A stretch of 64,000 nucleotides of DNA from a virus. Below, piece after piece: positions 1 to 64,000 of the stretch. The notes under the pieces were generated by a model. That model saw only the letters and a list, made by a program, of their open reading frames with translations. It searched no databases and was not told the origin of the DNA. A program made the position numbers and the translations under genes. How positions within the stretch are numbered: position 1 is the first letter of the stretch; every line of letters starts with the position of its first letter. The stretch is from the IMG/VR virus record IMGVR_UViG_3300022925_000005; one strand, 5' to 3'.

Positions 1-753
1 ACAATTAAGTGAGAATGTACCAGCTGCTACAGTTGGCATTAGATGAACCCCATATTTGAACTTAGATACTTCCCTCATCCAATCAATCCAAACCATTCTA
101 TCAAAGTGATTCAAATCTTCCATTGCACCTTCGTTATTTCTCTTAGCATGAGATTCTTGTCCCCAAATAGGTACACCAAATTCGGTTGCTACCATATAGG
201 ATTCGAATCCACCATACCACCTTGCAAAGTTACCACCAATCAAAACCTTATCTTCTGGTTTTGCTGAAATACCTCTAATTAAATTATCAATCATTAAGGT
301 TCTCATCACTTCCACTTTTTTGTTTGGTAGTAATCCTTTGTAGTAGTTTACATCAGATTCATTGTGTGCAAAGATACCATCGGTTTTTGCTAAAAAGTTG
401 TAGAATTGAATCTGGTCTACAATCTCATAATCATTCCACCACCAATGCGGTCCTTCTTGAATGTAATATACTTTTTGATTTACACTCTTCAAAGTATCTA
501 CTATTGGTTCGTTTAGATATTGAGAAGCTGGGTTAACCCCATCTCCTATTCTAGAACCTTCAGCTGATAGGAATAACTTACCTTTTGGGAAGATTATAAA
601 CACAACATCATATCCACTAACCGATTGGTATTTTGCTAATGGATAATGAACAGCGTTTAGAGCGTTCATCCAAGCAAACTCAGTTCTAGCGTTTGGATGT
701 TCGTTGGGAATAGTTCCCTCAAATCCCATTTCCGTTAGAAAAGCTACTTTCAT
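1..753 (-). CDS. Putative GT-B glycosyltransferase-like protein (3' end beyond window)
   Basis: Not in the ORF track because it runs off the window edge. Manual translation from ATG at 753 gives MKVAFLTEMGFEG...QEGPHWWW...GGNFARWYGG...HLMPTVAAGTFSLNC, open to base 1. ATGA overlap with the upstream GT2 gene; lies in the GT cluster. Confidence 0.65.
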   Translation of the reverse strand, partial: MKVAFLTEMGFEGTIPNEHPNARTEFAWMNALNAVHYPLAKYQSVSGYDVVFIIFPKGKLFLSAEGSRIGDGVNPASQYLNEPIVDTLKSVNQKVYYIQEGPHWWWNDYEIVDQIQFYNFLAKTDGIFAHNESDVNYYKGLLPNKKVEVMRTLMIDNLIRGISAKPEDKVLIGGNFARWYGGFESYMVATEFGVPIWGQESHAKRNNEGAMEDLNHFDRMVWIDWMREVSKFKYGVHLMPTVAAGTFSLNC

Positions 754-1382
754 ATCGTATTATATAATTCGTTTTGTCTTTCCTGTCTTTCAATCTCCTT
801 TGGATGATAGATGGCGAATGGTTCTTCTAATGGTAGAATAGTTAAAGTATTATAACCTTTAATTCTTTCATGTACTTTACCTTCCCATTCTATTACTGAT
901 GTTCTTCGATAGATTCTAGTTTGTAAATCAGGCCAATTAACCCAACCTTCATTATTAACATTCCATCCCCATTTTTTAATATGCCCATCAGTCAAACCTT
1001 CAACTGTGTTTACTCTTGGAACAAAGAATAAATCAATATCTAAATTTGCCTCTAACAATTCATGCATATTAGCAACTAAATACTCATTTGGAATCTCATC
1101 AGCATCAATTTGAAAAATGAAAATCCCTTTAGCATGATTCTTTAAGTTGTTTTTAAATGATGCAAAATCTTTGTTAAGTGGAAAATTAATCACACTTACA
1201 TTTGAATGCAATTGTTCAATAATTTTTAAATAATCAATAACTTCTTTGGTAGCTCCATCGGTATCATATTGAATCAAAATCTCATCATCCGATTGAATTC
1301 TGGGATGGAGAAAGTTTACCAACTTTGTAATCTCATTTAATTCATTACAAACAGTAATTGCGTATGTAACATTAATATCCAT
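750..1382 (-). CDS. Glycosyltransferase family 2 (GT-A)
   Basis: N-terminal YAITVCNE, DxD motif (QIDADE), WEGKVHE motif typical of GT2 beta-glucosyltransferase-like proteins. Confidence 0.85.
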   Translation of the reverse strand: MDINVTYAITVCNELNEITKLVNFLHPRIQSDDEILIQYDTDGATKEVIDYLKIIEQLHSNVSVINFPLNKDFASFKNNLKNHAKGIFIFQIDADEIPNEYLVANMHELLEANLDIDLFFVPRVNTVEGLTDGHIKKWGWNVNNEGWVNWPDLQTRIYRRTSVIEWEGKVHERIKGYNTLTILPLEEPFAIYHPKEIERQERQNELYNTI

Positions 1383-1848
1383 AATATTGCTTTAGTATAT
1401 TGTTTTTTAAATAAAATTCAGTAGCATATTGAATACCATCCAATTTATATGTTCTATATGCAGCTCCCTTTGCAACAAAATCTTTGTTGTTTTTTATGTA
1501 AGAATCATAAACCTTATTACCACCTAAATCCATTGGAGTTGCAAATTCATATAAAGGTATTTTAGTTCTATCACCTTCAAATAATGCCTCATCATCACCC
1601 TTTGATAATTTCTTAAACCAATTTAAGAATTTAACAGGCTCAATGTTTGAAAGTTTCAATGCAGATACCTTTCGTTGATATACACCAGTTACGAATATCA
1701 ATGTTTCATCATCACCTCTTAAATTTGTTCGCTTCCCCTCCGTATATTTGTAAGTGGAAATCTTATATAACCCATAGGGTTGGATTTCGGTTTTTGCTAC
1801 TCGCTCACCTTTATCCATCATACCCTTATATCTTAATGCGTAATTCAT
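1372..1848 (-). CDS. Hypothetical phage protein (weak resemblance to T4 gp2-like DNA end protector)
   Basis: 158-aa ORF tightly coupled to both neighbours; the functional resemblance is only impressionistic. Confidence 0.5.
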   Translation of the reverse strand: MNYALRYKGMMDKGERVAKTEIQPYGLYKISTYKYTEGKRTNLRGDDETLIFVTGVYQRKVSALKLSNIEPVKFLNWFKKLSKGDDEALFEGDRTKIPLYEFATPMDLGGNKVYDSYIKNNKDFVAKGAAYRTYKLDGIQYATEFYLKNNILKQYYGY

Positions 1849-3146
1849 TATACTTTATTTAGTTTTGGAAGTTGCATTTTTTCTTTGTTTAACTTAGGTA
1901 AGTTAAATGGTTTTTGTTGTGGGATTGATTTCACATATTTGTTCATCATTTCTTCAAAAACTTCATCCATTTTACTTAAACTAAAGTTTTTTTCTATGTT
2001 TGTTTTTAACCCAGCTGAGTTAGATAAATACGAATCATATTCATTGAATACCTTATACATCTTATTGGCTGCATCTGAGTAGTTTACAGTAAACCACTTA
2101 GCTTCTTTAAGTAAGAACTTATCTGCTGCTGATTCATCTACATTAGTTAACTGACCATCTAAGAAAACAGTGTGTTCCTTTGGTAGGAAATCAACGTGTC
2201 CACTCCAACCACTAACCATAATCGGTTTACCAGTCAATGCAAACTCAGCCAAAGGTCTACCATATCCCTCACCTTTGGTAAATGATACCATTGCTTTTAC
2301 TTTAGGATGATTATATAGTTCACTCATTTCAGAATCATCTAAATCACCATGAAGTAAATAAATCTTAGGTAAATCATCACCAAACACATTGATAATGTTT
2401 TCAATTTTTTCTCTCGTATTTTCTCTATCAATAACAGAGAAACCAGCGTGAGATGTTTTAAGGATAAGACCTGGTCTTTTATCTTTTGGTAGATATTTGA
2501 ATACCGTAGCAAATGTTTTAATAACCATACCCACATCCTTTCTATCTTGCCCTAAACTACCCTTCAACCAATGTCCTACATATAGGAAGTTGAAATCAGT
2601 TTCTAATACACCATCTAAAATATCAACTTTAGAATCTGATGGTAGGTAACGTTCTAAATCAACTCCTTCAAATAAAACTTCAACCGGCTTTGTGATTCTA
2701 TGTTCATTTACAATTTGTCCCGTTTGACTATTCTTTTCTTGATATGCCGTTTGAGTCATAATGTTCTTTGTGAACTCTGATGGTACGATTATTAAATCCA
2801 TCTTATTTGAACCATCTATAAATTCTTTTGGAATTATAGTAGTTTCAACCCCTGCGGTAATACCAATGTTAAAGTTACCCTTCGGTTCGAACTCATTAGC
2901 AACTGACATTTGCATAAAGATATCCGGCTTTCTATCTAACTTAGTTATTACATTTGGAAATACCATTTTCCCAAATTCACTATCAGGTTTGATTTGATTT
3001 TGTGGAGTATTTCCCCATCGAGTTGGTACAACTTTTACATCGTACTTATCCATTTTAAACAAGCTTCTCAAAATATCTCTCGCATGGTCTCCATAACCAC
3101 TTCGAGTAAATACAGGTGCTTGATATACTAATAAAGGTTTATTCAT
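1848..3146 (-). CDS. Glycosyltransferase family 4-like (GT-B)
   Basis: N-terminal SGYG motif, GEGYGRPLAE (EGFG-x-E) motif, WSGHVDFL. Confidence 0.85.
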   Translation of the reverse strand: MNKPLLVYQAPVFTRSGYGDHARDILRSLFKMDKYDVKVVPTRWGNTPQNQIKPDSEFGKMVFPNVITKLDRKPDIFMQMSVANEFEPKGNFNIGITAGVETTIIPKEFIDGSNKMDLIIVPSEFTKNIMTQTAYQEKNSQTGQIVNEHRITKPVEVLFEGVDLERYLPSDSKVDILDGVLETDFNFLYVGHWLKGSLGQDRKDVGMVIKTFATVFKYLPKDKRPGLILKTSHAGFSVIDRENTREKIENIINVFGDDLPKIYLLHGDLDDSEMSELYNHPKVKAMVSFTKGEGYGRPLAEFALTGKPIMVSGWSGHVDFLPKEHTVFLDGQLTNVDESAADKFLLKEAKWFTVNYSDAANKMYKVFNEYDSYLSNSAGLKTNIEKNFSLSKMDEVFEEMMNKYVKSIPQQKPFNLPKLNKEKMQLPKLNKV

Positions 3147-3152
3147 AACTTA

Positions 3153-3476
3153 TTATCCTTTGTATGCTTTAATTTTTTCTATTTTTCTACTCTCCATATT
3201 GAAATATAATACATCCATTACCTTAATAGTTTCTGATTCTGTGTGTATTAATATCTCATTGTATGTACGATTTTCAAACTGATTACATTCAATTAACTCA
3301 AATGTCAAATCACTTTCAAACATAAGTGAGTTCATTTCTAATACATTTGTACTACCAAACCACTCACCATTCCAATCATACAATTCAACATCAGATGCGT
3401 ATTGTAGTGATAGTAAATTTAAATCTTTTTTATTTAGATTTTTAAAATATTCTTTCGAAGATACTGTAAAATTCAT
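3153..3476 (-). CDS. SnoaL/NTF2-like small protein
   Basis: 107 aa with the pattern YF..LN.KDL..L...YA.DVEL.DW and C-terminal I.KIKAYKG. Confidence 0.6.
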   Translation of the reverse strand: MNFTVSSKEYFKNLNKKDLNLLSLQYASDVELYDWNGEWFGSTNVLEMNSLMFESDLTFELIECNQFENRTYNEILIHTESETIKVMDVLYFNMESRKIEKIKAYKG

Positions 3477-3480
3477 AATA

Positions 3481-4872
3481 TTAGTTTAATTTAAATAATT
3501 CGAATCGTTTACGTGGTTTCCAATTTTCGAAAGTACCTTCGATACCATCTACTAATGTACTACACATATTTTCTACACTCAATCCAGACTCACCGATAAA
3601 TGAATCCCTTCCAACTTGTCCGTTTGATTTAAGAACTTCTTTAGGAGTGTTGTACATTTCTTCCATAGCAGTTGCTACATCATATACATCTACTTTATCA
3701 TCCCAAATGTATGGGGTTGGTACTGAACCAGCCATAGTTTGTGCTCTACTCCATACAGGTCTAGCCCACACACCACTTTCTAATTTATCTTCCCAATCTC
3801 TCCACTTATGTAAAGAACCCAATTCTTTGTAATCTTCAGAAGTAACCAACTCACCAGTTTCGTTGTATCTGAAACCACATTGGTCTTGCAAACCACCAGT
3901 TACGTTAACAATGATTGGTGTACCAGCCATTACTGATTCTGCGGTTGTTAAACCAAATCCTTCATTACCAGCAATGTTGATTGTTACATCTCCGATGTTA
4001 TATAGGTAATTAAGTTCTTCAGTAGTTCTTCTCTTATCTGAGAATATGATGTTACAATCAGTAGCTAATGTGTTATGTACTGCTGGTAAATCCGTACCAT
4101 TGTTATCCACCGGTTGAGTGTGCATTAATAATGCCACTTTCTTAGCTTTTTCTTCACCAATTCTATCACAAAACTCTTTGAATGCCATAATCACATCAGA
4201 TGGTTGCTTTCTACGAATGTTACGATTTGACCAATAGAATATGAAATCATACTCTTTATCTTTTAGTATTTCAGAACGAAATTCAGATGGTACATCCGTT
4301 GGGAAGTATTCAGTTGAGTTGATACCATGTGGTACATATGATACTTGCCAATCTTTGTGAGGTCTCCACGTTGGTTTATCAGTTCTATTGGTTAGACGGG
4401 ATACAATACCATAAGTTTGACGAGAGATACACCCAATCCAATCACAACTTTCGTAGTAATTTCTATTGTATAGTGGGTCTGGTAAATCATCCCAAATTGC
4501 ATAGAATAGAATTGGAACATTTTGTCTTACCTCATGCTCCATATCGTATAACCATGTCCAATAACGTGGGTCAGTAAAGTGTAAGATGGCATCAGGTTGT
4601 TCTGAGTTGATTAATTGTCTAATCAAACCTTGGTCACCATAACCACTCCAAGGGAGTATTTTAACACTAGCATCTTCTACACCAGTTCTTTTTTGTATAT
4701 CTAATGATACATCTAAAATCTTTCCCTTCTCAGGGTGGTCAATTGCGGCTCCTACTTGAAACCAGTCGTATTTATCAACAGTACCCATAACCAATGCCTT
4801 AGACATGGTAGCGATACCACTTGCCATCCTTAAATCATCGGATAGTAATAGAATCTTCTTCTTTTTACTCAT
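3481..4872 (-). CDS. Glycosyltransferase family 4-like (GT-B)
   Basis: KILLLSDD..MASG, YVPHGI, NRNIRRK, NEGFGLTTAES motif. Confidence 0.88.
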   Translation of the reverse strand: MSKKKKILLLSDDLRMASGIATMSKALVMGTVDKYDWFQVGAAIDHPEKGKILDVSLDIQKRTGVEDASVKILPWSGYGDQGLIRQLINSEQPDAILHFTDPRYWTWLYDMEHEVRQNVPILFYAIWDDLPDPLYNRNYYESCDWIGCISRQTYGIVSRLTNRTDKPTWRPHKDWQVSYVPHGINSTEYFPTDVPSEFRSEILKDKEYDFIFYWSNRNIRRKQPSDVIMAFKEFCDRIGEEKAKKVALLMHTQPVDNNGTDLPAVHNTLATDCNIIFSDKRRTTEELNYLYNIGDVTINIAGNEGFGLTTAESVMAGTPIIVNVTGGLQDQCGFRYNETGELVTSEDYKELGSLHKWRDWEDKLESGVWARPVWSRAQTMAGSVPTPYIWDDKVDVYDVATAMEEMYNTPKEVLKSNGQVGRDSFIGESGLSVENMCSTLVDGIEGTFENWKPRKRFELFKLN

Positions 4873-4899
4873 AACTTATTAATATAACCTTTTTTTAAT

Positions 4900-5097
4900 T
4901 TAAAATTGTGAACCGCTGATTTGTAGTTTTAAATACTCATTCATTTCATTTCTGAATTCCTCATCGGTTACATATCGTTCTACTGTCCTATTTACTAACT
5001 TTTGAAGTGTTACATCCGATTCAAACGATACTTGTTTAAAATTTGAGTACACTCCTTTTATTATTTTTACAGTAGTTAATTTTGTTTCTACACTCAT
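4900..5097 (-). CDS. Small putative DNA-binding (ribbon-helix-helix-like) protein
   Basis: Likely start ATG 5097 (MSVETKLTTVKII...TLQKLVNRTVERY), which avoids overlap with the upstream gene; strand-helix-helix pattern. Confidence 0.55.
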   Translation of the reverse strand: MSVETKLTTVKIIKGVYSNFKQVSFESDVTLQKLVNRTVERYVTDEEFRNEMNEYLKLQISGSQF

Positions 5098-5143
5098 AAT
5101 ATATGTATTTGTTTCATATATATAAGTATATAGATATTTTATT

Positions 5144-6013
5144 TTACGATGGTTTTTTATCACATAACCCTCTGTTACCAAATTCACAAAACTTACAATT
5201 CTTTTGCCGTTCACCTGGTTGCTTTGGGTATTCCTTTTCTATGAATTTACCTTCATCATCAAATACATCATTTACAAAGTTGATAAATTCATTGTAAATC
5301 TTATTTACAGTTGGTTTACCATTAGCTGGAATATGCTTTGACATATATGGGATTGGGAATGGTGCATCTTCGTATAGTTTTCTTCTCATAATCTGATACT
5401 CAACTTTAATCTTATCCAATGGAATATTGAATAGTTCAGAATAGTACTTCTTATATAGAACAATTTGAGCGTTTTTGAACTTATCTGCTTTAGCGTACTT
5501 ATTCCAACCCATTGTTGATGTTTTCAAATCAATAATGATGATTGAGTTATCTGATAAATCTCTCATAACAACATCAATAAATCCAATGAATTGTACACCT
5601 TCTTTAATCTTAGCGTTAAGAGGTATCTCTATCCCTACTAACTCAAATCCAGTCTTTGTATAGAACTTATCTATCTTTGCCTTAAACCACTCTAATATTC
5701 TTCTACCATCACCATAGAATTCTTCCAATTCTAACTGAGAGCAGATTGTTCCCTCACTTAACTTTTCGGTTTCTTTGGTATATTCCTTTCTCATCCATTC
5801 CAACAACAACTTATCGGTATCGATTTCCATTGCTTGTTTCTTAGAAACCCCATACATCACCGAAAGGAAATGTTGAATTGTTTCGTGGATGGAAGTACCA
5901 AAAATTGTATAAATGTTAGCGGATGATTCCCCCAACTTATCGATATACCTTAACTTATATTGTTGAGGACATGATGAATATGTTGAATATTGTGAAAAGC
6001 TTACTCTAGCCAT
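5144..6013 (-). CDS. PD-(D/E)XK exonuclease (RecB/Cas4-like)
   Basis: SFSQ..Y..CP, GT.IH, GFIDVV...IIDLKT, Q+.LY, C-terminal CKFC..C cluster. Confidence 0.85.
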   Translation of the reverse strand: MARVSFSQYSTYSSCPQQYKLRYIDKLGESSANIYTIFGTSIHETIQHFLSVMYGVSKKQAMEIDTDKLLLEWMRKEYTKETEKLSEGTICSQLELEEFYGDGRRILEWFKAKIDKFYTKTGFELVGIEIPLNAKIKEGVQFIGFIDVVMRDLSDNSIIIIDLKTSTMGWNKYAKADKFKNAQIVLYKKYYSELFNIPLDKIKVEYQIMRRKLYEDAPFPIPYMSKHIPANGKPTVNKIYNEFINFVNDVFDDEGKFIEKEYPKQPGERQKNCKFCEFGNRGLCDKKPS

Positions 6014-6032
6014 AAATCTTTTGTTTGTTACA

Positions 6033-6064
6033 CAAATATACGAAAAAAGTTTGGGATTTCCAAA
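6033..6064 (-). promoter_or_regulatory. Bacteroidota sigma-A type promoter
   Basis: TTTG-N20-TATATTTG upstream of the exonuclease. Confidence 0.8.
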
Positions 6065-6095
6065 CTTTTCTCACTTTTATTATATTTTAAATATC

Positions 6096-6299
6096 TTATG
6101 ATAAATCAACACTCAGTAATATCATATTGCCGGGTGATTCCTCAACATATATACTAGCAACATTACCATCAAATGTTACTTTAGTTTGAAATGGTAACTC
6201 AGCTTGTAATACAGGTCCCATAGTTGCTTTAGCTGTTTCTAAATCAGATGTTCTTCTGATTATAGCAACAATCTCTTTTACTTTATCCGTATTTGACAT
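6096..6299 (-). CDS. Hypothetical protein
   Basis: 67-aa ORF in operon context. Confidence 0.55.
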   Translation of the reverse strand: MSNTDKVKEIVAIIRRTSDLETAKATMGPVLQAELPFQTKVTFDGNVASIYVEESPGNMILLSVDLS

Positions 6300-6302
6300 A
6301 AT

Positions 6303-6752
6303 TTATAGTTTTATTTTTAATTTTTTAATAATCTTAGGGTCTGTCCCATAATCTTCAGATAACTGAATGATACGTTCTTTACCACTTTTGGAATTATATA
6401 GAATCTTCAAATAACTCTCAGCTTCTAACTTAGATACCTCATAATGATTTGCTACCAATTCCACCAACCAACCTTCGTATTTATCAGCAGTTTTTGGTTT
6501 CATATACTTCATAAAGTGCCTACCCTTTGGAAGTAAATCAATCATAGCAAGATACATTGCTTTAGGTGGTACCTCTTGCAAATATGGTTGAACTGCTGCG
6601 ATAGTTTCCACCCATTCATATTTCATAGATAGGAAACGTAACACCATATAGTTCGACCAGGTCTTTTTATCAGCTTCTTCTAACTTATCCCAATACTTTG
6701 GGTCTTGCTCATTGGTTACTGCCTTAATATGGTCGAAGAGTGATTTAGGCAT
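6303..6752 (-). CDS. Clamp loader small subunit (T4 gp62-like)
   Basis: LFDHIKAV, YMVLRFLSM, LVANHYEVSKLEAESYL pattern; near the gp44-like gene. Confidence 0.75.
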   Translation of the reverse strand: MPKSLFDHIKAVTNEQDPKYWDKLEEADKKTWSNYMVLRFLSMKYEWVETIAAVQPYLQEVPPKAMYLAMIDLLPKGRHFMKYMKPKTADKYEGWLVELVANHYEVSKLEAESYLKILYNSKSGKERIIQLSEDYGTDPKIIKKLKIKL

Positions 6753-7071
6753 TGTTTTCAGCTTCTTTATTCTTATCCATTTGCATCAATGCTTTCAATT
6801 GTTCAGGCATCAGTTCCTCACATATCTCACCACAATTAGCACATAACATTACATCAATTGGTACTACCACATCTTGTGGTGTGCCTGTGATTAGTTTAGA
6901 TATCTTACGAAACTTACCAGCCGTTACAAATACATCATCACCACAACTACCACATACAATTGGTTTTGATTTACCCAAATCGATTTGAGGTTGTCCAGTT
7001 GAATTGGTTGGTTGTGATTGAGTTGGTTTTTGTGGTTTCCCACCATTCATTCCTATTACTTTTGTTGCCAT
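6745..7071 (-). CDS. Zn-ribbon hypothetical protein
   Basis: CGSCG ... CANCG pairs; sits between the clamp-loader subunits. Confidence 0.65.
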   Translation of the reverse strand: MATKVIGMNGGKPQKPTQSQPTNSTGQPQIDLGKSKPIVCGSCGDDVFVTAGKFRKISKLITGTPQDVVVPIDVMLCANCGEICEELMPEQLKALMQMDKNKEAENNA

Positions 7072-7072
7072 C

Positions 7073-8020
7073 TTAAATTAAGTTTAATATTTCGATTAAT
7101 GTTGCTGCCATTGGAATCTCTTTATCAATAGCATTGAAGTGTCTACTCTGTCCTTCTGATAATGCGATGATTACATTCGCTGTATTTGATGGAGCGTATT
7201 CATCTACCTTCTCATACAACATAGTAAACAATTCTGAGAAATCAGTTACTCTACTATCTATGATAGCTTGTCTCATATTGGTATATTTGTTTCTCTTATC
7301 ATCATTTGATTTAAGAATATCCAACACTTTGGTTTTGTAATCATTCTCCAACAAATTTTGAGTATCTACTTGTAACTTACCTTTATTTGAGTTCAATTGA
7401 CACGTATTGATAATCTTACGAATATCAGGATACCCAGCATCAATAATTGGAACTAAATCCTTTGGTTCAAACGTTACACCCTCTGCTCCCAAAATCTTTG
7501 AGATTTGAACAGCCACATCCTTCTTAGTTGGTGGTACAATTTGGAATGATTGACAACGAGATTGAATTGGTTCGATTACTTTCTCAACATAATTACAAGT
7601 CAAAATGAATCGGCAATGTTGTGAGAATGTTTCCATCAAATTACGAAGAATCGCTTGTGCGTTTGGAGACATGTAATCAAACTCATCTAAGATAATAATC
7701 TTCCACTTTTTGAATCCCATTGAGGATGCGAAGTTCTTTACCTTATTACGGACTGTATCCACATTGTTCTCATCAGATGCGTTGATTACCATATAATCAC
7801 AATCCACCGATTTTACAATCAGTTTAGCCAATGTGGTTTTACCAGTACCAGCTCTACCATATAGTAAAAGGTGTGGTACATCACCACTTTCTAAGTAACC
7901 TTCTACTTTTGATTTTAGGTGTTCATTACCTACATAATCAACTAACTTAGTTGGACGGTACGATTCCACCCATAAACTATTATCTACTTTTTCTTCTACG
8001 TTTTGTTCGAAAAATGCCAT
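7073..8020 (-). CDS. Clamp loader large subunit (RFC / T4 gp44-like AAA+)
   Basis: LWVESYRP, Walker A GRAGTGKT, INASDE, Walker B LDEFD, SRC motif. Confidence 0.95.
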   Translation of the reverse strand: MAFFEQNVEEKVDNSLWVESYRPTKLVDYVGNEHLKSKVEGYLESGDVPHLLLYGRAGTGKTTLAKLIVKSVDCDYMVINASDENNVDTVRNKVKNFASSMGFKKWKIIILDEFDYMSPNAQAILRNLMETFSQHCRFILTCNYVEKVIEPIQSRCQSFQIVPPTKKDVAVQISKILGAEGVTFEPKDLVPIIDAGYPDIRKIINTCQLNSNKGKLQVDTQNLLENDYKTKVLDILKSNDDKRNKYTNMRQAIIDSRVTDFSELFTMLYEKVDEYAPSNTANVIIALSEGQSRHFNAIDKEIPMAATLIEILNLI

Positions 8021-8039
8021 TTCTTATTTTTTGTTTTTA

Positions 8040-9260
8040 TTATCTACCTACTTCACTCAATCTCTGAGCCTTAAAATCTTCCCAACTTACACCAACTCCA
8101 TCTAAATAGAATAAGTGGTCGGTTTTCAATCTACCATCATCATGTAACTTAGAGTATCTCTTAATTGCTTGTCTCTTCCACCAATTGTTAATGTAATCAG
8201 TACCCTCTGAGAACTTCTTCTTCATTACCAATTCAGATTCTTCAATTTCTGAACGTAGGAACTCATTACCATTCTCATACATCTGAGCGAAATACACACC
8301 TCTTTTGAAACCATGATGATATTCAGATTGTTTGATACCACATTCTTTGAATATCTGTCCAAGAATCTTTTGTTTGATACCACTTACAGGTCCACTAGCT
8401 CCCTTTCCGGTTCCCATAGATTCACCATTACGAATTCTTTCATTGGTGATTGCAGTTTGATACCAATCAGCACGATTCTCTTTAATCCATTGGTGCCAAG
8501 GTTCGTAGAATTCATCATCAGGTTTCAAAGAAATCTTCCCAGCGGATTCCCCCAACGTTTTGAAGTGAGGGATTCCGTTATACTGAGAATGTATTCCATA
8601 AAGGGAAGTTGTACCAACAGCTATCAATGTTTGCCCATACTTTCTTTTCCAAAATTCCCTTACTTCGGGAACTGTAGTCATCATAGCAGTGAGTTTACCA
8701 CCTAAGAAATTGTAACCTAAAGGTTGGGTACAAACAATAGTGGAAGCGATAGTTGTATAGTTCAACTTTCCCTTTTTGAATTTATCTTCTTTGGTCCATC
8801 CGATGTATTTATCTCTAACACCCATTGAAGTAACATCTGAAGCGAGGGATACCAATCCCAACAATTTACCACTCGTCCTATCTTTGATAAAGATTTTCAC
8901 ATTACGACCAGGGTTAGCTGTCCAACTCATAGTGTGAATCATCCTACGAAGATGAGTCCACTTTGTAGATGCGTTTGCATCATCCTCAACTATCTCAACA
9001 TAAGGGTCTAACGATTCTATCTCTTTGATAGTTTGTTCCTTATTATTGATATCAGTTGGTTTCCATTGGAAATCGTAAAGAGTAGCGATTTGGGATTTAT
9101 CTCGAATCATAGAATCCTCTTGCAGCTCAACCCACTTTTTGTATAATGTTTGCTCTTCTACACTCATTGTCATAAGGTAGTCCATATTTTCAATGAGTTT
9201 TCTTTTCTCATCTTCAAATACAAATTCAGGTTTTGCTGGTTCAGTATCCCAAAAGCTCAT
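8040..9260 (-). CDS. DUF4338 / Druantia DruA-like protein
   Basis: PGR....I.D..SGKLLG...LASD....RD.YIGW, P+GYNFLGGKL, TTSLYG..SQYN motifs as recalled for DUF4338/DruA. Confidence 0.7.
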   Translation of the reverse strand: MSFWDTEPAKPEFVFEDEKRKLIENMDYLMTMSVEEQTLYKKWVELQEDSMIRDKSQIATLYDFQWKPTDINNKEQTIKEIESLDPYVEIVEDDANASTKWTHLRRMIHTMSWTANPGRNVKIFIKDRTSGKLLGLVSLASDVTSMGVRDKYIGWTKEDKFKKGKLNYTTIASTIVCTQPLGYNFLGGKLTAMMTTVPEVREFWKRKYGQTLIAVGTTSLYGIHSQYNGIPHFKTLGESAGKISLKPDDEFYEPWHQWIKENRADWYQTAITNERIRNGESMGTGKGASGPVSGIKQKILGQIFKECGIKQSEYHHGFKRGVYFAQMYENGNEFLRSEIEESELVMKKKFSEGTDYINNWWKRQAIKRYSKLHDDGRLKTDHLFYLDGVGVSWEDFKAQRLSEVGR

Positions 9261-9282
9261 ATGTTTCTTCTTTTAAATGTTA

Positions 9283-9978
9283 TTACTTAATTTCGACAAG
9301 ATAGTAATTGCTTACATAATCTCCTTCAGTAAATGCTACTTTAGCCAAACCTTGCGAAGAGATTTCCAAAGATGATGTAGATGAACCTTTGTTAGCCAAT
9401 AGAATAGCTTTCAAATACTTAGCTGAGAATGCAATTGGTGAAACATCACCTTCACATTTACAATCAACTGAGATTGAGATTCGGTTAGAGTTGATAGAAG
9501 AATATCCTAAGATGATTTCTCCTTTGTTATCTTTACAAGTAAATGTAAATGTATCAGCATCTGCTAATGCTCCCTTAGATTTGATGAATTTGTTTACAAA
9601 CTCATTATCCAATGTAATATCTACATTGAAAGGAGGTAGTGCCTTCAAATCAGGTACCGCTGGGATAACTGATGGTGCTGCCAACATATACTGCATCTTT
9701 GTTCCTTTATCAGAGAACTTCAAAGCTCCAGTTACTTCCTCTACTGAGATGTTGTTATCCAACACACTCAATAAACCTTTTAACTGAGATGTAGTGTAGA
9801 TACCGAACTCACCATTTGGGAATTCAGATTCTGCTACTGTAACATCACCTAAAAGAGTCTTGTCATCTGAAATCATACGAACCGAAAGGTTTGTATCATC
9901 AGATTTAATCATCACCGATTCAACCTCTCCACCAAGATTGTAACGATTAATAAAACCATCGAATTTTACTTTTTCCAT
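9283..9978 (-). CDS. DNA sliding clamp (T4 gp45-like)
   Basis: 231 aa, EFGIY..SQL motif, two-domain clamp size, located between PolB and the clamp loader. Confidence 0.75.
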   Translation of the reverse strand: MEKVKFDGFINRYNLGGEVESVMIKSDDTNLSVRMISDDKTLLGDVTVAESEFPNGEFGIYTTSQLKGLLSVLDNNISVEEVTGALKFSDKGTKMQYMLAAPSVIPAVPDLKALPPFNVDITLDNEFVNKFIKSKGALADADTFTFTCKDNKGEIILGYSSINSNRISISVDCKCEGDVSPIAFSAKYLKAILLANKGSSTSSLEISSQGLAKVAFTEGDYVSNYYLVEIK

Positions 9979-10008
9979 AATTGTGTTTTAATATTTATTA
10001 TTGAATTA

Positions 10009-10040
10009 CAAATATACAAAAATTATTTGATACTACCAAA
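10009..10040 (-). promoter_or_regulatory. Bacteroidota sigma-A type promoter
   Basis: TTTG-N20-TATATTTG upstream of the sliding clamp. Confidence 0.8.
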
Positions 10041-10328
10041 CACTTTTTGAATTATTTCTATTTTATTTCCCATATCTTGCTCAACTAACTTCCCACCATC
10101 AAATGATGCGAATGTTGGTAAGTTTGATACAGTTGCAAAATTTCTACTATTGGGATATGCTTCTGCGTTTACATATACGAATGTAGTATCTTCGTTTTCT
10201 GATGCCATTCTTTTGAATTTAGGTTTTGTTAATCTACAATTCCCACACCATGGTGCCCCATACATCACCATTACTTTTTTGTTTCCATTTAGGATTTCCC
10301 CTAAGTTATCACTTTCTAATTCTATCAT
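10023..10328 (-). CDS. Thioredoxin (WCGNC type)
   Basis: WCGNC active site, LPTF cis-Pro motif. Confidence 0.85.
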   Translation of the reverse strand: MIELESDNLGEILNGNKKVMVMYGAPWCGNCRLTKPKFKRMASENEDTTFVYVNAEAYPNSRNFATVSNLPTFASFDGGKLVEQDMGNKIEIIQKVFGSIK

Positions 10329-10339
10329 AATTTATTTAT

Positions 10340-12856
10340 TTAAAATGAGAAAAACTTCTCTGCCGTTTTTGTTGATGATAAAACTGCTCCCCAATTCAAT
10401 GCTCCATAGAAATCTTCTAATTTCTTTAGGAGTTCTCTTTCGAAGATTTTATCATAGTTAATATACGTTGTTACTAAGTCCATTATTTCCTTTGGGTCAT
10501 CGTAACCATTTAATGCTACTGCATCCAATCCAAATGGATTTTGTTTTAGATATACCCATTTAATCTTATCACCATCTCTTAGTGGTGCGTAAGTTTTATC
10601 TAAATTCCAATGTTTCAATAATTGATTATAAGCGATTGATGCTTTTACGTGCGCTGGACAACCTGATGGGAATTGGAACATTGCTGTTTGTTCTTTCTTC
10701 TTTGGCATATACTTTGATAAGTTTTTCACAGCCCCAGCTTTAGCAATCTTAACTACATCCATATTTACCAAATCATTTTTGAAATTGTAAATCTTATCAG
10801 TAAGTTGTTCTTCAGTATCACCTCTTAGAATTTCAATAAGTACTTCACTCATAAATTCTCTAAATGCGGCTGGATATGATGAACGTACAACATCCAATCC
10901 CTTTACATCCAACTTATCAACAGCCACACCATTATCTGAGATAATCCATTGTGCGTATCTTTTCTTAGCAATCCAAATACCAGCTTTAGATACGAATTCC
11001 TTCTTAATCTCAAATCGGTGTTTATCAATGTTGAATACTTTCTTAGCCAATATATCATAGAAGTTGTTTAGGTAATCCTGCACTTCACCAGCTATATCAT
11101 TCACAAAACCAGCAATAGTTTCCTGGTCATTATCCTTCCAATTTGGAATACGTTTATCCATTAGAGGTGCCGCTGAAAAGAATACCGAATCCGTATCAAT
11201 ATAGATGTTAGAATCTGCCTCAGGTGTTCCCAACTCCTTATTGTATTTGATGTTAGTCATATCTGCAGTTGATTTAATCACAGTTTGACCTGTTGTTGTT
11301 ACCGCAGTTGCGTTATCCACATCATAGAATCGGAATGCTGGTAATCCCAATACCCCATATAATGAGTTTAGAAGAATCTTTTGTACTAACTGTCTCTTCT
11401 TATAGAATGCGTACTTTTCTTTATCACCTTCCTCACCATACTTCTTTTCCAACTTTCTGAATTCTACCCTTTGTGAGAACCACAAATCCAAAATATCAGG
11501 AATACAACCTGGCGTATCGGTTCTATACATTACACCATTAGATGCGATTGAGTATTTACTTTCATCAAATAACTTTTGTAAGTTATCTCGCTTTATCCAA
11601 TTCTCACCAATTTGATATTCATCAACCTCACCCTTGATGAACTTCTGAGCATCCCAATCCTTAATCTTACCAACTTTGGTTTCAGGCGAAATATTGATAC
11701 TCATAATGATGGATGGGTATAGAGATGTTAAATCCAAATCATAAATCCATTCATACTTTCCAACAATAGGTGCTTTTACATATGCCCCAATGAACTTCTC
11801 TTCATTGTTATCCTTCATAGCCTGCATTCGTTCTCTTCTATCCGCAGGTTTGTTAGGTGCTACGATGTTCTTACGTTTAAGATACGTTAACAATGCCCCT
11901 TCCAAATACTTTGATGAATAAACGAAATCTTCATAAGGAACATGCCCAGCGTGGCAGATACCCCTAGCGGTATCAATGAACTGAAGTTTCTTATCAAAAT
12001 CAACAACCAATTCAACATCCACTAAGTTATACTCAATGAACTTTTCAATATCGGTTGCAAATAAGATATCCAAATTCCCCTCATATTCAATCTTACCTCT
12101 ACCCAATTCTCGTTGAGCAATAGAATCCAATCGATATGAATCTAATTCCGAATAAGTAAAGTTCTTATACAATGAAAGGTAATCCAAATAAGATACACCA
12201 GCCATAAAGTAACGTTTACGATAAGGAGACCAGAAACATTGTCCGATTGGTGATAATCGATTTGCATGACGTTCACCCAACAATCGTTTGATACGATTGT
12301 ATAACATAGGTGTATCGAAATAATCAATGTTCCAGCCAGTTACAATAGTTGGATTAATCATCTCATATAACTCCAAATACTTCATCAACATATCCTCTTC
12401 GGTTCTGAAAGGAAGTACAATTGCCTTATCGGTTTTCTTTTCCAACATTTCACCCTTCTTATCCATAACCAACACCCAATATTGATTGGTTGCTGAATCA
12501 TGTAATGCGATTGATGTTAGTTCGTTTTCTGCTTTCTCTGGGTCAGGTAATCCACTCTCCATCTCACACTCAATATCATATGTAAGTGTAATGTGTCCTT
12601 CTGATGGTAAATCTGAGTCCGTATAAGTATCTACCAAAACTCTCGTAGTTTCAGGTACATCACTTTCGAATAGATTTACATCATCCTTTGTGTACTTATA
12701 AATCTTAGTTACCTTATCACCATACAAAGTGGTATATTCACCATTTGCTGTCTTTTCATAAGCGTATCGAGTATAAGGAAAGGAACGATATCCCAATTTA
12801 TCATCCCAAATGTGAACTAAGTTCTTTTCTCTTTGATAATATGCGTTTTGGTACAT
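10340..12856 (-). CDS. DNA polymerase family B (T4 gp43-like)
   Basis: Exo I DIE, Exo II GWNIDYFD, DLTSLYPS, KILLNSLYG, YIDTDS, KKRY. Confidence 0.97.
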   Translation of the reverse strand: MYQNAYYQREKNLVHIWDDKLGYRSFPYTRYAYEKTANGEYTTLYGDKVTKIYKYTKDDVNLFESDVPETTRVLVDTYTDSDLPSEGHITLTYDIECEMESGLPDPEKAENELTSIALHDSATNQYWVLVMDKKGEMLEKKTDKAIVLPFRTEEDMLMKYLELYEMINPTIVTGWNIDYFDTPMLYNRIKRLLGERHANRLSPIGQCFWSPYRKRYFMAGVSYLDYLSLYKNFTYSELDSYRLDSIAQRELGRGKIEYEGNLDILFATDIEKFIEYNLVDVELVVDFDKKLQFIDTARGICHAGHVPYEDFVYSSKYLEGALLTYLKRKNIVAPNKPADRRERMQAMKDNNEEKFIGAYVKAPIVGKYEWIYDLDLTSLYPSIIMSINISPETKVGKIKDWDAQKFIKGEVDEYQIGENWIKRDNLQKLFDESKYSIASNGVMYRTDTPGCIPDILDLWFSQRVEFRKLEKKYGEEGDKEKYAFYKKRQLVQKILLNSLYGVLGLPAFRFYDVDNATAVTTTGQTVIKSTADMTNIKYNKELGTPEADSNIYIDTDSVFFSAAPLMDKRIPNWKDNDQETIAGFVNDIAGEVQDYLNNFYDILAKKVFNIDKHRFEIKKEFVSKAGIWIAKKRYAQWIISDNGVAVDKLDVKGLDVVRSSYPAAFREFMSEVLIEILRGDTEEQLTDKIYNFKNDLVNMDVVKIAKAGAVKNLSKYMPKKKEQTAMFQFPSGCPAHVKASIAYNQLLKHWNLDKTYAPLRDGDKIKWVYLKQNPFGLDAVALNGYDDPKEIMDLVTTYINYDKIFERELLKKLEDFYGALNWGAVLSSTKTAEKFFSF

Positions 12857-12876
12857 TAAGTCTTTTTTATTTGTTT

Positions 12877-12907
12877 CAAATATACGAAATATATTTGGTT
12901 AATCAAA
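12877..12907 (-). promoter_or_regulatory. Bacteroidota sigma-A type promoter
   Basis: TTTG-N19-TATATTTG upstream of PolB. Confidence 0.8.
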
Positions 12908-14023
12908 GGATTTTCTTGCCATATTTACAAAGTTCTCTTCGATGTTCCAACTCTTTAGTTGATTCTCCCATAGAAGAGCTTCTGCAATGTGAGTTACATC
13001 AGGTCTTTGGATTTCACCATCTAATAACTTTACAACCATTTCTTTAAACTCATCTTTACTATTGTAAAGTAATGGATAATCATCATCCACCATTTCAGAA
13101 TAGCAAAAATCGTTTGGTAATAGATATGGTACACCTCTACTCAAACCATCGGTTGCACTCATACTCCAAGCTGAATAACCTTGGAATGTACCTACTCCAA
13201 AATGAGCCTTAGATAATTGATTTAGATATACATCTCTATCTGAGTGTCCAATGTATTTGGTATAAGGTTTACCCATATCTTTTAGGGATGTGTAAACTTT
13301 GAAATCTTGTCTTTCTTTCCACAATTCATCCATAGTTTCAAAGAACCACTCTGAACCAGTATAAACACCTTCTCTATGATTAAATACAATTGTTTTATCA
13401 TCATATTCACCAGATGGTGTTGCTGAATCACATCCTAAATACCAAGGTTGAATAATCTCTTCTAATTTATCAGTAATATGTGGTTGGAATGTTTCGGATG
13501 CTCTTTTAATAACCAAATCCTTTACCCATTGTGAGTTTACACCACAAACTTTCATTTGTAACATACCCTTTACGTTTCTCCAAAATGAGTTATCATCTCT
13601 AGCTCCATTATCTTTGATTTCCCACCAATGACAGTAACCAATGATTGGTTGCATTTTATTATAGATGCGTGAAATCTTAAACTCATTAGTCCATTCAGGT
13701 AAATGGCTCCAAACTAAGTTGAATTCTCCATTATATTTCTCAATAGTTTTCTCAAAGAATTTATGGGGATAATCTACTCTCATTTTAGCCGGAAAACAAT
13801 CTAGTGGGTCCATTTGTAACATTGTTACATTTGGATATTCAAAGGTATTGATAATACCTGGATGGTTATGCATTCCACCACCTGGATATGGAAGTACCCA
13901 CTCCCACTCTTTACCGATTTGTGTGTTATCTAAAAAGGACTTAAACACCAATAGGAACGAATCCCTATTGATGTCTTTTACTTGTCCAAAGTTTGTGTAA
14001 TTTGGTATAACTAATACTCTCAT
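12899..14023 (-). CDS. GT-B glycosyltransferase, possibly DNA-modifying
   Basis: IVFNHR, WSMSATDG...GVPYLLP GT-B C-terminal domain; directly upstream of PolB and coupled to the DGQHR-HNH gene. Confidence 0.65.
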   Translation of the reverse strand: MRVLVIPNYTNFGQVKDINRDSFLLVFKSFLDNTQIGKEWEWVLPYPGGGMHNHPGIINTFEYPNVTMLQMDPLDCFPAKMRVDYPHKFFEKTIEKYNGEFNLVWSHLPEWTNEFKISRIYNKMQPIIGYCHWWEIKDNGARDDNSFWRNVKGMLQMKVCGVNSQWVKDLVIKRASETFQPHITDKLEEIIQPWYLGCDSATPSGEYDDKTIVFNHREGVYTGSEWFFETMDELWKERQDFKVYTSLKDMGKPYTKYIGHSDRDVYLNQLSKAHFGVGTFQGYSAWSMSATDGLSRGVPYLLPNDFCYSEMVDDDYPLLYNSKDEFKEMVVKLLDGEIQRPDVTHIAEALLWENQLKSWNIEENFVNMARKSFD

Positions 14024-15543
14024 TAATCTATAATTTGTTTATTTGATTTTCTAATATTAGCTCTTTTATTTCTAAGAACTAAATTTTCTTTTGAAGTATC
14101 GTTTCCACCATCTCTAGCTTCTTGATGGTCACCTTCTATTATAGAGTTAGAACCCATTAATTCTTCAAAAGTAAACTCATTACCACTAGCATCCATCCAA
14201 TCATTCTCAATAGCAGCTTCTAACTTATCATTTTTGGTGTAATTTTTAGTATCTACTAACGATACAACACCAGATGCGAATAAGTTATCGTAATCATTAT
14301 TGAATTCCTCAATCATTAGATTACTTCTAAGTTGAATATCATCTGATTTTTTAGCTCCACATTTTCTTTTAAATGATTCTGAATTTGTCATTTTCTTACC
14401 TGTAATGGGTTCAACAACAATATTACCATCACTATCTTTAATATAATAATCGGCTTCTCTTAACTTAGATTCCATTTTCATAAACCAATCCATAAATTTG
14501 TTTAGATTACCAATCTTAACCTTCTTTTGGAAAGAGTTTAGAGGATGTGATGAAGTTTCTAATATTGTAAGTAATATGAATAAGTTATCTAAAAGTGTTC
14601 TTTCAAATTTTACACTTGAAACTGTGTTTGTTAAATCCACTACTTTAGATACTACTTTTGTTGATTTTTTTAATTTTGAAGTAGATTGTCCATCTAATCC
14701 TACCACAGATGATTGTAAATCCAATTGGGATTCTTTTGGCCATTTATAGATATCGTTCTTCAAAACATTATAGTAATAACTAATCCACTCAGAAACCATC
14801 AATGAATCACCCTTCTTTAAAAGTGAATATGCACTTGATAAGTTTTTTGTATTATTGAACATAGCTTCCAACAAAGGATTATCATTCATATAACTCATTA
14901 AAAATCTATTAAATTTAGATGGTACAATGATTCTTCGTTCGTGATTATTCCAAGGTTCACCAATGTTAGTGTAAATCGTTACATCTACCATATCTTGTAG
15001 TGTTGCCTTATTTATCATTACTAATGTTAGTGGAGTTTCCAATACAGAATTTTGAGTCTCTTCAGGCATATCCTTAAACTTAACACCTTTCATATCATAC
15101 GCAATGGGAGTTTTACCATCTCTGTTGATATAATCAATTACATTTTTATCTAACGTAAATTTTGATTTAAGAAAATCCTCATATGTTTTTACTCTATGTT
15201 GACCATCAATGTTTAGATACTTCTTACCTTTTGATTTTAAATCAGATAGATAATCGATAGTTTCCTTTATTGCCGAATATTGTGTATCATCCTCATCATA
15301 ATCTGAGATGATTCCATTACAATAATCTAAACATCCTTCTATACTAATAAGAACTATTGTATAAATGTTAGAATGACCCTCAAAACAAGCTCTCATATGT
15401 TCAGCTTTAGTTTGGTCATCCCATTCGGATAACAATCTTTGAAGTTGGTGTTTATCTACATGAATGTAGGGAAATAATTCTCTGAGTTTGTTTAGAGTTC
15501 CACCCGTTAGAACTTTTGCATCAATTGATTTTTTAAATGCCAT
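14023..15543 (-). CDS. DGQHR/DUF262 (ParB-Srx-like) plus C-terminal HNH nuclease, GmrSD-like architecture
   Basis: Q-R..W, NIDGQHR, N.G motif; C-terminal GDH...GG.....NL......N..KSNK HNH motif. Confidence 0.7.
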   Translation of the reverse strand: MAFKKSIDAKVLTGGTLNKLRELFPYIHVDKHQLQRLLSEWDDQTKAEHMRACFEGHSNIYTIVLISIEGCLDYCNGIISDYDEDDTQYSAIKETIDYLSDLKSKGKKYLNIDGQHRVKTYEDFLKSKFTLDKNVIDYINRDGKTPIAYDMKGVKFKDMPEETQNSVLETPLTLVMINKATLQDMVDVTIYTNIGEPWNNHERRIIVPSKFNRFLMSYMNDNPLLEAMFNNTKNLSSAYSLLKKGDSLMVSEWISYYYNVLKNDIYKWPKESQLDLQSSVVGLDGQSTSKLKKSTKVVSKVVDLTNTVSSVKFERTLLDNLFILLTILETSSHPLNSFQKKVKIGNLNKFMDWFMKMESKLREADYYIKDSDGNIVVEPITGKKMTNSESFKRKCGAKKSDDIQLRSNLMIEEFNNDYDNLFASGVVSLVDTKNYTKNDKLEAAIENDWMDASGNEFTFEELMGSNSIIEGDHQEARDGGNDTSKENLVLRNKRANIRKSNKQIID

Positions 15544-15560
15544 AATATAATAATTTAAAT

Positions 15561-15633
15561 GGTATCGTTGTTGAGGTGATACCTTACCTCATATTTAACA
15601 ATTTTGATATCGTTATAGAGTGATATCAACTCT
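15561..15633 (-). ncRNA. Two tandem H-type pseudoknots in the 5' leader (putative cis-regulatory RNA)
   Basis: mRNA sense: AGAGU-U-GAUAUC-ACUCU-AUAAC-GAUAUC and GAGGU-AA-GGUAUC-ACCUC-AACAAC-GAUACC; both stems differ between copies yet remain fully paired. Confidence 0.55.
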
Positions 15634-15642
15634 TTTACTTTG

Positions 15643-15674
15643 TAAATATAAGAAAAAGATTTGAATATACCAAA
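15643..15674 (-). promoter_or_regulatory. Bacteroidota sigma-A type promoter (variant)
   Basis: TTTG-N20-TATATTTA, overlapping a 13-14 bp inverted repeat; upstream of the pseudoknot leader and DGQHR-HNH gene. Confidence 0.65.
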
Positions 15675-15690
15675 TCTTTTCTTAATTATT

Positions 15691-16494
15691 TTACCAAAAA
15701 TTTATTTCGTTTGATTCTTCTGGTGCGTATGTTGTGTGATGAACAATATCAGTATTATAATCGTTCAAATCTTTTGGATAAGGTCTGATTTCATGCTTTA
15801 ATCTACTCATCAAATCCTTTTTCTCTTTTTTGTTAGTAGCAAGTATCTGAATGTATCGATGTTTAGGTGGTTCTTCTCTTCTCCAAAATTCTTTGTAACC
15901 ATCTTTACCTATTTCCTTTCTAAGGTGTTCCAAATTACCACTTCCCCAATTATTATAAACTGTCCTACTATGAATCCAATCATATGGGTCATTTGATAGT
16001 GAGATACCCCAATTTGGCATCAACGCGATGTCCGTGTTCAAACCTTGATAAATCCAATTGGTAGCTTTGTAAATACCACCAACATGCCCTTGCCCATTAT
16101 TAGCGTAAGATAGAAGTACTTTGATGTTTTTATCGTTATCCTTTAACCATTGGAATGTTTTACCTAAAGCACAACTTTCAATGTTCGAACCATAACCATC
16201 ATCTACATATAAACGAGTAAGTTCTAAGATATTATCCTTAGTTAATCCTTCACAAACTGAAGTAGATGCCTTAGCACCAACTGGGAATCCATATACAGCT
16301 ACACCTACTAATTCTTGGTCATTTCCAAATACATCCTTTTCATCCATCGTATGATATATACCCAAAGCGTACCTACATGCTGTCCAAGCATGAGTGTAGT
16401 GCTTTTTGATAATCATATCCTTAGCGATAGATTTAGCTATTGGTGCTACACTAATTTTAGTGGCATCACAATAATGTTTTCCTTCTTCCTTCAT
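15691..16494 (-). CDS. Mom-like (GNAT-fold) DNA adenine modification protein, paralogue 1
   Basis: HY motif, GVAVYG, LELTRL, SYANN.QGH.G.IYKATNW.YQG, C-terminal KHRY. Confidence 0.8.
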   Translation of the reverse strand: MKEEGKHYCDATKISVAPIAKSIAKDMIIKKHYTHAWTACRYALGIYHTMDEKDVFGNDQELVGVAVYGFPVGAKASTSVCEGLTKDNILELTRLYVDDGYGSNIESCALGKTFQWLKDNDKNIKVLLSYANNGQGHVGGIYKATNWIYQGLNTDIALMPNWGISLSNDPYDWIHSRTVYNNWGSGNLEHLRKEIGKDGYKEFWRREEPPKHRYIQILATNKKEKKDLMSRLKHEIRPYPKDLNDYNTDIVHHTTYAPEESNEINFW

Positions 16495-16499
16495 TTATA

Positions 16500-16658
16500 T
16501 TACTTACACCATTCTTTGAATGCGATTTCATATGCATCCACTTTACTAAGTTTTGGGTTTTCTTTCATTTCTTTGTTAGCCCAATTGATTACTTCATCTC
16601 TCATATTGTGAGCAAATGCCTCCATTAGTATTTCTTCGATGTGGTCCGAGTCAGTCAT
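16500..16658 (-). CDS. Small hypothetical protein (52 aa)
   Basis: Manual translation MTDSDHIEEILMEAFAHNMRDEVINWANKEMKENPKLSKVDAYEIAFKEWCK; directly downstream of a host-type promoter and abuts Mom-like 1. Confidence 0.65.
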   Translation of the reverse strand: MTDSDHIEEILMEAFAHNMRDEVINWANKEMKENPKLSKVDAYEIAFKEWCK

Positions 16659-16680
16659 AATTCAGTTTTTATTTAATATA

Positions 16681-16712
16681 CAAATATACGAAATTAATTT
16701 GAAACCTCCAAA
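16681..16712 (-). promoter_or_regulatory. Bacteroidota sigma-A type promoter
   Basis: TTTG-N20-TATATTTG upstream of the 52-aa ORF and Mom-like 1. Confidence 0.8.
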
Positions 16713-17461
16713 TTTATTGGCTCCATTTTTATAATTTCTTCTACAAATTCTTCGTTTTCTTTTGGGTATGGAAATATTGGATGTTTTATGGTTTTCATCA
16801 ACTTCCTTCTTATACCACCTTTTGCCAATATGTACACATATCTATGTTTTCTTGGATTCTTGCGTATCCAAAATGTGGATGAACTCATCTTTTGAATTTC
16901 ATTTGGATTGTTTGTTCCGAATTTGACATAAGAAGTTCTTTGATGATGCCAATCACCATCTTCTTCCCAACGGAAATCCCAACTATCGTTAAATCTGAGT
17001 TTGTTACCTTGATACAACCAATTCGTTGCTTGGTAAATTGTTCCACAATGTCCCTCTTTAGGGTCTGAGTAAGATATTAATCCCTTTATCTTAGGAGCGT
17101 TTTCTCTTAACCAATCAAAAGTTTGAGATAGGAACCAACTTTCAATATTTGAACCATATCCATCGAATACAAATAATCGAGTAAGTTCTAATACCTCATC
17201 TCTTTCTAATAATGGTGTGATTGATTGTCCAGCACTTCTACCAATTGGGTCTCCATAACAAGCTACACCAATTAGTTTATCTTCAACACCACTAAAGAAT
17301 GGATGCTCTTCTACTTCGGAGGTAAATAAACCAATAGCGTAGGATACCTTTGTCCACAATCCACTATAATGGTTGTTTACAATGATATCCTTCGCTACCG
17401 ATTTCGTTATGAGTCTTATCGATAGTTTTGAAGTATCGCAATATGTTTTGTTTTCTTTCAT
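16694..17461 (-). CDS. Mom-like (GNAT-fold) DNA adenine modification protein, paralogue 2
   Basis: NHYSG, GVACYG, LELTRL, SYSDP.EGH.G.IYQATNW.YQG, KHRY. Confidence 0.82.
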   Translation of the reverse strand: MKENKTYCDTSKLSIRLITKSVAKDIIVNNHYSGLWTKVSYAIGLFTSEVEEHPFFSGVEDKLIGVACYGDPIGRSAGQSITPLLERDEVLELTRLFVFDGYGSNIESWFLSQTFDWLRENAPKIKGLISYSDPKEGHCGTIYQATNWLYQGNKLRFNDSWDFRWEEDGDWHHQRTSYVKFGTNNPNEIQKMSSSTFWIRKNPRKHRYVYILAKGGIRRKLMKTIKHPIFPYPKENEEFVEEIIKMEPINLEVSN

Positions 17462-17661
17462 AAACTACCAGACCAAAATTCGTTCAAATGTGTCCAAGTT
17501 TCATTTCGAACAATTCTTAGAATATTGGCTGAAGAACACTTATTGTTTCGAGCCATAACTCTCACATTTCGGTGTCCCATTTTCCATAACTTTCTTATTT
17601 GTATAACCTGCTCATCTGTCAACTTTGAAGATGGATGAGACTGACCTCTTAGTATTGGCAT
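17458..17661 (-). CDS. Stand-alone HTH protein (resembles the DNA-binding tail of HNH homing endonucleases)
   Basis: G.SHP.SKLT.EQV..IR...., MAR...CS...I.RI.R..TW.H pattern; no nuclease domain. Confidence 0.65.
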   Translation of the reverse strand: MPILRGQSHPSSKLTDEQVIQIRKLWKMGHRNVRVMARNNKCSSANILRIVRNETWTHLNEFWSGSL

Positions 17662-17931
17662 TTAACTTGCTTTTTTTAACTCATTGATTACATTATTATA
17701 TGCCAACTCTGATTGTAACCCTGATAATCGTTGGATTTCTTTACCATTTTGTTCTATAACAACTAATGGAATACTACGAACTCCATACTTTGCAGCTTCT
17801 TCAAAATCTTTATCTACATCAAAGTCAGAAAAGGTAACATCAGTATGTTCGTTTTTTAACTTATTGATTGTTGGTGTCAATGCTTTACAAGGTCCACACC
17901 AAGTTCCATAAAATTTCTTTACTTCTATCAT
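17662..17931 (-). CDS. Thioredoxin
   Basis: WCGPC active site; immediately downstream of nrdA. Confidence 0.92.
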   Translation of the reverse strand: MIEVKKFYGTWCGPCKALTPTINKLKNEHTDVTFSDFDVDKDFEEAAKYGVRSIPLVVIEQNGKEIQRLSGLQSELAYNNVINELKKAS

Positions 17932-17955
17932 AATTGTTTTATTTAATTGTTTACT

Positions 17956-19737
17956 CTATCCATCACAACTTAAACATTCCGGGTCCATTGCTTGTGTTGC
18001 AATATCACCTCTGAGTACTGATTCAGTTCTCATATAATATAACGTCTTTACACCTTGCTTCCAAGCTTCCATCGTTACCTGATTTATCCACTTTGGAGAT
18101 GCGGTTGATGGGAATGCTAAATTTAATGAAACTGATTGGTCAATATATTGTTGTCTAATACCTGCCTGTCTTACCAAATCCAATTGATTAATTTCTTTGA
18201 ACGTTTTAAATACACTCTTAATAGTGAATGTTTTATCATTTTCAGTTTCATCTACATCAGATAACTTAATCACCTTACCATTCAAATAACACCATTCATC
18301 CAATTCTGAGATATCTTGTATTGAACCACCATCAGCCATAATCTTATCCCAAATTTCTTTGGTATTGATTCCAACTTTTCGTAGAACCTTTTCCAACTCT
18401 TTATTCTTACGAATAAACGTTCCTTTAGCAGTTTGTTCAGTAAATATATTAGCCGCCCAAGGTTCAATTCCAGCTGATACATCACCACTCAATTTAGAGT
18501 TAGATACAGTTGGTGCAATTGCTCTAAGGTGAGTATTTCTCATCCCACTATCTCTACACCATAATGGTTCTCCATATTCATCTGCCATATCTCTACTCGC
18601 TCTTTCAGATTCAATCTTTAGTTGAGAGAAAATCTTACGAGTTTCAAATTGTGCAGTCATACCTTCAAATGGAATACCATTCTTTTGTAAGTAAGTGTGC
18701 CACCCTAATACACCCAATCCTAATGCTCTACCTTTTTCAGCAGAACGTACCGAATTTTCAAAACCCTTTAGGTTCTTAGCCTTTTGAATGAATTCTGAAA
18801 GAACCCCATCTAAGAACCAAGTTGCGGTATAAACTAAATCAGTATCTTTCCACTCATCGTATTTAGCCACATTTAGTGAAGAAAGACAACACACAAATGA
18901 ATGTGATTCATCGGTATGTAAGGTGATTTCAGAACAAATGTTAGTCATATGAACTTTCAATCCATTTTGCTTATATGGTTCTGGGTTTTGTTTGTTTACA
19001 TTCCCTTTGTACATAATATAAGGTTCACCAGTTGCTTTACGTTTCTGAAGTAATTTACCCCATTTTCTACGAGCTTCTTCATCACCATTTTCCAACTTTC
19101 TCATAAACTTATCACCCACTACCGCACATTGGTGTAGATTAAGTGATTGTCTATTTACATCACCCTTTGGTTCTCTAATCTCCAACCACTCTTCAAAATC
19201 CTTATGGTCAATATTTAGGTTAACCGATGCTGCACCTCTACGAACTGAACCTTGATTGGTTGCAAGGATTGTTGAATCGTAGATTTTAGCGAATGGAATT
19301 ACACCATCAGATGTACCATTTCCAGTAATAGGTGCCCCAGCTGGTCTGATTTGGTTGATACCAATACCAACTCCTCCACCATGTTTTGCCAATAGCATCA
19401 ATTCTAAGTTTTTGCTACCAATATCGTAGATTGAATCAGCTACATCAATTCCGAAGCAAGAAATAGGTAATCCCCTATCGGTACCAGTATTTGAAAGTAC
19501 AGGTGTAGCAAGATTCAACCAACCTTTCCAAATGTAATCAAAAAACTTCGATGCCATTTGTGGTTTATTTAAACGTTGAGCAACTTTTGTTGCTACACGC
19601 CAATACGCATCCTTTGGTTTTTCATCATTGATTAAATACCCCTTAGAAATTGTTTTTACATATATTTCGGTGTTAGCCCATTCAGGGAAATCCACACCTA
19701 ACTCCCAACCTAAATCTTCTCCGTAATTCTTAGCCAT
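17956..19737 (-). CDS. nrdA: Ribonucleotide reductase class Ia alpha subunit (short form, no ATP cone)
   Basis: ATPV, SCF, GGGVG, TNICSEI (NxCxE), APT, DQSVS, KTLYY, C-terminal CLSC. Confidence 0.95.
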   Translation of the reverse strand: MAKNYGEDLGWELGVDFPEWANTEIYVKTISKGYLINDEKPKDAYWRVATKVAQRLNKPQMASKFFDYIWKGWLNLATPVLSNTGTDRGLPISCFGIDVADSIYDIGSKNLELMLLAKHGGGVGIGINQIRPAGAPITGNGTSDGVIPFAKIYDSTILATNQGSVRRGAASVNLNIDHKDFEEWLEIREPKGDVNRQSLNLHQCAVVGDKFMRKLENGDEEARRKWGKLLQKRKATGEPYIMYKGNVNKQNPEPYKQNGLKVHMTNICSEITLHTDESHSFVCCLSSLNVAKYDEWKDTDLVYTATWFLDGVLSEFIQKAKNLKGFENSVRSAEKGRALGLGVLGWHTYLQKNGIPFEGMTAQFETRKIFSQLKIESERASRDMADEYGEPLWCRDSGMRNTHLRAIAPTVSNSKLSGDVSAGIEPWAANIFTEQTAKGTFIRKNKELEKVLRKVGINTKEIWDKIMADGGSIQDISELDEWCYLNGKVIKLSDVDETENDKTFTIKSVFKTFKEINQLDLVRQAGIRQQYIDQSVSLNLAFPSTASPKWINQVTMEAWKQGVKTLYYMRTESVLRGDIATQAMDPECLSCDG

Positions 19738-19738
19738 T

Positions 19739-20047
19739 TTAATTTTCGTCTTTTACAAATACACCATTTACGGTATTTCCTGTTCTATCTTTAATTTCAT
19801 TCCATGCTGCTTCCAAACATTCAGTTGGATTCAATCCCATTTGATAAGCAAGGATAATTAGGGTAACAAAAGTATCACCAATCCCATCCATAATCTCATC
19901 AGTTTTCTTATTCTTAGCAATGGCACCTGCAGTTTCACCGAGTTCCTCCATCACTTTCATTAGTTGTTTAGGAGCGTTTTCTTGTTTAAGGATATCCTTA
20001 GCATCAGCCCATCCTTTTACGTTATTTATTAATTCGTCAAATGTCAT
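19739..20047 (-). CDS. MazG-like nucleotide pyrophosphohydrolase
   Basis: K..EE.GE...D.IGD motif, EIKDR.G. Confidence 0.85.
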   Translation of the reverse strand: MTFDELINNVKGWADAKDILKQENAPKQLMKVMEELGETAGAIAKNKKTDEIMDGIGDTFVTLIILAYQMGLNPTECLEAAWNEIKDRTGNTVNGVFVKDEN

Positions 20048-20454
20048 TTTAATATTGTATTTTTTAAATTGTAGGTTCCGAATAGTTCTTCACCTTGTTT
20101 AATGGGTTTTATTATCTTCTTTGTTACAGAATCAACATTACCATCCTCTTCCTTTGTATTAACGTATGCCCAAGGATTCGATAAATTAAAATACGAATCT
20201 TTAAACAATCTAAACCAAATAAACGGATATTCTTTTCGATTTTCATATGATTTTAAAATCAAAAATTTAGATGAATCTGGTAATATATTAAATTCATCTT
20301 CCGATACTATATATGATTTAGTTTCACCACCCCATCTGATAAAAACATCCTCACCAACTTCCAAGTCTCTAAGAGCAAAAGTCCCAATGCCATGTGTTGG
20401 TGAGGGTGCTATATCAGTTTTCAAACATTCATTTAAATATGTAAATGGTTTCAT
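20044..20454 (-). CDS. SET-domain protein (putative lysine methyltransferase)
   Basis: SPTHGIGTFALRD+..GE (SET motif I) and IK.GEEL...Y (motif IV); the NHS motif is degenerate (YVNT). Confidence 0.75.
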   Translation of the reverse strand: MKPFTYLNECLKTDIAPSPTHGIGTFALRDLEVGEDVFIRWGGETKSYIVSEDEFNILPDSSKFLILKSYENRKEYPFIWFRLFKDSYFNLSNPWAYVNTKEEDGNVDSVTKKIIKPIKQGEELFGTYNLKNTILK

Positions 20455-20458
20455 ACTA

Positions 20459-20490
20459 CAAATATACGAAATTTATCTCAATTTACCAAA
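20459..20490 (-). promoter_or_regulatory. Bacteroidota sigma-A type promoter
   Basis: TTTG-N20-TATATTTG, ending 4 nt before the SET gene ATG. Confidence 0.8.
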
Positions 20491-20496
20491 GGTTTA

Positions 20497-21492
20497 TTAA
20501 AATAAATCTCCCCAATCTTCACCTTCACCCGCCTTTGAATAATCGGTAGGTCTAACTGCGAAGAAATCGGTATGAGTCAAACCACCAGTTAAGTGATAGA
20601 ACCACTCTAAGTTCTCAGTTTGCTCTTTGTTGTATTCGAAGATGGAATCGTATCCCAACTCCTGTAATTTGGTATTTGCTCTCGCTTTGATAAATTCTTT
20701 CAAATCAGATGATGATAGATTTTCTAAATCACCCATTTCAAACATTTTATCAATGAATTTTGATTCCAACTCAACTATAAGTCTAGCTGCCTCTTCGATA
20801 GATTCTCTACTATCACCTTTAAGTTCAGGAAACTCATTACACATTTCTCTAAACAATTGACAACCCATCTTTGAGTGAAGTGATTCATCTCTAACACTCC
20901 ATTTCATTTGTTGCCCAATACCCTTCAATAGATTTCTCATTTGGAATGAATATAGAACAGCGAATGAAGAGTAAAGTGAAACACCCTCACTAAATGCTGA
21001 GAAGATTGCAAGTGAACGAGCCACTTCCTGTCTAGCTTCAGAATTTTTCTCCAAATCGGTATGTGTCCAATTGTTAGTTGTTGCTGTTAGGAGTTCAAAC
21101 TTCTCAGCTGTTGCAGGTTCATGCAAAAATGCCGAGAAGTCATCCAACCCTAATGTTTCATTTAAATATGAATATGCCGTTGCGTGGATTGTTTCTTGGG
21201 AACCAAACATCATAGCCATCTGCTTAATTTCATGCTTTGGGAACCAATTGGTAACCATCGTAGTCCAATAATCAGATACAGCACATTCAGTTTGAGCAAA
21301 TCCCAAAAGAATGTTACCAACTAAGTTTTTTTCTTCTTTAGTAAGATGTTCGTTCCAATCCTTTACATCACCCTGCATAGGTATCTCAGTATGTAGCCAA
21401 AACGCTTGTGCTTGTTTTAACCAACCCTCAGTATAGTAATCAGGATATTCAAATGGTTTGTAAGGAATTCTTTCTTTAAATAATTTGCTCAT
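20497..21492 (-). CDS. nrdB: Ribonucleotide reductase class Ia beta subunit
   Basis: FW..E, ETIHA.AY, EGVSLYSSF, RDESLH, TDFF..R...Y. Confidence 0.95.
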   Translation of the reverse strand: MSKLFKERIPYKPFEYPDYYTEGWLKQAQAFWLHTEIPMQGDVKDWNEHLTKEEKNLVGNILLGFAQTECAVSDYWTTMVTNWFPKHEIKQMAMMFGSQETIHATAYSYLNETLGLDDFSAFLHEPATAEKFELLTATTNNWTHTDLEKNSEARQEVARSLAIFSAFSEGVSLYSSFAVLYSFQMRNLLKGIGQQMKWSVRDESLHSKMGCQLFREMCNEFPELKGDSRESIEEAARLIVELESKFIDKMFEMGDLENLSSSDLKEFIKARANTKLQELGYDSIFEYNKEQTENLEWFYHLTGGLTHTDFFAVRPTDYSKAGEGEDWGDLF

Positions 21493-21500
21493 AATTGGTT

Positions 21501-21671
21501 TTATTTAGATTCTTCTACTGAAAGTTTTCTATAATCCGTTACCAATTTTTTAATCTCACCAATATGTTTGCGAGCTCTTGATTTAGCTGCTTTGGTTGTT
21601 CCGTTGTGATTTTCTTCGAACGCTACGAATAGTTCTTGAATTTGTTCGAATACTTCTTGCGATGTTGCCAT
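21501..21671 (-). CDS. Histone H1-like protein (Hc1 family, Bacteroidota type)
   Basis: Not in the ORF track (56 aa): MATSQEVFEQIQELFVAFEENHNGTTKAAKSRARKHIGEIKKLVTDYRKLSVEESK; KAA..RARK....+.KL...YRK.SV matches the Hc1 signature. Confidence 0.75.
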   Translation of the reverse strand: MATSQEVFEQIQELFVAFEENHNGTTKAAKSRARKHIGEIKKLVTDYRKLSVEESK

Positions 21672-21862
21672 AAATTTTATTATTTTTAATTGTTAAAGTT
21701 ACCAACCCTTATTTGAGTTGGGTGAATATAACTATCGTATATATTCTAAAATGAATAAATTTTTGATAGTATTTTTTTATAAATTACTTTTTGATATTTT
21801 GAGTACCCATCATAACTCAGGTGTTAAAATACCTTAATTGTAATTTAATAGATTTACAATCA

Positions 21863-23221
21863 CTATCCAAAGTTTTCTACATATTTTTTGTGTAGTAATT
21901 GCTTCTCCATTTCTTGCCCATTTGCCGATTCTTTCTGAGTAATGATTCCATCTGATGAGTTACCATCATAAACCTCAATGAATCCATTATTAGTATCCAT
22001 CTTAGATGGGAATGTAATCCCATCAGGTCCAAAACGATTCTTCATAATGTGGAATCTAGCAGTATTGTTCAATTTATCTTTTGCTTTCCTACTGATACTC
22101 ATAATGAAATCTGCGTTCATTACCTTAGCGTAAGAATCCGCTATCTTGTCAGCTTCAATAACTTCTGAATCAATTGCTGAACGATTGGTTTGGGATGCTG
22201 TCCAAATTGGAATACCCAACTCACCACTTATACCTCTTAACTCAATATATACACCACCCTGCTCACCATAAGTTGAATCGGATTTATTTGTATGAGATAA
22301 TAACAAATCAGCGTAATCAACTATTATCAAATCAGGTTTATTACCCGCTGCTGTCATTTTCTCAATATGTGCTTCTATTTTCTTAGGAGATACACCCTTT
22401 GGTGGATAATACTTAATCAAAAGTTTACCTCTCAGTTTACTAATCTTATCCAATACTATTTCTTTCTTCTCCTTCACATCAGCTGATGGAATTTGAGTAA
22501 AGACGGTATCGTAACGTTGTCCAACATAATGTTCTGAAAGTTCTAATGAGTAGTGTACTACGTTCAATCCGGCTTTTACAGCGGCTGCTCCTAATGCACA
22601 TAATACCCAAGTCTTTCCAACACCAGATGGTGCAACTGCTACTCCCAATTCACCAGGTCCCAAACCACCATCCATTACATCATCAATACATTCCCATCCA
22701 GTTGAAACTGAATTTCTATCAATCTCAGTTGTTCTTTCCTCAAAGTCCAAAAGGTAATCATGTCCCAATTCGGAATCAACTCCCACCTTCATAGCCTTAT
22801 CTACTAAATCTTTGATTCTATCGTAGTTTCCAGCTTTGAGTAAATCAATTGATTCAACAATTGCCTGTTTTAGATTTTGGTTGATACAAAATGATGAAAA
22901 TTCCTTCTTCACATAATCTAAATCGGAATCACCAATTTGTGTGAATACTGATTTTAGTTGCTCAATTACATTTTTTTGAAATCCCTTATCATCCAACTTA
23001 GAAACCTCAACTTTAAATACATCTAACGTTGGTGATTTCTTAAACTCAGTATGATAGTTTATAATCTCCTCAGCAATCCACTTATTTGATTCAGCTTCAA
23101 AAAACTTTGGATGTATAATTTCACTTAATGTATCTAATAAACGAACATCAGCAATCAAAGATGATAACACCTTTGTTTGAAATGATTGTCCGAATTTAGC
23201 AAGAGTATCTATATTTTGCAT
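21863..23221 (-). CDS. Replicative DnaB-like helicase (T4 gp41-like)
   Basis: APSGVGKT Walker A, SLEL, IVDYADLL, TASQ.NR, KNRFG. Confidence 0.93.
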   Translation of the reverse strand: MQNIDTLAKFGQSFQTKVLSSLIADVRLLDTLSEIIHPKFFEAESNKWIAEEIINYHTEFKKSPTLDVFKVEVSKLDDKGFQKNVIEQLKSVFTQIGDSDLDYVKKEFSSFCINQNLKQAIVESIDLLKAGNYDRIKDLVDKAMKVGVDSELGHDYLLDFEERTTEIDRNSVSTGWECIDDVMDGGLGPGELGVAVAPSGVGKTWVLCALGAAAVKAGLNVVHYSLELSEHYVGQRYDTVFTQIPSADVKEKKEIVLDKISKLRGKLLIKYYPPKGVSPKKIEAHIEKMTAAGNKPDLIIVDYADLLLSHTNKSDSTYGEQGGVYIELRGISGELGIPIWTASQTNRSAIDSEVIEADKIADSYAKVMNADFIMSISRKAKDKLNNTARFHIMKNRFGPDGITFPSKMDTNNGFIEVYDGNSSDGIITQKESANGQEMEKQLLHKKYVENFG

Positions 23222-23242
23222 CTATAACCTAATTTGATTTCA

Positions 23243-23274
23243 CAAATATACAATAAATTTGTGATAAAACCTAA
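23243..23274 (-). promoter_or_regulatory. Bacteroidota sigma-A type promoter (variant -33)
   Basis: TTAG-N20-TATATTTG upstream of the helicase. Confidence 0.65.
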
Positions 23275-23275
23275 T

Positions 23276-24322
23276 TTATTTTGTAATAATGTTGTGGAAT
23301 GTTGATTGTAACCAATCATTAATATCCCGCCAATTCTGAAGTACCTTATATTTATTACCCACTTTAAGGAAATCTAACTTATTGAACTGAATATCCTCTT
23401 CAGCAAATCTGTCCAATATTTTCAATTTCTTATTGGTTGGGATATGTGGTTCATCCAACTCCATTAATCTCTTATTCATCAAAAGTTGGTCTTTTGCTTC
23501 TAAGATATCATTATAAAGTTTAATCTTACCACTCTTCTCCTCACACATTTGGAAGAACTCCTCATGTGTTATAAGCCTATCCTCAGAAAGTTCAGGAAAC
23601 CTCTTTAAAAGAGTTTTAATACCACATCCTCTGATGCCAGGTATGTTATCAGATTTATCACCATCCAATGTACGATACAAAAGTAGGTTTTGAGGCCATA
23701 TTCCAAACTCATCAAATACAACTTGTCTATTATATAGTTTCTTTTTGGTAGGTGAGAACACCAATACCTTATCAGAAACTAATTGTAGAAAATCCTTATC
23801 AGTTGAAACAATAACAACTTCACCATCTAACTCATTCTGAGTATATTGAGTTAAATATGCAATGGTATCATCTGCTTCAATTCCATCATAAACCATAGTT
23901 GATACTGGTAAGTAATCTAAGATATCATTCAACCAAACAAATTGTTGTCTCATTGATAATCTCTCATCTTCCTCACTCATCATCTCACCATAGGTACGAT
24001 TTACTCTAAATCGGTTTTTCTCTCTACCAGCTTTGTATCCTTCGTGAATCTGCTTTCTGGATTTAGAACCATCTTTACCATCGAATGTAACCACAACTCT
24101 CGTTGGGTTAAATTCTCTGATTTGATATCCAATGGATTTGAGTGAACCAATCACCCCACCCGTATGGTCACCATCCTCATTCATTGTGGGGTTGGTTGTC
24201 CAGCTACGGATGAAGGTGTTTAGTCCATCAATAATAAGAACTCTACTGTTCCTTTCTCGAAGGTGATTCGTTTTGTGTTCCTCACTTACTTCGTTGAGGA
24301 TATCTTTGTAGAGTTTTTTCAT
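23276..24322 (-). CDS. 5'-3' exonuclease / RNase H (FEN / T4 rnh-like)
   Basis: IIDG.N, FDG, YKA.R, EADD, STDKD, GDKSDNIPG. Confidence 0.92.
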   Translation of the reverse strand: MKKLYKDILNEVSEEHKTNHLRERNSRVLIIDGLNTFIRSWTTNPTMNEDGDHTGGVIGSLKSIGYQIREFNPTRVVVTFDGKDGSKSRKQIHEGYKAGREKNRFRVNRTYGEMMSEEDERLSMRQQFVWLNDILDYLPVSTMVYDGIEADDTIAYLTQYTQNELDGEVVIVSTDKDFLQLVSDKVLVFSPTKKKLYNRQVVFDEFGIWPQNLLLYRTLDGDKSDNIPGIRGCGIKTLLKRFPELSEDRLITHEEFFQMCEEKSGKIKLYNDILEAKDQLLMNKRLMELDEPHIPTNKKLKILDRFAEEDIQFNKLDFLKVGNKYKVLQNWRDINDWLQSTFHNIITK

Positions 24323-24576
24323 TATGTTGTTGTTGTTGTATAACCATTACCATTAACCAATCCAACCTGTGTAGGGGATAGGTACTTTTCAATTGCTTCC
24401 AATCTATCATCTGCATCTACCAACATCTGAAGTGCTTCTTCAGCGTTATCGTAGAAATCTTTTGTAGAATGGTCACCAATTCCAGCGGGATGGTTTTCCA
24501 ACAACTCCAACGTAAGGAGTGCCTTTGCTCTATCAGCTTCCGCTGATGTGCGTAACATATTTGCTAATTTACTCAT
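24322..24576 (-). CDS. Conserved hypothetical phage protein
   Basis: 84 aa with P.GIG.H motif, common in T4-like phages. Confidence 0.65.
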   Translation of the reverse strand: MSKLANMLRTSAEADRAKALLTLELLENHPAGIGDHSTKDFYDNAEEALQMLVDADDRLEAIEKYLSPTQVGLVNGNGYTTTTT

Positions 24577-24595
24577 AACTTATTATTTTTTAATT

Positions 24596-25717
24596 TTAAT
24601 CTCCAATAACTTGGTCATCTACTACTAAGTTATCCAAATCTTCAGCTGCTGATTTATATTCTCTGATTGTTGCTTCACATATTTTGTTATAAATCTGCTC
24701 TTCCAACTCTTTGTTGTTTTGTAACAACTCAGGGAAATCTTTAGCTTGGAATTTGTGTTCCTCACCAGTTTCAGTATCAATGTAAGTGTACCAAGCTCCA
24801 CCCTGTTTAAGAATACCATTCTCTTTCATAACAGCCAACCATGCTCCATAATTATCAATACCTCTATCGAACATTATTTCAAAATCAGCGTGTCTAAGTG
24901 GTGGTCCCATTCGGTTTTTAACAACCTGTGCTCTTACCTTAATACCAACGATTCTATCAGTACCATTTACCTTCGCCTTAATCGTTCCCATACTCTTCAA
25001 TCTCAAACGAACCGATGCGTGGAAAGCGATTGCTTTACCACCACTCGTAGTCCAAGGGTCAGAGAATGGCATTGCGTTCATCTTCTGTCTCAACTGATTT
25101 GTGAAAACCAATGTGATTTTCTGTCTACCAATTAAGTTAGTGATTTTACGCATTGCCTTTGAGATAATAATTGCCTTATCGGTAGCATATCCATCTTTAC
25201 CATAATCTGCATCCATCTCCTTTTCAGTTGATGCTGCTGCAACTGAATCTACTACGATAGTTACGAGTCTATCTTTCGATGCTACTCTCACCTTTTCAAT
25301 AATAGTTTCAGTATATTCGAAACATTGTTCTACTGTCTCAGCTGCTACATATAGTAATTTAGATACATCCACACCGATTACTTCTAAGAACTCTTTACTT
25401 ACTGCGTTCTCAGTATCAATTAGTACTGCAAGTCCACCTTTCTTTTGTGTTTCCGCAAGGAGGTGAGCTGATACTAATGATTTTCCAGATTGTTCAAGTC
25501 CAGTAATCTCTGCGATTCTACCAACAGGGAATCCACCATAAGGTCTATTCGAAATGGCAACGTCTAGCATTGATGCTCCAGTTGAAACCCAATCAGATAC
25601 ATCGGTAGGAGAATCTCCCCCATCCAAAAAGAATGCTACCTTTTGGTCTTTTGCTTGTTTGTTAAGAGATTCGGCAAGTAAACTTGCCAAATCATCTTCT
25701 TTTGTCTTTTTTGCCAT
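24596..25717 (-). CDS. RecA/UvsX recombinase
   Basis: G.EQSGKS Walker A, DTE, VVDSVAA, FTNQ.R, SGG.A..F.ASVRL, KNR. Confidence 0.95.
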   Translation of the reverse strand: MAKKTKEDDLASLLAESLNKQAKDQKVAFFLDGGDSPTDVSDWVSTGASMLDVAISNRPYGGFPVGRIAEITGLEQSGKSLVSAHLLAETQKKGGLAVLIDTENAVSKEFLEVIGVDVSKLLYVAAETVEQCFEYTETIIEKVRVASKDRLVTIVVDSVAAASTEKEMDADYGKDGYATDKAIIISKAMRKITNLIGRQKITLVFTNQLRQKMNAMPFSDPWTTSGGKAIAFHASVRLRLKSMGTIKAKVNGTDRIVGIKVRAQVVKNRMGPPLRHADFEIMFDRGIDNYGAWLAVMKENGILKQGGAWYTYIDTETGEEHKFQAKDFPELLQNNKELEEQIYNKICEATIREYKSAAEDLDNLVVDDQVIGD

Positions 25718-25729
25718 TAAGTTTTAGGA

Positions 25730-26545
25730 TTATGAGTTAAATAAATCGTCAAATGCGTTTGCTACATCATCCAACTTCTTTCTATCTTCTACCGCTGGTG
25801 CTGCTTGTGGAGCAGGTGCCGCCGGAGTTGATTGTGGAGTTGATGGAGCTGAAAGTGATTGTTGTGATACACTTTCTTGTGCACCTTCTGCTGTTGGGTT
25901 TAACCAACCTTCCAACACACCTTTCAATTCATCGTAAGATAACTCTGAATAGATATCGGTAATGTTTGTCTGTCCATCCAACAATTGTTTAACCTGCGCC
26001 TCATCATTTGTGATAGGAGTTTGTGATGGTTTAACACGAATGGTAGTTACAGGATAAGATGTTCCTGCATCTTCAGCTGATGTGTACTCAATAGTAATAT
26101 CTCTACCAGTTGTTGGGTCAGTAATATCACCATAATCCGGGTCAGCGATGTAACCTAAGATTTCTTGGTAAACAGTTTTACCGAATCCCCAAAATTTGAT
26201 TCCTTCACCTTCTTCACCACGAACAAGAACAGGTACAAATGTACGGAGTTTTGGTTCCATTTTCTTTGCGGCTTTCCAATCTTCTTTATCACCCATACGC
26301 TTCAATTTATCAGCGAATTCTACGATAGGGTCAGGACGCCCGAACGATGATGGAGATAAGTAAGTTTTGTTGTTGATGTTGTAGTGAAAATACAATTCAA
26401 TGAATGGATTCTCTTTGTTGAATAGGTAAGGTACGATTCGTACTTGATGTTTACCAGGAGTTGGTTTCCAAAGGTTACTTTTTGAGTTTCCAGTGTTTTG
26501 TAGTTTGTTCAGTCTACCTCTGATTGCGCTCAAATCTAGTGCCAT
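25730..26545 (-). CDS. Single-stranded DNA-binding protein (T4 gp32-like)
   Basis: WKP..G...RI+P, WGFGK..Y, D...G.D, acidic/aromatic C-terminus FDDLFNS; adjacent to the recombinase. Confidence 0.85.
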   Translation of the reverse strand: MALDLSAIRGRLNKLQNTGNSKSNLWKPTPGKHQVRIVPYLFNKENPFIELYFHYNINNKTYLSPSSFGRPDPIVEFADKLKRMGDKEDWKAAKKMEPKLRTFVPVLVRGEEGEGIKFWGFGKTVYQEILGYIADPDYGDITDPTTGRDITIEYTSAEDAGTSYPVTTIRVKPSQTPITNDEAQVKQLLDGQTNITDIYSELSYDELKGVLEGWLNPTAEGAQESVSQQSLSAPSTPQSTPAAPAPQAAPAVEDRKKLDDVANAFDDLFNS

Positions 26546-26662
26546 AATTTTTAAAATTTTAAGTGTTTAAATTATTTAATGGTTTTATTTTGGTGTCTTT
26601 CCTACACCTTATATAAATATCAAGAAACCTAATTTTAAGAGGGTCTCTCTCCATTTGTTATA

Positions 26663-26694
26663 CAAATATACGAAATAAAATTGATACTACCAAA
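26663..26694 (-). promoter_or_regulatory. Bacteroidota sigma-A type promoter
   Basis: TTTG-N20-TATATTTG upstream of the gp32-like SSB. Confidence 0.8.
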
Positions 26695-26701
26695 TTTATT
26701 T

Positions 26702-26980
26702 TTACTTTTTTTCATTGATAAAAAAGTCATGCAAAAAGATAGGTGTTTTTTCTCCCACATAGGTGTTGAAAACATTGAATTCAGCATAATCGATTGCATC
26801 AATCATTTCCAACTCTAACTCGTTTATCAGAATCTGAATCACCTTTTCTCTTGAATAGAATACAATACCAGTATCCTCCTGAATTCCTATGATTGCATTA
26901 TCGAATCCTTCTGCAAGAACCAATTCATCCCAATACTCAACTGCTGCATCTAAATCTACTGAAGTACTCATCTCTTTCAT
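26702..26980 (-). CDS. Conserved hypothetical phage protein
   Basis: GFD.AIIG...Y...K....L...A..Y..FN....YVGE.TPIF motif. Confidence 0.7.
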   Translation of the reverse strand: MKEMSTSVDLDAAVEYWDELVLAEGFDNAIIGIQEDTGIVFYSREKVIQILINELELEMIDAIDYAEFNVFNTYVGEKTPIFLHDFFINEKK

Positions 26981-26993
26981 ATTTTGTTGAATA

Positions 26994-27025
26994 CAAATAT
27001 ACGAAATATTTTTGATATAAACAAA
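26994..27025 (-). promoter_or_regulatory. Bacteroidota sigma-A type promoter
   Basis: TTTG-N20-TATATTTG upstream of the 92-aa ORF. Confidence 0.8.
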
Positions 27026-27026
27026 T

Positions 27027-27053
27027 AAAGGGGAGAATTTCTTCCCCCCTTTT
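27027..27053 (-). terminator. Intrinsic terminator hairpin downstream of the endolysin
   Basis: aaaggggagaatttcttcccccctttt: GC-rich stem flanked by A/T runs. Confidence 0.65.
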
Positions 27054-27056
27054 GTT

Positions 27057-27128
27057 TTACCACATTTGTAGTGTTTCGAAAAAAGCTACTTGTAGTTTAC
27101 ACCACAATACTCTTAATTTATGTTTCAT
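27057..27128 (-). CDS. Possible 23-aa peptide downstream of the endolysin
   Basis: MKHKLRVLWCKLQVAFFETLQMW begins 1 nt after the amidase stop and ends just before the terminator. Confidence 0.35.
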   Translation of the reverse strand: MKHKLRVLWCKLQVAFFETLQMW

Positions 27129-27129
27129 C

Positions 27130-28053
27130 TTATAGTGATACTAACATATCCAATAGTTCCTGTTGTGGGAACATATCGAACTTATCTTTACGAGTGTTAG
27201 TGTGAGTCCATACACCTTTTACTCTACCATAGTATGCATCTTCGTTAAATTCAAATGCATCAGCACCATGTTGTTTAACCAATGCAGGTAAACCAGCTGA
27301 GATATCGATGTTATCTCGTTCAGCGATGAATTTTAACCACTTTTCTAATGCTTCTATTTGTTTGTTGGAATATCTATGCCAAGTAGAGTGTCCTCTAAAT
27401 GGTTTTGCTAAAGTTACGATTTGTGATTCTTCAACAGCAGCACCAGCATAAGTTTTTCCATCTTTCACATATCCAAAGTTACACACCTCCATACCAATAG
27501 AGTTTACGTGCATCTTTTGTGAACCATTCTTACCTAAGTGGTATCCCCAGTTTCCAGCAGGGAATGCTTGAACTACTTCGCCATCGAACTTATCATCATT
27601 TCCTTTTACTGATGGTCCACCCATTACGAATTCAGTTGCGATTGCACCATTCTTATCAGCATCCCATTGTTTGATACAATTGTATGGGTTGTGCCATCCA
27701 GCAGTATGGTGGATAAATACCCACTCTGCGTTGATAGGACCTTTTTTGTATTCATCATCCGGCATAAAGTATTCAATGATTTCCAAACCATTTGATGTTG
27801 TGTAAGGTTTCTTAGTATAAAGTCCTTTTGCATCTTCAGGGTTTGCACCACCAGCACCATTATCAGTATCCAACAATTCCATTTTGGCGAGTGTTCCTCT
27901 ACCAACTAAACCATCAGCATCTAAACCATTTGCGGCTTGCCATTTCTTTACTGCTTCAGCAGTACCTTTTCCAAAAATTCCATCGGCACCAACACCAACG
28001 ACTTCCTGTACATCTTTTACGAGTTCTCCTCTTGAACCAATTTTTAGTAGCAT
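27130..28053 (-). CDS. Endolysin: peptidoglycan-binding domain plus N-acetylmuramoyl-L-alanine amidase
   Basis: DGIFG..T..AV..WQ...GL.ADG+VG..T peptidoglycan-binding motif; HHTAG, SIG.E, HTN.RKDK.D amidase Zn motifs. Confidence 0.9.
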   Translation of the reverse strand: MLLKIGSRGELVKDVQEVVGVGADGIFGKGTAEAVKKWQAANGLDADGLVGRGTLAKMELLDTDNGAGGANPEDAKGLYTKKPYTTSNGLEIIEYFMPDDEYKKGPINAEWVFIHHTAGWHNPYNCIKQWDADKNGAIATEFVMGGPSVKGNDDKFDGEVVQAFPAGNWGYHLGKNGSQKMHVNSIGMEVCNFGYVKDGKTYAGAAVEESQIVTLAKPFRGHSTWHRYSNKQIEALEKWLKFIAERDNIDISAGLPALVKQHGADAFEFNEDAYYGRVKGVWTHTNTRKDKFDMFPQQELLDMLVSL

Positions 28054-28062
28054 ATTTATTTT

Positions 28063-28464
28063 TTATTTTTGATTGAATTCTATAACCTCGTAGATACGAG
28101 TCTGAATTCTCTTCGTACCTTCTGTATTAGTAAGTATAATTGAGTTTCTAAATTTTGGCCAATCTATCACAAATGATTTATCCAATACACCACCATTTTC
28201 TTCTTTCACCAATTGATTTAGTGCGTTGATTGTGTATAGGGTATTTGATTCTTTCTTACGATGGATTAATATTGTATCTCTTAATGGTTGTGTTGGCCGA
28301 TACTCTGTATTGATATTGTAAGTTATATACAGTTCATCCAAATCAGTCTTATTTTGTAGTATATAGATATAGTTATACACTATCACATAAGTTTCTCTAA
28401 TTTCTTGTAGAACCTGCTGTAATTCAGACTTTGTTGTAAATGTACACAGTAGTTGTGTTTTCAT
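28063..28464 (-). CDS. Conserved hypothetical protein
   Basis: 133 aa; QLLCTF and HRKKESNTLYTINALN motifs. Confidence 0.7.
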   Translation of the reverse strand: MKTQLLCTFTTKSELQQVLQEIRETYVIVYNYIYILQNKTDLDELYITYNINTEYRPTQPLRDTILIHRKKESNTLYTINALNQLVKEENGGVLDKSFVIDWPKFRNSIILTNTEGTKRIQTRIYEVIEFNQK

Positions 28465-28548
28465 ATATTCATTTCTCTATATTGAGAATTCCCTTTGTTA
28501 GGTATAAATATAAACCAACACACCAAAAGGGTAATATTTAATTAAGTA

Positions 28549-30753
28549 TTATTTGATTTCACCTACCTGCGAATTACCGAATTTCTCTTTTAGTTCCGAA
28601 CCAATATATGATACCTGTGCCCCACCACCACTTCGTCCAGCAGTTCTATACATTCTAAAGTTAATATACCACTCATCTCTATCAGTTGTACCAGCAACAG
28701 TTGTATTCTTTAATGTACCATTATCATAGTATTGTTTATTGTGAGTTACCCCCTCATATCCATTAGAAGTTACGATTTGATTTGCCAATGATAATCCACT
28801 TATAAAATGAGCTGCCCCAAAGTCGTACTTACTAGCAACTCTACCATTTCTAGAACCTATAAGTTTGGAGAATTTTTCAACAGACACTAAATCCTTTAGT
28901 TTACTATTTAATTCTACCAAAGATGGGTCTTTTAAAATATCTTTTTGTAATTTAGCCCATCCAACTTTATCCATCTTACCATCTTTCTCATACTGAGCTT
29001 TAAGTTGATTGATTCTTTCTTTGGATTCATAAACGATATTTGAAATTTCATCCAATTCAATATCATTAAATATACCCTGTACATCGGGCATCTCATCAAT
29101 CATAGATTTTATGGATTTCTTAGTAGTTTCTTTATCAGATACTAAATTATCATTAACCGCTAATGTGTATCCACCTTCACCAATATATTGGCCCTGTCTA
29201 TCTCTTTTGTTTATATCTGGATGTAGGGTTTGTAATGCTTTCGAATTTGCAGGACAACCATATACATCTCCATTCTTACCATATTTTACCGAAACAAACG
29301 ATACTCGTTCAGTACCACCGGCTCCGTTTTGGAATACCAACTTATCACCAGCAGGGAATGAACCATCGCCAGGTAGATAAGCTTCATCACCTTTAGCAAT
29401 CTCAGAATCATACAATCTCATTTCTGCAAATTGCTTCAACATACGAGATGCAAGGTCTTGATTTTGTTTCATCAACTCATCAAACATTTTAGCGTATGAT
29501 AAATCAACTGCATTTGCAGCTGCTTCGGATGGTATCTCCATATTATTCAATACATCACTCATTCTTTGTTTATGAGCTTTTACCGAATTTGCCAATTCTT
29601 CTGAAATCTTACCGTCAGATGCATATTTCTCTAAAACATTAATAGTATTATCAACCGAAATATTGTTATCAATTGAGAATTTTAAATACTCCTTTGAATG
29701 TTGTGATGATGGTGTCAATAAGTTACCATTATCATCCGTAGGTCCGAAAACACTTTTGAATTTCGTAGTATCAATCCTATCCAATGGTGGTGTTTTAAAC
29801 AACTTCTCAACATTGATATCAGCCACCTCATCGGTAAATCCTTTTGATGTTTTCTTATATAATGAACGAATATTCTTAGAACCTAAATCAGGCTTAGCTG
29901 CCGCTTCAATCTCAATTGACATTTTATTATCATCTTCAGGCAACTCCATATATTCTGCAATTTTGTTAATTGCTGAGATAGCTCCTTTTGTACCATCTCC
30001 TAAGATTTTATACAATCCACCACCATGCTTTCTCATATCATCTAAATACAATTTTTTTCTATTAGATGATACCGATATATTCATATCAGATATTGTGTTT
30101 ACTATATCTTCTTTTGATTTTGATGTATCGAAAATTACCGAAAGTTTTTCAATTAATTGATTTGCCTCAGCTTTAGCTTGAGAACTCATTGATGATTTTT
30201 CAACTCTAGATTTAAAACCATCTATTGTTTGTGCATCACCTTCACTAAAATTTGATTTAGGTAAATTTGTTGGAACTTCACCATCATTATCTATGTAACC
30301 AGCTTTAACTGCCGCTTGGTATGCCGCATCATCTTTTCCTAAACTCTTTATATAGGATAATCCATCTGGAGTTGATGCATCAAATGTAGATGGTTTTTGT
30401 TCTTCTTCGGATTCAGTACCATCATCCTTAACCAATGAATACTTACCAGAATCGGATTTTTTAAATTTATCACCACTAAATCCATCTGGGTTTGATTGCC
30501 ATCTTGTATAATCAGATTTTTTTACATACATCGGTGGTTGTCCACCAATACCAGAATATTTATCATCTTCGGTACTACCATCGGCCTCCAATAGATTTTG
30601 AATTAATTCATTTTTGATTTCACTTAATCCCCAATCATCCAATATTTCAGATATCAGAGTAATATGAGTAGATTTAGTTAATATCGGATATCCCTCATCT
30701 GAGCGATAAGATAATTCTGATATTAATTCGTTGATAAATTCCGTTTTATTCAT
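28549..30753 (-). CDS. Large hypothetical protein, possible head-packaged protein with a PD-(D/E)XK-like C-terminal region
   Basis: 734-aa ORF preceded by the ATATTTATA motif; function is inferred only. Confidence 0.55.
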   Translation of the reverse strand: MNKTEFINELISELSYRSDEGYPILTKSTHITLISEILDDWGLSEIKNELIQNLLEADGSTEDDKYSGIGGQPPMYVKKSDYTRWQSNPDGFSGDKFKKSDSGKYSLVKDDGTESEEEQKPSTFDASTPDGLSYIKSLGKDDAAYQAAVKAGYIDNDGEVPTNLPKSNFSEGDAQTIDGFKSRVEKSSMSSQAKAEANQLIEKLSVIFDTSKSKEDIVNTISDMNISVSSNRKKLYLDDMRKHGGGLYKILGDGTKGAISAINKIAEYMELPEDDNKMSIEIEAAAKPDLGSKNIRSLYKKTSKGFTDEVADINVEKLFKTPPLDRIDTTKFKSVFGPTDDNGNLLTPSSQHSKEYLKFSIDNNISVDNTINVLEKYASDGKISEELANSVKAHKQRMSDVLNNMEIPSEAAANAVDLSYAKMFDELMKQNQDLASRMLKQFAEMRLYDSEIAKGDEAYLPGDGSFPAGDKLVFQNGAGGTERVSFVSVKYGKNGDVYGCPANSKALQTLHPDINKRDRQGQYIGEGGYTLAVNDNLVSDKETTKKSIKSMIDEMPDVQGIFNDIELDEISNIVYESKERINQLKAQYEKDGKMDKVGWAKLQKDILKDPSLVELNSKLKDLVSVEKFSKLIGSRNGRVASKYDFGAAHFISGLSLANQIVTSNGYEGVTHNKQYYDNGTLKNTTVAGTTDRDEWYINFRMYRTAGRSGGGAQVSYIGSELKEKFGNSQVGEIK

Positions 30754-30788
30754 AATGTGGTGTTTTCAATCTCTATATCTTATAAATA

Positions 30789-32057
30789 TTAAAGTTTTCC
30801 ATAATCCGTTCCCCAATCAGCTTTAATAGGAAATCCAAAAGATTCTATAATTTCCTTCAACTTTCTTGCATCTTCTTTAGGTGTATCTAATGGATAACTA
30901 AATAAAAATGAATCATAGGTGTATAAGGTTAGCTCAATTTTCGTTTGTTTAATAAACTCAACAACCCTCCTCATTACTCCCATATTCAACTCAGTTTCAG
31001 TCGCTTGTAGTAAATAGTTGAATAACTTCTGCGGATTCACTCCTTCTATCGAGCTCAGAGGTATTCTCCTATGTTGTGTTTGAAGATATCCCACTTCAGT
31101 ACTCTTACTCCACAATTTATCAATAAACTCTCTAACACCCTTATAATAAGGTATTTCATCGAACTCCTCAGGTATCCCACCATATAGTAATTGAAAGGTG
31201 ATTCCCTTTGATTCTTCATATGGAACTCCGTATTGGTCCGCTAACCATTGGTGAACCGAAGTTTTCGGTAATTCATAACCTATCAACTTACCAATGATAC
31301 GTGGGTGATATGCATCATAATCCATTTGTAGGAATATACTATTCTCCTTTGGTACAAACACATCTCTCGTACCATCTTTTTTATTCAAAGCCGAAAAGTT
31401 GATTCCACCAAATCGGTTGGATGGACGGGATGTAATAGTGTATGGGTTGTATTCGGTGTAAAGGGTTGTATCTTTTAAGTGTTTAGTAGCTTGAGGCCAT
31501 CTATCAAGAAATTTTTCCTCTTCGACCCGAACCCCATATCGTTCAATATCTGAGAGTAAGGGAATTACATCGTTATTAATCCAAGAAGGAGATGGAGTAG
31601 GGAGAGAAAGAGAATCAACAAAGGATGTAAGATATTCACCCCATTTCATAAGAGGTGCTATCTTTCCCAAATTTTCTCTTATACCCAAACGATTGTAATG
31701 TGAGATAAATGATTGTTCTTCGGGTTTGAAATCCAACAAACGATTCTCCTCAAAGAACGTATGTGTGGATATATCAAATAAATTTTGGATGTTGGTATCC
31801 ATCTGCATTAAACCTTTCTTATTCCATACCCATTTTGGTTGTGTGGAGGTTGAGAGGTCTAAATGATGGGATTTCCCATCAATATGGTTATATATGAGAA
31901 TAAAGGTGGTTTTACCCATCACCACAAATAAGAACGAAAGCTCGTTATTCATTGGATGCTTCTCCAAATCATTCCAGACAGGAATTATTGTAGATGGAGT
32001 TGATTCCCACATTTGTAGGAACTCATTTATTTCGCTTTGAGATTCAACTATAACCAT
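30789..32057 (-). CDS. Minimal family A DNA polymerase-like protein
   Basis: T.R.S..N, motif A DYDAYHPR, motif B K...FQLLYG, NY.+Q..E, motif C YDS; likely start ATG 32057 (the track starts at 32072). Confidence 0.8.
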   Translation of the reverse strand: MVIVESQSEINEFLQMWESTPSTIIPVWNDLEKHPMNNELSFLFVVMGKTTFILIYNHIDGKSHHLDLSTSTQPKWVWNKKGLMQMDTNIQNLFDISTHTFFEENRLLDFKPEEQSFISHYNRLGIRENLGKIAPLMKWGEYLTSFVDSLSLPTPSPSWINNDVIPLLSDIERYGVRVEEEKFLDRWPQATKHLKDTTLYTEYNPYTITSRPSNRFGGINFSALNKKDGTRDVFVPKENSIFLQMDYDAYHPRIIGKLIGYELPKTSVHQWLADQYGVPYEESKGITFQLLYGGIPEEFDEIPYYKGVREFIDKLWSKSTEVGYLQTQHRRIPLSSIEGVNPQKLFNYLLQATETELNMGVMRRVVEFIKQTKIELTLYTYDSFLFSYPLDTPKEDARKLKEIIESFGFPIKADWGTDYGKL

Positions 32058-32061
32058 TTTA

Positions 32062-32093
32062 CAAATATACAAAAAATTATTGGATTATCCCAA
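32062..32093 (-). promoter_or_regulatory. Bacteroidota sigma-A type promoter (variant -33)
   Basis: TATATTTG 4 nt before the PolA-like ATG; -33 element TTGG. Confidence 0.6.
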
Positions 32094-33041
32094 TGTTTTA
32101 GAAGTATTTTTTACTTTACTAAGATATTCACTAAATCTCTGTCTATGTAAATCAGTTACATCATCATTTTCATTACCATCAATTGGAGTTGGGTAAACAT
32201 TGGATTGAAATCCATCAGTTCTGTAATATTCCACATCATCTCGTATTCTGAGTATGTTGTTCCACAATGTATCTTCGCCATTACCCTCTCTATCAGTTAC
32301 TCTACCATTATTATGGATTCTAGCATATGTTAATGTCTTTTTTATCGAAGTATGTGATAACCCCAAATAATCCATAATACCCATAGCTTCCAAATCATCT
32401 ACAAAGTTAGATGTTACTTCCAACTTATCAACAACCTTTAATAAAGATGATACTCTCATCACATAGGTATGATATACACACATATGATTAGCCTTAGAAC
32501 AATGAATTATTGAACTATGGAATTGTGGTTCATCATAATGATTGTGTTTAAATCTCCAAGGTAGGTTATATGGGTGTTCATGTAGGTAACCTTCCCAAAT
32601 ATCAACTGTCTTTGGTGCTTCAATAGGTGTTTGGGTTGTAATCTTACTTTGTAACGAACCATCCTCAAAGAAAGTAGCTGAACCATAACTAAAGTCCAAC
32701 TTTGGGTTGTTACTATAAGTACGAACTATATACTCAATTGAAGTTTCCGCCAATAAATCATCATCATCCAATCGTACAATCAGTTCCCCCTTAGATAACT
32801 TAGGTGAAATACTCCAAGAATCCTTAAACATATCATATGGAGTTGCTGATGTAAGGTAAACTATACGTTTTGTTGGGTTGTTTGATTTGAAGGTGTTGTA
32901 GATTCTAAAGTTTTCATCAGAGCCACTATCATCAAATAGAATAACTTCCCAATTATCATAAGTTTGTAATTGGATGGAAGCTAATGCCTCTTTTAAAAAA
33001 TCAGGTCTTTTGAACGTTCGTACAACTATTGTAACTTTCAT
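32085..33041 (-). CDS. Glycosyltransferase family 2
   Basis: +VRTF.RP..L..A+.SI..QTY.NWE+I+.DD.., RLDDDD. Confidence 0.88.
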   Translation of the reverse strand: MKVTIVVRTFKRPDFLKEALASIQLQTYDNWEVILFDDSGSDENFRIYNTFKSNNPTKRIVYLTSATPYDMFKDSWSISPKLSKGELIVRLDDDDLLAETSIEYIVRTYSNNPKLDFSYGSATFFEDGSLQSKITTQTPIEAPKTVDIWEGYLHEHPYNLPWRFKHNHYDEPQFHSSIIHCSKANHMCVYHTYVMRVSSLLKVVDKLEVTSNFVDDLEAMGIMDYLGLSHTSIKKTLTYARIHNNGRVTDREGNGEDTLWNNILRIRDDVEYYRTDGFQSNVYPTPIDGNENDDVTDLHRQRFSEYLSKVKNTSKTLG

Positions 33042-33060
33042 CTATTTGTGAGTTTGAGAA

Positions 33061-33091
33061 CAAATATACGAAAAATATTTTGATTTACAAA
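33061..33091 (-). promoter_or_regulatory. Bacteroidota sigma-A type promoter
   Basis: TTTG-N19-TATATTTG upstream of the GT2 gene. Confidence 0.8.
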
Positions 33092-33092
33092 A

Positions 33093-33449
33093 TTATTTTT
33101 TGTGGAATTGTAAAAGATTTGGTAAATATAATCCAATCTTAGGAATATCCTTTGATGCTAATTTAATTGATGCTGAGTTGGATTTTCTAATTTCATCCGG
33201 CTTCCCAGTTATTCTCCAATCCAAAACTGCCAACGTATAATAAACTTTGTTTTCAACTTTAGATGCGAAGTTTGACTTAATCTCATATATAGGTGCGCTT
33301 GAATCGTTTACCTTTTGTATAAAAAACCTAGTTATATACCCAGATAAATAATCACTATCGATGGGTTTTGGAATATATGTTATTATCTTTAACCTTTCCA
33401 ATCCAGATGGTAATTTCTTAATATTATTATAATTATCCTTACTTATCAT
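33093..33449 (-). CDS. Hypothetical protein (baseplate module)
   Basis: P.P...DY..GYI.R+F, W.I.G motif; last gene of the baseplate cluster. Confidence 0.6.
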   Translation of the reverse strand: MISKDNYNNIKKLPSGLERLKIITYIPKPIDSDYLSGYITRFFIQKVNDSSAPIYEIKSNFASKVENKVYYTLAVLDWRITGKPDEIRKSNSASIKLASKDIPKIGLYLPNLLQFHKK

Positions 33450-33468
33450 AATTTAAAAATATTATAGT

Positions 33469-35685
33469 TTAGTTATTGGAAGGTCTAAATCCGCCCGTTA
33501 TTTCGGTTGTCCATTGCATACCATCAATCACATGCTTAACTGATAAGGTTTGGAAAAATGAACCCGGTCTTTCATACATATATGGTAATCCATTAATTTT
33601 AAACATATCACCACGTCTTATACCACTAATACCATGTATTTTAAATGTAAATTTTATTGGCATCAATGCACCAGCACCAGCAATGTTACCCAATTCCTTT
33701 TTCTTTATTTTTGAAAAAGTTTCAACATCTTTATAAGCACCTACATAACATATATCATATAGTGGCTTTTCCTTAACCTCGGATGCATCTTTATAATTTA
33801 CAAATGGGTATAAAAATAGCTTACCCAATAAAACATCCAATGCCTCTTGCTTTTTAGCATCGGCCGATTCCGTTGTAGTGTTTTGTAATTTAATTTGAGC
33901 AGGTGTTAACTTATCCATTATACTTAGAACCATATCGGTTTTACCAGAAAATAGTGTAGAAGGTACATTCTTACCTTGTCCATTTAAACTTGTACTTAAT
34001 CGTTGTCCAATTATCTGGTCCATCTTAGCGGCTGATATTCCTAAATCCAATGATGAATCGATAATTATCGATTGTTCACCAATAGTATTCAAATTTAACT
34101 TAATTCCGTTTGGTGCTGCTGATACAAAACTTAAGTCTACAACGGATAACTCAGATATACCATCTTCAATTTGTCTTTCTACTATTTGGAAATCCCATAA
34201 ACCATTTACAGCAGATGACATCCCATTAAGTATTTGATAAAGTGCATCTTTTGTTGTATTATTTTTGGTTTCCAATATTCCCTTAACGAAATCAAAATTA
34301 ACATATAAATCATCAAGTTTACCCCAAAATTTAGCCTTTTGAGAAATTTTCTCACCAAGCTTACCAGTCTCATTTAATCCAGTTTGTTTTGGGAATTGAA
34401 TACCATTTAAACCTCTACTGTTATCCTGTATATCCTTTAAATCTAATCCAATACTTACATCACTTACTTTAAATTTAGGTGTATTTGGATTTGGAATAAA
34501 TAATACAGTTGGGTCTAAACTATACATATGGTCAAATGCCAAACAATATGTTTTTTCGGTATTTACTCTAAATTTTACAGTTTTACCATTCGATAGTTTA
34601 AATCCGTTTGAACCTAATGCAAAAAAGATATCCATCATTGCACCAAAACGTATAAATCTATTTTCGGATATTAGTTCAGTTCCACCAGGAAGTGCAACTT
34701 CAGTATCACCTACTTTTACTTTAGCTTTTTTAAGTCCAAACCAAGAACCATCAGTATCACCATTTATTTGTTCTGAAACATCTTCATCCCAATTGATAAA
34801 ATTCTCAACTTTACCCAAAGTGGATATTAACGATTGTACTCTGGGAGTTTTTCTACTATCAGGTAAATCGTTGAACATTCTCATAAATCGTTCCTTACCC
34901 AACTCACCGGCTTTACCAGCATCTTCTATTGAATTAGCTCCAAATGGCTCAGTTGGTTGAATCTTTACATTATCTAACTTCCCATCGATAGTTACCTCAT
35001 CTTCTGCGTTTTCAGTAGATATCATATAACCGGGTAATTCAGTAAATCCAGTTAGTTGTACACTTATTGTCCATTTATCACCATCTTGTGAAAGAGAACC
35101 ACCAGTTATGAAACCTAAATAATTATCATATTCTCCACCAGTATTTTCTCTTTTTTTGGTAGTTTCTACAAATGATTGAAACGATGAAACATAATCACCT
35201 GATAAGTTACTTTGCCAACCATTTACTGAATTTTGTGTATTCCATCCCCATTCTAAAAATACACTATAACCAGGTTCAAGAAAGTATTCCAATAACAATT
35301 CCATTTGTTCTTTAGTAAATGCGGTTATTGAAAAATTTGCTTTTCTTGATAAATTACCTTCACCCTCATCAATTTCAATTGATGATATTATTGGAGATGG
35401 TTTATACCCCTGCCCTTCACTTGCATAAACTGCACCACCACCCCAAGTTGTACCAATAATACCAGATACCTTATCATTACCATATATAGATGCTACATTA
35501 GTATCACCAGCCGCCTTGAATGTGGCTATATCCGGATTTGAATATAACATTAAACCACTACCCGCAGCAGATGCAACTCTAATCCAAGAGTTTAAAGATG
35601 AAACTTTTATAGGATTACCAGTTCTCTCAGTAATTCGAGATACTACATGGTTAGGAACTTGTGTAAAATTTGGAAATGATGACAT
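33469..35685 (-). CDS. Putative baseplate hub protein
   Basis: PG.S+FLEWGW, GISGI..G..F.I..LP, H.I....W.T.I features; follows the LysM gene and tape measure. Confidence 0.6.
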   Translation of the reverse strand: MSSFPNFTQVPNHVVSRITERTGNPIKVSSLNSWIRVASAAGSGLMLYSNPDIATFKAAGDTNVASIYGNDKVSGIIGTTWGGGAVYASEGQGYKPSPIISSIEIDEGEGNLSRKANFSITAFTKEQMELLLEYFLEPGYSVFLEWGWNTQNSVNGWQSNLSGDYVSSFQSFVETTKKRENTGGEYDNYLGFITGGSLSQDGDKWTISVQLTGFTELPGYMISTENAEDEVTIDGKLDNVKIQPTEPFGANSIEDAGKAGELGKERFMRMFNDLPDSRKTPRVQSLISTLGKVENFINWDEDVSEQINGDTDGSWFGLKKAKVKVGDTEVALPGGTELISENRFIRFGAMMDIFFALGSNGFKLSNGKTVKFRVNTEKTYCLAFDHMYSLDPTVLFIPNPNTPKFKVSDVSIGLDLKDIQDNSRGLNGIQFPKQTGLNETGKLGEKISQKAKFWGKLDDLYVNFDFVKGILETKNNTTKDALYQILNGMSSAVNGLWDFQIVERQIEDGISELSVVDLSFVSAAPNGIKLNLNTIGEQSIIIDSSLDLGISAAKMDQIIGQRLSTSLNGQGKNVPSTLFSGKTDMVLSIMDKLTPAQIKLQNTTTESADAKKQEALDVLLGKLFLYPFVNYKDASEVKEKPLYDICYVGAYKDVETFSKIKKKELGNIAGAGALMPIKFTFKIHGISGIRRGDMFKINGLPYMYERPGSFFQTLSVKHVIDGMQWTTEITGGFRPSNN

Positions 35686-35688
35686 AAC

Positions 35689-35979
35689 TTATTGATTGAA
35701 ATTTGACAGTATTTGTATGTAGTTTTGAGGGATTCTTAAAATAGTACCATCAGTTAATCCAAATGGTGCATTGTGTATATTATTAGCGGATGCTATAATC
35801 CACCAAAGTGATGCATCATTATAGTATTGATAAGCAAGTGTATCTAACCTATCACCAGTTTCAGTAGCAACATAGACATCATCATCTCTTAACGGAATCT
35901 GAGGATATATCTTTGAACGATATACTCGCCTCCCATCATTAGTGTTCTTTGTTTCGTTATATTTGTATCTACTAGCCAT
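35689..35979 (-). CDS. LysM/tail-X-like baseplate protein
   Basis: GDRLD.LA..YY.D..LWWIIA.AN...G..LRIP. Confidence 0.85.
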   Translation of the reverse strand: MASRYKYNETKNTNDGRRVYRSKIYPQIPLRDDDVYVATETGDRLDTLAYQYYNDASLWWIIASANNIHNAPFGLTDGTILRIPQNYIQILSNFNQ

Positions 35980-35985
35980 TTCTTA

Positions 35986-37749
35986 TTATGTTGTTGTTGA
36001 AAATGAATAGAATTTTTTAGTATTCCCTCTACTTTCCAAAAATTTGATGGTAACAGCTACATCAGCAACCATAGGCAATCTAAAATTCTTTTCATTGATT
36101 TCCCAAGGAGTAGTATCATCAAATGTATATGATAATGCATCTATAAATGTATATTTGTTTTTATACAAATCCCCCAATGTAAACTGAATGAATGGTGGCT
36201 TCACCGCTGAGTTACTATAATACCCCTGTGGATAAACTAACCCAGTTAAGAAGTTTAACTTTTCCCATGCAATTTTGTGTTCCTGTAAATTTAAAGAAAA
36301 TACTTTAAAATTAAAAGATACACTACGTTCGATACCAGTATAGGTATGATAACTAAATGGATTACCTGCAAATTTATTACTATCCCAAGATGGAGAAAGG
36401 GTTTCACTTAATCCACTTATAGTTGCTCTAAATTGAACAGTTTTACCAGATGCTATTGATTTGAATTTTAAAGGTGCTACATCGATATCATCGTTTTCAC
36501 TATTAACTGCTAAGTTATTAACACCATCTGATTTAGTATCAATTTTATATTTAGTAATTAAGGATTTACCAGCCTTATCAATCTCAGGCGATATTCTATT
36601 TCTATCGATAGTTAGTTCTATCTTATCAGAAAATTTCTGTGTTCCATTTTCACCAAATACAGCACTATTTTCTTCACCTTCATTAATTGCCTCATCAATC
36701 GTTTTGAAACCGGTCTTTTCAGTATCTTTAAGAGTACCATCGGTATTAACCGCATCTTCAATTGTGTTTCGTTTAAGTGTATTGAATACTTCACTATATA
36801 ATGGATATTCATATTCACCACCAGGCAATCCCATAATAGATGGTACTGTGAATCTACGTTTTACAACTTGTGGTGTTTTTGATGCCAATCCACCCTCTTC
36901 AGTTGCATCAATAAAGTTTAATTTTCCAGGTTCATCATCTTTGATGGTTAACCTAAATGTTTTTTCATACATCAATCCACCAACATCCTTTATACCAGTT
37001 TTAGGGTCGGTTTTAATTGTTACACCAACTGCGTTGTCCAAACTACCATAGTTTACAGTAATGTTTGAACCATCTTTGTTTAAGCCAGCCGTATTAAATC
37101 CCGTTTTAGAACGGTCTCCAAATAATTTACCTCTAATCTTATCTTTTGCTAAGTTAATTGCTCCACCAATAGCCTGCTTTCCAATAGTTTTTAGGTTTCC
37201 ACCAATACCACCTTTTAATAGTTCTGCTAATAACTTATCTGATGGACTTCCTTTAATATCAGCTAAAAGAATCATTCTATTTTGGGTTTCCCCCTTAGAT
37301 TTTATTCTCGTATCATTATATATTTTTGTTGGGATTATATTTGATGTGATTTTTAACGTATCATTTACGAAATTTCTAGCATCTGCAATTGCCCCACCAA
37401 TTAATCCACCATCACCTTCACTACCATTAGCAGCAGCTTTCATCACATCCAATAATGGTGTTGTTCTTAGTGTAAGTCTTGGTAAATCTGAACCATATAT
37501 AATTGGAATAGATAATCCTCTAATTATTCGAGCACCTACTACCTCTTGTTCCAAAAGAGTTTCACTTCCTCTTACACCTAATGTTTTTCTTAATAAATTT
37601 GCTGCAGCAAATCCAGTATTGTTTACCAAAGGGTCAGACGTTGAAATACGGATATCCTTTGAGTTCTGAATATCATAAGCCTCTTCAGCTGTTGTACCAT
37701 TCTGAGATGGTAATAATTTTGTTTTAAATAATTCTAATAATGTTGGCAT
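35986..37749 (-). CDS. Putative baseplate / tail-tube initiator protein
   Basis: C-terminal FRA.I.GLSE...P.W...Y...ERS+SF.F...P....T+GD tube-like domain; follows the tape measure. Confidence 0.6.
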   Translation of the reverse strand: MPTLLELFKTKLLPSQNGTTAEEAYDIQNSKDIRISTSDPLVNNTGFAAANLLRKTLGVRGSETLLEQEVVGARIIRGLSIPIIYGSDLPRLTLRTTPLLDVMKAAANGSEGDGGLIGGAIADARNFVNDTLKITSNIIPTKIYNDTRIKSKGETQNRMILLADIKGSPSDKLLAELLKGGIGGNLKTIGKQAIGGAINLAKDKIRGKLFGDRSKTGFNTAGLNKDGSNITVNYGSLDNAVGVTIKTDPKTGIKDVGGLMYEKTFRLTIKDDEPGKLNFIDATEEGGLASKTPQVVKRRFTVPSIMGLPGGEYEYPLYSEVFNTLKRNTIEDAVNTDGTLKDTEKTGFKTIDEAINEGEENSAVFGENGTQKFSDKIELTIDRNRISPEIDKAGKSLITKYKIDTKSDGVNNLAVNSENDDIDVAPLKFKSIASGKTVQFRATISGLSETLSPSWDSNKFAGNPFSYHTYTGIERSVSFNFKVFSLNLQEHKIAWEKLNFLTGLVYPQGYYSNSAVKPPFIQFTLGDLYKNKYTFIDALSYTFDDTTPWEINEKNFRLPMVADVAVTIKFLESRGNTKKFYSFSTTT

Positions 37750-37753
37750 ATTC

Positions 37754-40267
37754 TTAAACTATTGCGTATGAGTTAGCTCCTATTTTATCAACAGTGTTTG
37801 AAACACCGGCGGTAACTTTCCTACCATCCATATAAACATCTTTATTACCACTCATTACAATGATTAACTCATCTAATTTAGCAATTAACTTTTCATCATT
37901 GGATTCTTGTCCAATTCCTAACATACTACCAATACCAGCTGCAGCATCAGTAAGTCCACCTGCCACCATTCCTAATGGTGAATTTGAAATTAGATTACTA
38001 AGGAAATCATCAGGAGTTTTTGTTGCTATTAATGTATCTTCTGGATTAGTTGATATGATTTTACCATCTTGAACAATACCATCATTAATACTACCTGCTG
38101 ATTGTAGTTGGTTTGCATCGCTAGCCAACTCACTATCATCCATAAACCAATCTCGTATCCAATCAGGCACTATACTCATAAATAGATTTTTGATTTTAGA
38201 ACCAATGGAACTAAAGAAATCAGATATATAGTTACCTATTGTTGGGAAGATATCCATAATGGTATCCAATAGTACCATTGGTAGTGATACAAAGAATCTA
38301 AGAATACCTTCACCTAAAGACATTAATCCATCTAATATTAAATCAAAATCGCCAGTAAATATTCCTTTAAATATATCATAAACTCCACCTATAATACTCA
38401 TTACAGCCTTTAATCCATTTGAGAATAGATTTATAGAAAATACTATACCACTTGATACTATCTTTCCAATGAACTCAAAAATACTAGCTAAACCAGCACC
38501 ATCACCAAAAATATCTTTCATTATACTTTGTATTGGCTTGAATGCATCCATAACACCTTCAATTGCTCTACCAATAGGTGCCCATACTCCTGTTATATAT
38601 CCGATTATCGGCCCTAATACACCCATAATAAGTTTACCAATTGGCATGAATGCCATCAATAAGTTATTACCCATTGCTTTTAGAGAATTTCCCATATTAT
38701 CGAATTCGGATTGCATCTTTTTCTGATTTCCCATTTCGATAGCCTTACGTTCTAAATCTTTATCACCAATATCACCGATTTTCATTCCAGCATCTAATAG
38801 TGCATTAGCTGCGGCTAATTTTTCATCATCAATGTTTTTGAATTTTTTAGCTATTTCTTGTTGTTTAATCAAGCTCTTTAAATCCATACCAGTGGCATCT
38901 GCTAATGCCTTTTTCTGATACATATTCATTTTGTTGATATCACCCAACTTACTCACCTCAGCATTTACAGCTTTTTGAGCCTCTACAGTCTTACCCTCAA
39001 ATGCCAATGCTCTAGCTTTGTTAAAGTTGACACGAGTTCCCAACATAGCACCCAATTCCAATTCTTTGGTAATAGATGATTCAAAATCTAATAATCCCTC
39101 AGCAACTTTAGCAGTTTCACCAACGGTTGTACCCATTTTTCTAGCCTCAATTGCGGCTTTTGCTAATGCTTTAGTAGAACCCCTAAAGTGCATCAATCCA
39201 ACCTCAGCGTTTTCTGCAATATCTTTCATAACTGCAGCTGGTGCTACTCCAGCAGCTTCAGCGGCTGCTATTGTAGTTTGAATCATATTTTGTGCAGTTG
39301 CGGCTGATGCCCCAGACATCAACTGGAATTGTTCGTTTACTTTAGCTTGAGATTCAGCAGATACACCAAAACTCTTCTCCATTGCAACCATTGAGGTTAG
39401 AACGGCTTTTGAGGCTTCTTGAGTACCGGTGAATTGGTTGGAAAAGGTTGAAGCTGCTTTTGATGCATCTTCAATATTACCACCGATTACGGCTGTGTTC
39501 TTAGCCACTGCTGCAAATTTGGATTCCAAATCTTCAGTTTGTGAGTTTAATAAACCAGTTTCATTTCTAAAATCCTTTGCTGCTTTTGATACTTTATAAA
39601 ATGCAAGTAGACCAGCACCAGCAATTAAAGCAATAGCAGCAACAGCCAATCCTATTGGATTTGCTAATAAAGGTCCTAATGCTTTTGATACTTGTCCAAA
39701 TCCAGCTTTCATACCACCAGAGAATGAAGCCATAAATCCTTTTCCTTGACTTAATCCACGTTTAAACATTATACCAAATCCTCTGGTAAATCCAGCAGAC
39801 ATTTTACCAATCTGAGCGTTTAGCATATCACTTGGTATCAATTTACTGAAGAACTTGCCTAATATGGGTATTTGTTCTATTTCGGATTTTAAATTATCAA
39901 TACCATTAGTGATACCATCTGCTACAGAGTTGGTTATTTTTGATACACGATTTAATATTTCAAACTTTTTTTGTTCTACTTTAAGACCGTCTTGTGCTAT
40001 TTTATTTGCTGTAAGTAAATCATTTTTCATTTTTTGATTTACACCATAATTTGTTTTAAGAATACGAGCCCTACCTCTTTCTAATTTTTCTAAACTCTTT
40101 TCAATATCTTCCGATGATTGGACATCAGCTAGTATGGATTTAGTCAAAGATACCTCACGTTCAAGAGATTTGTTGCGCTTATCAGATGCTGCGGCCATAT
40201 CTGACATGACCTTACTAATAGAATTAGTAAGTTGTTGTATTTCTCTTAACTCGTCCGCGTTCTGCAT
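37754..40267 (-). CDS. Tape measure protein
   Basis: 837 aa, helical, Ala/Gly-rich, with hydrophobic segments; downstream of tube and chaperone. Confidence 0.85.
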   Translation of the reverse strand: MQNADELREIQQLTNSISKVMSDMAAASDKRNKSLEREVSLTKSILADVQSSEDIEKSLEKLERGRARILKTNYGVNQKMKNDLLTANKIAQDGLKVEQKKFEILNRVSKITNSVADGITNGIDNLKSEIEQIPILGKFFSKLIPSDMLNAQIGKMSAGFTRGFGIMFKRGLSQGKGFMASFSGGMKAGFGQVSKALGPLLANPIGLAVAAIALIAGAGLLAFYKVSKAAKDFRNETGLLNSQTEDLESKFAAVAKNTAVIGGNIEDASKAASTFSNQFTGTQEASKAVLTSMVAMEKSFGVSAESQAKVNEQFQLMSGASAATAQNMIQTTIAAAEAAGVAPAAVMKDIAENAEVGLMHFRGSTKALAKAAIEARKMGTTVGETAKVAEGLLDFESSITKELELGAMLGTRVNFNKARALAFEGKTVEAQKAVNAEVSKLGDINKMNMYQKKALADATGMDLKSLIKQQEIAKKFKNIDDEKLAAANALLDAGMKIGDIGDKDLERKAIEMGNQKKMQSEFDNMGNSLKAMGNNLLMAFMPIGKLIMGVLGPIIGYITGVWAPIGRAIEGVMDAFKPIQSIMKDIFGDGAGLASIFEFIGKIVSSGIVFSINLFSNGLKAVMSIIGGVYDIFKGIFTGDFDLILDGLMSLGEGILRFFVSLPMVLLDTIMDIFPTIGNYISDFFSSIGSKIKNLFMSIVPDWIRDWFMDDSELASDANQLQSAGSINDGIVQDGKIISTNPEDTLIATKTPDDFLSNLISNSPLGMVAGGLTDAAAGIGSMLGIGQESNDEKLIAKLDELIIVMSGNKDVYMDGRKVTAGVSNTVDKIGANSYAIV

Positions 40268-40270
40268 CTA

Positions 40271-40510
40271 TTATATGTATTTCTTTAAACTATCAGGTAT
40301 AGTATATCCTCTAGCTTCCAACTTATCTATATTTTTCTTTAAATCGGATAATGCCTTATCACCATCTATTAAAGCTTGTTGAATAGTTTTATCACCCTTT
40401 AATGCCTTTGATAATGTTTTCTTAAATAGCATAGAAAGGATACCTTCTTTCAAATTATGCTTAGATTTAATCTCATTAAAAAGATTTTTATCTTTTTTTG
40501 TAATTTTCAT
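40271..40510 (-). CDS. Hypothetical small basic protein
   Basis: 79 aa, preceded by the ATATTTATA motif. Confidence 0.6.
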   Translation of the reverse strand: MKITKKDKNLFNEIKSKHNLKEGILSMLFKKTLSKALKGDKTIQQALIDGDKALSDLKKNIDKLEARGYTIPDSLKKYI

Positions 40511-40548
40511 AAGTATTCTTATTTGTCCTTCTATAAATATTAGATATA

Positions 40549-40583
40549 AAAAAAGTGAAGATTATTTCCTAACCTTCACTTTT
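40549..40583 (-). terminator. Hairpin terminator overlapping the stop codon of the chaperone extension ORF
   Basis: aaaagtgaag ... cttcactttt inverted repeat with a U-run on the minus strand. Confidence 0.5.
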
Positions 40584-40768
40584 GATTGTCTTTGTGATTT
40601 TTCTTGCGATTCTTGCTCTTTTTTCTTAGCATCTATCAATTGTTGATAGTAGAAGTTTCTGAGATGAACCGGCAATCTATACACATCGGATTGAATGAAT
40701 CCATTACCATAGTAACATAATTCAAAAATTTGTGTGTGTAATAACTTAGAATAGTTATTCGGAAGGCC
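40562..40768 (-). CDS. Tail-chaperone C-terminal extension (gp51/lambda-T-like), probably expressed by frameshift
   Basis: 68-codon ATG-less frame GLPNNYSKLLHTQIFELCYYGNGFIQSDVYRLPVHLRNFYYQQLIDAKKKEQ...; begins right at the T7 run of the upstream gene. Confidence 0.7.
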   Translation of the reverse strand, partial: GLPNNYSKLLHTQIFELCYYGNGFIQSDVYRLPVHLRNFYYQQLIDAKKKEQESQEKSQRQSKVKVRK

Positions 40769-41513
40769 AAAAAAACCCTACGCCCATAGGAATCGAGCGT
40801 ACCTCCTCTTCTCCCGATTCTGGGTCTGTGTAATTGAACTCCATTTTCATATCAGGTTGGTTTTCTTTTACAAAATCCCTAAATGCTCTCGTATCTCTAG
40901 CTAAAAACTTATTATTAATGAAGTTAACTATTGATTTAGTATCCGATTCACCATCTACTGATTTAATCATATATCTATAACGAGTTGTTAATTCAGATGA
41001 AGTACCACTTTTATTAAACTTTTGTAGTGCCTTTACATCAATATCAATTGCCTTTTCATCACCATGCGTTAAATACTTAAACTCAATCTCATTTTTACCA
41101 AATGGAGTAGTAAATTTATAAGTATTTTCTGGATTTAGAGTAGTTATATCAATTTCTTTTGTTTGTACTGTTGATAAATCAACTACAACTTTATGTTTGT
41201 TATCAGCCGAATCTACCATCTCAACAGTATACTCTTTACCATATCCCAATAATCGAGTTGCTAACATAATAGCATTTTTATCACCTAAGATAATATCGTC
41301 TGGATTCACATTCTTATCAACTATAATAGCTTCAAACAATTTATCCAATACTACACCTTTTTTAATTAGGTTTTGAGATGTTAGGATTTCTTCTTCCCTA
41401 GCTGTCATATATTTTATCTCAATTTGGCCGGAAGAAAGTGGATTATCAGAAGGATAACATTTACCTTCAGATGGTAAACTAATCACTTCGGTTGGAAAGT
41501 CATGCTTTGTCAT
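40755..41513 (-). CDS. Tail/baseplate assembly chaperone (T4 gp26-like)
   Basis: LPS.G..Y, MTA.EE.IL, GD.NA+++..R..YG..Y, C-terminal FFWP; between tube and tape measure. Confidence 0.8.
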   Translation of the reverse strand: MTKHDFPTEVISLPSEGKCYPSDNPLSSGQIEIKYMTAREEEILTSQNLIKKGVVLDKLFEAIIVDKNVNPDDIILGDKNAIMLATRLLGYGKEYTVEMVDSADNKHKVVVDLSTVQTKEIDITTLNPENTYKFTTPFGKNEIEFKYLTHGDEKAIDIDVKALQKFNKSGTSSELTTRYRYMIKSVDGESDTKSIVNFINNKFLARDTRAFRDFVKENQPDMKMEFNYTDPESGEEEVRSIPMGVGFFWPSE

Positions 41514-41569
41514 ATTAAACCTTTATTTGTTTATATATAAATATATAACTTTAAAAAAAAGATAAAAAA

Positions 41570-41594
41570 AAAGGTTCTCACTAAGAGAACCTTT
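41570..41594 (-). terminator. Intrinsic terminator after the tail tube gene
   Basis: aaaggttctc-actaa-gagaaccttt hairpin with a long A run on + (U run on the mRNA). Confidence 0.8.
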
Positions 41595-41620
41595 TCTATT
41601 ATTAAAATATGTGTTATATT

Positions 41621-42109
41621 TTAGAATTCCAAAATAGCGTAATCATACGATAACGTTAATTCGATATCAGCGGCATCATTAGAGGAGAAATCTAAATCAT
41701 TGAAGTTTGCCGATGCAATAAATGCACCTTTTAACTTCCACTGTTCTATCTTATCACCAACAGGCCCTAACATATAGAAATCAATATCCTTTTTGTAGAA
41801 ATCGGCGTAACCTTTTCTACCAGTTAATGATTCATATCCTAAACGTACCCATTCCATAACTTGTTGTGCTCCAGAAGGAACAATTGGGTCATATAATGAG
41901 ATTGTTATATCTTGCCACTCACCCTTACCTTGCAATTTGCGGTAAGTATTGATATGGTCTAATTTCACAGTTTCGAAATTGATAGATGGTCTCGCCGCTG
42001 TTTTTATTAAGTAAGATTGAATACCATCAATCTCCATAATAAAGCGGTTCTTCATCTTCGGTTCGAAGTTGGTGAACATCATTTCGTTAAATTCTAATAC
42101 TTCTGCCAT
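41621..42109 (-). CDS. Tail tube protein (T4 gp19-like)
   Basis: EPK..NRF, GK.EW..I.+...DP, W.L.GAF....F...I.LTL.YDYA; directly after the sheath. Confidence 0.9.
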   Translation of the reverse strand: MAEVLEFNEMMFTNFEPKMKNRFIMEIDGIQSYLIKTAARPSINFETVKLDHINTYRKLQGKGEWQDITISLYDPIVPSGAQQVMEWVRLGYESLTGRKGYADFYKKDIDFYMLGPVGDKIEQWKLKGAFIASANFNDLDFSSNDAADIELTLSYDYAILEF

Positions 42110-42162
42110 TTTTTATTTTTCTCCTTTTATACTAATAAATATTAGTTATTATTATTTTTAGT

Positions 42163-44427
42163 TTATGCTGAAAAAGCTGCTCCAGTTGGTAAGATGTTGA
42201 AATCAATTACAATGAATTCAGCCGTCTTAGCCGGTTGTAAGAAAATTTGTCCAGCAAGTATGTTTCTATCAACTACATCAGGTCCGTTGTTAGATTCATC
42301 CATCACTACTTTAAATGCGTACAATCCTTGTCTTTGTTGAATTCCTTCCAAGTAAGGTTGTACAGTGTTGATGAATCTACCTCTTGTCTGAGCGGTATTT
42401 TGTTCGAATACTAAGAATCTAGAAGTAGATGCTACGAACTTCTTCACAGTGATTAATAATCTTCTTACGTTGATTCTATCCAATGCTGATGCCTTATCTT
42501 GCAAAGTTTTCTGTCCAAATGCTACAATACCTTGTCCAGGGAAAGAAGCGATTGGGTTTACTTTGTTTTCATATAAAGTATCTCTTTCAGAATGTGTTAA
42601 TCTATTCAATACACTAACTGCTCCTACAATACCACCTCTATTCAAACCAGCAGGTGCGAACCATTCTGCTCCGATAGCGTCATTTGCTGCGAATACAGCT
42701 GGCATCAATACTGATGGTGGAACTGAGATTAGTTTGTTAGTATTAGTATCAACCGTCTTAACCCAAGGGTAGTAAGATGCTGCGTAGTTTGTATCTACTG
42801 CGGTTGATTGAGTAGTTGCTTCAGCGATTGTAGCATCAACTGCGTTGAAATCAGCGATGTAGAATGCATCTGAGCGAGCTTCTACCACATCAATTGCTTT
42901 TGTAGTTACCGATGGGTGATATTGTCTAATAATACCTGGCGTTACCAACATATTAATATCCCACTCATCAACATTTGAAATTGCGTTTAATGCTTTAGTA
43001 TATGCAACTGCTCCAGTAGCTGTTGCCGATGAACAATCAAACCCTTGTGTGTTTGAACCATCGATATCACTACCCAAATTAATTGCGATTGTTGGAGATT
43101 GTCCATCGAATCCACTTTGGAATCCTAATGTGAACTGTCTCTTAACCATATCAGATGAATCTGAACCACTCATTATGTAAGATAGTTGAGAATCAAATCC
43201 GAAATCAACATTGTTACCAGCTACCGCTGATGTTGGGATTGGATTTAGATAATTAGCGTTATCACCTTTTACACCAACAGTTTCAAAATCTAAACCAGCG
43301 TAATATACTGATGAACCAGCAGTATTGATTGCCGAACCAGTTGTGTAAACAGCGGCAGGTACAATAGTTGCATCAGTAGCGTGTATTGGGTTAGTGTATG
43401 CTCCATGTGCGAATGGTGCAGCTGAAACAGGGTATGAACCAGCAGCTTTAACTTCTACTCTTACATACTTAGAGTTATTCAACCAATCACCATTTTCAGT
43501 AATCTTACCATTTGAATCGATAGTTAAATATCTATCACCGATTCTTCTAGCGATAAAGTTTGGTGATGATGGGTCTAAGTTTACGTTGTTGAATGTTTCC
43601 AATACAACTTTTCTCTTATCAGTATCAGCAAATCCTCTGATAGTTACTGAGAACGTTGAGTAATCAGTTCCACCATCTTCACCAGCTGCTTTTACATTTG
43701 AGATAGAAACTTTGAATCTTTTATTTTCGTTAGTACCATATCCTAAAGTATGGAAACGGAATAGTTCACTTCTCTCACCAGAAATCAATTGTGATTTCAC
43801 ATATGGTGTAGTTGCTACACTTGCTCCTCCAAATATTTGAGTTGGTAATGCTTCAGCGGATACTCCTAATGAATAATCGGTAGATGCTGCTAAATTCTCA
43901 AAGTAAGAATAAACATATCCATCTTTTGAACCAAATGGTGATTCACCAAATACATCACTAACATCATTAGTTGCTGATGGTAGTAAAGATGATGATACTT
44001 GTCCAATACCACTTCCACTAACCACAAACGAACCAGATGTTGTTCCACTATTTACAACAAATGTACCAAATCCAACTTCTTCATCACCAGCGTTTGTTGA
44101 ATGAATAGTTGAAATTAATTTACCATCTGCTACTAAACCAATAGGTGTTACCTGAGAGTAACCACCCTCATTCATTACTCTAACAATTGTTACAGTACCA
44201 GCTTCTCTAAGATAGTTTTGTACTGCATATTCTGTATAGTAAGTTCCATCAGGTTTACCAAATTTATCCTCAAATTCTGATTGAGTTCTAATAATTGTTG
44301 GAACGAAAGCAGGTCCTTGTTTGAAAGGTCCTACGAATGCTGCTCCGATTTCTCCGATACCTTGAGCCAAAAACGATAAATCGTTTTCTCTTGTGAATAC
44401 TCCAGGTGATACAATTCTTTCTGCCAT
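42163..44427 (-). CDS. Tail sheath protein
   Basis: SPGVF.RE.D, Y.PW, WFAPAG.NRG, VNPI, +NVRRL, FE.N, P...AEFI. Confidence 0.95.
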   Translation of the reverse strand: MAERIVSPGVFTRENDLSFLAQGIGEIGAAFVGPFKQGPAFVPTIIRTQSEFEDKFGKPDGTYYTEYAVQNYLREAGTVTIVRVMNEGGYSQVTPIGLVADGKLISTIHSTNAGDEEVGFGTFVVNSGTTSGSFVVSGSGIGQVSSSLLPSATNDVSDVFGESPFGSKDGYVYSYFENLAASTDYSLGVSAEALPTQIFGGASVATTPYVKSQLISGERSELFRFHTLGYGTNENKRFKVSISNVKAAGEDGGTDYSTFSVTIRGFADTDKRKVVLETFNNVNLDPSSPNFIARRIGDRYLTIDSNGKITENGDWLNNSKYVRVEVKAAGSYPVSAAPFAHGAYTNPIHATDATIVPAAVYTTGSAINTAGSSVYYAGLDFETVGVKGDNANYLNPIPTSAVAGNNVDFGFDSQLSYIMSGSDSSDMVKRQFTLGFQSGFDGQSPTIAINLGSDIDGSNTQGFDCSSATATGAVAYTKALNAISNVDEWDINMLVTPGIIRQYHPSVTTKAIDVVEARSDAFYIADFNAVDATIAEATTQSTAVDTNYAASYYPWVKTVDTNTNKLISVPPSVLMPAVFAANDAIGAEWFAPAGLNRGGIVGAVSVLNRLTHSERDTLYENKVNPIASFPGQGIVAFGQKTLQDKASALDRINVRRLLITVKKFVASTSRFLVFEQNTAQTRGRFINTVQPYLEGIQQRQGLYAFKVVMDESNNGPDVVDRNILAGQIFLQPAKTAEFIVIDFNILPTGAAFSA

Positions 44428-44474
44428 ATTTTATTTCTCCAATAAGTTTATTTTGATTTTATACCAAATACACA

Positions 44475-44483
44475 TATAAATAT
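44475..44483 (-). promoter_or_regulatory. Putative phage late promoter ATATTTATA (representative copy, upstream of the sheath gene)
   Basis: Same motif at 26612, 28503, 30781, 40532, 41536, 42134 (one mismatch) and 58825; variants at 5121 and 21727. Confidence 0.55.
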
Positions 44484-44532
44484 AACCAAAAAACTCAAAA
44501 GAGTAAATTGGTTATATTCATAAGTGTTTTTT

Positions 44533-47500
44533 TTACTTATTTAATAAAAGTTTTACCATTTCCTTCAATTCATCAATCTCTTTTTGTTGAGCTTTAACAA
44601 TTTCGGATTGTTCTTTAATACCTTCTACTAATAATGGTACTAATCTATCGTATTTAAGAGTTAAGTAATCTTCACCAGATGTAGAGAACATATTACCATC
44701 CTCATCGAAATCAGTATCAAATGGTGCTGAATGAACAACCTCAGGTAATACTTCTTTCACTTGCTGAGCTGATAAACCTATTTGTTGTTTATCATCTTCA
44801 TATCCAACCGATTTTGCTAACTCATTATTCACATAATAGAAAGCATCTAATTTAGAAATCTTATCTAATGCGTTTTCAATTACACCAGTCTTTTTCTTCA
44901 ACCTTTCATCGGAGTAGAATGCGATAATATCCTGCGTTACTCTCAATTCCCGAGTCATATAGATTTGAGAATTGTTAACTTCTAATCTTTCAGTACCACC
45001 AGTTACAACTCTCCATTGGTCAGCCGCATGGAACTGCATATAGGTATTAGTATCGCCTCTATGGTAGATATAATCATTAATTTGCATATTTGCCAATAAT
45101 GATGTACTATCTGGCCGTAGATAATAACCGGTGTTATTGTAATCATAGAATCTATCAGCGTACACACTTCCTTTAGATGATACATTACCATTTGAACCAT
45201 CTAACCAAACTCTAGCATCACCATCAGCTGCTACATAGAATCCCCATCCACTTTCACCAGTAAATCCGATAAAACTAGCACCAGCTCCAGCATAACCAAC
45301 ACCATACATATTTGATAATGTTGTTTCGGCTGGGTTATATGATGAACCGATAGTATAAATTGGATTAGAACGAGTATAGTTATCACCAACTGAGTTGTAT
45401 GAACCAACTAAGTGTCCAACGTTGTGCCCACTTCTCGTATAATAATTAGAGTTTATAGTAGCAGTTCTAATTGTGTTAAAATTAGATGTACTAGCTGCAT
45501 CCACATAATATCCAGTATTATCTCTATCGTAGATAAAGTTAACCTGAAGTGTACCATTGATGTAAGTTGTTCCACCCACATACCAGTTTATGTATGTTCC
45601 GCTTCCACTCCTAGCATCTAAGTGTAGGTTACCATTTGTTGTAGCAACTGATGCTTCATTACTATATCTACCATTTGTACCAACAGCAAGATATCTTCCC
45701 CATGAAGTATTTGGTCCGAATAATATTCCTTGTCTTACACGTCCTGAATAAGTACCTGTACTATTAGGGTCTAAGTAGTATCCCGTATCATTACTATCGT
45801 AATAAATACCAGCATACATTGCTCCACCATTACCATCGTTGATATCAAGAATAGGAATAGTTCTCCAAGCGTTTGGTGAACCACCCCACTGCTGTCTAAA
45901 TCGTAGGTTTCCAATTGGACCACCAACCATTTGCCATCCGTAACGAGTTGAACCATTAGTATAGTGTAGTGCTTGAGTACCAACCCAGTGAGATGTACCC
46001 GATGGTTGGTTACCTGGATTTGACCAAGAATCAATGAAACCAGAACCCCAATTGAATACAGTGTTCATATCTAAGGTACCCCATCCCATTGAACCTACCC
46101 AATAGTTAGTATCACTCGTAAAGTTTGGCCTTCTCATATAAGTACTCGCACTACTATGAGGTGAACCTGCGTTTCCTAATTGTGCCCTAGTCCTATCGTT
46201 AACACCTTCAAACCTAGTAGAGTTAACACTAGCTCCATTAAAGTAATAACCAGTGTTATTTCTATCATAGAAGATATCTGAGCGAGTATCGTTTAAATCT
46301 GCTCTATTGAATCGAGATGTAGATGCAAAATCACCATAATAACCAGTATTATTCCGGTCATAGTAAATGTTTGCTCTCATATCGTTAAAGTACGATGTGG
46401 AAGCAGGATTTGCGTAATATCCAGTATTATCCCGGTCGTAGAATAACCCTGCTCTAATATCAGATGGTGTTTCAATACGATTATAGAAGTACCAAGAACT
46501 TCTATCGGTTTGCATATGGAAATGGGATGTATTTCTAGAACCCATTTTACCCCAACCAGTTGATGATTGGAATTTTACATCAGTATTAGCTTCACCCTCA
46601 ATATATGGATATCTTTGGTCAGTTTCTTGATGTACATACCGAGTACCACTATGGAAATGTAATCTACCTAAAGTTTGTTCTGCTTTATATAGTTTTAACC
46701 CACAATATCTAGTTACAGCCGTACTATTACCAGCATAGTTAAATAAGAATAAAGGTCTGATATATTCAGTTCCAGAGGTAAATCCGTTTCCACCATTTCC
46801 ACCAATTCTACCACTTACTTTATACCAGCCACTATTTCTAGTGTTAGAATCAAATTCTACATAAGATGCTCCCCAATATCTATTGGTATTACCAAAGTAG
46901 GATTTGGAAGCGTTATATGCAGAACCTCCCATATATAATGCACAACTACTATCATTACCAGCAACATATCTTACCCATACCTCAAATATGTATTGAGAAT
47001 TAGCGTCAATTTTAATGTAATCTGGGTGAGTTGGATAATGCTGTCCATTTACTTCGAAACAACCTGCCGCAGGTGCAGTTGGGTCATCAACTTTAGTAAT
47101 TCTTGAACTTGCACTTCCACCAACCGCAACTCCAACTTCAGCAGAAGTCATATCATCGGTAATGTTGAAGAATGAACCATTATCTACATTACGAGTGTAG
47201 TTTTGAATAGAATTACCAGTCAATACAGGTGAACCACCAACGTTTAATGCGTTAAAGTTCGATGTACCATTAGGGTCAGCATAATATCCAGTATTATTTG
47301 TATCATAGAATATTGGTGCTCTATGTGAACCAGCAGCATAAGTGTTACCACTCATATCCAACTGCCATCTATTTGCAGATGCACTCCAACCACCAATACG
47401 AAGAACGTTATCGGAATCAAGACCCATATTCACAGCATAGTATCCACCTCTATGGAACGACATAAATGCCGAGTTACCACCAGTTGAATACGCCTGAAGT

Positions 47501-50500
47501 GGAGGTGAACTTAATCCACCAGATGTTGCACCTTTATTACTTCTAAAGTAAAATTCGTTATAGGATTCACCACCATTTACGTTAATTCTATCTAATCTAG
47601 AAGTAGAGTTAGGATTTAAATAATATGCGGTATTATTTGTATCATAAAATAGTTGTGCTCTGAATGAATTTTCAGTATATACGTTTCTATCGTTGGAAAT
47701 CCACATAATAGATACGTTGTTACCACTACTCCAACCTCTACCAATACCATAGTGAGGATTGGTGTTGTTTGCAGAATATCCAAAGTATAATCCAGTTGCG
47801 TTTGTAGCAGCCGTACCAATTACCCAATGTTTAAAGTTACCCGAAGATGCATTTGCACCATCGTAACCAACAAATCTAAGGGTTGGTCCATGATTACTAT
47901 TACTAATCTCAGAGGACATTAAGTTTAACTGAGGATATTGTCCTTTAATAGTTAAATCAGGTCTACGAGTCTCTTGAACTACACCATTATATAAGTTACT
48001 TTCATCACCAATGTGTAATCTATACGTTGCACGCATCTCATTGAAACGAGATGTACTCCGTGGGTCAGTATAGTAATTGGTATCATTGTTATCATATACA
48101 ATCGGTGTACGGAGTTGAGAGAATGCGTAAACAATACCATTAGTATCTACTCTAAATCTTTCAGAAGATGAACCATTCCATACTCTGAATCTCCGATTTG
48201 AGTAATAGTTTACATAAATATCATTTCCATTATATGCATCGATATGGAAGTTTCCACCCATACGGATGTACCCATTACCATTTTGAGAACGTAAATCACC
48301 ATCAATAGCCAATGAATTCACTCTACCATTTCTGAATCTGAAATCACCTTGTGAACTACCAAAGTAGTATGCGGTGTTTTCTCTTTCGTAATAGATGTTA
48401 GAACGAATATCATTTGTGTATGATGTAGATGCAGGGTCTAAGTAATAGCCCGTATTGTTTGCATCATAGAATCTATCAGCGGCAATTGATACTTCATTTT
48501 TGTAAATGATGCTATCACCACTAAAATCTGAAATATTACTTGCTCCAGGTGTTTTATTAATGTATGCCCAAGACCGACTTGGTGTATTATCAGTATAAGT
48601 TACACTTCGAGTTGTTCTAACTCTAGCTTTTACTTGAGTGTAGTATCTTACATCAACATAAACCGGTACATATCTAATATCACCACTAATTGTTACAGGT
48701 GAACCAATTTCAACTCTAAAATGATTATTAGCTGAAATATTCGCATCAACTAATCGTACTGAATAGGAGTTGTTGTATCCCCAAAATACTTGATATTTTT
48801 TGAAAGAACCTCTACCAAAATATTGTTCATGTAATTCTACTTCAAATGTACCACCTGAATTCCAATCATTGTAATCCATTGAAATTCTAGCAATCTCAAA
48901 TCTACGAGCCTGCGTTCCACTTGCCGATAGTGTATTTGTGATAGCAATTGTTTTATGAACATCAATTTCATAATCATCACCTAAATCAACAGTACCATTT
49001 AATTGTAAGGTACCTTGAACAGTTAAGTTATTTAAGTTTGATAAAGATTCAGGGTCAGTATAGTATCCAGTATTACTACGAGAATAGAATACATTAGCTC
49101 TTAAATCATTTAATAATGATGTTGAACCTGGTCTAACGTAATAAGATGTGTTATCCTTATCATAGAATATATCAGCTCTTAAATCATTAAAGATAGATGT
49201 TGATGCTGGGTCTGAGTAATACCCCGTATTATTGTAATCATATACAATTGGAGTTCTTATTTGCCCAAATGCGTAAAGAATACCATTAGTTTCAAATCTT
49301 ACTTTCTCACTATTGTTAAATGCGAATCTTAAATGGTCGGATGCACCATTATCAACCAATAAGTTCCATTCATTTGAACCATCGGATGAGTATAAGTTTA
49401 ATCCATCATTCCAACCCGCACCACTAGCGATAATATCCAATTTTCTAATTCGAGAAGTTGAATTTGGGTTTACATAGTATCCCGTATCATTACTATCATA
49501 GAAAATAGGTGCTCTGAAATCATTTCTTGCTTGAGCAGTTGCATTAAAGTAGATGTTTGAATTTTGGTAATACATCTCCATTGCCCAATATTGAGGTACT
49601 CTTTCGTTACCCTCACCCATACCAATCCAAGAATAACCATCACCTCTATATGTTAAGTGAAGTGCGGCTGCGCCTTTACCAGATTCACCAATGTGAACCG
49701 ATTGATATCCACCACCACTACCATCAACTACAATATGAGAATTACCACCATTATTAACTAAAAGCTCGTTCATATGAACATAATTCATACGAGAAGTACT
49801 ATTAGGATTTACATAATATGCAGTATCATTGTAATCGTAGATTATTTGAGGTCTAATACCTTGCGATGATGGTATTTGAATAACATTACTACCTTCCCCA
49901 ATATACATTGTTTGAGATGAGTAGTTACCATACCAATGTTGTGCCTCAACTACATATGCTGAGAAGTCCCAACGAGGTGTATTACTAACATTGTTAACTA
50001 ATTGTATTCTTTGTAATACCGAAGTTCCAGCACCATCTACATATCTACCAGTATTATTATAATCGTAGAAAACAGGAGCTGAAATATCATAATTAGATAC
50101 AATTGTTCTTTCACTTGTCCAGAATTCGTAAGGTCCTCTATAAGTGTTACCTTCTCTTCTTGAATATCTTGGAGGGCCCCAGAATGGCATTGCAATCATT
50201 GTGTTGTAATAGTTTGAACCATTACCATGATTACTAATCAAATAGTTGTGCCATCCACTAAATCCTTCAAATGTACCAGAGCTTTGGTTGAATGTAAATT
50301 CACTATTACCAAATCCGGTTATTGCGAGAGCTCTAGCTCTTGCATTTATTGTACCATTAACAGTTAAGTTGTTTAGATTAGAAGTTCCAGCTGGGTCTAC
50401 ATAATATCCACTATCATTATAATCTCTGAATAATGTACCTCTTACTTCTTCCGTAAATACTGCTCTACTTGATAATGCTGCTCTAAACTGTCCGTTATTG

Positions 50501-53500
50501 ATAATTAATATACCATGGTCATTCAAATTATTAGCTCCACCAAGTCCACCTGCATTTGGATGAGACCAACCAATACCATACATATTAGCGGTTGATGTAC
50601 CAGCTGAATTCGGTTTGTACGAATCACCCATTGCGAATACTAATTGTAAACGAGTTGAAGTGTAATTACCTACAATACCAATACCATAGTTATTGAATAC
50701 GATGTTTCTACCATAAGTGATTCTACTGGTATCTCTCGTATCATGGTATGAAATAAGTGAATCGGAACCAGCATATCTACTATAATGATATGAATTATAT
50801 CCACTATCCCAATAATAGTGGTCACCATAACCATTTGATGAACTTTCACCAAAGTAGAAGTGTGAATCACCACTATCAGTTGCCCATAATCTAAGAGTAT
50901 CGTTGATATTGGTTGTATCATTGTTACCATTACCCAACGTTGTTGTACCCCGAGTCTCAAGACTATTTAATCGAGTTGTTGAAGCTGGATTTACATAATA
51001 TGTTGTATTATCCCTATCATACATTATGCTAGGTCTAATATCATTTAGATATGATGTAGATGCAGGGTCTAAATAATAACCCGTATTATTTGAATCATAA
51101 TATCTCGTTGCGTATAAATCACCAGTGTTACTATTCTGATTATATAACGCAGATACTTTCATAGTAATCGTTACCTTCTTAGTACCAGTTGGTTCAGTTG
51201 AGTTAGTAATAGATGTTACTCTATTTCTATCATCACCACCAGCATCTCTAACGTGTACTGAGAATGAGTTCCAATAAGATACTCTTGGCCACCAGAATGC
51301 TAAGTTACCATTATTGTTGAATACCTTCATTTGAGAGAACCCAGCATATCCAGTATGAACACCACTATAATTTATTATGGTGTTACTATATAGATAACCC
51401 TGTGCCGTAAATCCAAATGGTGGGTTTCCTGAATAACTCTTACCAGTTGCCTCTAATACAAACGATGCTCCGTTGGTTGCTGATGATGGTATATCAGTTT
51501 GTACTAATGTACCATTTACGAAATCAGAACCAGAATGTGCGTATGTTCTTACATAATGTCCTCTTAGTTGTAAGTCATACAATCTAGAGTTTGAATTCGG
51601 GTCTAAGTAATATCCAGTATTGTTCGAATCATAGAATATTGGAGTTCTGATATCAGAATAGTGGTAGAAGTAATCAGAATTTAATCTTGCTTGCTCCGAA
51701 CCATTACCCAATACTCTAAATGCATATGAGTTATTACTAGCCATACGAAGGTCTAACCCATAATCATCATCACCAGTTACAATAATACCCCAATCGTTAT
51801 TGTTTGGTTTATTAATCCATAAGATTGCATCATCACCAGAAGCGTTATTATCAACACCATCTAATCTTAAACCACTTAAACGAGATTGAGACCGAGGATT
51901 TACATAATATCCAGTATTATTCGTATCGTAGAAAATTGGTGCTCTATATGAACCATTAGCTTCAGCATATCCATTACGAACTCTCGTTTGCCAAGTACTT
52001 CCAAATCTCGTTTCAAATCTATCAGAATATCCTAATATAGATGTTGTTGGTTGTCCACCAGTTCCACTTGCGGAGAATGCGATTACCGAAACACCATTTG
52101 GTGCGTTGAATAATCTAATGTTCTCATTATAGTTGTTATAATTATCACCATCATTAATCCAAACAGATGGGTTCCGAATTTCACCTCTTACATTTATAGA
52201 AGTTCCAGTTGTATTTGGGTCTATGTAGTATGCAGTATTGTTGGAATCATAGAAAACTGGTGCTCTTGATGAACCAGCTGCCTCTACATTACCACTTGAA
52301 TCTACAAGCATTCTCCAAACACCCCAATCTTGATTTCTATATCCTCTATTGGATGTGATACCGAAACTATCGGAAGTTTGATAATAACCAGTTGTCCAAG
52401 TTTGTGAAGTTAATGGTGATGAGAATAATAAACCAGGTCTATCACTTCCACTAATACCACCACCTCTTATTTCTTGAACAATACCCCAAGAATGATTAGC
52501 GTAAGTATTCTCTACTATTAATGCCGTATTATTTCCAGCAGTACCACCAGAACCCGTTTTAGTAATTTGCATTACAGGTCCGGATGCTCTACCAAATGTT
52601 GAATAATCCGCTGGGTTTACATAGTATGCTGTATTATTTCTATCATAGAAGATATCCGAACGAGTATCATTTACATCAATTCTATTAAATCTAGAAGTAG
52701 ATGCGAAGTTACCATAATAACCAGTGTTATTCAAATCGTAGAATATCGGTGCTCTAAAATCAGCAGTTGATGTGGCAGTTCCATCAGTCCACATACCACT
52801 ACCAGCAGCGAACCTTGTCGTACCATTCATCATTAATAGAAGTTGGTGACCTAATCCAGACTTAGCTTGTGGGTTAGAACCAGCATAACTATAATCTGGA
52901 TTATAAGACCAAGCTAAACCATATAGGTTACCAGCTGCACCACTTTCATCTAATCCATTATCAGGTAAGTTGTATGAGGTACCCATACTCCAAACATGCT
53001 GATATCTTGTTGGTGAATATACACCATACACACCCCGTCCATAGTTATTAGCAACCAATGCTTTCTGAGTACCCATTGTTAGAGTACCCGTAAATGTATC
53101 AGCCGTATCACTTCTCAAGAATTGAGTAGAATCTAAACCATCTATTGTATTAGCATCACCAGTAATGTTTGCCGAAAGAGTTCCAACTACTGTTAAGTTA
53201 TTTAATCGAGTTGTTCCATTCGGATTAACATACCAATTAGTATCATCACTATCATAGAAAATTGGTGTTCTTATATCTGATGTATGATAGAAATAATCAC
53301 TATTCATACTAGCTATCACATTTCTACCATAGTTATGGAAATCTAATTGACCTCCACTAGCACCACCTGTTGTTTTTCTACCAGTGATACCAGCATATTC
53401 TCTTAACGTACCGCCACTATCCTTTAATTCAAAGAATAGAGATGCACCAGCAGATGATGCACTATTATTATGATTTGTTCTTTGTAAATTTAATACACCA

Positions 53501-56500
53501 AAATTAGTACCATCTGCGAATGAATTACCACCCTTTCTCATTGCAAATGCAACAGGAGTGGAATCACTATAATGATGGAATAATGCCGTTGATGTTGTTC
53601 CGAATCTTAATGGTTCAGAATTTTGTAATTGTAATTGGTTAAAGTTTGAAGTAGATGCCTGATTAGTGTAGTAACCAGTGTTATTCGAATCATAGAATAT
53701 TGGTGCTCTAAAATCACTACCAGCGGTTACAGTTCCAGTGAAATATGCTCCACCGGCAAATCCGATACGAGAATATGTAGAACCATTGTTTCTTAAAGCA
53801 AGGTGGTGGTCGTATCCACTACCATACTCATAACCAATTCCATACATATTAGCTAATGGCCAGCTTTCACCTATTGTCCAAATTACTTTTGATGCGGTGC
53901 TATTAACATTGTAATCACCCATCATACCACCAGCATTATTACTAACAATATAATTCGAATACTTTAATCTACCATTAAATGTACCTGTGTTAAGATTTGA
54001 ATTTGATGCAGGGTCTAAATAGTATCCCGTATCATTACGGTCATATAATGAATCTGCGTTTAATCTACCTAATGTAAATTGTGAAAATGATGATGATGAA
54101 CCAGCATTCCAAATCCAATGAGTTGGAGTTCCACCTAACGCTGCACGATAGTTAATATACATCGAAGTTGAACCACCAAATGTCATTTCATTACCACCAG
54201 ATTTGAACGATAGGTAATTTGAAATGGTATCCATATAGTTGTTACCATTATCAACATAAACCCGTGCAAATGTTGGAGAATCCGTTGTACGAACATACTG
54301 GTTCATATTCGCAGCGTATGGATTATTTACAGAATCCAATACATTAGCGTATGATGAATATGCGGTTGAAGAACCATAGGTTTGTTGCCAAATTCTCATT
54401 CCAATACCACTCTTCTTAAACATCACTAAGTTATCCGAACCACCAGATGAATCGGTGTAAGAACGAAGATGTAAGAAATCAGCGTATGGTGATGAGTTAT
54501 TGTTTGCCCAAGAAGTAAAACCGAATTTCAATCTACCTGCAGCTAATTCTGATGGAGAAATAGTTCTATTATCTTCTCTAACTAATCTATTTGCATCATC
54601 AATAGCACCATTAATAGTACCATTAACAGTCAATCCGGCGAATGTTGGTGAATCACTTGTACGAAGGTTTTGGTTCATCAAATAAACCTCAGTTGCACCT
54701 TGTCCAGTATCAATAGTACCTCCAATTTTCAAATTACCAGTATTACTACCAACTGCAGAAAGATGTTCACCAGGGTAACAAGCATGCGTATGAATTGTAC
54801 CGCTACTAAAAGCTCCTGAAAAACTAACGAATTCATTACTAAGTGGGAATACATCAACTGATAAAATTATAGCAGTTCCCGAATTGGTAGTAGCTTGAAT
54901 TGTAAACTGTTCGTTATTATTACTAATAACTCTAAGTGTAAGTAGATTTGAAGTTCCCGAATGAGATTTTATAGAAATACCACCAGTACGATTTACCAAT
55001 ATATCTGCAACTACATTTATAGGTACAGAAATGGTCTGACTAACCAATGATATTCTAACTCCAGTACCTTCATCATTAGATTGGAAATTTGATACAAGAC
55101 AAATATTAGTGTATCCAGCGTTACTTACTCCACTAAATGATGACCTCGATACTTTAGCTGCATATTCGTCCGTAAAAAATGAAAGTTCTCCATCTGGCAT
55201 CTGAACACCATTGGTGGTCATTATGAGTTTCGTACGTCCTCCTGCGGTGAACCTAATTTTGTCTGGGTCAAATTCTAAGTATGTATTGGTATCACCATCA
55301 TGAACTAACCTATCTCTTAAATAGATATCTTCAACATCATTGATTACATTAGAACCAAGTGTAAGAGTACCATTCATAATAGTAGTACCATTTACTGTCA
55401 ATCCAGAAAATGAAGGTGAATCGGATGTTCTAACATTTTGGTTCATTAAGTGAACCTCAGTAGTACCCTGACCAGTATTAATGTTACTTGCGTAAACAGT
55501 ACCATTTGCTTCAAAGTTCCAATCGGCATACCATCTATCACTTCCCTCATTCCAATAGAATTGTCGAGTTGCAGAATCACCTCTTTTAACTTCAATACCA
55601 GCATTTTCAGTTGGTGAAGTTCCGGCTCCAATATCAGCATTTAATGTGATAATATTATCACCAATATTAAGAGTTGTGGTATTGATATATGTTGTTGTAC
55701 CACTTACAGTTAAATCACCAGTAATTGTTGCGTTACCAGTTACTGCAAATATAGAACCATCAAAGGTAAGATTACTTTCAACATTTGCGGCTCCTCCACC
55801 AGCATATGTTAGTAAACCATTGTTAGTTGTACCAGTCAATGCTAATGCACCAGATGTACCACCAGAACCGGATGTTCCACCACTTCCACTTGTACCACTA
55901 CTTCCTCCACTACCTGAAGTTCCACCAGAACCAGATGTTCCAGAAGAACCTGAAGTTCCTGATGTACCACCGCTACCAGATGTTCCAGATGAACCACCGC
56001 TACCTGATGTACCAGCCGTACCACCACTACCAGCGGATGCTGATGTACCACTACTTCCAGAAGAACCAGATGTTCCTCCACTTCCAGAAGTTCCTCCACT
56101 ACCAGAAGTTCCTCCACTACCAGATGTACCACGTGAACCAGTTGTTCCAGACGAACCCGAAGAGCCAGATGTACCAGCCGTACCACCGCTACCAGCGGAT
56201 GCTGATGTACCACCAGAACCTGAAGTACCTGATGAACCACCAGAGCCCGAAGTACCTGATGAACCAGATGTACCCGATGAGCCTGAAGAACCCGATGAAC
56301 CAGAAGAACCAGCTGCACCACCTTCACCACTCACACCATCTCTACCAGACGAACCCGAAGAACCTGAAGAACCTCCACTTCCAGAAGTTCCAGATGAACC
56401 ACCGCTACCGCTTGTTCCTCCACTTCCAGAAGTTCCTCCACTACCAGATGTTCCAGACGAACCAGATGAACCTGAAGTACCACCAGTACCAGCTGATGAA

Positions 56501-58122
56501 GATGTACCACCACTACCAGAAGTACCACTACTTCCAGAAGAACCAGAGGTTCCACCACTACCAGATGAACCAGATGTTCCTCCACTTCCAGAAGTTCCAG
56601 AAGTACCACCACTACCAGATGAACCTGATGAACCAAATCCAGAAGAACCTGAACTACCACCAGAACCAGAAGTTCCAGATGAGCCAGATGAACCACCAGA
56701 CCCAGAAGTTCCAGAAGAGCCGGAAGTACCACCAGAACCAGAAGTTCCTGATGTTCCCCCACTACCAGATGTACCAGATGAACCATCTACACCAGATGTT
56801 CCCCCACTACCAGATGTACCGCTTGAACCAGAAGAGCCACCACTACCAGATGTACCTGATGAACCAGAAGTTCCACTTGTCCCAGATGAACCACTAACAC
56901 CACTACTACCCGATGAACCAGATGTACCACCGCTACCGCTTGTTCCTCCACTACCAGATGAACCAGATGAACCAGATGAACCAGATGTACCATCTATTCC
57001 ACTTGTCCCAGATGAACCTCCACTTCCAGAAGTTCCAGAAGAACCACCAGTACCTGATGAACCACCAGTACCAGAAGTACCCGATGTTCCAGATGTACCA
57101 GACGTACCAGCCGTACCGGCTGCTTGTTCCCATTCAGTACCAGTATAACGATATATGTTAGTATCTGAAGTGTTGTAATATATTTCACCAACTTCACCAG
57201 ACGCAGGGTCTGAAGAATATGATGGTATTTGTATTGAATCTTTTATAGATACGGAACCAGTAAATTCTTGCTTGTCCGATATCGAATCTCCGAATTTATT
57301 TGAACCAGTTGCATAAATTATTGATGATGAGATGTAAGTTGCCTTTAACTCAGTTGTTGTGATTGTACCCTCAACATTTAAGTTTTGAATTGTAGCAGTT
57401 CCCTCTACATCTAATGTACTTATTGTGGCTGTACCATCTACATCTAATGTTTGTGTGGTTGTAGTACCATCTACATCTAAGTTTTCACCGATTTTAGCCG
57501 AACCAGTTACGCCTAAATACTTTTCAGTTACAATTCCCACGTTCGTAACTAAACCTTCGTTAGGAGAGATTCTAGCTATTGCTGAACCCGATTGTAATCT
57601 ATTGATATCACCAACTGAATCAGCTGATATGTTTGTTAAACCACTACCATCACCCTTTATGAATGATGCCGATACTGTATTTGTTACTAATAGTGAACCT
57701 GTTATATCAGCATCAACATTTACCGAAAATTTATCTTCGGTTATAGTTGCATTTGCATCACCTTCGGCAATTCTATTGATATCACCAACTAATGCTGATG
57801 TAGGTATATTGGTTATAGCGTTTCCATCACCTTGAAATGAACCACTAAAAGAACCACTAAATTCAGTACTCGTAATAGTTGTACCATCGATGGTATCAAC
57901 AACTATACTATCAGCAGTAATTGTGGATGTAACCACTTCACTACCACTAAATACAGAACCAGTATATGAGATAGCTGAAATACCATTCTCAACCGATAAT
58001 TCGGTATTAATACTTACCGAATCAGTAGATATATTTACCTGCGATTCTCCGTTTACATCTAATGATAATAAACTTTGACTGATTTGATTTAAACCATTAG
58101 GGTCTTTACCTGTGTATTTCAT
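44533..58122 (-). CDS. Giant modular tail fibre (4529 aa) with Gly-Ser-Thr repeat, 28 YD-x-N-x-T-x-YY repeats and C-terminal peptidase S74 chaperone
   Basis: Single ORF; C-terminal SDERLK...G+.AQ.V..V.PE.V...Y.R+VP+L+E.IKE plus coiled coil (intramolecular chaperone); located in the tail module. Confidence 0.85.
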   Translation of the reverse strand: MKYTGKDPNGLNQISQSLLSLDVNGESQVNISTDSVSINTELSVENGISAISYTGSVFSGSEVVTSTITADSIVVDTIDGTTITSTEFSGSFSGSFQGDGNAITNIPTSALVGDINRIAEGDANATITEDKFSVNVDADITGSLLVTNTVSASFIKGDGSGLTNISADSVGDINRLQSGSAIARISPNEGLVTNVGIVTEKYLGVTGSAKIGENLDVDGTTTTQTLDVDGTATISTLDVEGTATIQNLNVEGTITTTELKATYISSSIIYATGSNKFGDSISDKQEFTGSVSIKDSIQIPSYSSDPASGEVGEIYYNTSDTNIYRYTGTEWEQAAGTAGTSGTSGTSGTSGTGGSSGTGGSSGTSGSGGSSGTSGIDGTSGSSGSSGSSGSGGTSGSGGTSGSSGSSGVSGSSGTSGTSGSSGTSGSGGSSGSSGTSGSGGTSGVDGSSGTSGSGGTSGTSGSGGTSGSSGTSGSGGSSGSSGTSGSGGSSGSSGFGSSGSSGSGGTSGTSGSGGTSGSSGSGGTSGSSGSSGTSGSGGTSSSAGTGGTSGSSGSSGTSGSGGTSGSGGTSGSGGSSGTSGSGGSSGSSGSSGRDGVSGEGGAAGSSGSSGSSGSSGTSGSSGTSGSGGSSGTSGSGGTSASAGSGGTAGTSGSSGSSGTTGSRGTSGSGGTSGSGGTSGSGGTSGSSGSSGTSASAGSGGTAGTSGSGGSSGTSGSGGTSGTSGSSGTSGSGGTSGSGGSSGTSGSGGTSGSGGTSGALALTGTTNNGLLTYAGGGAANVESNLTFDGSIFAVTGNATITGDLTVSGTTTYINTTTLNIGDNIITLNADIGAGTSPTENAGIEVKRGDSATRQFYWNEGSDRWYADWNFEANGTVYASNINTGQGTTEVHLMNQNVRTSDSPSFSGLTVNGTTIMNGTLTLGSNVINDVEDIYLRDRLVHDGDTNTYLEFDPDKIRFTAGGRTKLIMTTNGVQMPDGELSFFTDEYAAKVSRSSFSGVSNAGYTNICLVSNFQSNDEGTGVRISLVSQTISVPINVVADILVNRTGGISIKSHSGTSNLLTLRVISNNNEQFTIQATTNSGTAIILSVDVFPLSNEFVSFSGAFSSGTIHTHACYPGEHLSAVGSNTGNLKIGGTIDTGQGATEVYLMNQNLRTSDSPTFAGLTVNGTINGAIDDANRLVREDNRTISPSELAAGRLKFGFTSWANNNSSPYADFLHLRSYTDSSGGSDNLVMFKKSGIGMRIWQQTYGSSTAYSSYANVLDSVNNPYAANMNQYVRTTDSPTFARVYVDNGNNYMDTISNYLSFKSGGNEMTFGGSTSMYINYRAALGGTPTHWIWNAGSSSSFSQFTLGRLNADSLYDRNDTGYYLDPASNSNLNTGTFNGRLKYSNYIVSNNAGGMMGDYNVNSTASKVIWTIGESWPLANMYGIGYEYGSGYDHHLALRNNGSTYSRIGFAGGAYFTGTVTAGSDFRAPIFYDSNNTGYYTNQASTSNFNQLQLQNSEPLRFGTTSTALFHHYSDSTPVAFAMRKGGNSFADGTNFGVLNLQRTNHNNSASSAGASLFFELKDSGGTLREYAGITGRKTTGGASGGQLDFHNYGRNVIASMNSDYFYHTSDIRTPIFYDSDDTNWYVNPNGTTRLNNLTVVGTLSANITGDANTIDGLDSTQFLRSDTADTFTGTLTMGTQKALVANNYGRGVYGVYSPTRYQHVWSMGTSYNLPDNGLDESGAAGNLYGLAWSYNPDYSYAGSNPQAKSGLGHQLLLMMNGTTRFAAGSGMWTDGTATSTADFRAPIFYDLNNTGYYGNFASTSRFNRIDVNDTRSDIFYDRNNTAYYVNPADYSTFGRASGPVMQITKTGSGGTAGNNTALIVENTYANHSWGIVQEIRGGGISGSDRPGLLFSSPLTSQTWTTGYYQTSDSFGITSNRGYRNQDWGVWRMLVDSSGNVEAAGSSRAPVFYDSNNTAYYIDPNTTGTSINVRGEIRNPSVWINDGDNYNNYNENIRLFNAPNGVSVIAFSASGTGGQPTTSILGYSDRFETRFGSTWQTRVRNGYAEANGSYRAPIFYDTNNTGYYVNPRSQSRLSGLRLDGVDNNASGDDAILWINKPNNNDWGIIVTGDDDYGLDLRMASNNSYAFRVLGNGSEQARLNSDYFYHYSDIRTPIFYDSNNTGYYLDPNSNSRLYDLQLRGHYVRTYAHSGSDFVNGTLVQTDIPSSATNGASFVLEATGKSYSGNPPFGFTAQGYLYSNTIINYSGVHTGYAGFSQMKVFNNNGNLAFWWPRVSYWNSFSVHVRDAGGDDRNRVTSITNSTEPTGTKKVTITMKVSALYNQNSNTGDLYATRYYDSNNTGYYLDPASTSYLNDIRPSIMYDRDNTTYYVNPASTTRLNSLETRGTTTLGNGNNDTTNINDTLRLWATDSGDSHFYFGESSSNGYGDHYYWDSGYNSYHYSRYAGSDSLISYHDTRDTSRITYGRNIVFNNYGIGIVGNYTSTRLQLVFAMGDSYKPNSAGTSTANMYGIGWSHPNAGGLGGANNLNDHGILIINNGQFRAALSSRAVFTEEVRGTLFRDYNDSGYYVDPAGTSNLNNLTVNGTINARARALAITGFGNSEFTFNQSSGTFEGFSGWHNYLISNHGNGSNYYNTMIAMPFWGPPRYSRREGNTYRGPYEFWTSERTIVSNYDISAPVFYDYNNTGRYVDGAGTSVLQRIQLVNNVSNTPRWDFSAYVVEAQHWYGNYSSQTMYIGEGSNVIQIPSSQGIRPQIIYDYNDTAYYVNPNSTSRMNYVHMNELLVNNGGNSHIVVDGSGGGYQSVHIGESGKGAAALHLTYRGDGYSWIGMGEGNERVPQYWAMEMYYQNSNIYFNATAQARNDFRAPIFYDSNDTGYYVNPNSTSRIRKLDIIASGAGWNDGLNLYSSDGSNEWNLLVDNGASDHLRFAFNNSEKVRFETNGILYAFGQIRTPIVYDYNNTGYYSDPASTSIFNDLRADIFYDKDNTSYYVRPGSTSLLNDLRANVFYSRSNTGYYTDPESLSNLNNLTVQGTLQLNGTVDLGDDYEIDVHKTIAITNTLSASGTQARRFEIARISMDYNDWNSGGTFEVELHEQYFGRGSFKKYQVFWGYNNSYSVRLVDANISANNHFRVEIGSPVTISGDIRYVPVYVDVRYYTQVKARVRTTRSVTYTDNTPSRSWAYINKTPGASNISDFSGDSIIYKNEVSIAADRFYDANNTGYYLDPASTSYTNDIRSNIYYERENTAYYFGSSQGDFRFRNGRVNSLAIDGDLRSQNGNGYIRMGGNFHIDAYNGNDIYVNYYSNRRFRVWNGSSSERFRVDTNGIVYAFSQLRTPIVYDNNDTNYYTDPRSTSRFNEMRATYRLHIGDESNLYNGVVQETRRPDLTIKGQYPQLNLMSSEISNSNHGPTLRFVGYDGANASSGNFKHWVIGTAATNATGLYFGYSANNTNPHYGIGRGWSSGNNVSIMWISNDRNVYTENSFRAQLFYDTNNTAYYLNPNSTSRLDRINVNGGESYNEFYFRSNKGATSGGLSSPPLQAYSTGGNSAFMSFHRGGYYAVNMGLDSDNVLRIGGWSASANRWQLDMSGNTYAAGSHRAPIFYDTNNTGYYADPNGTSNFNALNVGGSPVLTGNSIQNYTRNVDNGSFFNITDDMTSAEVGVAVGGSASSRITKVDDPTAPAAGCFEVNGQHYPTHPDYIKIDANSQYIFEVWVRYVAGNDSSCALYMGGSAYNASKSYFGNTNRYWGASYVEFDSNTRNSGWYKVSGRIGGNGGNGFTSGTEYIRPLFLFNYAGNSTAVTRYCGLKLYKAEQTLGRLHFHSGTRYVHQETDQRYPYIEGEANTDVKFQSSTGWGKMGSRNTSHFHMQTDRSSWYFYNRIETPSDIRAGLFYDRDNTGYYANPASTSYFNDMRANIYYDRNNTGYYGDFASTSRFNRADLNDTRSDIFYDRNNTGYYFNGASVNSTRFEGVNDRTRAQLGNAGSPHSSASTYMRRPNFTSDTNYWVGSMGWGTLDMNTVFNWGSGFIDSWSNPGNQPSGTSHWVGTQALHYTNGSTRYGWQMVGGPIGNLRFRQQWGGSPNAWRTIPILDINDGNGGAMYAGIYYDSNDTGYYLDPNSTGTYSGRVRQGILFGPNTSWGRYLAVGTNGRYSNEASVATTNGNLHLDARSGSGTYINWYVGGTTYINGTLQVNFIYDRDNTGYYVDAASTSNFNTIRTATINSNYYTRSGHNVGHLVGSYNSVGDNYTRSNPIYTIGSSYNPAETTLSNMYGVGYAGAGASFIGFTGESGWGFYVAADGDARVWLDGSNGNVSSKGSVYADRFYDYNNTGYYLRPDSTSLLANMQINDYIYHRGDTNTYMQFHAADQWRVVTGGTERLEVNNSQIYMTRELRVTQDIIAFYSDERLKKKTGVIENALDKISKLDAFYYVNNELAKSVGYEDDKQQIGLSAQQVKEVLPEVVHSAPFDTDFDEDGNMFSTSGEDYLTLKYDRLVPLLVEGIKEQSEIVKAQQKEIDELKEMVKLLLNK
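55850..57125 (-). repeat. Gly-X-Y (GTS/GSS/GSG) low-complexity coding repeat
   Basis: About 420 aa of G-x-x triplets with 9-nt DNA periodicity and varied synonymous codons. Confidence 0.9.
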
Positions 58123-58134
58123 TCACTTTTTCTT

Positions 58135-58467
58135 TTATGTAATTTCCAATACCGATACAACCACATCTACTGATGAATTTACCGAAGATGTTACAGTTAT
58201 TGAATCATTTGCTTCCAAAACCACCTTTTGTTCTCCACCAACCAAAATTGTTGATGAACCTTGAGGAAGTGTTGCCCCCTTTACTAAATATTTTGTTACT
58301 CCAGCCGAATTATCGGTTATCTCAACATCTACTTCGATGTTTTGTGCTACAATATTAGCCACATTTACTCCAATAACTGTTGCCGAAGTTGCCGAAGGAC
58401 AGCTATAAACTAATAAACCACCCGTTCCAGCTGGTCCTTTTATACTATTTTTAAATGTATTTGCCAT
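58135..58467 (-). CDS. Small virion structural protein (fibre-associated)
   Basis: MANTFKN..., beta-rich, K+VL...D.+ motif common next to phage fibre genes. Confidence 0.65.
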   Translation of the reverse strand: MANTFKNSIKGPAGTGGLLVYSCPSATSATVIGVNVANIVAQNIEVDVEITDNSAGVTKYLVKGATLPQGSSTILVGGEQKVVLEANDSITVTSSVNSSVDVVVSVLEIT

Positions 58468-58477
58468 ATTTTATATT

Positions 58478-58798
58478 TTATCCTAATGCTATTGCGAATG
58501 CGATTGCCGAATCCAATACATTTACCCCATCTACATTATATGAACCACCTTGTAATTCTATTGAACCAGAAAGAGCTATTGAACCACTTGATACGAGTAC
58601 AAATTCGGTATTATTATCCTTTTCATAACCCAAACTAAGAGAATCTCTTACACTTAGGTTAGTAAACTCTGCAGTATCTACCGAAATATCACCCTTAAAA
58701 CTTCCAGTAAAGGAACCAGTAAACGAACCACTTAAATCAGCATATGCCGATGGTGCTTGATTAATCGAACCCGAAAAACTTGGTGAATCTATTCTCAT
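58478..58798 (-). CDS. Small structural protein with SGS/TGS repeats
   Basis: LSGSFTGSFTGSF repeats, C-terminal AIAFAIALG. Confidence 0.65.
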   Translation of the reverse strand: MRIDSPSFSGSINQAPSAYADLSGSFTGSFTGSFKGDISVDTAEFTNLSVRDSLSLGYEKDNNTEFVLVSSGSIALSGSIELQGGSYNVDGVNVLDSAIAFAIALG

Positions 58799-58854
58799 AT
58801 CACTTTAAATCTATTCTTTGTAGATATAAATATAAAGTATTTATCTTTTACCTT

Positions 58855-59304
58855 CTAAGGTCTAGCAGGCCAAGTTAAAGAAAATGGATTTTCTTGTGAG
58901 GTTATATCTCTAAGTGATTGTCTGTAAGTTTGCCACTCAGTTAATGAGGAGCCTGTTATTGGGGAATCTTGGAATTGAGTCCAATCTGATTGTGATAATA
59001 AGTTATCTCTAAGTTCTCTAACTTCTAACCACTTTTCTTCTATTTTTGTTGAAATTTCTTCAGCAGATGCATCGGATTCGTTCCAAACTTGAATGTATGA
59101 TGAATCCACTAATATTGGTGTAGCTTCTTCGTAATTTTTTGTGTAATCAGTACCACATTCTACTGAATTTACTGGATATACATTGAAATCTGCTAAAATA
59201 TCATTAGTAATTGATAATGGGAAGCTAACATTAGGATTATCGATTTTTAAATCACTAAGTGTGTATGGATATATTATATTTTCGTTTTCTATCTTTAAAT
59301 ACAT
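58855..59304 (-). CDS. Phage tail fibre assembly chaperone
   Basis: R..R+.LL..SDWTQ..D.P....W..YRQ.LRDI..Q...W P motif; likely start ATG 59304. Confidence 0.85.
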   Translation of the reverse strand: MYLKIENENIIYPYTLSDLKIDNPNVSFPLSITNDILADFNVYPVNSVECGTDYTKNYEEATPILVDSSYIQVWNESDASAEEISTKIEEKWLEVRELRDNLLSQSDWTQFQDSPITGSSLTEWQTYRQSLRDITSQENPFSLTWPARP

Positions 59305-59306
59305 AA

Positions 59307-60182
59307 TTATTTCCAATTAAATGGTATTGATGCGTAGTTAGTTGCACCAGTACAATTGTTAAAAGCGTTTGTTCCCAATGGTTCAGGACTTCTAGTCCAT
59401 AATTCTTCAACATTTCCCCAAGAAGATGAACCATTATTTGTAGATGACATATTGAATATGTTCAAAAAGATACTAACATTTTGATTATATTGAAATGTAG
59501 GTATATTTGTTAATGCTCGGTTGTTTCTAAATGTTGATGAGAAGTTAATTACATTAGTATTATATCTGAATAACTCATTAGGTACACTTACTAATGATGT
59601 ACATGCGTTAAATGTTGATGAAAATGAAGATGCACCAGTACAAGCATCAAATAAGTTGTTGGGAACTGATGTTATCTTTGTAAATGAAAATGTATCCACA
59701 AATTCGTATGCAGATGTTGAGAAATCAAACAAACCAGATGGGATTGATGTAATACTTGTTCCCCTAAATGTGTTGTTCCATTGAGTTACCCTACCCAAAC
59801 CAGAAGTTGCGTTTGGAATTGATGTAATATTTACACATCCATAGAAATTTAAACTACGAAGTCCAACATTTCCCCAATCTAAGATTGCCGTATATAATGT
59901 TTTGTATATATCATTATCTACCCTAAAACCAGGTAATGAACCAATGATTGAAACAGTATATGTACCTGCTGAAGTATATGCATGAAATCTAGCACTATCA
60001 TTTACATCTGTTATAGTACTTTCAGATGTATCACCCCAATCTACTATAATATTAGGTTGTGTACCTGATACCGAAAATAAAGGTAACCCATACGTTTGGC
60101 CAGATGCCACTGTCAATTGAAATCTAAATGGTTCCACTGCTCCTCCTCCCGATGATGATACTAATCTTCTTGCTATACTCAT
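59307..60182 (-). CDS. PKD-like plus BspA/DUF285-type leucine-rich-repeat protein (putative adhesin)
   Basis: VDWGD...H.Y...GTY.+ PKD motif, followed by repeats of +TS+P..LF.......F..TF..C. Confidence 0.7.
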   Translation of the reverse strand: MSIARRLVSSSGGGAVEPFRFQLTVASGQTYGLPLFSVSGTQPNIIVDWGDTSESTITDVNDSARFHAYTSAGTYTVSIIGSLPGFRVDNDIYKTLYTAILDWGNVGLRSLNFYGCVNITSIPNATSGLGRVTQWNNTFRGTSITSIPSGLFDFSTSAYEFVDTFSFTKITSVPNNLFDACTGASSFSSTFNACTSLVSVPNELFRYNTNVINFSSTFRNNRALTNIPTFQYNQNVSIFLNIFNMSSTNNGSSSWGNVEELWTRSPEPLGTNAFNNCTGATNYASIPFNWK

Positions 60183-60201
60183 AATTCATAACTATTAACC
60201 T

Positions 60202-63200
60202 TTAACTCATATTTGCTGCGGATAGGAATCCGTAATACGATACCCCTCCATCATAAGTATAGAATACCAAAATATCCGTTCCAGCCGCAGTTAAAGCCGG
60301 TGCAACACCACCTGCCCATAATACTCCAGCTGGCCATGTGATTGCTTGTGAACCACCATTATTTAATACCAATGTAAATCCAAATGCTTTCGGAGCTGCC
60401 GGTGAATTTGTAAACGATATTGTTGATGTTGTGTTTACAGTGTACTCAAAGTTATTTGCTGATGTTAAATCGATTGATGTACTACCACCAGTTCCCAAAG
60501 TTGAATAAAGTTCAACAAAGTTTTTAGTGTGAATTGAGGTTGAACCACTAACTTCACCACTTGCGATTAAATCACCACTTAGGTTAACATCACCAACTAC
60601 ACTTAACGTAGTTCCATCGTAAACTAAATCAGTATTAACGTATTGGTAATTATTTGTATTATCCCAACGAACTACACCATCATCAGTTGTACCATTTTGA
60701 TTAATACTTGTTCCAGAAGAACCCGAAGAACCATGACTACCAGCACTACCATTAGTTCCATCAACACCATTCGTTCCATCAACACCACTCTCACCAGAAG
60801 TACCGGATGAACCACTACTACCAGCACTACCAAAGTTTGTACCATCTAAACCAGATGAACCCGATGTTCCGTTTGAACCAGTAATACCAGATGTACCAGA
60901 CGAACCCGCCCCAGACGTACCCGATGAACCCGATGTACCAAATAACGTACCATCAAGTCCAGAAGTACCGCTTATACCAGAAGTACCATCAGAACCAGAT
61001 AACCCTGATGTTCCAGATGAACCTGCACCAGAAGTACCCGAAGAACCAGAAGAACCAAATAAGGTACCATCTTGTCCAGATGTTCCACTAACACCCGAAG
61101 TACCCGATGAACCTATTCCAGATGTACCAGAAGAACCATCTATACCAGATGTTCCGTTAGTTCCTGATGAACCCGAAGAACCAAATAAAGTTCCATCTCT
61201 ACCAGATGTACCACTCGCACCAGATGTACCAGACGAACCAACTCCGCTTGTTCCAGAAGAACCACTTTGACCAGATGTACCATTAGTACCAGATGTACCA
61301 CTACTTCCGAATAAAGTTCCATCAAGTCCAGAAGTACCACTAACACCTGAAGTTCCATCAGAGCCCAATCCAGATGTACCACTACTTCCACTAACACCAG
61401 ATGTTCCAGAAGTACCAGACGAACCGAATAAAGTTCCATCTCTACCTGAGGTACCACCAGTACCAGAAGTACCATTTGAACCAATTAACCCATCTAATCC
61501 AGAAGTACCAGAAGAACCACTAACACCAGAAGTACCTGTTGTTCCAGAAGAACCGAATAAGGTTCCATCTCTACCACTTGTCCCAGAAGTACCCGAAGAA
61601 CCCAATCCGCTTGTTCCAGAAGAACCAGAAGAACCTGCTGTACCTGAAGAACCAGACGAACCAAATAAAGTTCCATCCTGTCCAGATGTTCCAGAAGTAC
61701 CATTACTTCCCAAACCAGAAGTACCAGATGAACCACTACTACCAGACGTACCAGTAGTACCTGAAGAACCAAATAATGTCCCATCAAGTCCGCTCGTTCC
61801 GCTGATACCAGAAGTACCCGAAGAACCTAATCCACTCGTACCCGATGAACCACTTGTTCCAGAAGAACCCGAAGAACCGCTTGAACCAAATAAAGTTCCA
61901 TCTCTACCAGATGTTCCAGCAGTACCTGATGAACCGAATCCAGATGTTCCAGATGAACCACTACTACCAGAAGTACCATCAACTCCAGAAGTACCACTAC
62001 TTCCGAATAAGGTACCATCCTGCCCAGAAGTTCCGCTGATACCTGAAGTACCTGAAGAACCCAATCCACTCGTACCAGATGAGCCAGATGAACCAGAAGT
62101 ACCAGTTGTACCAGATGAACCAAATAAAGTTCCATCTCTACCGCTTGTTCCAGAAGTTCCAGATGAACCTAACCCAGATGTACCACTGCTACCAGAAGAA
62201 CCAGAAGTTCCACTACTACCACTACTACCAAAGAATGTACCATCAACACCAGATGTACCACTTATACCAGAAGTACCACTACTTCCACTTACACCATCAG
62301 TACCAGTCGAACCTGATGAACCAGAAGTTCCAGCCTCACCTGATGTACCACTACTACCAAATAAGGTACCATCTTGTCCAGATGTTCCACTCACACCAGA
62401 TGTACCCGATGAACCGAATCCAGATGTTCCAGAAGAACCCGATGAACCCGATGTACCACTTATACCCGAAGAACCAGATGAACCGAAGAATGTACCATCT
62501 ACACCTGAAGTTCCAGAAGTACCAGCAGAACCACTTTCACCGCTTGTTCCAGATGAACCGCTACTACCACTTGTCCCACTTATACCAGATGAACCTGATG
62601 AACCAAAGAATGTTCCATCAACTCCAGAAGTACCACCAGTTCCAGTGGTTCCAGATGAACCCGATGAACCAGAACTTCCAGATGAGCCTGAGGTTCCAGA
62701 TGAACCACTACTACCAAATAAGGTACCATCTTGCCCAGATGAACCCGATGTACCAGAAGTACCAGCTGAACCACTACTACCACTTGTCCCACTACTACCA
62801 GAAGAACCTGAAGTTCCACTACTACCAGATGAACCACTTATACCACTTGTTCCAGATGTACCATCGGTACCAGTTGAACCTGATGTTCCAGATGAACCAG
62901 AAGTTCCGTTTGTACCAGATGTTCCAGATGTTCCGCTTGTGCCAGAAGTTCCAGAAGTACCCGATGTTCCATCAGTACCAGTTGAACCAGACGTACCTGA
63001 GGTACCATCCGTTCCAGATGTTCCGCTTGTTCCAGAAGTTCCCGAAGTACCATGCGAACCAGTTGTACCACTCGTACCAGAAGTACCACTACTTCCACTT
63101 GTCCCAGACGTTCCATCAGTACCAGAAGTTCCAGACGTACCGCTTGTTCCAGATGTACCTGATGTTCCACTTGTTCCAGAAGTACCACTACTACCTGATG

Positions 63201-64000
63201 TTCCAGAAGTACCAGATGACCCAGCTTGTCCAGATGTACCACTACTACCCGATGTTCCAGAAGTACCCGATGTTCCGCTTGTTCCAGAAGAACCACTACT
63301 TCCACTTGTCCCAGCTGAACCTGATGTTCCAGATGTACCATCTTCACCAGAAGTACCCGAAGAGCCAGATGTTCCAGATGTACCGGATGAACCCTCACTT
63401 CCAGAAGTACCACTACTACCACTACTTCCACTCGTTCCTGAAGTACCAGATGAACCACTCAATCCACTTGTACCAGATGAGCCAGATGAACCCGAAGTAC
63501 CAGATGAGCCGCTTGAACCGCTTGTTCCAGAAGAACCCGAAGAGCCGGTTGAACCAGATGTACCTGATGTTCCACTACTTCCACTACTACCAGACGAACC
63601 TGAAGAACCCGAAGTACCAGATGAACCTGAAGAGCCAGATGAACCAGAAGTTCCACTACTACCAGATGAACCAGATGAACCAGAAGTTCCAGATGTTCCA
63701 GAAGAGCCTGAAGAACCAGATGAGCCTGAGGTTCCAGATGTTCCAGATGTTCCACTACTACCACTACTTCCACTTGTCCCAGATGTTCCACTACTACCAC
63801 TTGTCCCAGATGTTCCACTACTACCAGAAGTTCCACTGGTACCAGATGTTCCGCTTGTCCCAGAAGAACCACTTGTCCCAGAAGTACCGCTTGTCCCAGA
63901 AGAACCAGAAGTTCCAGCTGAACCTGATGTTCCAGATGTACCACTTGAACCAGAAGAACCAGATGTACCTGAGGTACCACTACTTCCACTTGTCCCAGAT
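60202..64000 (-). CDS. Very long Gly-Ser-Thr repeat structural protein (5' end beyond window)
   Basis: The frame appears open to the window end (the track start at TTG 63462 is arbitrary); 17 DGT(L/F/N)FG-punctuated repeats; C-terminal beta domain with W..G.AP.LT..G.D+..F. Confidence 0.85.
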   Translation of the reverse strand, partial: SGTSGSSGTSGTSGSSGSSGTSGTSGSAGTSGSSGTSGTSGTSGSSGTSGTSGTSGTSGSSGTSGTSGSSGTSGTSGSSGSSGTSGTSGTSGSSGSSGSSGTSGTSGSSGSSGSSGTSGSSGSSGSSGTSGSSGSSGSSGSSGTSGTSGSTGSSGSSGTSGSSGSSGTSGSSGSSGTSGLSGSSGTSGTSGSSGSSGTSGSEGSSGTSGTSGSSGTSGEDGTSGTSGSAGTSGSSGSSGTSGTSGTSGTSGSSGTSGQAGSSGTSGTSGSSGTSGTSGTSGTSGTSGTSGTSGTDGTSGTSGSSGTSGTSGTTGSHGTSGTSGTSGTSGTDGTSGTSGSTGTDGTSGTSGTSGTSGTSGTSGTNGTSGSSGTSGSTGTDGTSGTSGISGSSGSSGTSGSSGSSGTSGSSGSAGTSGTSGSSGQDGTLFGSSGSSGTSGSSGSSGSSGSSGTTGTGGTSGVDGTFFGSSGSSGISGTSGSSGSSGTSGESGSAGTSGTSGVDGTFFGSSGSSGISGTSGSSGSSGTSGFGSSGTSGVSGTSGQDGTLFGSSGTSGEAGTSGSSGSTGTDGVSGSSGTSGISGTSGVDGTFFGSSGSSGTSGSSGSSGTSGLGSSGTSGTSGRDGTLFGSSGTTGTSGSSGSSGTSGLGSSGTSGISGTSGQDGTLFGSSGTSGVDGTSGSSGSSGTSGFGSSGTAGTSGRDGTLFGSSGSSGSSGTSGSSGTSGLGSSGTSGISGTSGLDGTLFGSSGTTGTSGSSGSSGTSGLGSNGTSGTSGQDGTLFGSSGSSGTAGSSGSSGTSGLGSSGTSGTSGRDGTLFGSSGTTGTSGVSGSSGTSGLDGLIGSNGTSGTGGTSGRDGTLFGSSGTSGTSGVSGSSGTSGLGSDGTSGVSGTSGLDGTLFGSSGTSGTNGTSGQSGSSGTSGVGSSGTSGASGTSGRDGTLFGSSGSSGTNGTSGIDGSSGTSGIGSSGTSGVSGTSGQDGTLFGSSGSSGTSGAGSSGTSGLSGSDGTSGISGTSGLDGTLFGTSGSSGTSGAGSSGTSGITGSNGTSGSSGLDGTNFGSAGSSGSSGTSGESGVDGTNGVDGTNGSAGSHGSSGSSGTSINQNGTTDDGVVRWDNTNNYQYVNTDLVYDGTTLSVVGDVNLSGDLIASGEVSGSTSIHTKNFVELYSTLGTGGSTSIDLTSANNFEYTVNTTSTISFTNSPAAPKAFGFTLVLNNGGSQAITWPAGVLWAGGVAPALTAAGTDILVFYTYDGGVSYYGFLSAANMS

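What the first reader, a model, noticed from the sequence alone, without database searches (positions are those of the whole stretch)
15561..15633. Two tandem, covarying H-type pseudoknots in the leader of the DGQHR-HNH/GT operon
Seen (mRNA sense): copy 1 is AGAGU U GAUAUC ACUCU AUAAC GAUAUC and copy 2 is GAGGU AA GGUAUC ACCUC AACAAC GAUACC, about 45 nt apart. Each has a 5-bp S1, 1-2-nt L1, 6-bp S2 and an A-rich L3 ending in AAC. Both stems differ between copies but stay fully paired (compensatory changes). Copy 1 begins about 10 nt after the promoter's -7 element and copy 2 ends 17 nt before the ATG. Inference: a structured RNA. It could be a translational operator, a ligand sensor, or a type III antitoxin-like (ToxI-style tandem pseudoknot) RNA restraining the downstream nuclease. 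I know of no such arrangement described with a DUF262-HNH protein.
Basis: partly seen in the sequence, partly recalled or inferred. Interest (0 to 1): 0.8.

Follow-up and report, generated by a model that had tools for sequence, protein, structure and literature searches.

The report
Pseudoknot leader of a phage nuclease
A large aquatic phage carries a real, previously uncatalogued pair of small RNA knots at the front of the message for a restriction-type DNA-cutting protein; the knots appear only when that gene is present, so they probably let the protein switch off its own production.

Summary
Observation confirmed. The two H-type pseudoknots (15606-15633 and 15561-15591, minus strand) fill a ~100-nt 5' leader between a Bacteroidota-type promoter and a 506-aa DUF262/GmrSD-like HNH gene of a large phage. 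In 23 homologous leaders (proteins 54-96% identical) 98.8% of cells pair and 11 of 22 pairs covary. There is no Rfam match and only one tandem per genome. The gene sits in a hypervariable slot before the glycosyltransferase: 9/9 distinct leaders of this gene carry a pseudoknot, 0/23 leaders of other ~600-aa occupants behind the same promoter do, and leader plus nuclease swap together between phages with 93-98% identical flanks. So the RNA belongs to the nuclease, not to the GT or promoter. It fails type III antitoxin membership (no terminator, DNase-type rather than ToxN-type protein, leader lost in some operon-internal copies), and shows no riboswitch expression platform. Best reading (about 50%): an autogenous translational operator, like T4 gene 32. 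An AbiF/ToxI-like inhibitor of the nuclease is not excluded (about 20%). Binding and expression are untested. Earlier scan notes mention this leader only in this genome.

The parts
15643..15674 (-). Bacteroidota-type promoter: -33 TTTG at 15671-15674 and -7-like box at 15643-15650; a variant of a promoter repeated about 9 times in the window
   Evidence: consensus from PMC6847099; conserved position in homologs. Inferred, start site not mapped
15606..15633 (-). Pseudoknot 1 (S1 5 bp, L1 1 nt, S2 6 bp, L3 5 nt)
15592..15605 (-). A/U-rich linker, 11-15 nt in homologs
15561..15591 (-). Pseudoknot 2 (S1 5-6 bp, L1 2 nt, S2 6 bp, L3 ending in AAC)
15544..15560 (-). Unstructured A/U-rich translation initiation region without SD; A at -3, -12, -13; 16-20 nt in all two-knot homologs; no terminator
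   Evidence: PMC6847099
14023..15543 (-). 506-aa DUF262 (ParB/Srx-like; QR, DGQHR) plus C-terminal HNH (D472-H473-N487-N496) protein, a distant GmrSD/BrxU/SspE relative
   Evidence: motifs per PMC4619093
12899..14023 (-). 374-aa GT-B glycosyltransferase, stop/start overlap with the nuclease gene; co-transcribed by inference, but not the partner of the leader
15691..16494 (-). Upstream Mom-family gene; variable among homologous loci, not part of the element

Best explanation
The two pseudoknots are a cis-acting, gene-specific 5'-leader element, most likely an autogenous translational operator. Shown: the structure is under selection; it fills the stretch from the promoter to 16-20 nt before the start codon; it occurs only in front of the DUF262-HNH gene and moves with it. 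Inferred: the leader is transcribed from the host-type promoter and folds into two coaxial knots that leave the A-rich initiation region just free. Inferred, untested: surplus nuclease (GmrSD-family proteins are oligomeric nucleotide-gated DNases, from my knowledge of BrxU/SspE) binds the two similar knots, one per subunit or cooperatively. The complex on PK2 then blocks the 30S at the edge of its footprint and caps the level of a potentially self-damaging nuclease, and of the coupled GT.
For: Covariation: 98.8% paired, 11/22 pairs with double-sided changes, slid controls 26-51%; unit alignment 99.4%, 8/11 pairs. Gene specificity: every true motif hit in IMG/VR scans lies before this gene; models find only these two units per genome, including a 271-kb complete one. 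Slot test: 9/9 distinct nuclease leaders have a knot (99-124 nt) against 0/23 for other ~600-aa occupants (median 25 nt) behind the same promoter type and before the same GT. Cassette swap: L055/L063/L088 share the upstream gene (93-98%) and GT (96-97%) but the nuclease is 52-61% identical, and L063 has a different leader starting right after the promoter. The hairpin-plus-one-knot leader maps to one side of a 100/98 branch of the protein tree. In subclade L078/L141 both knots carry the same changed S2 pair. Spacing to the ATG is fixed. Precedent: T4 gene 32 pseudoknot and RNA control of phage homing-endonuclease genes (PMC3014915); these phages' own ssb genes have gene-32-like leaders.
Against: I know of no DUF262 protein shown to bind RNA. 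Leader and ORF are adjacent, so co-transfer is partly expected from linkage alone. Two protein clades only 53-56% identical share nearly the same leader, so there is no strict one-to-one co-evolution. The concerted change in L078/L141 could be gene conversion. The knots do not overlap the initiation region. L083 and several ~40% relatives are operon-internal and have no leader.
Confidence: 0.5

Rival explanations
1. Antitoxin-like RNA: the leader, intact or released by processing, binds the nuclease and inhibits its activity, working like ToxI/TenpI or the two-motif abiF RNA RCd22 but against a DNase. It is not exclusive of the operator model.
For: Promoter, two non-identical H-type knots with A-rich flanks, then a nuclease gene: the layout of tenpIN loci with two non-identical repeats (PMC12283969) and of phage AbiF/RCd22 (PMC12373285). 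Strict linkage to the nuclease. HNH and DGQHR residues are conserved, so the enzyme looks active.
Against: No Rho-independent terminator between RNA and gene, whereas ToxIN/CptIN/TenpIN and AbiF all have one; nothing therefore produces excess RNA. The protein is not an endoribonuclease that could process repeats. L083 (63% identical) and ~40% relatives lack the leader. One clade replaces PK1 by hairpins.
Confidence: 0.2
2. Protein-independent cis element: the knots stabilise the 5' end of the mRNA or set a fixed translation rate, for example through ribosomal protein bS1, which binds pseudoknots (own knowledge).
For: PK1 starts a few nt after the predicted start site; the initiation region stays open; structure is conserved more than sequence; hairpins can substitute for PK1.
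Against: Other genes behind the same promoter, including 23 other slot occupants, manage with short unstructured leaders. Four junction pairs are near-invariant in both knots, more than a generic roadblock needs.
Confidence: 0.15
3. Operator for another phage protein: the gp32-like SSB or PolB (gp43-like), tying nuclease synthesis to the state of replication.
For: T4 gp32 binds a pseudoknot; T4 gp43 operators have UAAC/CAAC loops like L3 here (PMC3014915). PolB lies two genes downstream.
Against: PolB has its own promoter at 12877-12907. The leader changes with the nuclease allele while flanking DNA stays about 90% identical. The ssb leader has a different knot and a long unstructured tract that is absent here. 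PK1 L3 loses AAC in several clades.
Confidence: 0.08
4. Tandem mini-riboswitch sensing a nucleotide-like ligand (NTP for the DUF262 domain or nucleotide-sugar for the GT).
For: Size and H-type fold resemble preQ1-I-like aptamers (own knowledge); the junction pairs are near-invariant.
Against: No Rfam hit even at E<=10. L1 is 1-5 nt and L3 varies, down to 2-3 nt in one clade. No terminator or conserved alternative helix to the initiation region. Found before one gene family only, and absent when the GT is kept but the nuclease is replaced.
Confidence: 0.07

Closest known systems
T4/T2/RB69 gene 32 leader pseudoknot (autogenous translational operator; PMC3014915)
   Same: Compact coaxial H-type pseudoknot in a phage 5' leader upstream of an A/U-rich initiation region; gene-specific.
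   Different: Two knots in tandem; only 16-20 nt to the start codon instead of a long tract with UUAA(A) repeats; the gene is a DUF262-HNH nuclease, not an SSB; binding not shown.
Type III toxin-antitoxin RNAs ToxI, CptI, TenpI (PMC5086642, PMC12283969)
   Same: Promoter, repeated H-type pseudoknots with A-rich flanks, then a nuclease gene; TenpI also has two non-identical repeats.
   Different: No intervening terminator; the protein is a 506-aa GmrSD-like DNase, not a ToxN-fold RNase; no Rfam match; leader dispensable in some copies.
AbiF / RCd22 (Rfam RF03085; PMC12373285)
   Same: Phage-borne, about 100-nt RNA with two motifs directly upstream of a nuclease gene.
   Different: abiF motifs are hairpins followed by a terminator and AbiF is a Cas13-related protein; here pseudoknots, no terminator, DUF262-HNH.
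GmrSD-family type IV restriction enzymes BrxU (7P9K) and SspE (6JIV); Menshen NsnA DUF262
   Same: QR and DGQHR motifs, ParB/Srx-like N-terminus, helical middle, C-terminal D-H-N-N HNH; top fold matches; NsnA profile E 1.4e-8 over residues 107-233.
   Different: Very distant (about 10% identity, Foldseek E 0.035, Z 7.1); phage-encoded, in a swappable slot; no RNA leader described for the family in the papers searched.

Membership tests
Type III toxin-antitoxin (ToxIN/CptIN/TenpIN) | Repeated pseudoknot-forming RNA units between promoter and toxin gene | tested here: met
   Two non-identical covarying H-type units
Type III toxin-antitoxin (ToxIN/CptIN/TenpIN) | Rho-independent terminator between repeats and toxin gene | tested here: not met
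   None in the window; only a 16-20-nt A-rich tail without hairpin in homologs; criterion from PMC5086642
Type III toxin-antitoxin (ToxIN/CptIN/TenpIN) | Toxin is a ToxN-fold endoribonuclease | tested here: not met
   Protein is positively assigned to DUF262 + HNH by motifs, profiles and fold
Type III toxin-antitoxin (ToxIN/CptIN/TenpIN) | RNA binds and neutralises the toxin in trans | not testable with these tools
   Needs an experiment
Gene 32-type autogenous translational operator | H-type pseudoknot in the 5' leader upstream of an unstructured A/U-rich initiation region | tested here: met
Gene 32-type autogenous translational operator | Specific to one gene family | tested here: met
Gene 32-type autogenous translational operator | Downstream gene is an ssDNA-binding protein with a long UUAA(A) tract | tested here: not met
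   Gene is DUF262-HNH; the phage's gp32-like gene is at 25730-26545 with its own leader
Gene 32-type autogenous translational operator | Gene product binds the RNA and represses translation | not testable with these tools
   Needs EMSA and reporter
Known riboswitch or Rfam family | Match to a curated covariance model | tested here: not met
   No hit at gathering score; best E 1.7 and unrelated at E<=10
Known riboswitch or Rfam family | Expression platform (terminator or alternative helix over the initiation region) | tested here: not met
   No conserved alternative helix or U-tract in 28 leaders
GmrSD/DUF262 type IV restriction enzymes (downstream protein) | QR and DGQ(Q/H)R motifs and E/D-H-N-N HNH motif | tested here: met
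   Q35 R36, D113-R117, D472 H473 N487 N496 invariant or nearly so in 31 sequences; motifs per PMC4619093
GmrSD/DUF262 type IV restriction enzymes (downstream protein) | Pfam GmrSD_N at gathering score or a significant fold match | tested here: inconclusive
   Only sub-threshold Pfam hits in relatives; Foldseek E 0.035, Z 7.1
GmrSD/DUF262 type IV restriction enzymes (downstream protein) | Nucleotide-dependent cleavage of modified DNA | not testable with these tools
   Needs an assay

The most novel reading that the evidence does not exclude
The leader is a two-unit RNA ligand that both represses translation of the DUF262-HNH protein and holds the enzyme inactive: an RNA-restrained type IV restriction-like DNase carried by phages as a swappable weapon, i.e. 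a type III-like toxin-antitoxin logic applied to a DNase and working without a terminator.
Probability: 0.2. Interest if true: 0.85.

Novelty: new variant of a known kind. Interest (0 to 1): 0.62.

Why it matters
It is a well-supported RNA family absent from Rfam and from the papers searched, and it is tied to one protein family by a natural control experiment (same promoter and slot, other genes, no knots). If the operator model holds, it is the first RNA-binding and RNA-level control that I know of for a DUF262/GmrSD-type nuclease, and a second kind of phage pseudoknot operator beside gene 32, which a 2010 review called possibly the only viral example (PMC3014915). The natural pairs of leader type and protein clade make specificity directly testable with 30-nt RNAs. 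If the RNA also inhibits the enzyme, it would extend RNA antitoxins from RNases to DNases.

Tried and rejected
Rfam at gathering score and at E<=10: nothing relevant. RNAfold cannot model knots and gave only the S2 hairpins, z -1.66, so it is uninformative. No cultured phage encodes the nuclease or the GT; nearest PolB is Microcystis phage Mel-JY01 at 51%, too distant to give the host. Cellular genomes (GTDB): no close protein relative and only chance pattern hits. The distant alignment A4 was too divergent for a locus search. PDB sequence search found nothing for either protein. Rejected: DNA-level operator or repeat (interleaved stems covary, sequence does not stay fixed, the few G-U pairs read correctly on the mRNA strand); leader peptide (no conserved uORF); guide-like use (no match over 11 nt elsewhere in the window); regulator of the GT or promoter in general; general early-promoter RNA found before unrelated genes. 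Literature searches for this arrangement returned no papers; the library is incomplete. Complex prediction was not used: it cannot score an RNA partner.

Full report
Observation. PK1 is 15606-15633 and PK2 15561-15590/91. They lie between a promoter-like site (15643-15674) and the ATG (15543) of a 506-aa ORF. A scan of both strands of the window for compact Watson-Crick H-type pseudoknots finds few, and these two are the only adjacent pair. None of 4000 dinucleotide shuffles of the intergenic region gave two. Rfam has no match.

Context. The window is a large phage replication region: PolB, clamp, clamp loader, RNR, gp32-like SSB, UvsX, two Mom genes, DruA-like. About nine copies of a TTTG...TAnnTTTG-type promoter occur, one before the leader and a separate one before PolB. 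This, the absence of SD sequences, and adenines at -3, -12 and -13 match Bacteroidota (PMC6847099); the host is inferred, not shown. The ORF has the QR, DGQHR and D-H-N-N motifs of DUF262/GmrSD proteins (PMC4619093). Its model's best fold matches are BrxU, SspE, ParB and Cas9-HNH, all weak, and the DUF262 part hits the NsnA profile. The next ORF is a GT-B glycosyltransferase.

Conservation. Homologous loci from viral and metagenome contigs gave 23 distinct two-knot leaders for proteins 54-96% identical. Over the 22 pairs, 98.8% of cells pair, 11 pairs have double-sided changes (73 cells), and registers slid by 1-3 columns pair at only 26-51%. All four helices covary. Pooling PK1 and PK2 as one unit gives 99.4% and 8 of 11 pairs. 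These controls do not correct for relatedness, but up to four different pair types occur at single positions. Near-invariant are the four pairs at the helix junction; L1 is 1-5 nt, PK2's L3 always ends in AAC, PK1's varies; PK2 always ends 16-20 nt before the ATG. One protein clade (100/98 support) has two or three small hairpins with similar six-base loops followed by a single knot at the PK2 position.

What the RNA belongs to. Pattern scans of IMG/VR and a descriptor scan of 2.8 Mb of fetched loci found complete knots only in front of this gene; other hits were chance matches, mostly in coding DNA. Covariance models find just these two units per genome, including a complete 271-kb genome. 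Searching by the GT instead showed that the position upstream of it is a hypervariable slot: among 80 loci, 18 hold the DGQHR-HNH gene, 35 hold unrelated ~600-650-aa proteins, and others hold Mom, a PLOD-type GT or a 399-aa ParB-like protein. All 9 distinct DGQHR-HNH leaders are 99-124 nt with a knot; none of 23 distinct leaders of the ~600-aa occupants has one (median 25 nt). In L055, L063 and L088 the upstream Mom (93-98%) and GT (96-97%) are shared while the nuclease is 52-61% identical; identity drops right after the promoter, and L063 carries the hairpin-type leader. The leader is therefore a companion of the nuclease gene. Adjacency alone explains co-transfer, but not why the structure is maintained only with this gene.

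Mechanism. There is no terminator, conserved alternative helix or leader peptide, so neither attenuation nor a classical riboswitch is indicated. I favour autogenous translational repression (about 0.5): the protein binds two similar knots, and the complex at PK2, fixed at the edge of the ribosome footprint, blocks initiation. Shown are structure, position and gene specificity; transcription, binding and repression are inferred. Precedents are the T4 gene 32 pseudoknot and RNA-structure control of phage endonuclease genes (PMC3014915). The same phages' ssb genes carry a gene-32-like leader. An antitoxin-like role (0.2) has the right layout (PMC12283969, PMC12373285) but lacks the terminator that defines those systems (PMC5086642), and operon-internal copies without a leader exist (L083 and ~40% relatives). 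A protein-independent stabiliser or translation tuner (0.15), an operator for SSB or PolB (0.08) and a mini-riboswitch (0.07) remain less likely.

Comparison and novelty. It works most like a gene-32-type operator and is laid out like a type III antitoxin, but is a member of neither: the gene is not an SSB, and terminator and ToxN-type toxin are absent. No paper in the searchable library pairs DUF262/GmrSD with a pseudoknot or leader control. Earlier scan notes mention the leader only in this genome; one note on another genome, where a leader before a DUF262-HNH gene proved not to be gene-specific, prompted the specificity tests, which here came out the other way. Verdict: a real, uncatalogued, gene-specific tandem-pseudoknot RNA; new variant of a known kind; interest 0.62.

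Noticed in passing
window 26545-26663 (-), and L182-L260: The gp32-like ssb gene (25730-26545) has a conserved structured leader: a 5-7-bp stem whose loop can pair with a downstream A-rich stretch (a clear 7-bp second stem in 8 of 49 distinct leaders), followed by a long A/U tract with UUAAA-like repeats. It looks like a T4 gene 32-type operator in a distant phage group; no Rfam hit in the window.
   Followed up: partly
L274-L348, slot upstream of the GT: A family of highly divergent 584-658-aa proteins (32 of 80 loci, plus 3 of a second type) replaces the nuclease in the same slot; no Pfam or PADLOC match, Atlas only a weak DUF2828/TROVE lead.
   Followed up: partly
L336:1308-2501 and L343:1190-2386: A 399-aa protein with a weak ParB_N hit occupies the same slot and has its own 113-126-nt structured leader with what looks like a different covarying pseudoknot; only two examples.
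   Followed up: partly
L093, L094, L145 leaders: Distant DUF262-HNH relatives (29-41%) in SD-using phages also have structured leaders: two small hairpins (L093, L145, both just behind tRNA-like sequences) or a long-stem pseudoknot ending next to the SD (L094). RNA-level control may be family-wide.
   Followed up: partly
L062, L063, L084, L085, L102, L137, L142: Leader variant with two or three short hairpins with similar six-base loops plus one pseudoknot with a very short L3.
   Followed up: yes
window 6033-33091 (-): About nine near-identical Bacteroidota-type promoters; the one in front of the leader departs from the phage consensus.
   Followed up: partly
window 16494-16694 and 17461-17662 (-): Two apparent gaps each contain a small unannotated ORF of about 50-65 codons, the first behind its own promoter.
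   Followed up: no
window 44533-58122 (-): A 4529-aa ORF, probably a tail fibre or adhesin-like protein; not examined.
   Followed up: no
L182 (IMGVR_UViG_3300022928_000403): Its SSB is 100% identical to the window's, so it is probably the same or a sister phage.
   Followed up: no
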